Part shown: one piece after another, positions 1 through 40,000 of the stretch
Layout of the letters: each line of letters begins with the position of its first letter
Position numbering within the stretch: the stretch's first letter is position 1
NCBI RefSeq assembly: GCF_041504555.1
Contig: NZ_CP126499.1
Reading direction: 5' to 3' (one strand)
DNA length: 40,000 nt
Origin: Fervidobacterium islandicum
Lineage (GTDB): Bacteria; Thermotogota; Thermotogae; Thermotogales; Fervidobacteriaceae
Position numbers and translations under genes: made by a program
The notes under the pieces: generated by a model
Seen by the model: the letters and a program-made list of their open reading frames with translations, nothing else
Database searches by the model: none
What the model was told of the DNA's origin: nothing

Positions 1-8800: not shown

Positions 8801-9780
8801 GACTTATTCCCCCCTTTGAACGGGAGCAAAAATGCCTTGCCGTATCTGTATACTTCGTAGCCTTTTTCTGCTTCAAACCCGTCTGGTGTAACAACGACTA
8901 TTCTTCCGCTTACACGTTTTGTGAAAACAGAACCTTCTGTAAACATAATAACTCGCTTGGCTTTTTTGTCGCTGTTGTGTATATATCCTGTTCTATACTT
9001 TAGTTCATATGCTTTGACTATGTCATTTGTTATTTCAGAGTAATTCTCTTCGTAATCGTCCGGGCTTGGTATATATGGTGACAATAAAAGGTATTTGTTT
9101 CCTTCGCTTGGTAGTTTTATCGGTTGTAATTCATAATCGAAGTGGCCAAATCCGTAAGTTCTGTCTCCACCTAATCCATCATCCGATAGGAGTTTCAAAG
9201 CACCTAAGATTTGTTTTTCGATTTCTTCACCAACGGATAAGTAGAACCAAAGTCCACAACCAGGAGCAAAATGAACTTCGGAGAAATAGTAGAGGTTTGA
9301 CACAGAATTTAATCTATTGACCTGTACTCGAGGCCTTTCTAATGTCACGGACGGGCTGTCAAACTCTCCCCCGAATTCAACTTTATTCTTGCTCAAGAAC
9401 TGACCTTGGATGTCTTTTTCTTCCGCTGCCTGTTTTCCAAAAAGAATTTCTTCTTGTACAAATTTCACCTTTTTCAGCTTTTTTGGTTGAGTTAGTTTAT
9501 CCATCAAGCCAAAATCTTCGCCCTTTGGCTTGGGTAAGAAATAAGTGTCACCGACGTAATAAAATGCAGAAGAGATACGAAGATCCGTTTTCTGGGAACT
9601 GCTTGAAATTTTTTCGATAAGCTCCTCTGTTTCTTCATCTCCATACAGCTTTGAGTGTGCACACATCAGTGCACCAAAAATAGTATCGGCATGTATTAAA
9701 ACTTCAGAAAGCTCATCTACTCCGTCCATAAAACCGATATGCAACGGACCTTTGAACCTTATCCTAATTCGATAGTCCAT
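8797..9780 (-). CDS. csm4: Csm4 (type III-A RAMP subunit)
   Basis: N-terminal FKGPLHIG and C-terminal glycine-rich DDGLGGDRTYGFGHF. Gene order supports the call. Start taken at MDYRIR (ATG 9780) after GGGAAGTGAGG. Confidence 0.75.
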   Translation of the reverse strand: MDYRIRIRFKGPLHIGFMDGVDELSEVLIHADTIFGALMCAHSKLYGDEETEELIEKISSSSQKTDLRISSAFYYVGDTYFLPKPKGEDFGLMDKLTQPKKLKKVKFVQEEILFGKQAAEEKDIQGQFLSKNKVEFGGEFDSPSVTLERPRVQVNRLNSVSNLYYFSEVHFAPGCGLWFYLSVGEEIEKQILGALKLLSDDGLGGDRTYGFGHFDYELQPIKLPSEGNKYLLLSPYIPSPDDYEENYSEITNDIVKAYELKYRTGYIHNSDKKAKRVIMFTEGSVFTKRVSGRIVVVTPDGFEAEKGYEVYRYGKAFLLPFKGGNKS

Positions 9781-9837
9781 AAGCCTCACTTCCCTAAAGT
9801 AGAGTAGGTGGATTTATTTCGGCTCTGGCTTCTAAAA

Positions 9838-10569
9838 TTACTTAATTTTTGCCAATGCTGTTTGTACATCGTCAAACGTTCCTTCTATAATTTCATTTTT
9901 AGCTTCTGCGTAGAATGTCTTGTCTCTTTTAACTACTCTAATATTCTTGAATTTAATCTTTCCGTATCCTCTTGAACCACTGCCTCCCAGATAGTCGTCT
10001 TCAAGAAGTTTCATGGCCAATAACAATTCTTTTACAAATTTGTTCCCATCATTTTCATATTGGTCAACTACAAATTCTACTTCAAAGATAGCGCCGGCCG
10101 GGACTCTTTCCTGTGGTCTTGGATTGGCCATCGATGTTACCCTGTTAATACTGTTCTCGTACTTTACTTCCGTGTATTTTGTTTCCAGAAAGTCTGAAAG
10201 TTCTTCTAAACTGCTCTCAACAAGGTAAGCGTCTCGGACAATGAGACGTGTCCTTGAAAATACATTCTCATCGTTGGATTTTACATCGACAGAAGTTCCG
10301 AAAAGTCCACAAACTGGGCAGTTCTCATCTGTGCACTTGTGCACTTCTCCGTCATTTCTAACTTTCTCATGATAAAATTCACTCAAAACTCTCATTTTTC
10401 CTTTCAAGCTACTTCCTGGAATGTATGGTCTACCTTTGGCATCTTTGATAACCGGGTTATCAAGACCACCTATTTCAAGACTGTCTTTGTTTGCGCCGAT
10501 GTGAAGCCCTGTAAGGACATGAATTTCTGCATTTATGATATATTTAGCCAAAAATTTCTTTGCTCCCAT
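9838..10569 (-). CDS. csm3: Csm3 (type III-A backbone RAMP, target RNA cleaving subunit)
   Basis: LTGLHIG, PYIPGSSLKGKMR, CTDENCPVCGLFG, GGSGSRGYG. Start at MGAKKF (ATG 10569) after AAGGGGGA. Confidence 0.85.
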   Translation of the reverse strand: MGAKKFLAKYIINAEIHVLTGLHIGANKDSLEIGGLDNPVIKDAKGRPYIPGSSLKGKMRVLSEFYHEKVRNDGEVHKCTDENCPVCGLFGTSVDVKSNDENVFSRTRLIVRDAYLVESSLEELSDFLETKYTEVKYENSINRVTSMANPRPQERVPAGAIFEVEFVVDQYENDGNKFVKELLLAMKLLEDDYLGGSGSRGYGKIKFKNIRVVKRDKTFYAEAKNEIIEGTFDDVQTALAKIK

Positions 10570-10604
10570 CTTTACTTCCCCCTTCATTCTTCAGTTTTAG
10601 CCTT

Positions 10605-11084
10605 TCAATTTCTCTCTTTTTCATAGTACTTGTGGAAAGCAACAAGTGCTTCGAAAAAGTCCATGAAGAGTTCAAAAGATTTCTTAATGTCCTGACCTTG
10701 TTTAATCTTTATATTTTCAACAACGTTTTTCATACCCTTAGCAAAGTTCGAGAGAGCTTTACTTTCTTTTCCTGTTTCCCTACCGACATCATAAAACATT
10801 AAAGCCACGAATTTATTTAGTTCCCTTCGTAGTATTTTCTCAACTTGCGATTCATCTTTGATGCCTGCAAGGTCTATTTTTTTAACGTGGTTATAGAATT
10901 TCCTTAGCTTTGTTGAATTCATGTTTAATTTTCTTGCTATTTGCTCGGCTTCGTTGGTTATGGCATTGTAGTCTTCCTTAGCTGCTCCGACAATGTTTTT
11001 TATTTTATCAAAATGCATCAAAATGTCAGAACCCTGGTCAATGTTACCCCTCTCTTGGAAATTGTTTGGCCTTCCCCCGTTCAT
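10605..11084 (-). CDS. csm2: Csm2 (type III-A small subunit)
   Basis: 159-aa helical protein directly after cas10 with an ATGA start/stop overlap. Called by position and size. Confidence 0.6.
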   Translation of the reverse strand: MNGGRPNNFQERGNIDQGSDILMHFDKIKNIVGAAKEDYNAITNEAEQIARKLNMNSTKLRKFYNHVKKIDLAGIKDESQVEKILRRELNKFVALMFYDVGRETGKESKALSNFAKGMKNVVENIKIKQGQDIKKSFELFMDFFEALVAFHKYYEKERN

Positions 11085-13570
11085 TTTAACACCTCCGATT
11101 CTCTTAATGTTTCATTTGAAAATTGAACATTTCGAGTTTCGTCTTCTACCCATTTAACTATTAATCCCAACTTTGGATGTAGCTTGTTGTTCGACACAAG
11201 TATGGAGCTGAAAACCTCATTTATTAAGTTTCGTACGTCTTTCTTTTGTCTTTCCATGAGCCGCCCAACATAGTAGTACAACTTCCAAATTTTCAGTTGG
11301 TACCCCCCTTCGTTTGCAAACGTTTCAAGCACATGCAAAAGGTTCCTGCTAACACCTTTCTGAATAAGCGCCTTTAACTTTTCTTTTATTTCGTGCACCC
11401 TTTCAAATTCCTCCCAGCCTATACACCCCCTCAAAAAGTAAATCGCATCTTTTTCTTTGCCATTGCGTTTGTAAGCTTTTGCATGTTCATCAAGCATAAC
11501 TCCAGCAGTCGTACCGAGTTTGTATACAGGGTATTTTCGACTTGGTGCAATAGCTATAGCCATGGATATTGAAAGGTTCTTGTTCTTTGTGAAGGTTTCA
11601 AATGATTTCCTTATTCCATGGGCCAACATGGGCAGCTCGTTCCATGGACCAAGAATCATGAAATCGTCTCCACCTGAATATATAACACTGCAGTTATTAT
11701 ACTGACTTCTAACAAACCTCTCTAACGCTATACTGAAAAACATTTCAAGCTCAGAAGACAAAGTTGCAACGTACGATATAGGCGCTTTTCTATTCTCAGA
11801 ATTCTTCCCGGTTTTTAAAGCTCTAAATATACTCCCAAGGTTGTCTACATCACCACGGAGTATAGCCCAGCGCTTTACCCCCTCTGACTGTTTAGCAATC
11901 GTCTCAAGGTCAGCTGTAACTTTCCTTCCTGATTCTTCGATGTACTTAGTTGGAACGTAACTTGCCATCTTTATAAAATACATCGCTTTATTTGGGTCAT
12001 AGGTGTTATTCTTAGTTTTCTCAACAGCATAGGAAAGCTTGTCTGGCTCATTTTGGAACGAGAGTTCAAATCCAAAACTTCTGAAAACGTCATGCACTGT
12101 TTTCGGTTTACGGTTCAGTTCCTCAATTGGTTCAAGTAGTAAAAACTTACTGTTTGCTAAATCATAACCCAAATCGACGAAAGATTCGCAAAACGTGCAT
12201 TCGTAGTAAACATCTTGTCTTGAACGAATTTCGTTCATCTTTCTACCACAATACGGACATCTCGGACCTGAAAAGTCTTCCGGAATAAACATCTCCACGT
12301 TAATTATGCTTGCGAATTTTCTATTCTTTTTCTCTTCAATCAACCTTGAAAGGTCATCATGTACATTGAAATTAACAAGTCTTGAAAGACTTATCTTCAT
12401 ACCAGCAAGTAAAACGGACAGGTCTAAACCAAAGGCATCGTACATTTTTTTGTCCAAAATGGTTTGGTATTCTTCCAACTTATCAATAGTCTTTGCAGGA
12501 ACCAGCAGATAAAAGTGACCTCCACCACAATAAAGAATATTCGAATTATAAAGCCCTTCTTTTCTAACAATGTACCTCGCAATTACCTCTGCCAAGTACG
12601 CTATAAAGAACGAACGTGCTCTTAATTTTTTAAGTCCGTTTTCAACAGAAGTTTTGTAAATAAAATCTTGTATTCCAGATATATCACCTTTTATCACACC
12701 GAAAAGTTCTTCATCTTCATTAACTGAACTCGCATTATCATGCAGTTTTCTAACTATTTCTTCAATTTTCCCAAGTTTACTGGAAGCTTGTAAAAATCTG
12801 TCATTCTGCTTCTGAAAGATATCTTCCCCAAGTTGAGCAAGTAGAGAAATGGCTATAGCCGCTGTAGAGGAGGAATGTGAGAATAGGGAAATATCCGGTT
12901 CGCTATAATAGAATGCGGAAGGAACTGTGGAGGTGTATTCTTTTAACAGGTAGTGGATTCTTTCAAGAACGCCGTCAGGATTCTCAATCCATAATTGCTT
13001 TAAATCATTATCTTTCAGTAACGGTTCAAATTCTCGCCATAGATTTTCGTATTCCTTTTCAACAACTTTTCCAGAAAGCTCGTTCTCGGATTTTACTTCC
13101 TCAGCTAACGAAAAACGAGAGAGTGGTCTGTAAAAGTTTACTTTATCATCAACACCAGATAGTGTAACTTTAGAAATTATAGACTTCATGTACTTTATCT
13201 TGTCAACTTCAACATTTTGACTGTAGTCCATCCGTTCACTTGCAGACAACTTATCCGCTATGGAGAGAATCTTTGCTAAGACTTCGTACTCACTTGCAAG
13301 TTCTTCCAACTTCTCGTGGTGCTTACTAACGACAACTGCGACTTCATCATTGTACGGCAAGGAAGAATTCTTACAAATTAGCGCTCCAATATACTGATGC
13401 GCAAGCCCGGAATTATGACTTTTCATTTCATAGTTATATTCCTTTCTTACCGCTTCCTTAAACTCGCTATCCATCTCTCCCCTCTGTCTGAATTTTCCTA
13501 TGTCGTGAAATAATGAGGCAAGATAAAGAATATCCTTCCATTTTTTCAGTGTATCTTCTGTTTTCCCCAT
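11081..13570 (-). CDS. cas10: Cas10/Csm1 (HD nuclease plus cyclase/palm domains)
   Basis: HD motif LFHDIGKF (HD at 13502-13507). Zinc-finger-like CPYCG...CTFC. GGDD palm motif in IYSGGDDFMILGP (GGDD at 11663-11674). Start at MGKTED (ATG 13570) after GGGGGTGG. Confidence 0.9.
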   Translation of the reverse strand: MGKTEDTLKKWKDILYLASLFHDIGKFRQRGEMDSEFKEAVRKEYNYEMKSHNSGLAHQYIGALICKNSSLPYNDEVAVVVSKHHEKLEELASEYEVLAKILSIADKLSASERMDYSQNVEVDKIKYMKSIISKVTLSGVDDKVNFYRPLSRFSLAEEVKSENELSGKVVEKEYENLWREFEPLLKDNDLKQLWIENPDGVLERIHYLLKEYTSTVPSAFYYSEPDISLFSHSSSTAAIAISLLAQLGEDIFQKQNDRFLQASSKLGKIEEIVRKLHDNASSVNEDEELFGVIKGDISGIQDFIYKTSVENGLKKLRARSFFIAYLAEVIARYIVRKEGLYNSNILYCGGGHFYLLVPAKTIDKLEEYQTILDKKMYDAFGLDLSVLLAGMKISLSRLVNFNVHDDLSRLIEEKKNRKFASIINVEMFIPEDFSGPRCPYCGRKMNEIRSRQDVYYECTFCESFVDLGYDLANSKFLLLEPIEELNRKPKTVHDVFRSFGFELSFQNEPDKLSYAVEKTKNNTYDPNKAMYFIKMASYVPTKYIEESGRKVTADLETIAKQSEGVKRWAILRGDVDNLGSIFRALKTGKNSENRKAPISYVATLSSELEMFFSIALERFVRSQYNNCSVIYSGGDDFMILGPWNELPMLAHGIRKSFETFTKNKNLSISMAIAIAPSRKYPVYKLGTTAGVMLDEHAKAYKRNGKEKDAIYFLRGCIGWEEFERVHEIKEKLKALIQKGVSRNLLHVLETFANEGGYQLKIWKLYYYVGRLMERQKKDVRNLINEVFSSILVSNNKLHPKLGLIVKWVEDETRNVQFSNETLRESEVLK

Positions 13571-13668
13571 GCTTCCACCCCCAAATTTATTCAAAAAAAA
13601 TTACCCCACCTATACGTGGTGTTTTAAAATCCAGTTTAACTATGGAAAAATTCGTACTTTTACACGAC

Positions 13669-13695
13669 TATGCTAAAACAATTTCTTTTAGCATA
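13669..13695. promoter_or_regulatory. Perfect inverted repeat TATGCTAAAA-N7-TTTTAGCATA upstream of cas10 (candidate operator)
   Basis: 10-bp arms read directly from the sequence, about 100-125 bp upstream of the cas10 start. No protein partner identified. Confidence 0.3.
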
Positions 13696-13920
13696 CTACT
13701 AGATATCGTACTACCAGAAAATTAAACAACAATTTTTTGAAGCCTAAAATCTATAATATAATTTTAACACAAACAGCTATGAAACGTGCAACAGAAATAA
13801 TAGTTAACTTTTAACAAACTTATGGTATTACAAAAATCACATTTTAGTAACAAATTATGCTATGCTGCTTCCTAAAATGCCGAAAAACATTTGCAAACGT
13901 TGTTATTAGAAAATAAAAAA

Positions 13921-13945
13921 CCAGGCAAAAGCGCCTGGTTTTTTT
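13921..13945 (-). terminator. Intrinsic terminator after the VWA gene (bidirectional shape)
   Basis: CCAGGC-AAAAGC-GCCTGG hairpin flanked by an A-run and a T-run, starting immediately after the stop at 13945-13947. Confidence 0.65.
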
Positions 13946-15285
13946 CATATTTCTTCCGGTAGAATGACAACTTTTCCATGCCTGCTAGCTTCTTGCATAA
14001 ATTCAGCAGAATGGTAGTACGAGAACACGAAAAGTTTCTTTCCTTTGATTCTAACAAGTTCTTGTGGGAAGGCATCATATCCATCGGTCATTACAACAAC
14101 TAAATTGTTATCTTGAAGCACACGCTTGTTCTCTGATTTCAATTGCGCAAGTGCGTCGCTTAGAGATGTGCCTCCACGTTCTTGTACAACTATCTTCTGT
14201 CCTAACTTGATAGGAAATACACCTATGGAATATCCAAAGACATTGACTTCAACGCTGTGATGAGTTCTGAGATAATACAATTGACTAACGAGCATGTTCA
14301 GCAGTCTATCTGAAATACTCCCGCTTGTATCAACAAGTGCTAACACTTTAGCTGTGTTCATTCGTTGCATCTTCGGTGGTAATCCGTATCTTTTGTCAAT
14401 TCTGTGCTTATTTACACGCACATTCTCAGTAAGTGCACTGGTGAGCAGTCCTCTTATAAACTTCTCCCAGTTGACTACGTTCTTTCCTGTGAGCTGATAC
14501 TCGATGTTGCTTTGAACTCTTTCGTTCCCTCTGTTAAAATGCGTACTTATCTTGTCATGTAGCTGCCTTATCATCTCTCGCTCGTGCTCACTCAGTTGTT
14601 CTTTATCTGTAAGTTGTACATCACCGGAAAGTATATCCCCAAGCTTCGAGATTCCAAGCACTTCTATTGTGCGTATGTTATCATCCCCATACATAGACCT
14701 GTACAGCAATATCAACGCTGCTGTTAAGTCTTCCGCAGTGTAGTTAACGGTATTAAACAATAGCGTATGATGAGCAACTGCATTTGAATGATTTTGCTCA
14801 GGCTTCAAAAATTCTTCTGCTACAACTGTGGTGAAATGTTTCCGAAACGCATCATGCTTGGAGTTGATAATACTATCAGCTGCAATGTTGTACAACATGT
14901 AGTGTATCGGATTGTCAAAGTCTATAACAACATCATTAACAGTAAAGAACCCAAGTGAACTTAAACGTTCTTGTGAGACTGTTACCTTCTTGCTGTGCAT
15001 AAGTAAATGACCGAAGATGATGTGGTCAAGTTCGTGCTTGATGATATTTCTGGTAATCAGGACCGCTTCTTCAAATGTCTTTCCTTCGCAAATCTCCTCT
15101 AAAAACTTCCTTCCTACCTCAACTTTGTAACGCTTTGTCGCTCTATCAAACGATGCCTGCGCTGTAGGAACATCTGCAAGCTGGATTGCGACTTCATTGA
15201 TGACTTTCAGATATCCAATATCGTCATATTCCGGATAACATATACCAAACATCATTGCCTGTCTCCAAACCTCGTTAATGTCCAT
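13945..15285 (-). CDS. VWA-domain protein with N-terminal HExxH metallopeptidase-like domain (DUF2201/COG3864-like)
   Basis: HELDHIIFGH motif. VWA MIDAS-like VLALVDTSGSIS. Start at MDINEV (ATG 15285) after AGGGGGGAAGTGAA. Classic partner of the MoxR ATPase encoded just upstream. Confidence 0.75.
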   Translation of the reverse strand: MDINEVWRQAMMFGICYPEYDDIGYLKVINEVAIQLADVPTAQASFDRATKRYKVEVGRKFLEEICEGKTFEEAVLITRNIIKHELDHIIFGHLLMHSKKVTVSQERLSSLGFFTVNDVVIDFDNPIHYMLYNIAADSIINSKHDAFRKHFTTVVAEEFLKPEQNHSNAVAHHTLLFNTVNYTAEDLTAALILLYRSMYGDDNIRTIEVLGISKLGDILSGDVQLTDKEQLSEHEREMIRQLHDKISTHFNRGNERVQSNIEYQLTGKNVVNWEKFIRGLLTSALTENVRVNKHRIDKRYGLPPKMQRMNTAKVLALVDTSGSISDRLLNMLVSQLYYLRTHHSVEVNVFGYSIGVFPIKLGQKIVVQERGGTSLSDALAQLKSENKRVLQDNNLVVVMTDGYDAFPQELVRIKGKKLFVFSYYHSAEFMQEASRHGKVVILPEEI

Positions 15286-15336
15286 TTCACTTCCCCCCTT
15301 TCTCCGCTTTCTTAACACTATGCATATTCCAATATT

Positions 15337-16335
15337 CTAACTAACTGCCAAGACCCGCCTAATTCTGGAAAAATGACATCTGTACAACTTTATGTATCCA
15401 ACCATATACTTCTCCATGTCCGCCTGCACTGACCTTAGAACCGAAGCAAGTTCTTCATCGGTATATAATTCAAGCGCCTCACTACTAACTTTCTCAGGTT
15501 CCCCATATGCAAGTACCCTAAGTAATACCTCCACCTTAGCTGTTGGCGAAGCTTTTCTTAGCTTTTCAAAAGCAGGCTTGTAGAGGTCTTCCTCATTAAG
15601 TACAACTGTATCAATCTGGTTGATTAAATATATCGCTGCTTCCCGACCTATCACTCCGCTCAATAGCTCAATCAATATCTCTTCATCTATTTGCAATTCC
15701 TTTGCCTTATTGAGTATCTTAACTGCTTTCGACATTGCCCTTGGATTTGGTTGAATCTTCGGCAATTCTACGTCTTTCTGAAAAACCTCAAAGTTAATCA
15801 ATGTCTGAACTGCTGCGCGTGCTAATGTTGCATCTTTGAACTCTTGGACAAGGTAGTTGTAGTAATCGGTTGGGTCGTTCTGGAGCTTTATCCATATAAA
15901 GCGTGTTAACACCGCTTGGTCTATTATTTCGTTGACTTCGTATTCGTCATCAGACGGATTAATGGCTGCTATTATCACTGCCCCTTCTGGTAATCTGTGA
16001 GGACCTATCTGCCTGTCTGTCAGTAACTGTAAAACACTTTGCCTAACAAAGAGCGGGGCACGGTTAAACTCATCAAGAAAGAGTACTTCACCTGGTCTAT
16101 CTGGCAAAAACGTCGGTCTTGTGAAGACAGTCTGGCCGTTAATCACCACAGGCATTCCTATCAAATCACCCGGTTCTAACTGACTTAACAGCACAGTCTT
16201 AACTGACCTTCCAAGCTCTTGCGCTGCTTGCCTAATAACAGTTGACTTCCCTATGCCAGCATGACCGACAATCATTATTGGTTCATCCAAACTAAGAAGA
16301 AAGCCGAATAATGACTTAAAGGTTCCTATCCTCAT
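15337..16335 (-). CDS. MoxR-like AAA+ ATPase
   Basis: Walker A GHAGIGKST and Walker B LFLDEFNRA. Size about 330 aa. Start at MRIGTF (ATG 16335) after GGGAGGA. Confidence 0.8.
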   Translation of the reverse strand: MRIGTFKSLFGFLLSLDEPIMIVGHAGIGKSTVIRQAAQELGRSVKTVLLSQLEPGDLIGMPVVINGQTVFTRPTFLPDRPGEVLFLDEFNRAPLFVRQSVLQLLTDRQIGPHRLPEGAVIIAAINPSDDEYEVNEIIDQAVLTRFIWIKLQNDPTDYYNYLVQEFKDATLARAAVQTLINFEVFQKDVELPKIQPNPRAMSKAVKILNKAKELQIDEEILIELLSGVIGREAAIYLINQIDTVVLNEEDLYKPAFEKLRKASPTAKVEVLLRVLAYGEPEKVSSEALELYTDEELASVLRSVQADMEKYMVGYIKLYRCHFSRIRRVLAVS

Positions 16336-16487
16336 CTTATCATCCTCCCTCATAGAAGTTGTGGAACTTTGCTTGTCCTGACAGAATTTAGTGAGCCCGC
16401 AAGCTACTCTCCTTCAGGGAAGTAGTAGGGGCTTGCACTTTTCAAAGTTTTTCAAAGTATGTAGTACAATTGTATGGGGTGATTGGT

Positions 16488-16877
16488 ATGCAGCTGCGAA
16501 AAACTCGATGGAGTAAATACAACCTGAACTATCATTTTGTTTGGATACCTAAATACAGAAAACCTATTTTGGTCGACAATGTTAAAGACGAACTTCAAAA
16601 GATTATCCACTCTGTTGCTAAGAGCCACCACATTACTGTTTTGTCGCTCTCTACCCAGCCAGACCATGTTCATCTATTTGTCTCTGCTCCACCAAGATTA
16701 TCCCCAGCGTCAATTATAAACTTATTTAAGGGTGTGTCATCTAAAAAGTTGCTGGAAAAATTCCAACATTTGAGAACGAAAGACGGATTATGGAGTAGAA
16801 CTTACTACGTTGGAAGTGCAGGAACTGTATCTGAAGAAACTATCAGGAGGTATATTGAGGAGTGTCAAAACATATAG
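16488..16877 (+). CDS. tnpA: IS200/IS605 Y1 (HUH) transposase TnpA
   Basis: YNLNYHFVWIPKYRKPIL, HUH motif PDHVHLFVS, C-terminal RRYIEEC tyrosine. Start at MQLRKT after GGGGTGA. Confidence 0.9.
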   Translation: MQLRKTRWSKYNLNYHFVWIPKYRKPILVDNVKDELQKIIHSVAKSHHITVLSLSTQPDHVHLFVSAPPRLSPASIINLFKGVSSKKLLEKFQHLRTKDGLWSRTYYVGSAGTVSEETIRRYIEECQNI

Positions 16878-17860
16878 TCAGGACCTACAAAGTGCCTGTT
16901 CCTGTTGAGTTCTATTCCCTGTGCAATGAGTTGAACCAAACCGCCGCAAGAATATACAACAAAACACTCTCGCTTGTGCAAAAGCTCAAGCGCAAGAAGG
17001 GTTTCTGGCTTTCTGAGGGCAGTGCTCAAAAGTTCATCTTGCGCTGGGCTAGTGGAACTAGCATTCATACACACTCAAAACAAGCGTTTGTTCAGCAGTA
17101 CTTCCAAGCCCTTAATAGCTACTTTTCAGCCAGCAAAACAAACCCTAATGCAAAACCACCATACAAAACGAAGAAGTTCATACCATTCATCTGGAAAGAT
17201 ACCGCAGTCAAGCTCCTGCCAGATGGTAGGTTAAAGCTTTCCTTAGGGAAAGATAGAGACCCTCTAGTTGTTCAGACAACTCTACCATCTGGTACAAAGA
17301 TTAGGCAAGTTAAGTTGGTCTACAAAATGGGCAAATACTACCTTCACCTTGCGATAGAGGTGAAGATTGGAGAAAGTGAAACGAAGGGTACAAAAGTTGT
17401 ATCGGTAGACCTTGGCATACTCCGTCCTATCACATATTTTGATGGTGAGAAAGTGGTGTCTTACCATGGTGGAGCGCTCAACAGTCTGATACGCTACAGA
17501 AACAAAGAACTTGCAAAAATCCAAAGCGCGATGAGCAAGTGCAAAAGAGACTCGAGAAGATACAAGAAACTTTCAAGAGCAAAAGCCAAACTACTGCTGA
17601 GGATAAAGAATCAACTTAACGATGTTCTCCACAAGATAACGAGCCACTTTATAGGCACATGCTTCAGAAGCGGAGTTAAAACAATCGTGATAGGTGATGT
17701 CACAAACATTCGAGAAAGTGTTCAAGGAAACGACAACGCAATGCAAAAAGTGCTTCAGTGGTGCTTTAGACGAATAACAAATCTCATAACATACAAAGCA
17801 AAGATTCATGGAGTCAACCACCCACCACTTAAGTGGCGGGCTTGTAAAAGCCATGGTTGA
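16862..17860 (+). pseudogene. tnpB: tnpB (IS605 OrfB) N-terminal fragment, truncated by insertion
   Basis: IVRTYKVPV start typical of TnpB. RuvC-I VVSVDLGILRP. The family-like sequence ends near YKAKIHGV (about 17815) and then reads into unrelated sequence up to a stop. Confidence 0.8.
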
Positions 17861-18050
17861 CTACCCTCAGCCAGGACCGAAAGGTCACCGGACTACGTTA
17901 GGTGGGTCATGGCACCATGGAATGCTGCTCAAGTCCCATGCTCTGCCGTCTGTCATTAAACAGTCCTAATGGGTAGGGACAGTGTGGCAGACTTAAAAAG
18001 CCTACCTAACATTGGGGATGAGCACATAACTCCGAAAGGAGGCTTACCGC
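17861..18050 (+). ncRNA. Candidate IscB omega-RNA scaffold
   Basis: About 190 nt of GC-rich non-coding sequence immediately 5' of iscB, with many local complementarities (for example CCATGGTTGAC...GTCATGGCACCATGG). It ends in the iscB SD GAAAGGAGG. IscB omega-RNAs are known to be encoded at this position. The 5' end may extend into 17816-17860. Confidence 0.45.
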
Positions 18051-19343
18051 ATGGTATTCGTGATTTCAAAAGATGGAAAACCACTTATGCCAACTAAAAG
18101 GCATGGAAAGGTCAGAAGACTCTTAAAGCAAGGACTGGCAAAGGTAGTAAAAAGAGAACCGTTCACCATCCAGCTTTTGTACGAAACAACAAACTATACG
18201 CAACCTGTTACCGTTGGAATAGACACAGGCTCTAAGGTTGTAGGTGTATCTGCCGTCACTGACAAAGAAGAAATATTCTCTGCAGAAGTCCAGCTTAGAC
18301 AAGATATCAAAAAGTTACTACTTGAGCGCAGGCAACATAGAAGGTTCAGAAGATACAGAAAAACAAGGTATCGAAAACCCAGATTTCTGAACAGACGGAA
18401 GAAAGATGGTTGGTTGCCACCGAGTTTGCAGTGGAAAGTAGATGCTCATGTGAGAATCATCAACAAACTTGGTAAGATAATACCGATAACAAAAGTCGTT
18501 GTGGAAGTTGCACCGTTTGATATTCAAAAAGTACAAAATCCAGACATAGAAGGAAAGAACTACCAAAACGATCCGCAGAAAGGATTTAGCGATGTAAGAG
18601 ATTACTGCCTTTGGAGAGCTGGATACAAATCTGAGCTATCTGGAAAAACTGGCATATTGGAAGTCCACCATATCATTCCAAGAAGCGAAGGAGGTACTGA
18701 TACACCGAGCAATTTAATAGTGCTAACAACACAAGAACACAAGATGTTGCACGAAGGCAAGATAAAGATACCTAAATCAAGATTAGAGCAAATAAAGGTG
18801 TTTAAGGACGCGGCTCACGTTTCAACGATTGGGTGGCACATAGTCAACAAACTCAGGCAAAACTACCATGTCGAAATCACGTATGGTAGTATTACAAAAG
18901 AAAGACGGGACATGTATGGACTTGAGAAGTCGCACAGAGATGATGCATTTGTGATAGCTGGTGGGAATATTCAAGAAAGAGCAAGCGAATGGTACTTCGG
19001 TAAATTCTTCAGGCGACAAAACAGGTCGCTTCACAAAGCCAATCCGATTAAGGGCGGGAAAAGACCAATTAATACAGTTAAGCAAGTGAATGGGTTTAGA
19101 AGGTTTGATAAAGTTGAGTGTGAAGGCAAAATAGGAATTATATCAGGCTTAAGAAGTAGTGGGTACTTTTCGATAAGTAGTCTTAGTGGAGAAAAGATAA
19201 GTGACAGTGTAAAGTATACAAAATTAAGGCTACTTGAGAGAGTCAAGACACTGATGTTCGAAAGGAGGGAAAGGGCTACTTGTTCATGGCTAAAGCCATG
19301 TGTGTCCGCAGCCCGGTTTCATGAAAGTAGAACTGATTTCTGA
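18051..19343 (+). CDS. iscB: IscB (PLMP-RuvC-HNH RNA-guided nuclease of IS200/IS605 elements)
   Basis: N-terminal KDGKPLMPT (PLMP domain). RuvC-I VGIDTGSKVVG. Arg-rich bridge helix RRQHRRFRRYRKTRYRKPRFLNRR. RuvC-II VVVEVAPFD. HNH EVHHIIPRSEGGTDTPSNL...HKMLH. RuvC-III SHRDDAFVIAGG. The last roughly 7 codons probably read across the insertion junction into tnpB sequence. Confidence 0.8.
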   Translation: MVFVISKDGKPLMPTKRHGKVRRLLKQGLAKVVKREPFTIQLLYETTNYTQPVTVGIDTGSKVVGVSAVTDKEEIFSAEVQLRQDIKKLLLERRQHRRFRRYRKTRYRKPRFLNRRKKDGWLPPSLQWKVDAHVRIINKLGKIIPITKVVVEVAPFDIQKVQNPDIEGKNYQNDPQKGFSDVRDYCLWRAGYKSELSGKTGILEVHHIIPRSEGGTDTPSNLIVLTTQEHKMLHEGKIKIPKSRLEQIKVFKDAAHVSTIGWHIVNKLRQNYHVEITYGSITKERRDMYGLEKSHRDDAFVIAGGNIQERASEWYFGKFFRRQNRSLHKANPIKGGKRPINTVKQVNGFRRFDKVECEGKIGIISGLRSSGYFSISSLSGEKISDSVKYTKLRLLERVKTLMFERRERATCSWLKPCVSAARFHESRTDF

Positions 19344-19593
19344 GAGCTACACGAGCAAAACGTGTCCTGTATGCGGACAGGAAAACGGGCCAAAGGGCCG
19401 CAGATACAAATGCACGAATTGTGGGTTTGAATATCACAGGGACGGAGTAGGTGCAATAAACATCTACAAAAGGTACCTTGGCTATGGCCAAGTAGTAGCG
19501 GGATTGGCACCCGTCGCAGGCGTTAGGTACGCTCCTCACCTGCGTAGCCATGGAGTTAAAACATCTCCATGGAAGGTAGCCTCGAGCTACTAA
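19321..19593 (+). pseudogene. tnpB: tnpB C-terminal fragment (RuvC-II, zinc ribbon, RuvC-III)
   Basis: KVELISESYTSKTCPVCG...YKCTNCGFEYHRDGVGAINI matches the canonical TnpB C-terminal core. It continues the sense of the 16862-17815 fragment. Confidence 0.8.
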
Positions 19594-19672
19594 GAATCCC
19601 ATCCCCTTCAGGGGATTGGGAGTGTCAAACAAACCAGCGAGTTAGATGTTAGCTAATAAATGCAAAAGATGT

Positions 19673-20641
19673 CTACCATGGGCGAATCTTAAAACCTACA
19701 ACAGGAATGACATACTTATCTGCCTTCATCTGTATCAGTGATGGTCTTGAGAAGGCTTCCACCAAGACTTTCACTGGAAGATCGTTGACTATCAAACCCC
19801 AACAACTCATCTTTCGAAACCATTGCTCGTGGGAAAACAACACATTGCCACTGATGACCGAATATGAGTTCGGAGCATGCAAATGCGACACACAGGGGGC
19901 ACTATTCAAGGCAGCGAACTCGATTTCTCCAAACATTTCGGAAATCTCAGGACGGTTAAACTGTTCCGGAAACTCAAAATGCGCAATTTCCCGGTTGAGT
20001 TCATGGACACCCGCAATTTCGTAATCCAACTTGATGCCGTATAGTAATCTGTACAAACCATAACTTATACACCTAAGAGGTGTCATATGCAAATTGCTGT
20101 ACTTGCCGTTGACCTCATACATGAGATGCTTTAGACAATAGGCTGAAATGAAAGGTACGTTAAGTACGGCATCGCGTGACTTGATTCCTCTGAGCGAGCC
20201 TTGTAAATCATCGAATACAACGATATCTCCTAAGCCTGCGAGAGAAATGAGAGAAGTGCTATATTCAGTACTACCGTTCTTAGCCCTAAGCTGAAGAGAA
20301 CTGCATAACAAATCGAGAGGCACGTACTCATTCTCCAACTTCTTAAGCCACTCAGCACTCTCATTATCAACACGTTCTAAAGTGAATATCCAGCCGTCTT
20401 TCCGCACCACCCATCCTTCCGATATACACAACGTGACCTCTTGTTCAAGCTCTGGAATCGACACATCTAAAATGAATAATGGCCTGCCTCTGACGGCTAA
20501 GATCATTGGCTTTTCTGAATGCCGAGATCTCCAGTTTCTCCTGTACCTGAGGTATACGTTGGTCATTCTCAACGTAAAATAATCCCCATAGTTCTTCCTC
20601 ACTCTGACCAGTTCACCCATAAGCTTTGCGAAGCTTCCCAT
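19673..20641 (-). CDS. Hypothetical protein (about 322 aa)
   Basis: Long ORF. Start at MGSFAK (ATG 20641), 6 nt after GGGAGGTG. No recognisable motif. A spot GC count of about 42% in one 60-nt line compares with about 28% in a csm5 line. Confidence 0.55.
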   Translation of the reverse strand: MGSFAKLMGELVRVRKNYGDYFTLRMTNVYLRYRRNWRSRHSEKPMILAVRGRPLFILDVSIPELEQEVTLCISEGWVVRKDGWIFTLERVDNESAEWLKKLENEYVPLDLLCSSLQLRAKNGSTEYSTSLISLAGLGDIVVFDDLQGSLRGIKSRDAVLNVPFISAYCLKHLMYEVNGKYSNLHMTPLRCISYGLYRLLYGIKLDYEIAGVHELNREIAHFEFPEQFNRPEISEMFGEIEFAALNSAPCVSHLHAPNSYSVISGNVLFSHEQWFRKMSCWGLIVNDLPVKVLVEAFSRPSLIQMKADKYVIPVVGFKIRPW

Positions 20642-21401
20642 CGTAACACCTCCCAAGAGAGCCTCAGGTTTTAAAACTTCCGTTTATAGGATTTAAAAGA
20701 ATACCTCCTGGCCAGTGCGAAGGAAGAACCAAGCTTGATACATGTTTGGATTTATCTCCTCATTTAAATAACAACCAATTTTCAAAAAACTGACAATGAA
20801 GAATTCTTAGACATCACAACGAAATATGCTCGACAAATTCGAGCAGGAAGCCAAAGAATACAGTATAAAAAGACATGACACCCACAAAAAAAGCTAACAA
20901 AACGCCCATACAATCATGTTTTTTTGAAACTCCAGCATAAAAATACAAAAATCACCAGTTTAAGTAACCACTTGGGAAAATCCAGGCAAGTTTTTAGGCA
21001 GGACTTCGTCCTTCAACCATATGGACGGCTTTTTGAACATATGCAAGAACCGGAAGGTTTTTTAAGGTGGGGGCAAACCATTCCTTGAGAACTATCTCTG
21101 GACCTCCTCTCTGACTGGTCCGATTTTATAAAAGACAATTACAGCCCGAAAGTACTCTTTAACCTTTATAAAGAGCATATTTTCAGACTTTCCAGACCTA
21201 CCCTACTCTTACTACCCAGTCCAAAAAAAGTTAAACCAATTATTATTATCGTACTCACTTTCAAAAACTTTACATCAGTGGCACCATAAAGCACATTTCC
21301 TTTAGCAATTCAGGCTGTCAGCTCAATTTATATTTCTGAATGTACAAACTCCCTCTTTGTTCGTTTAAATAAAGCAACACTCTGGAATCACTCCACTCGA
21401 A

Positions 21402-22659
21402 GTCTTCCCATCTCTTTCAGAGAGAAGTGCCTTCCTAACATACACATTTCACCAGAAAACAGAAAGCTGCACAGAGAGTTTCCATCTCTTTCAGAGAGAA
21501 TCACCTTTCCTACGATAAAACCCGTCCTTGAAGAAAAGGAAGTGCCGTACTCGTTTCCATCTCTTTCAGAGAGAATCACCTTTCCTACCCTTTTCTTATT
21601 GGAGACACCACAGGTACGGTATGTTTACCGTTTCCATCTCTTTCAGAGAGAATCACCTTTCCTACTTTAAAACAGATACAAAAGACGATATTGTAGATAT
21701 TCTAAAGTTTCCATCTCTTTCAGAGAGAATCACCTTTCCTACCAGTCTGCAATAGGACACCAAGATACAGCGGTAATAGTAGGTTTCCATCTCTTTCAGA
21801 GAGAATCACCTTTCCTACTAAACATGCTTAAAGGAGACGTTACAGTCTCCTTTAAGCGGTTTCCATCTCTTTCAGAGAGAATCACCTTTCCTACTTGACC
21901 GGTTGATTGAGAGGTTATTGTGGTTACGTGAATAGTTTCCATCTCTTTCAGAGAGAATCACCTTTCCTACAAGGAGAAGGCCATGAAAGAATATCTATTT
22001 GAAATGGAAGGTTTCCATCTCTTTCAGAGAGAATCACCTTTCCTACTATTCCAAGTCTGTGATTTGGAATATGATGGGCTTGTACTCGTTTCCATCTCTT
22101 TCAGAGAGAATCACCTTTCCTACGTAATATAGACACAAAAACACTAAAAAAACTTTCTATTGACGTTTCCATCTCTTTCAGAGAGAATCACCTTTCCTAC
22201 GAAATCAGAACAAAAAGTAACTGGAATTATGCCCGCAATCGTTTCCATCTCTTTCAGAGAGAATCACCTTTCCTACAAAGGATGTTTTGATTGTCTTCCG
22301 GTTTAATAATCCGGAAGTTTCCATCTCTTTCAGAGAGAATCACCTTTCCTACACAACGAGGTCAGGGTCCATGACACTACAGAGCCGCTCTGGTTTCCAT
22401 CTCTTTCAGAGAGAATCACCTTTCCTACGCATAAAAAAAACAAAAAATCAAAAGGAGGTGAAACCCCCCCGTTTCCATCTCTTTCAGAGAGAATCACCTT
22501 TCCTACAGAATGTGTAGGTTAGCAGCTTTTAGTAATCTAAAAATCAAGTTTCCATCTCTTTCAGAGAGAATCACCTTTCCTACTAGAGTTTTGGGAAGTG
22601 AGGATTTTGTAACGCCTCACTTCGTTTCCATCTCTTTCAGAGAGAATCACCTTTCCTAC
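21402..22659 (-). CRISPR. CRISPR array: 16 identical 36-nt repeats, 1 degenerate terminal repeat, 16 spacers of 38-42 nt
   Basis: Plus-strand repeat is GTTTCCATCTCTTTCAGAGAGAATCACCTTTCCTAC. Repeat starts: 21478, 21553, 21630, 21707, 21783, 21859, 21935, 22011, 22088, 22165, 22241, 22317, 22393, 22471, 22548, 22624. The degenerate copy is at 21402-21439. The minus-strand reading ends in ATGGAAAC (a typical 8-nt crRNA tag), and the degenerate repeat is at the left end. Transcription is therefore inferred on the minus strand, with the leader at 22660 and above. Confidence 0.95.
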
Positions 22660-23011
22660 CGTATCCTTCCAAAATAAGCATAAATAAATATATTCTGGAA
22701 TGCGATTTTCCCTACCCCCAATCTTAGCGTGTTTAAAATTTGTTTGTGGTTGACTAACAGTTGCAGATCTTCTAATATCCATGCTGATTCCCTACCGGTA
22801 CTTTGACTTGTTACCACTTGCATAAGCATCAATTCTAACCGTTCGTTAGTTTTTCACTTTGAAATATTGTTGTAACAATAGGTAGGGAAAAGTTGTTCGT
22901 GATGCGAATGAAATTTTGGAACGCTGATGAATAAACGCTTTTTGTAAAAACATACTTTGAAAATAGTTCAAAAATGAGCGAGTACCAGCACAAATACGTG
23001 ATTTTCGACAT

Positions 23012-23040
23012 ATTAGAGGTGATAATTTTGTTGTTGTCAA
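23012..23040 (-). promoter_or_regulatory. Candidate sigma70-type promoter for the CRISPR leader
   Basis: Minus strand reads TTGACA (23040-23035), N17, TCTAAT (23017-23012). It lies about 350 nt upstream of the first repeat and downstream of the CARF gene terminator. Confidence 0.35.
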
Positions 23041-23182
23041 TGACCGTAGGTATTGATAAATAAACGATGTTCGGAGTTTATCTCATTTACTGGCTACCAC
23101 TATGCTGGGCGTTTCAACAGATGTTTTGGTACAATCAAATTTTAGCATTTTTTGAGTGGTGATGTCAAGTTGAAGATGATGG

Positions 23183-23226
23183 AAAAAAAGACAGCCCGTT
23201 CTCTGAGAGTTCAACCAGAGAATGGG
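23183..23226 (-). terminator. Candidate intrinsic terminator after the 479-aa CARF/HEPN gene
   Basis: Stem CCCGTTCTCTG / CAGAGAATGGG (one G-T pair) at 23195-23226. It is followed on the minus strand by a T7 run (23183-23189). Confidence 0.55.
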
Positions 23227-23267
23227 CATAAGTGAGCGGAAGAAAATTAACGGTGTATAATTAAGGA

Positions 23268-24707
23268 TTATAATTCTTCAAATCTTAAGATCCCTTTGTC
23301 AATTTTTAGCGCTTCTACAGAGAACGAAACATCTTCTGATTTTTTGATTGTTTTCGCCAGTTTTTCGGCCTTTTCTTGCAATCTTTCATTTTCCCTTTCG
23401 CTTGGAGTTTTTAGACCGTGTATTAATAGCGATGCATTTCTTGCCTCCAAGTTCCAGCAGAGTTTCTTTATACTTTCTTGATCGAATACTTCTTTTACTG
23501 CGTCATCATTTAGAATGCTTAGGTAAACGACTAATTCAAGTAGTCCAAGTTTGGGTTTGAATTTTATTGAATCAGGTGGCTGGTTAAGGAGCGTTGATAG
23601 TTTTTGTTTAAGCATTTCCAGTTCTTGTGAGGGAATTTTTTCTGTTTCAATTGGTTTGTCTAATTCATGTATTCTGTGCTGGAGTAGTAGTTCTAAGGCT
23701 CTGTAAGAGTACAATGCTGATAATGCCAGTTCTTCGTTTTTTGATGCTTCTTTACTTAGCTTGAGCAGAGTCTCAGATAGTCCTATAACACCTATTTTGT
23801 TTTTGTAATTCTCTGTTTCAATAAATTCGTTCATGTGTTTGAGTAACTCTGATTGTTCGAAAAGATAATTGTAATTAAGTATTTTTAAATGTTTTGAATG
23901 TTTTTCGTCGTTTAATTTTTCAATGATCTGAACTGATTTTTTATACGCTTTTTGGAAGTTTAGGTTATACCAAAATGCGTACATAAGGCTTATGTCTTCA
24001 TATATTTCGTATTTTTTGCTACCTGTTTTTTCTCTTGCTTGTAGGAAGTATCTTTGAGCTGAGATGTAGTCTCCTTTTTCATAATGTTCAAGAGCAAGTA
24101 GTAAGTCTACATCTGCTAATACTTCGTGAGGACTTTGGAGTATAACCATGCGTTCGCTTCCTGCTTTTGGTCTTCTTACTTCAACATCGTATAGGTCGTT
24201 GTCAACATAGACTACTCGCAACTTGTCAAAAAATCTTCTGAAAAAGAAACCTGCCGCTCCTAAACCTGAACTCATTGCTTTCGTTCCACTTGTGAGGTCA
24301 AGCGCTACCCATTTGTCCGGATTCTTTTCAAGTATTTTTATTACTTCATTGTATATTGCTGCAACGTCGCTTTTACCTACTTCGATGGGATAAGTCTTTT
24401 TGCCCGTTTCGTTTTCAAGTTTGGCTATAAACGCCTTTGTCTCCGGAGTGTGTAGTATATAAATCTCATCAGCCTGCGTACCAAGAATAGCAAGAATCGT
24501 CGCTTCTGGACTGGTGCCCAAAGTGTGGATCGATATGTCGAATTTCTTTGGTGCTGGAATAACCTTAGGTCTTTCTTTCCAGAGTTGTAAGAGTATGGGC
24601 CATACTTCTTCTTGGTATATTTTTTGAGCGTTACCACCCTCCTTCACTTTGGTTTTGTACTCTTCCCACTTTCTTTCAAGTATTTCCTCAAGCGGATGGT
24701 TTTCCAT
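23268..24707 (-). CDS. CARF/HEPN ancillary protein (Csm6/Csx1-like) with long helical middle region
   Basis: CARF-like HTLGTSPE and DLTSGTKAMS motifs. C-terminal HEPN motif RNASLLIH (nt 23418-23441). SD GGAGGTG before the ATG. Confidence 0.7.
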   Translation of the reverse strand: MENHPLEEILERKWEEYKTKVKEGGNAQKIYQEEVWPILLQLWKERPKVIPAPKKFDISIHTLGTSPEATILAILGTQADEIYILHTPETKAFIAKLENETGKKTYPIEVGKSDVAAIYNEVIKILEKNPDKWVALDLTSGTKAMSSGLGAAGFFFRRFFDKLRVVYVDNDLYDVEVRRPKAGSERMVILQSPHEVLADVDLLLALEHYEKGDYISAQRYFLQAREKTGSKKYEIYEDISLMYAFWYNLNFQKAYKKSVQIIEKLNDEKHSKHLKILNYNYLFEQSELLKHMNEFIETENYKNKIGVIGLSETLLKLSKEASKNEELALSALYSYRALELLLQHRIHELDKPIETEKIPSQELEMLKQKLSTLLNQPPDSIKFKPKLGLLELVVYLSILNDDAVKEVFDQESIKKLCWNLEARNASLLIHGLKTPSERENERLQEKAEKLAKTIKKSEDVSFSVEALKIDKGILRFEEL

Positions 24708-25874
24708 ACCTATGCACCTCCAGGTTTGAGATACTATTAAGAGCCGAACTCCACATTTAGAAAAGACATTTGAGCTTGCATGAACAATAACTGCTGTTTA
24801 TAAAACCACTCCAATATTGTAAACTCTTAAAACGTTTAAATCTGACTTCCTGATGGTGTGCTCTTTGTACTTAGTATACCAAATAGTTTACATTTTTCAC
24901 TCATTCTCAGTAATACCGAACATTTTTGCCAATTCAGACTGCTCTTCGAGCTTATTTTCCAAAAAAAGTAAACTGCTGTTTGTATCTTTTATGAGTATTT
25001 CAAAAGGAACCAAAAAAATTGCAATTTTCTACTCTTCGCATGTTCATTCTTTATCATACACAGTTTGTTAATTTGCATTTTAAGTGGCTTTCTACAAAAC
25101 CCATTCTCTTCTTTAGGACTCAAAGTGTTGATAAAGTAAAGCTTTTTCGAGTGTAGTTACACACAAGAAGAACTTTTTCAAAACAGGCTCTTATTCTTTG
25201 TGTCACAAAGGTTAAATCACGCACAGAACTTATCAAATTCATCTTTGTATAGTAGGTTGCCACTCACAACCATTTTGTTAAAAAATCGAAAAGGTATCGA
25301 TTTTAATTTCAGATAGACTTTGTTGAAGACAAGTGCTGCTTGAACAATTGTAGACCAAGTTGGCTTTGTTGTGTTAACTAAGCTTACCATAATCACATAT
25401 ATTCTCAGCCTAAAATCCGTGTGCCAAACCATAAAGGAAGTACAAACAAAATTGCATATAGATGATTTTTTGCATTTTCTGATACTGTTCCTCACTTCAA
25501 TACGTTTAGTAAGAATTAGGTTTGTATTCAACAACGAAGACAAAAGGATACAAAGAATTCAAATGGATCAAAAGTATGCTGAAAATATGAAGATTTAGGT
25601 AGGTGTATAGATATCAAGAATCACACGAAGGTAATCATTCGATATGTATGGGAAAAATATAGAAAGCACGGAATGAGGTCGATGATAGGTATAGAAAAGA
25701 TGCATACGCAAGTGTTATTGGTTTGTGTTTCAACATAAAGAAATCTAAAATAGAAAAAGGAAGCTTTGGGAAGGGCAAAAATTTGCGAGTTTTATTCGGA
25801 ATTTTTCTCAAAAGTGCTTTTGGCGATGATAAAACCACACTTTCATTTATCGAAAAGTGGGGTTAAAAGTCAGA

Positions 25875-25905
25875 AACATCCCTTGGCTTTTCACCAAGGG
25901 ATGTT
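25875..25905 (-). terminator. Candidate terminator after the S9 peptidase gene
   Basis: 12-bp perfect stem AACATCCCTTGG / CCAAGGGATGTT, 19 nt after the stop. A short T-run follows on the minus strand after 4 nt. Confidence 0.5.
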
Positions 25906-25923
25906 TTGCGGTCTTTGTATAGT

Positions 25924-27924
25924 TTACTTCAGATAATTCTCAAACCAACCCACAATTTCCTTCAGCCTTCTCAACCTATGCAGCGGCTTACCACTCCTGC
26001 TCAGGTCGTGGTTTTCTCCTTTGAATATCACTAATTTTGCTTCAACTCCGTGGTATTTGAGCGATGTAAACATCTGGATTGCTTCAACAAGCCAGCAGCG
26101 GTAGTCTTCATCAGAGTGGATGAAAAGTGTTGGTGTTTTAGCTTTGTCTGCGTATTTCATCGGTGAGTGCCACCAGAGTTTTTCAAAGTCACTCCATGGT
26201 GTTGCTAATTGCTGGTCTTCGACAAAGAAGTATCCAATATCCGTCGTTCCGAATTTGCTTATCCAGTTTGAAATGCTTCTTTGGGAAACTGCCGCCTTGA
26301 ATCTATCCGTGTGGCCGATAATCCAATTGGTCATAAAGCCGCCGTACGATCCACCAGTTACTCCTATCCTATTCTCATCAATGAATTCGTATTTTGCTAT
26401 TGCCTCATCCACAAATTGCATGATATCTTCGTAGTCTATTGTGCCGTATTTTCCTCTGATGTCTGCGAATTGATTGCCTCTTCCGTCACTACCACGCGGA
26501 TTGCAGAACATGACAACGTATCCTTCACTTGCAAGTAGCTGCATTTCGTGCATGAAGACTTCTCCATAGGCTGTCTTCGGTCCACCGTGGATTTCTAAGA
26601 TGGCAGGGTATTTCTTCCCAGGTTCGAAGTTGAAAGGTTTCATGACCCAACCTTCGATTGTTGTTGTTTCATCTTTTGTGGTGAATGTAAATCTTTCTGG
26701 TTTGGATATGTATTTCTCCTTTTGCACCCATTCGTTGAACTGGCTGATTTGTTTTTCTTGTTTTCCAACAAGCTCGTAGATTTCTTGAAGTTTCATATTT
26801 CTCAAGCCAACGAAGAACACCTGGCCATTTACAACATCAAAACCATCGACCGAACCAGTTTCGAATGTGAGCTGCTCAATCTTCCCAGAGAGGTCTATTC
26901 TGAAAAGCTGAGCATCGTGCCATTGCGTGCTCACAAAATACAGGTACTTACCATCAATTTTAATAGCTCTGTTCCGACCAAATCTGCAGTCGCTGTTCAC
27001 ACTGTTGCCGATGCTCGCATCAAAATCGGGCGCTATCGGTTCTACCCGATTGCTTGAGATATCGAGTATGTAGAATTGCGGATTTTCGTTTATTCCATAT
27101 CTTCGCATGTCACTTCCAGCGAAGATTACCTTCCCATCCACAAACTCAGCAAGTTCGTACATGAAGTGGTCGTGGTGAGTCAATTTAATCGATTCATCTT
27201 TTTGCGCATCGTAAAGGTACAAATCATTGGGCATTTTCATGACGTCTTTGAAGGTGTTGGAAACATACAGGACAGTATTTCCATCGGGGCTGTCAGAGAT
27301 GTACTCTACGTTGGAATATTCGTCGGTGATGGGGCTGATTTGTTGGGTTTGAATATTGTATTTGAAAAGTCTCAATCGTTTCTTGTTCGTAAACCCAGAA
27401 CCGTTTGCCCAGAAAGGTATTTCATCAACGACTTCGTAGTCTTTTTCTTCTTTCAAAGATTTGAGTAGCTTTTCTTTCTCTTCATCGCTCAATTTCCAAA
27501 ACTCACCAAGTCTGTGGTCGTACACTGCTGTGAATAGAAAGACCTCATCGTTCAATTTCTTTAAGCGCTCGACAAAGAACGGCAGTTCGAAAGTGCGCTT
27601 TGCTTCCCCACCTTCAACGGTTATTTCGTAAAACGGTGTTACTGGCTCACCGTTTTCTTTCCTCTTTCTGTCTTTTTCCTCTCTCCATGAGACAAAGAGA
27701 ATCCTTGAGCTATCCAACCAAATTGGTGAGCTGTCTTTGTTTGAAGATGTGAGCTGCGAGAGTGTACCTTTCTGAATATCGTAAATCCAGATGTTAGAGG
27801 TATAACCATTCTCATCTTTGTTCATATCATGAACAACAAAAGCAAGCTTTTCACCATCAGGAGAAAGTGTTAATCCAGAAATAAACTTGAATTTCAACAA
27901 ATCATCGAATGTTATTTTTTCCAC
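25924..27924 (-). CDS. S9 family serine peptidase (prolyl oligopeptidase / acylaminoacyl-peptidase type)
   Basis: N-terminal beta-propeller-like region. GGSYGGFM nucleophile elbow. C-terminal DEDYRC and GENHDL. Start probably the GVG-region GTG (VEKITF) after GGGGGTGG. Confidence 0.85.
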   Translation of the reverse strand: MEKITFDDLLKFKFISGLTLSPDGEKLAFVVHDMNKDENGYTSNIWIYDIQKGTLSQLTSSNKDSSPIWLDSSRILFVSWREEKDRKRKENGEPVTPFYEITVEGGEAKRTFELPFFVERLKKLNDEVFLFTAVYDHRLGEFWKLSDEEKEKLLKSLKEEKDYEVVDEIPFWANGSGFTNKKRLRLFKYNIQTQQISPITDEYSNVEYISDSPDGNTVLYVSNTFKDVMKMPNDLYLYDAQKDESIKLTHHDHFMYELAEFVDGKVIFAGSDMRRYGINENPQFYILDISSNRVEPIAPDFDASIGNSVNSDCRFGRNRAIKIDGKYLYFVSTQWHDAQLFRIDLSGKIEQLTFETGSVDGFDVVNGQVFFVGLRNMKLQEIYELVGKQEKQISQFNEWVQKEKYISKPERFTFTTKDETTTIEGWVMKPFNFEPGKKYPAILEIHGGPKTAYGEVFMHEMQLLASEGYVVMFCNPRGSDGRGNQFADIRGKYGTIDYEDIMQFVDEAIAKYEFIDENRIGVTGGSYGGFMTNWIIGHTDRFKAAVSQRSISNWISKFGTTDIGYFFVEDQQLATPWSDFEKLWWHSPMKYADKAKTPTLFIHSDEDYRCWLVEAIQMFTSLKYHGVEAKLVIFKGENHDLSRSGKPLHRLRRLKEIVGWFENYLK

Positions 27925-28072
27925 AAAAGCCACCCCCAATTAGTTCGTTGTTCGTACTATTATACCATATTTTCTCCCAAGAACAAAAAATGCTCAGAGT
28001 ACATCTTATTGATTCACATATCGCTCTTTAAGCGTTCGCACATTCTTGAAAACAAACTGACGGACTGTTAAG

Positions 28073-28105
28073 AAAAAAAGGACGGTTGAAAGCACCGTCC
28101 TTTTT
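28073..28105 (-). terminator. Intrinsic terminator after the HD-GYP gene (bidirectional shape)
   Basis: AGGACGGT-TGAAAGC-ACCGTCCT hairpin flanked by A7 and T5 runs. Confidence 0.6.
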
Positions 28106-28184
28106 GAGCGTTTTCCAAAAATTTTGCACAAGAATGTGGCGCAAGTTTTTTGGATATGAGACGTTTCAAATGCGCAGAATTTTT

Positions 28185-29924
<1,740 letters not shown>

Positions 29925-30073
29925 ATTCTTACCTCCATCGGATTGTGTTACCTACGAAATATCCGTATCTTACTTAACTCAAAGCGTACTGCTCATTCTT
30001 AAAAAGTAAGGCAAAAAAGATTTTTTTAATTATACCACAAGATAGTGCAGAAAAATATTTATGTTTATTTAAC

Positions 30074-30976
30074 ATACGTTGAGTGAGAAATTCAAGAACA
30101 CACGAAATCCAATAAATTTCTGAAATAGCTATATCCAATCGCATAAGCATAAAGGTACACAAGCAACGTTATCCCCAACCTCCAGCCACTTATCTTGTTG
30201 AATTTCTTCACTATCGAATTCACACTTTCCACCGGTTGCCTTTTGCTTTTCTCTTCTTTTCTCTCACATACGTCCACTACCAAGCTTCCTCTGTATCGTT
30301 CGTCCCCTATCACCTGTTTGCTTTCTATCGCTTTCTTCAAGCATCCACTTTTCTTTATCCTTTCTCTCAACGATGTTAATTCATGCTTGCTTCCTGGATG
30401 ATACCATATGTCGTATACTACACCTTCTTTATCGCTCAACACCATCACTAAAACTTTGCAGCTTTTCAAATTCAATCTGTTTTTGATAGTGCACACTGTA
30501 TACTTTCCTTCTTACCCAGAAACTTTTGCCTGACAGCCTTCTTATCTTGTGTACTTTCTATTTGTACTTGCCACTGGTATTATTGTTCCATCAACTATCA
30601 GCCAATTTACTTTCCCTAATCTATCTTGTGCTTTATACCTCAGCTACTGCTGCAGTAACTTGTGTTCTCTTTGTGTTCGTTCTTTTCGAAAGATGTTTTA
30701 TGATTTCACCTAATAGCCTTGCTACTTTGAATACTGGTGATGAGATAACGTATGAAAGCACATACAACGTAGCAATCTGGGCATCTGTTAGTTTGGGTTT
30801 TCTACCAGCACGGTTTTGCTTTTTCAAAACCTTCCTCTCAAACAGTTGGAATTCGTGAAAGATTGTGTGGTATAATTTTTCTAAGTACCTCCCTTGGGGT
30901 GATTTTTCGGTTCAGATATATTTTACTTTTCCCAAGGGAGGTTTTTACTACCTTTCTAATTTCTCACTCAACGTAT
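30074..30976 (-). mobile_element. Decayed small IS (about 0.9 kb) with 19-bp perfect terminal inverted repeats
   Basis: ATACGTTGAGTGAGAAATT at 30074-30092 and its exact reverse complement at 30958-30976. Between them lie two transposase-like ORF fragments. Confidence 0.65.
30092..30827 (-). pseudogene. DDE transposase gene broken into two ORFs (64 aa N-terminal, 134 aa C-terminal)
   Basis: N-terminal fragment RKPKLTDAQIATLYVLSY (HTH-like). C-terminal fragment has GDERYRG (DDE-transposase GDKGY-like). A frame break lies between 30497 and 30632. Family not assigned. Confidence 0.5.
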
Positions 30977-31069
30977 TTGTTACTGAGTATTATATAATAT
31001 AACTTTAAAGAAATGCAATAAGAAAAGTTCGTAAAACAAACTTTTAGTAGTTCCAATCTTACCTTTAAA

Positions 31070-31099
31070 CAAAAAAGCCCATCCTGTGTCGGATGGGCT
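31070..31099 (-). terminator. Intrinsic terminator after the M15 peptidase gene
   Basis: AGCCCATCC-TGTGTC-GGATGGGCT followed on the minus strand by T6-7. Confidence 0.7.
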
Positions 31100-31105
31100 A
31101 TATTT

Positions 31106-31543
31106 TTATTTCACATATCTTTTCCAATTTCTCATCTGTAAATGCGGATAATCCGGGAAATCCTTCCAACTTCCGCCCCACTCTATGCCTAAGCTCTGAG
31201 CTATTTTGCCACATTTGTTCCATAGCTGGTAATCATTCCAAACCGCTTTTCCATCGGTCAGTGGTACGAAATCGGCAGCTAAGCCGTGGCAGTGTGGGGA
31301 GTCTTTGAGCATCGTTACAACCTTGTTTTCGATTTCCTTAATCGGTCTTAATCCTGCCTTTCTTCTTGCTTGGTTCACCACTTCAAGAGGTGCCCTGCCT
31401 TGCAGATAGAGAGCGTACTGTTCTTCTTTGCTTCGGTACGTGTTGTAAATCAATACTTCTATATTTTCCATTCTGCACTTTTCAACAAACCGTTCGACAA
31501 GAATTCTAAATTCTGGCTTTAACTTTTGCAAACTCCTGTCCAT
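31106..31543 (-). CDS. Peptidase M15 (VanY / D-Ala-D-Ala carboxypeptidase-like cell-wall hydrolase)
   Basis: SPHCHGLAADF metal-binding motif and C-terminal DYPHLQ. Start at MDRSLQ after GGGTGA. Confidence 0.7.
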   Translation of the reverse strand: MDRSLQKLKPEFRILVERFVEKCRMENIEVLIYNTYRSKEEQYALYLQGRAPLEVVNQARRKAGLRPIKEIENKVVTMLKDSPHCHGLAADFVPLTDGKAVWNDYQLWNKCGKIAQSLGIEWGGSWKDFPDYPHLQMRNWKRYVK

Positions 31544-31581
31544 GGTTTCACCCAAGAAGATGTATCTACCAATGCAAAAAG

Positions 31582-31615
31582 AAAAAGCCCGTCCACGTTC
31601 GGTATGGGACGGGCT
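31582..31615 (-). terminator. Intrinsic terminator after reverse gyrase
   Basis: GCCCGTCC...GGACGGGC stem (31587-31614) with T-runs on both strands. Confidence 0.7.
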
Positions 31616-31632
31616 TTTTGCTTTTTTGCGTA

Positions 31633-34600
31633 CTAAATTTTCTCCAGCTCTGCTTTTAAACTTCTCAGTATTTCTTGGTAGTTTGCTTGTGCAGTTTCTA
31701 CTTTGTCCATAAGCTTTTCCAATTCGCGCGTGAAGTTTTCGCTGACGAATTTGAATTTTTCTTTGTCTGAATTGAAGAACTGGTAGACCCTTTCTCCCAG
31801 TGGGGTTGGGAGCAAGAAACCATTTCTTTCTATCACATATCCTCGTTCAAGCAACCTACTCACGATTGTTGCGTACGTGGAAGGCCTGCCAAGTCCACGC
31901 TTTTTCATTTCTTCAACGAGCGAACCTTGTGTGAATGGATAGACCTTTGGAACCGCTCGAATGAATTTGTTGTTAGAAACGTCGATGCTTCCTTCCGGAA
32001 CCTTCACAAGTTTTATCGGGAAGACTTTATTGAATCCTTCTTCTACAATATCTTCGTATACTTCCATCTCTTGCGTCTTGTTGACTACTTTGAATGTAAC
32101 GTCGTAACCTTTTAGGATAACGTTCTTCATTTGAGAAGCGATGAAACGCTTGAATATGAGGTCGTAGATAGCAATGTGGTCTTTTGTGAATCCTTCAAGT
32201 TCGCCAGAATAAATCATGGATTTGATATCTTCAATATCCAAGGCTCTTGTTGGCCTGATACATTCGTGTGCGCCACCTTCGCCCCAAGTTCTTGGCTTGA
32301 AGAATGTTTCACCGAAGTTTTCTGAAATGTACTCTCGTGCGACGTTGATACCAAAGTCGGAAACGCGTGTTGAATCTGTTCTGTGGTATGTTATAAATCC
32401 GCGTTCAAAGAGGTCTTGTAGCACTTCCATCGTTCTGGAGACCGAGAGTCTGTATTTTTCCGATGCATCTTTCAAAATCACGTCTGTTGTGTAGGGAGGT
32501 AGAGGTGCTTTATCAATTGTTTTTTCTTCACCTTTTATTACTTCAGCTGTTTTTATTTCTTTATAAAACCTTTCAGTTTCTTCTTTGTTTTCGAATTCAA
32601 ATTTCAACTCTAATCCGTCTTTTGAAATTGTCACGAGATATTTTTTCTGCTGACTTTCTTTTGCTCGTTCTATCACCCATCCAAGGACAGGAGTCTGAAC
32701 CCTTCCAGCTGACAGGTTGCTGCGTCCAAATGTTTTTTGGAGCAGTTGGGATAGTTCAAATCCGACCCACCTGTCCGATATTCGCCTGACAACCTGCGCT
32801 TTTACGAGGTCTTCATCGACGTCCCTATGCTCCCGCAGTGCGTTCAAAATCGCACGTTTTGTAACTTCATGAAATTCCATACGCTTTATATTCATCGCAT
32901 ACACACTGCACAAGTTTTTCAAATCCCACGAGATCTTTTCACCTTCGGTATCAGGGTCAGTTGCGATGAGTATCTGCTCAAATTCTTTGCTTGCCTCTCT
33001 GATTGCATCAACGATGTTTTCTTTCCCTTCGATGGTTTCGTATATAGGGACGTATTTAACACGGCCGTTGGATGCATTTTCTAATACTCCGAAATAACCT
33101 TCCTCTTTGTTTAGGTCGAATACATGCCCGAAGGACGCGGTGATGACAACGTATTTGTCTTCGGTTATCACTTCGTATAGTTCATGCCCTTCGAGGCTTC
33201 TGGAAATTGGCTTTCCAAAGAAGTTCGCAATGGTTCTTGCTTTGTGCGGTGATTCAACGATAACAAGCACAGGCTTCAAGAAGTCGTCTCGTCTGCCTTC
33301 TTTCTTCCTCACACGTTCTCTATCGCTGTTGATTTGTTCGATGATACTTTCCAAATCAACGCTTTGTGCATCTTTGAACACGACATCCGAGCTGAACCAC
33401 CAGCGCAGTTTTCTGATGAGGTTGTTGAAGACTTTCTTGTCGTCCACAAGTAAGTAGCTCAAACCCTTCGAGATACCACCAACGAAGAGTCTTGAAGTAC
33501 GGCCTGAGGCTTGGAGATAACCGGTGACGTCAGCCACCACCAGATACCACTTGCCATCCTCTTGCCTAAGTGAAATATCGTCAGCGGATTTTATCTTTGA
33601 AGCAACCTTTTCTGAAAGGATGAAATTCTTAATCTCTTCTCTCAGTTTCTCAACACGTTCTTTTGGCGGATTTGCAATATTCCCAAGTTTACTGAGCTCT
33701 TTCATCCACCTATCTACCGTTGGTGTCCAGTTTTCCAATTCTCTATCCCTTGCTATAAGAGGTCTTAGTGTGGAAAGAGCAAGGAGGATGTGCTTTACAT
33801 TTCCTTCCAAGTCCAAGCTCACTACGATTTTCGGAACGCCGTAGAATACGGCGTACCGAATTATTTCTGGAAGGTCCAAACCTCGTGCTAATGGGTTTCT
33901 GTAAGAAGAGATGCCTATCAGCACTTGTATTTCTTTATTTTTGTACTTCTCCAATATTTCTTCCGAGAAATTTTCATAGCTTTCGCTTGTGATTCCAAAT
34001 CTTTGGAAAAGTGCTTTTAATTCGTCAACTTTTTCTTTTCCGTAGTCCGAAGAAACAAAAACAAGCCCACCATCACCGAATTGCTTTATCTTTTCAACGA
34101 GTACGCTTTCCAATTTGGCTTGGTCTGGACCGACATGCTCGTAGATATCCTCTACGTTTCTTAAATAAAACACTGGCCTACCTACGTCGAATGCAAGAAG
34201 TTCTTTGAAGAGTTTTATCCTTTCTGATTTTGGATTGCTCGTAGCTGATGACACAACCATTACACCTTTCGCTTTCTTTGAAATTCTTCTCACTTGCTCT
34301 CTTAATGAGTTAATCTCTTCAGTATTTTCTTCTGTGATATTTCTTCTCATTCTAATGTATTTCATCGCCAATTCAATATCCCTTGGCTCAAAGCCAAGCA
34401 AATACAACGCTTTGTCTATGTTCTTCGCTGTCTTCAAAAATGAATCCACATCGTCGACGAAAATGAAGCTGAAATCTCTGGGGATAAGGTCGACATTTTT
34501 GTAAAGGAACATGGACGTAGTGACAAGGACTTTGAATTGGCCATTTGCAAGTCTTTCTTTATTCTGGTCCTTTTCTTTCTTCGACTCTTCTATTCCAATA

Positions 34601-35073
34601 ACGAGCAAGTCTTTATCTGGAACTTTGCCTTTTAGTTTTTCATAGCTTTGCAAAAGCAAAAGCCTTGTAGGAAGGACGATGTACGATTTTTTGTTGTGCT
34701 TTGCAAAGTATATTGCGGAGGCAAAACCCCAGGATGTCTTACCAATGCCGGTTGGTGCAAGAAGTGCAAATGACCTTTTCAAAAGCAATTTTTTCGCCCA
34801 GAATTTTTGCAATTCCCATGGCTCAAATCCTACGTATTTTTTGAATGTCTCTTCCCATTCGGTGTACTCTTGGTTTAGGTTGCAGAACTCTTTCAACCCT
34901 TCCAGATTACTTAAACGGCAAAGGGCTCCCTTGCCATCTATTTCTTCGCTTAAACACTTTTCGCAAGGAAGCCCTTTAATTAACCTTATTGAAGATATGT
35001 CACCACTGCAGTTCGGACAGAGGTTTTTGAATACAGCTTCTAATGTCGCATTCATTGACTGATTGTCCGCCAT
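31633..35073 (-). CDS. rgy: Reverse gyrase (helicase-like domain fused to type IA topoisomerase)
   Basis: N-terminal zinc finger CPNCSG...CEKC. Walker A APTGIGKTS. DEAD-like FVDDVD. Toprim VESPHKA...DPDTEGE. Topo IA ITYHRTDS catalytic Tyr region. Start at MADNQS (ATG 35073) after GAAGGTG. Confidence 0.9.
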   Translation of the reverse strand: MADNQSMNATLEAVFKNLCPNCSGDISSIRLIKGLPCEKCLSEEIDGKGALCRLSNLEGLKEFCNLNQEYTEWEETFKKYVGFEPWELQKFWAKKLLLKRSFALLAPTGIGKTSWGFASAIYFAKHNKKSYIVLPTRLLLLQSYEKLKGKVPDKDLLVIGIEESKKEKDQNKERLANGQFKVLVTTSMFLYKNVDLIPRDFSFIFVDDVDSFLKTAKNIDKALYLLGFEPRDIELAMKYIRMRRNITEENTEEINSLREQVRRISKKAKGVMVVSSATSNPKSERIKLFKELLAFDVGRPVFYLRNVEDIYEHVGPDQAKLESVLVEKIKQFGDGGLVFVSSDYGKEKVDELKALFQRFGITSESYENFSEEILEKYKNKEIQVLIGISSYRNPLARGLDLPEIIRYAVFYGVPKIVVSLDLEGNVKHILLALSTLRPLIARDRELENWTPTVDRWMKELSKLGNIANPPKERVEKLREEIKNFILSEKVASKIKSADDISLRQEDGKWYLVVADVTGYLQASGRTSRLFVGGISKGLSYLLVDDKKVFNNLIRKLRWWFSSDVVFKDAQSVDLESIIEQINSDRERVRKKEGRRDDFLKPVLVIVESPHKARTIANFFGKPISRSLEGHELYEVITEDKYVVITASFGHVFDLNKEEGYFGVLENASNGRVKYVPIYETIEGKENIVDAIREASKEFEQILIATDPDTEGEKISWDLKNLCSVYAMNIKRMEFHEVTKRAILNALREHRDVDEDLVKAQVVRRISDRWVGFELSQLLQKTFGRSNLSAGRVQTPVLGWVIERAKESQQKKYLVTISKDGLELKFEFENKEETERFYKEIKTAEVIKGEEKTIDKAPLPPYTTDVILKDASEKYRLSVSRTMEVLQDLFERGFITYHRTDSTRVSDFGINVAREYISENFGETFFKPRTWGEGGAHECIRPTRALDIEDIKSMIYSGELEGFTKDHIAIYDLIFKRFIASQMKNVILKGYDVTFKVVNKTQEMEVYEDIVEEGFNKVFPIKLVKVPEGSIDVSNNKFIRAVPKVYPFTQGSLVEEMKKRGLGRPSTYATIVSRLLERGYVIERNGFLLPTPLGERVYQFFNSDKEKFKFVSENFTRELEKLMDKVETAQANYQEILRSLKAELEKI

Positions 35074-35083
35074 TTTCACACCT

Positions 35084-36112
35084 TCACTCCCCAAGCGACA
35101 AACCTATGTTGTGTGCACCGAGCAGTGGTGTTATCGAAGCGATAATCACCTGACCAGAGAGGTTCGATATGAACTTCTCAAGAAGATGAGTATCAAGCAC
35201 GTTGAATGGTTCGTCAAACAAGAAGACAGGTTCGTAGTGCTTTGTCTCTTCAATCAGTTTCTTGAACGCAAGCACTATTGAGAGGTAAAGCAAACGTTTC
35301 TGACCTTCGGAAGCATAGTGTCTTGCAAGAAGCTCTTTGTAGTACAGTAAATAATCATCCTGAGAATGCGGACCTATTGTTGTTACCTGCTCGGCTATGT
35401 CTTGGTCAATGTAATCCAAGAAATTCTTTCCTTTGAAATCACTTTTGTATTCTATCCTAAAGATTTTGTCCAAGTATTCTGAAAGTTCTTGAACCATCTG
35501 TTCTCTTTTTTCCACAATCTTGTCAGCCATAATCTGCAGATCTTTAGCTGTTTCAATCAAGTATTCTCTGTTAATCATCGAAGGATCTTGTTTTAGATAT
35601 TCATTCCTTTCATCCAAAAGTTTTTCATATGCACGAAGAGTTTCGTAATAGTCCAGGTCAAGCAAAGAGAATATCTCGTCAAAGAATTCCCTTCTCTGAG
35701 CAGGACCGCCATCTACCATGGAGTAATCCCTGAAACTGAACGGGATAGCGATAAAGACTTCCTGAATATCCCTGAATCTTTTGACCTTCGAACCATCGAG
35801 GTAAGCAACCTTTTCCTTCTTGTCATCTTCTTGCACGTAGACGATCTCTATCGTGTGCTTTTCATCACCGCTGACTATCCTACCTTTAATCTCGAAGTGC
35901 TTCTCTCCCATCTTCAAAATTTGGTAATCTCTCGCGCCTCTGAAAGAGCGGGGGTTGGACAAATACGCAACGGCCTCCAAAACGGAGGTCTTACCTGAAC
36001 CGTTAGGACCATAGATAACGTTTATCCCGTCACTGAATTGAACAGTATGCTCCGAAAAGTTCCTGAAGTTTTTCACCGTGAGTTCTTTGATAACCATCTT
36101 TTTCTTTTCCAT
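35084..36112 (-). CDS. recF: DNA replication/repair protein RecF
   Basis: LTVKNFRNF, Walker A GPNGSGKTS, signature SEGQKRLL, Walker B FLFDEP. Start at MEKKKM after GGGGGTGA. Confidence 0.85.
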   Translation of the reverse strand: MEKKKMVIKELTVKNFRNFSEHTVQFSDGINVIYGPNGSGKTSVLEAVAYLSNPRSFRGARDYQILKMGEKHFEIKGRIVSGDEKHTIEIVYVQEDDKKEKVAYLDGSKVKRFRDIQEVFIAIPFSFRDYSMVDGGPAQRREFFDEIFSLLDLDYYETLRAYEKLLDERNEYLKQDPSMINREYLIETAKDLQIMADKIVEKREQMVQELSEYLDKIFRIEYKSDFKGKNFLDYIDQDIAEQVTTIGPHSQDDYLLYYKELLARHYASEGQKRLLYLSIVLAFKKLIEETKHYEPVFLFDEPFNVLDTHLLEKFISNLSGQVIIASITPLLGAHNIGLSLGE

Positions 36113-36446
36113 CCCTGTCACCCCCATACTCGAAAGTTTATCCGCTTATTCATTCCGAAACATATTTTAGCATTTTTATTCAAAAATTCAAAATGCGCAC
36201 GAAATCTTGAGTTCTAAGTCTCTCATAAATCCGTGCGCTCCAAACACTTAACTTTCAGACTCGAATGATTTTTGAGCAATCTGAAATATTTCTACACCAA
36301 GATTTTGAAGGTATATTACCAAAAACTTAACCAAAGTGTTGAATCCCAATAGCTTAGGATAAAGAGGAAAGATTAGAAAGGCTGGACTCCAAACTTTACA
36401 GTACGTTAGCAAGACTATTCACATGGCTCTTCAAACGTTTAAAAAT

Positions 36447-36466
36447 ACCGGGCATCTCTGCCCGGT
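36447..36466 (-). terminator. Intrinsic terminator after the 350-aa secreted protein gene
   Basis: ACCGGGCA-TCTC-TGCCCGGT hairpin directly after the stop, followed by ATTTTT on the minus strand. Confidence 0.6.
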
Positions 36467-36474
36467 GCTGTTTT

Positions 36475-37527
36475 TTATCTAGCAATTCTGCCTTGTTGAT
36501 AGCCCATGCTCGTTCTGAATATGTATTGTAACAAGAGTCCATTTTGTGCATATTCATATGATGCGATTTTTACTCCTTGAATATACACTCCCGTCTGTAT
36601 TCCGCCCATCTGTCCTTGACCTTCAACCATCCATCTAAGCCCTATTTCAGGTATGCTTAGTATTTCGCCTTTCAGTAACTGCGGATTTATGTAGTTTGGT
36701 CCTATTAAGTCCGTTCCCAATACCTTAGACCGAGAGCTTGTGTAGTTTGTGATAGCAGCGCTGTCGAATGAGTAGATTCCATCGGAGACTTGTTTGTCGA
36801 AATTTATATTGACCTGAAAGTAGGTCATTATCATCCCCGTCATTCCTTCGATTATCGCGCCTTGGTAAGTGTAATTATTTCTGAGAATTTCTTGCGAAAG
36901 TCGGGAAATTGGGAATTGGACATTCGTTATTTTTATCAAATCCAATTGTCCAACTGATGAGCTTGTACCGGAAGTGTTTTCAAGAAAACCACTTGAAACC
37001 AATACTCCTTCTTTGCTGAGAGTATAGTTGTATCTGGTAAATCCGTAATAATCTCCGCTTGCGTAGGCAAAGTAAAAACCACCGTCTGGTAAGTATCCTC
37101 CTTGGACTTCGACACCCACAGGTGAAACACGTGCGATTTGTGAGAGAAATTCAGCGAGCGATTCTAATTCAGCAAACTGGATTTGTGCAATCTGTGAACT
37201 GAAATCGATGTTCCCTCGAAGGTCAAATGTGATACGCCATTGCAAACCAGCAACAAATCCGCTATTTTTATCAATACCTACCACTATTTTTACGTTATAT
37301 CCTTGCGTGCTGTATGCATCTACCCCTTTTGTACCTGTTCCTACCTGCTCTTGATATACGAAAACCGTTCCCACTTTAACCCAGTCGGGCGGTTTTGGAA
37401 ATCTACCGTAGGCTTTGTAGTATTCTTGGATATAGAGTGGTAGTGGTTCAACGCTCTGAGCAAGCAAGCTTACTGCGACAAATAGGAAAATCAAAAGTAC
37501 CGATATTTTTGCGACCTTCCCTACCAT
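36475..37527 (-). CDS. Hypothetical secreted protein
   Basis: Start at MVGKVAKISVLLIFLFVAVSLLAQS (signal-peptide-like) after GGAGGTGG. No recognisable family. Confidence 0.6.
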   Translation of the reverse strand: MVGKVAKISVLLIFLFVAVSLLAQSVEPLPLYIQEYYKAYGRFPKPPDWVKVGTVFVYQEQVGTGTKGVDAYSTQGYNVKIVVGIDKNSGFVAGLQWRITFDLRGNIDFSSQIAQIQFAELESLAEFLSQIARVSPVGVEVQGGYLPDGGFYFAYASGDYYGFTRYNYTLSKEGVLVSSGFLENTSGTSSSVGQLDLIKITNVQFPISRLSQEILRNNYTYQGAIIEGMTGMIMTYFQVNINFDKQVSDGIYSFDSAAITNYTSSRSKVLGTDLIGPNYINPQLLKGEILSIPEIGLRWMVEGQGQMGGIQTGVYIQGVKIASYEYAQNGLLLQYIFRTSMGYQQGRIAR

Positions 37528-37608
37528 GCTCTCCACCTCCACGTACTTCAAAGTGGCTCTTCTAATCATTTAGACCAAATTTTTCTGCGAACCGTTCTTT
37601 GGGAACAT

Positions 37609-37645
37609 GAAAAAGATAAAAGCCAGTGGCTTTTGACCACTGGCT
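37609..37645 (-). terminator. Intrinsic terminator after dnaK
   Basis: AGCCAGTGG-CTTTTGA-CCACTGGCT followed on the minus strand by TTTATCTTTTT. Confidence 0.7.
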
Positions 37646-37668
37646 CTGGAAAATGTTCAATTATTGAA

Positions 37669-39456
37669 TTATTGTTCGGTAGTAGTTCCACCCTGAGCTT
37701 GCTGTTTGTAGAGGTACTCGCCTATCTTCATGCTTTCTCTCTGCAAGTCGTCGAATAGTATCTTGACTTTTGCGATGTCATCTCTGTTGATTGCATCTTT
37801 CAAGTCTCTAATGATTTCTTCGAGTCTGTTCTTTGTATCTTCTGGTATCTTGTCACTGTTTTCTTTGAGCACTTTTTCAATGTGGTATGCAAGGTCGTCT
37901 GCTTTGTTCTTGAGTTCGACTTCTTCACGTTTTCTTCTGTCTTGTTCTTCGTACATCTGAGCTTCTCTAATCATTCTTTCGATTTCATCACTGCTGAGCT
38001 GGTGTCTACCTGTGACAACCATCGATTGTTCTTTACCAGTTCCGAGGTCTTTTGCAGAAACGTGCACTATACCATCTGCGTCGATATCGAATGTGACTTC
38101 GATTTGTGGTACTCCTCTCGGTGCTGGTGGAATGCCTACGAGTTGGAAGCTGCCAAGGAATATGTTGTCCCTTGCCATTGCACGTTCACCTTGGTAGACT
38201 CTGACTTCAACGCTTGTCTGTCCGTCTTCAGCTGTTGTGAATATCTTGCTCTTTTTAACTGGTATGGTCGTGTTCCTTGGAATTATTGGCTCGAGCAATC
38301 CACCTTTGACTTCAACACCAAGTGTCAGCGGTGTAACGTCTACAAGCACAACGTCTTTGTCTTTTGCACCTTCTGTTCCAGCCAAAATGGCAGCCTGTAT
38401 TGCAGCACCGATAGCAACTGCTTCGTCTGGATTCACGCTCTTGTTCGGTTCTTTTCCGAAGATGTCCTTGATGAATTTCTGAACCATTGGAACTCTTGTC
38501 ATACCACCGACAAGGATGATTTCATCGATGTCTTGTGGTGATAGTTTCGCATCGCTAAGCGCCCTTTCTATTGGTTCTCTTGTCTTTTCAACGAGGTCTC
38601 TTGTGAGCGATTCGAACATAGCTCTTGTAAGTTTCATTTCAAGGTGCAACGGACCTTCAGCCGTTGCTGTGATGTATGGCAAGCTTATGTCCGTTTCAAG
38701 TTTTGTAGAAAGCTCAATCTTTGCTTTTTCCGCAGCGTCTCTGATTCTTTGTAATGCCTGCTTGTCGTTTCTCAGGTCTACTCCGTGCTGTTTTTTGAAC
38801 TCGTCGATTATGTAGTCCATTATCCTCTGGTCGAAGTCGTCACCACCAAGGTGGTTGTTACCGCTTGTTGCGATAACCTGAATTACGCCTCCACCGATTT
38901 CGAGTATGGAAACGTCAAATGTTCCGCCACCAAGGTCGTAGACAAGCACTTTTCTTTCGCCTTCCATCTTGTCAAGACCATATGCAAGTGCAGCAGCCGT
39001 TGGTTCGTTGATTATTCTGAGCACTTCCAGTCCAGCTATGATACCAGCCTCTTTTGTAGCTTGTCGCTGAGCGTCGTTGAAGTAAGCTGGACAAGTAATA
39101 ACTGCCTTTTTAATTTCACCACCGAGGTACTCTTCTGCGTCTTTTTTGAGCTTTTTGAGTATGAGCGCACTGATTTCCTGTGGGGTGTACTCTTTATCAT
39201 CGATCCTCACCTTGTAGTCTGAACCCATCTTTCTTTTGATAGATTTTATGGTTCTCTCCGAGTTCAAAATGAGCTGACGTTTCGCCGGTTCACCGACAAG
39301 AATCTCTCCAGTTTTCGTAAACGAGACTATAGATGGTGTTGTTCTGCTACCTTCTGCGTTTGGAATGACCTCAACGGTTCCATCCGGTTTCATCCACGCG
39401 ATGACCGAGTTGGTCGTTCCAAGGTCAATTCCAACAACAAACTCCTTCTTTGCCAT
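37669..39456 (-). CDS. dnaK: Molecular chaperone DnaK (Hsp70)
   Basis: [30 protein letters not shown] and the full-length Hsp70 pattern. SD GGAGGTGG. Confidence 0.95.
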
Positions 39457-39504
39457 ATATATCCACCTCCGTTATATTTTTGTTTTCTTTTGCTTGGCAG
39501 TTAT

Positions 39505-39533
39505 ATTCTACCAGATTAGCACTCTTTTGTCAA
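39505..39533 (-). promoter_or_regulatory. dnaK promoter (TTGACA-N17-TAGAAT)
   Basis: Minus strand has -35 TTGACA at 39533-39528 and -10 TAGAAT at 39510-39505 with exactly 17-nt spacing. It lies about 50 nt upstream of the dnaK ATG. Confidence 0.65.
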
Positions 39534-39542
39534 GAGTGATAA
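39516..39542. promoter_or_regulatory. CIRCE element (HrcA operator)
   Basis: TTAGCACTC-N9-GAGTGATAA compared with the consensus TTAGCACTC-N9-GAGTGCTAA (one mismatch). It overlaps the dnaK -35 box. Confidence 0.8.
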
Positions 39543-39624
39543 TTGAAATTTTTAAAAAAATTCGTCCTGGAAATTTGGACAACTTAATGCGTTTGGACCT
39601 TTCTTGATTAGGCTAATTAGGCTA

Positions 39625-40000
39625 TCAGCCTATGTAGAATACTTTGTCTATTCGGTTCAACCAACCGTTTAGATATCTTGGATTTTTGATGCCAAGCTGT
39701 TTGGCATGTTGTCGAAAGGCAACTCTGAGCCGTTCAATTACCTGTGGGAACTCGGGATCGGAATCTCGTAGGATGATGAGTTTGCTTTTTGGTACTATAG
39801 AATAAGCAATGGAAAAGGCTTTGTTGCCGAAGAGAACACACATGTGCATGAGAGCAACCTGGAGTCTAACACTTTGGTACTCATATAGTTTGTTTGGAAC
39901 ATAGTAGCGAACGTAAAGGATGTTGAAGGCGTCTTTCCTTGTAACTCTGAAGACGTCTATATCTGGGTTGTGTTTCGAAGAAATCCCATATTTTGTGAAA
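39625..40000 (-). CDS. Hypothetical protein, C-terminal part (ORF open to the right window edge)
   Basis: Hand translation shows the frame of the 74-aa track ORF stays open upstream to position 39999 (FTKYGISSKHNPDIDVFRVTRKDAF...). No family recognised. Confidence 0.45.
   Translation of the reverse strand, partial: FTKYGISSKHNPDIDVFRVTRKDAFNILYVRYYVPNKLYEYQSVRLQVALMHMCVLFGNKAFSIAYSIVPKSKLIILRDSDPEFPQVIERLRVAFRQHAKQLGIKNPRYLNGWLNRIDKVFYIG

Follow-up and report, generated by a model that had tools for sequence, protein, structure and literature searches.

An IscB element very probably lies nested in the tnpB gene of another element of the IS200/IS605 superfamily on the chromosome of Fervidobacterium islandicum. 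The DNA analyzed is a stretch of 40,000 nucleotides of contig NZ_CP126499.1, hereafter called the window, and all coordinates refer to it (Table 1). Between positions 16383 and 19628, an IS200/IS605-family element was identified whose tnpA is intact and whose tnpB lies in two pieces with 1508 bp between them (17813-19320). A first-pass annotation had proposed that one RNA-guided-nuclease transposon had disrupted another at this locus; this was borne out by the joined tnpB halves, the family of IscB-element copies, and a relative in which one copy site is empty. The nesting of one IS in another is clean here but not unusual, and both element types are already known. A literature search revealed no described case of an IscB element nested in tnpB.

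Table 1. Features of the nested locus, with window coordinates and the basis of each assignment
Feature	Position	Strand	Basis
TGAC, conserved motif directly 5' of the left end of the outer element	16379..16382	+	Six copies compared (three in this genome, three in G037)
Outer IS200/IS605-family element, tnpA + tnpB	16383..19628	+	Ends from alignment of six copies
tnpA, intact Y1 (HUH) transposase	16488..16877	+	Pfam Y1_Tnp PF01797, E 2e-39, profile positions 2-120/121
tnpB 5' fragment, 317 codons	16862..17812	+	OrfB_IS605, E 2e-17; colinear with intact paralogues up to ..KIHG
Presumed guide template, 16 nt of tnpB just 5' of the scaffold	17797..17812	+	Known IscB architecture; guide length assumed
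Non-autonomous IscB element, 1508 bp	17813..19320	Transposon top strand = window minus strand (RE 17813, LE 19320)	Copy family and G005 empty site
Omega RNA scaffold (HEARO, RF02033)	17813..18030	+	cmscan 161.3 bits, gathering score 83, E 3.4e-35, model 1-211/211
iscB, 430 aa, open	18051..19343	+	RRXRR E 5e-70, HNH E 4e-7
Perfect 6-bp hairpin with 4-nt loop inside the iscB 3' end	19285..19300	+	Read from sequence
tnpB 3' fragment, 90 codons + stop, zinc ribbon and RuvC-III HRD	19321..19593	+	Cas12f1-like_TNB, E 2e-16
ATGAA (minus strand, TTCAT), target motif (TAM) used by the IscB element; also codes for Met-Lys once tnpB is restored	19321..19325	+	Flanks of all copies, G005 empty site

The outer element and its divided tnpB

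The outer element, an autonomous tnpA-tnpB IS, spans 3246 bp in its present state and 1738 bp once the insert is subtracted. When its six copies were compared, similarity started exactly at TGAC and the bases before this motif differed; the ends, from the position after TGAC to a final GTCAA at 19628, are common to all six. Judged from sequence, TGAC is likely the target motif or TAM of this element. An empty site was not found, and the flank on the MoxR side had no match in 12 genomes of the same genus. Imperfect subterminal hairpins with TTCA loops can be read at about 16399-16436 and at 19598-19620, and a promoter-like site is located at 16441-16470, just upstream of tnpA. The order of tnpA followed by tnpB, already reported in the first-pass annotation, was confirmed by the Y1_Tnp and OrfB_IS605 profiles. 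The insertion left tnpA, the two outer ends, and the 3' omega-RNA region of tnpB untouched.

The two tnpB fragments were aligned with intact family members. Colinearity with the intact paralogues resumes in the 3' fragment from ..MKVELISESYTS on, and the joined TnpB of 407 aa showed no gap at the junction when compared with two intact paralogues of the same genome and with orthologues in other genera. Removal of exactly 1508 bp restores the spacing of uninterrupted copies, which is 13 nt for the paralogue and 108 nt for the copies of G037. The OrfB_IS605 RuvC core and the zinc ribbon are encoded on separate fragments 1508 bp apart and share one frame only once the insert is removed; the outer tnpB is therefore a disrupted member of its family. 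As the gene is severed between the RuvC-I part and the part encoding the zinc ribbon and RuvC-III, TnpB cannot be made.

The 5' fragment retains the RuvC-I Asp, and alignment to a solved TnpB-like chain showed Gly where RuvC-II canonically has Glu. In the outer tnpB, as in all aligned relatives, IGD takes the place of the xED of typical TnpBs, and the RuvC-II Glu of the canonical D-E-D triad is absent. TnpB branches with a rearranged RuvC-II site, in which Glu is replaced by Gly, have been described as RIIr (Altae-Tran et al. 2023, PMC10691335), and by its sequence the outer TnpB fits this type. Our guess for an alternative RuvC-II Glu is the conserved SE just past the insertion point.

Copies, ends, and target motif of the IscB element

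Four full copies of the IscB element, the nested one included, are present in this genome at 90-93% identity together with one miniature derivative; their flanks are unrelated. All begin with GTCAAC and finish with a (C/T)-rich end in TC that is followed by ATGAA. Comparison of these five copies yielded base-exact ends and the target motif ATGAA/TTCAT. ATGAA adjoins the element in five of five copies, and ATGA(A) adjoins three diverged copies in two other species. In genome G005, only a 5-nt spacer separates the RBS of an ABC-permease gene from its ATG, and in genome G000 one of the copies of the IscB element sits between this spacer and the ATG of the same gene. Hence, GTC belongs inside the element and ATG outside, in host sequence. 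The element thereby carries the marks of IS200/IS605-type mobility, namely several copies with defined ends next to a fixed motif, no target duplication, and a relative whose site is unoccupied.

These data bear on the exact junctions. The restart of tnpB at 19321 had been placed exactly in the first-pass annotation; its left junction at 17815/17816 had to be moved to 17812/17813 according to the element copies and the G005 empty site. The earlier boundaries would make GTC (17813-15) a Val codon of tnpB and would yield an element at 17816-19323 that ends in CATG and has a plus-strand target at its left flank. Such a join, reading ..KIHGVKVE.., is likewise in frame and gap-free, and Val would replace the Ile of the relatives as conservatively as Met does. 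Nevertheless, this placement is very unlikely. GTC heads the element in five of five copies whatever the flank, and as part of the omega RNA it pairs with GAC at 17858-60 to give the first stem in the HEARO model. In G005, ATG is the start codon of the host permease, and the 5-nt spacer after the RBS leaves no space for GTC. Furthermore, the ATA codon of the paralogues is one change away from ATG and two from GTC. In published IscB elements, the omega RNA is located at the RE and the TAM at the LE; for GstIscB/ISGst5, experiments gave TTCAT as the TAM (Meers et al. 2023, 10.1101/2023.03.14.532601). With the junctions at 17812/17813 and 19320/19321, the pre-insertion codon corresponds to Ile (ATA) in all intact relatives, and we infer from the target rule that this tnpB lineage carried ATG before the insertion.

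An assembly artifact, in which a repeat-induced misjoin placed the IscB element between the tnpB pieces, was also considered, since the genome has several copies of each element type. Its probability is negligible: the copies are only 75-93% identical and thus too diverged to mislead an assembler, both junctions follow the rules for element ends and target to the base, and an identical junction ORF occurs in independent JGI, ENA, and Logan assemblies.

By the mechanism of the family, the nested insertion would have taken place as single-strand 'peel-and-paste' by a Y1 TnpA supplied in trans. The insertion point lies immediately 3' of the minus-strand TTCAT, between the codons for ..KIHG and MKVELI.., and the element has the same orientation as tnpB. 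The hairpin at 19285..19300 is kept in copies C and D and occurs in a compensated form in copy B; its sequence makes it a candidate TnpA-binding hairpin of the LE. The genome contains three open Y1_Tnp genes, outer tnpA included, which belong to two tnpA-tnpB families. A TnpA with ends like those of the IscB element was not found among these three genes, as hairpins and flanking motifs differ. The outer TnpA was considered as a possible mover of the IscB element too; hairpins, end sequences, and flanking motifs (TGAC vs. TTCAT) of the two elements all differ. The copies are 7-10% different, and the IscB family may no longer be moving in this genome. The top strands of the elements were compared with the lagging-strand template as given by the GC skew of the genome; four of five copies of family 1 and one of three of family 2 fitted, an uninformative tally.

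Omega RNA, presumed guide, and IscB protein

The insert of about 1.5 kb had been described as a structured non-coding leader and an apparently intact IscB. Accordingly, the RF02033 match reached 161 bits, the IscB frame encodes 430 aa, and all catalytic residues are present. A genome-wide search with RF02033 returned the same score for this scaffold, which lies on the same strand as iscB and ends 20 nt before its ATG. An RBS (GGAGG) is located 8 nt upstream of the ATG. The last seven codons of iscB and its stop codon are outside the element, in tnpB DNA.

The guide of IscB lies outside the RE (10.1101/2023.03.14.532601). Since the omega RNA scaffold starts at the RE (17813), the guide must come from transcription of the neighboring tnpB DNA, and read-through of transcripts started at the promoter of tnpA-tnpB is the probable route. 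With ≤1 mismatch allowed, the presumed 16-nt guide template has a single match in the genome, and at this locus it is followed by the scaffold and not by a TAM; the arrangement would provide self-protection. By analogy with known IscB proteins, this IscB would perform RNA-guided, TAM-dependent cleavage. Upon excision of the element, IscB with its omega RNA would, by the mechanism described for Geobacillus, cut the healed tnpB site, where the guide match is then followed by ATGAA, and recombination after cleavage would restore the element.

The N-terminal PLMP domain (RRXRR, PF14239) matches residues 2-173, and these residues and the arginine-rich bridge helix align to OgeuIscB. In the split RuvC domain, D58, E152, and D298 are invariant among 15 homologues and H295 is conserved in at least 90%; D58 corresponds to the residue mutated in dIscB of Meers et al. 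(10.1101/2023.03.14.532601). The HNH domain (PF01844) contains H206, H207, N221, H230, and H234, all invariant in the 15 homologues. The dN/dS ratio of iscB was about 0.10 in comparison with copies B and C; the gene is under purifying selection. The missing CxxC motifs of the HNH domain had raised the question whether this is typical of a subfamily. Zinc-binding cysteines are absent across the whole thermophile clade (≥58% identity) and present in homologues of about 53% identity, so that the loss is typical of a subfamily.

A GC content of the composite far above that of the host had also been claimed, and this did not hold: the composite has 42.8% GC, the genome 40.8%, and the cas region 37.2%. 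High values are confined to the omega RNA (51.8%) and to the 3' end of tnpB together with the RE (50%), and the earlier contrast of 55% with 28% is therefore an effect of spot counts.

Conserved locus or mobile composite

The co-orientation of tnpB and iscB, and nothing further, would suit a dual-nuclease locus with a conserved functional architecture that did not arise by insertion. This reading was rejected and is extremely improbable. No place was found in 40 related genomes where the 5' part of tnpB is joined to an IscB part, all other tnpB copies that were inspected are uninterrupted, and the tnpB frame here lacks the zinc ribbon and RuvC-III. Moreover, the IscB module is found alone in four other contexts, and the G005 site is empty.

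The chimeric ORF of 332 aa, which consists of the tnpB 5' part with a tail encoded by the omega RNA, has two other variants at 97-98% identity in the independent assemblies mentioned above, on contigs of at most about 3 kb. The exact 22-nt junction pattern gave no match in metagenome or genome contig collections, which may lack records close to this genome, and a metagenome scan seeded with the protein recovered intact tnpB relatives only, at 71-76% identity. Contigs of this size would be expected when a repeated element assembles alone, and tnpA and both outer ends are intact; the composite, bounded by the outer ends and containing tnpA, the divided tnpB, and the IscB element, could thus be a single autonomous 3.2-kb transposon that supplies IscB with a transposase and spreads as a unit. 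We regard this as unlikely, as the composite occurs in a single copy in this complete genome and the short contigs could represent the same chromosomal locus in related strains. IscB is rarely linked to tnpA. A self-sufficient tnpA-iscB transposon, in which tnpB is replaced by an IscB with a tnpB-written guide and which spreads among Fervidobacterium strains either in one piece or through IscB-driven homing to intact copies of the same IS, is unlikely as well; if true, the composite would represent a natural route to IscB autonomy.

The preferred reading, a nested IscB element, accounts in terms of annotation for three unusual ORFs, namely the tnpB stump of 332 aa, whose tail is encoded by the omega RNA, the zinc-ribbon stump of 97 aa, and the IscB frame that reaches its stop codon in foreign DNA. 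It also illustrates neatly how, in nature, the landing site sets the guide of an omega RNA; here the site is the gene of a rival RNA-guided nuclease. Base-exact ends and a TAM (TTCAT) are given for a thermophilic IscB family, whose compact proteins (about 425 aa) with an HNH domain free of zinc cysteines could interest those searching for heat-stable genome editors.

Comparison with known systems

The outer element resembles IS608 and ISDra2 in its tnpA-tnpB layout, imperfect subterminal hairpins, insertion 3' of a short specific motif, and the absence of target duplication; it differs from them in its flanking motif TGAC and its interrupted tnpB. With the RIIr TnpB branches (PMC10691335) it shares the RuvC-I Asp, a C4 zinc ribbon, the RuvC-III HRD, and association with a Y1 TnpA.

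IscB aligned with OgeuIscB (solved structures 7UTN, 7XHT) over residues 2-333 (E 1e-50), with the same order of PLMP, RuvC-I, bridge helix, RuvC-II, HNH, and RuvC-III. The C-terminal part of about 100 aa, which reads the TAM, remained unaligned, and the protein has 430 aa as compared to 496 aa. OgeuIscB keeps the HNH CxxC and Cys/His zinc ligands, whereas this IscB and its clade are without them.

The closest parallels are found with ISGst5 of Geobacillus stearothermophilus. The nested element differs in its host phylum, Thermotogota, in the location of this copy inside the tnpB of another element, and in that no cognate TnpA was matched in the genome. Like ISGst5, it is an IscB-only element of the IS605 family that would depend on a TnpA in trans, with a HEARO-type omega RNA upstream of iscB, bounded by the RE, and the TAM TTCAT 5' of the LE. 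Furthermore, the RuvC-I Asp is at position 58 as in GstIscB, and the HH pair of the HNH domain, H206/H207 here, corresponds to H209/H210 there.

Anatomy of the nested locus

The window corresponds to positions 1573061-1613060 of a complete 2.19-Mb genome. The pieces named in the first-pass annotation, i.e. tnpA, a split tnpB, a structured RNA and IscB, proved to be real and far beyond chance, as judged from Pfam domains, an Rfam score of 161 bits and solved IscB structures matching the 430-aa protein at E 1e-50.

Features of the nested locus and of related elements in the same genome (positions without prefix refer to the window; G000:C1, contig of the window's genome)
Feature	Position	Strand	Basis
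Outer element	16383-19628		alignment of six copies
tnpA, intact Y1 transposase gene	16488-16877	+	ORF list and Pfam scan
tnpB stump, 332-aa ORF with OrfB_IS605 domain	from 16862	+	ORF list and Pfam scan
IscB element, copy A	17813-19320		empty site of copy D
Full-length HEARO RNA (IscB omega RNA)	17813-18030		Rfam, 161 bits (gathering score 83)
iscB, 430-aa ORF with RRXRR and HNH domains	18051-19343	+	ORF list and Pfam scan
97-aa ORF with TnpB zinc-ribbon domain	ends 19593	+	ORF list and Pfam scan
IscB element, copy D	G000:C1:766662-768157
IscB element, miniature (outside window)	G000:C1:481117-481382	-
tnpB with Gly in IGD at RuvC-II position, window	16862-17812
Same Gly, paralogous IS with open tnpB	G000:C1:964583-966291
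tnpA of this IS, broken by stops and frameshift	G000:C1:965841-966179
Same Gly, paralogous copy, tnpA lost altogether	G000:C1:124937-126294
Second IscB/HEARO family, three copies	G000:C1:320630, 695837, 7650	+	HEARO, 109-119 bits
HEARO-like RNA	G000:C1:2089662-2089944 (L045:263-545)		64 bits, sub-threshold
Second tnpA-tnpB element, two copies	G000:C1:643712-645392, 1823161-1824856

The much higher GC content ascribed to the composite of outer and nested element was not confirmed. It amounts to 42.8%, where the genome as a whole has 40.8% and the cas genes have 37.2%, and 50-52% is reached by structured RNA regions only; hence, GC content gives no sign of foreign origin.

Insertion of the IscB element into tnpB

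Two uninterrupted tnpB paralogues with 75-80% DNA identity are present in the same genome, and both proteins continue straight across the break point of the window tnpB. Upon removal of 1508 bp, the two fragments, proposed to be halves of one gene, gave a continuous alignment with intact TnpBs; their joined translation was gap-free at the junction against paralogues and orthologues from other genera. A DNA search matched the halves to neighbouring stretches in each uninterrupted copy, spaced by the window distance minus 1508 bp (13 nt in a paralogue, 108 nt in three copies of genome G037). As an alternative, the arrangement might represent a conserved single-gene architecture; however, the 5' part of tnpB followed by iscB was found in 0 of 40 related genomes searched. 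The insert has three further full copies in its own genome (B, C and D; 90-93% identity) and one ~260-bp derivative retaining the two ends only, each with different flanks. The 1508-bp segment is therefore a mobile element and not a fixed gene architecture.

Fifteen residues of the stump ORF are encoded by omega-RNA DNA, and two other variants of this ORF are on record with 97-98% identity (JGI, ENA and Logan assemblies; contigs ≤ ~3 kb). These chimeric variants rule out an assembly artefact. They also show that the nested state is shared by related populations, whose contigs may carry either the same locus or a new insertion of the entire composite.

Ends and target motif of the IscB element

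GTCAAC begins all five copies and ATGAA directly follows all five, but one occupied site alone leaves it ambiguous whether GTC or ATG belongs to the element. The flanks of copy D are contiguous in the related genome G005, where a ribosome-binding site is followed after five bases by the start codon (ATG) of an ABC-permease gene; copy D lies between these five bases and the ATG. From this empty site, the element runs from GTC (right end, RE) to ..TTTC (left end, LE), and ATGAA is host DNA. Thus, the restart of tnpB placed at 19321 was exact, and the left coordinate of the junction had been set 3 nt too far right.

IS200/IS605 targets are defined as the motif immediately 5' of the element end. 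On the opposite strand ATGAA reads TTCAT and is located at exactly this position; three diverged copies from two further species are followed by ATGA(A) as well. With these ends, the restored tnpB reads ..KIHG-MKVELI... Intact relatives carry Ile (ATA in the paralogues) where the window lineage would have had Met (ATG); the target rule, rather than an observed intact allele, is what points to this pre-insertion ATG.

The motif ATGAA is equivalent to a gene start coding for Met-Lys/Asn. The miniature and copy D are inserted co-oriented exactly before start codons, splitting the gene from its ribosome-binding site, and two copies in genome G008 (L042, L043) probably also precede start codons. 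Of the full element, the miniature (~260 bp) retains only ~85 nt at the start, with the 5' stems of the omega RNA, and ~180 nt at the LE, and it lies exactly between ribosome-binding site and ATG of an ABC-permease gene.

State of iscB

Copies A, B and C have an open iscB, which in copy D is frameshifted near its start. Pairwise comparison of the three open genes gave a dN/dS of ~0.10 at a dS of 0.2-0.3; from these values, the IscB protein has been kept functional during divergence of the copies, which are not recent duplicates. An alignment of 15 IscB sequences revealed D58, E152, H206, H207, N221, H230, H234 and D298 as invariant and H295 as nearly so. The first-pass annotation had raised the question whether an HNH domain lacking CxxC is typical of a subfamily, and the absence is clade-wide: every homologue with at least 58% identity (Fervidobacterium, Caldicellulosiruptor, Thermoanaerobacter, Caldicoprobacter, Sulfurihydrogenibium, Athalassotoga) lacks the cysteines, which are retained at ~53% identity. 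Cysteine loss thus is a clade trait rather than decay. In copy A, iscB passes through the LE hairpin and stops 23 nt into tnpB DNA, so that its last seven residues are copy-specific; iscB of copies C and D also extends into the flanks, and in copy B it terminates within the element.

The outer element

The alignment comprised six copies, half of them from the window's genome and half from G037. They are similar from a conserved TGAC (16379-16382), or from the base right after it, through to a terminal GTCAA at 19628; the annotated span of 16380-19630 was essentially right. Both ends carry imperfect hairpins with TTCA loops. No empty site was found in the genus. In this tnpB family, Gly occupies the position of the RuvC-II Glu of typical TnpBs; a conserved Ser-Glu just before the YTS/zinc-ribbon motif may supply a substitute Glu. 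Through the insertion, the RuvC-I portion has been cut off from both zinc ribbon and RuvC-III HRD motif, and probably also from the substitute Glu. TnpB can therefore not be produced from this locus; tnpA, both outer ends and the 3' region expected to contain a TnpB omega RNA are intact.

The outer element is bordered by two minus-strand ORFs (16353-16383, 19628-19673): it is upstream of MoxR, 29 nt from the start codon, and downstream of an orphan 327-aa ORF, 44 nt from the stop. It therefore divides the MoxR-VWA-cas10 genes from their former upstream sequence. Strong minus-strand promoter-like sites inside tnpA (16740-16713, 11/12 matches) are directed towards MoxR.

Other elements in the genome

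The second, diverged IscB/HEARO family encodes ORFs of ~448-453 aa, one apparently frameshifted; its right ends differ, finishing in GGAGGTGA. The 64-bit HEARO-like RNA starts with GTCAAC as does the IscB element; a D-ornithine/lysine aminomutase gene follows directly downstream, and iscB is absent from the vicinity. This RNA may represent a relic or an orphan omega RNA. The second, unrelated tnpA-tnpB element of the IS605 family is apparently intact in both copies, with a TnpB of ~440 aa and different ends and hairpins.

Proposed mechanism

The anatomy and ends of the element, its target motif and copy family, the empty site and the selection on iscB are shown by the present analysis; the following steps are modelled on the published mechanism of the IscB family (Meers et al., 10.1101/2023.03.14.532601). 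A Y1 TnpA would have inserted the single-stranded IscB element 3' of TTCAT. Transcription of the omega RNA would include the adjoining ~16 nt of tnpB (17797-17812), plausibly by read-through from a promoter-like site that precedes tnpA, as nothing resembling a plus-strand terminator lies in between. Upon excision, the restored tnpB junction, where the guide match is followed by ATGAA, would be cut by IscB, and recombination would then reinstate the element. The presumed guide template is found at a single site in the genome, where scaffold instead of TAM (target-adjacent motif) follows; this would protect the occupied locus. The paralogous tnpB copies show six mismatches to the 16-mer template and a differing motif, and are thus predicted not to be targets. 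The genome holds three open tnpA genes; hairpins and flanking motifs of their elements differ from those of the IscB element.

Relation to known systems

Nesting of insertion sequences is commonplace; a literature search retrieved no previous case of IscB nesting within tnpB. The nested-insertion annotation is correct and now base-exact. Neither element type is new: the IscB proteins already carry the NCBI name 'RNA-guided endonuclease IscB', the nested element agrees with ISGst5 in layout and TAM, and the tnpB type belongs to a described branch. According to Meers et al. (10.1101/2023.03.14.532601), the RNA region conserved upstream of iscB is bounded by the transposon RE, and the TAM of Geobacillus IscB (ISGst5), oriented 5' of LE, was shown to be TTCAT. 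The Gly-for-Glu exchange in TnpB matches the catalytically rearranged branches described by Altae-Tran et al. (PMC10691335). OgeuIscB, in contrast, keeps the HNH cysteines that the window IscB lacks. The annotation helps to define a compact, thermophilic IscB family with a cysteine-less HNH domain and a TTCAT TAM.
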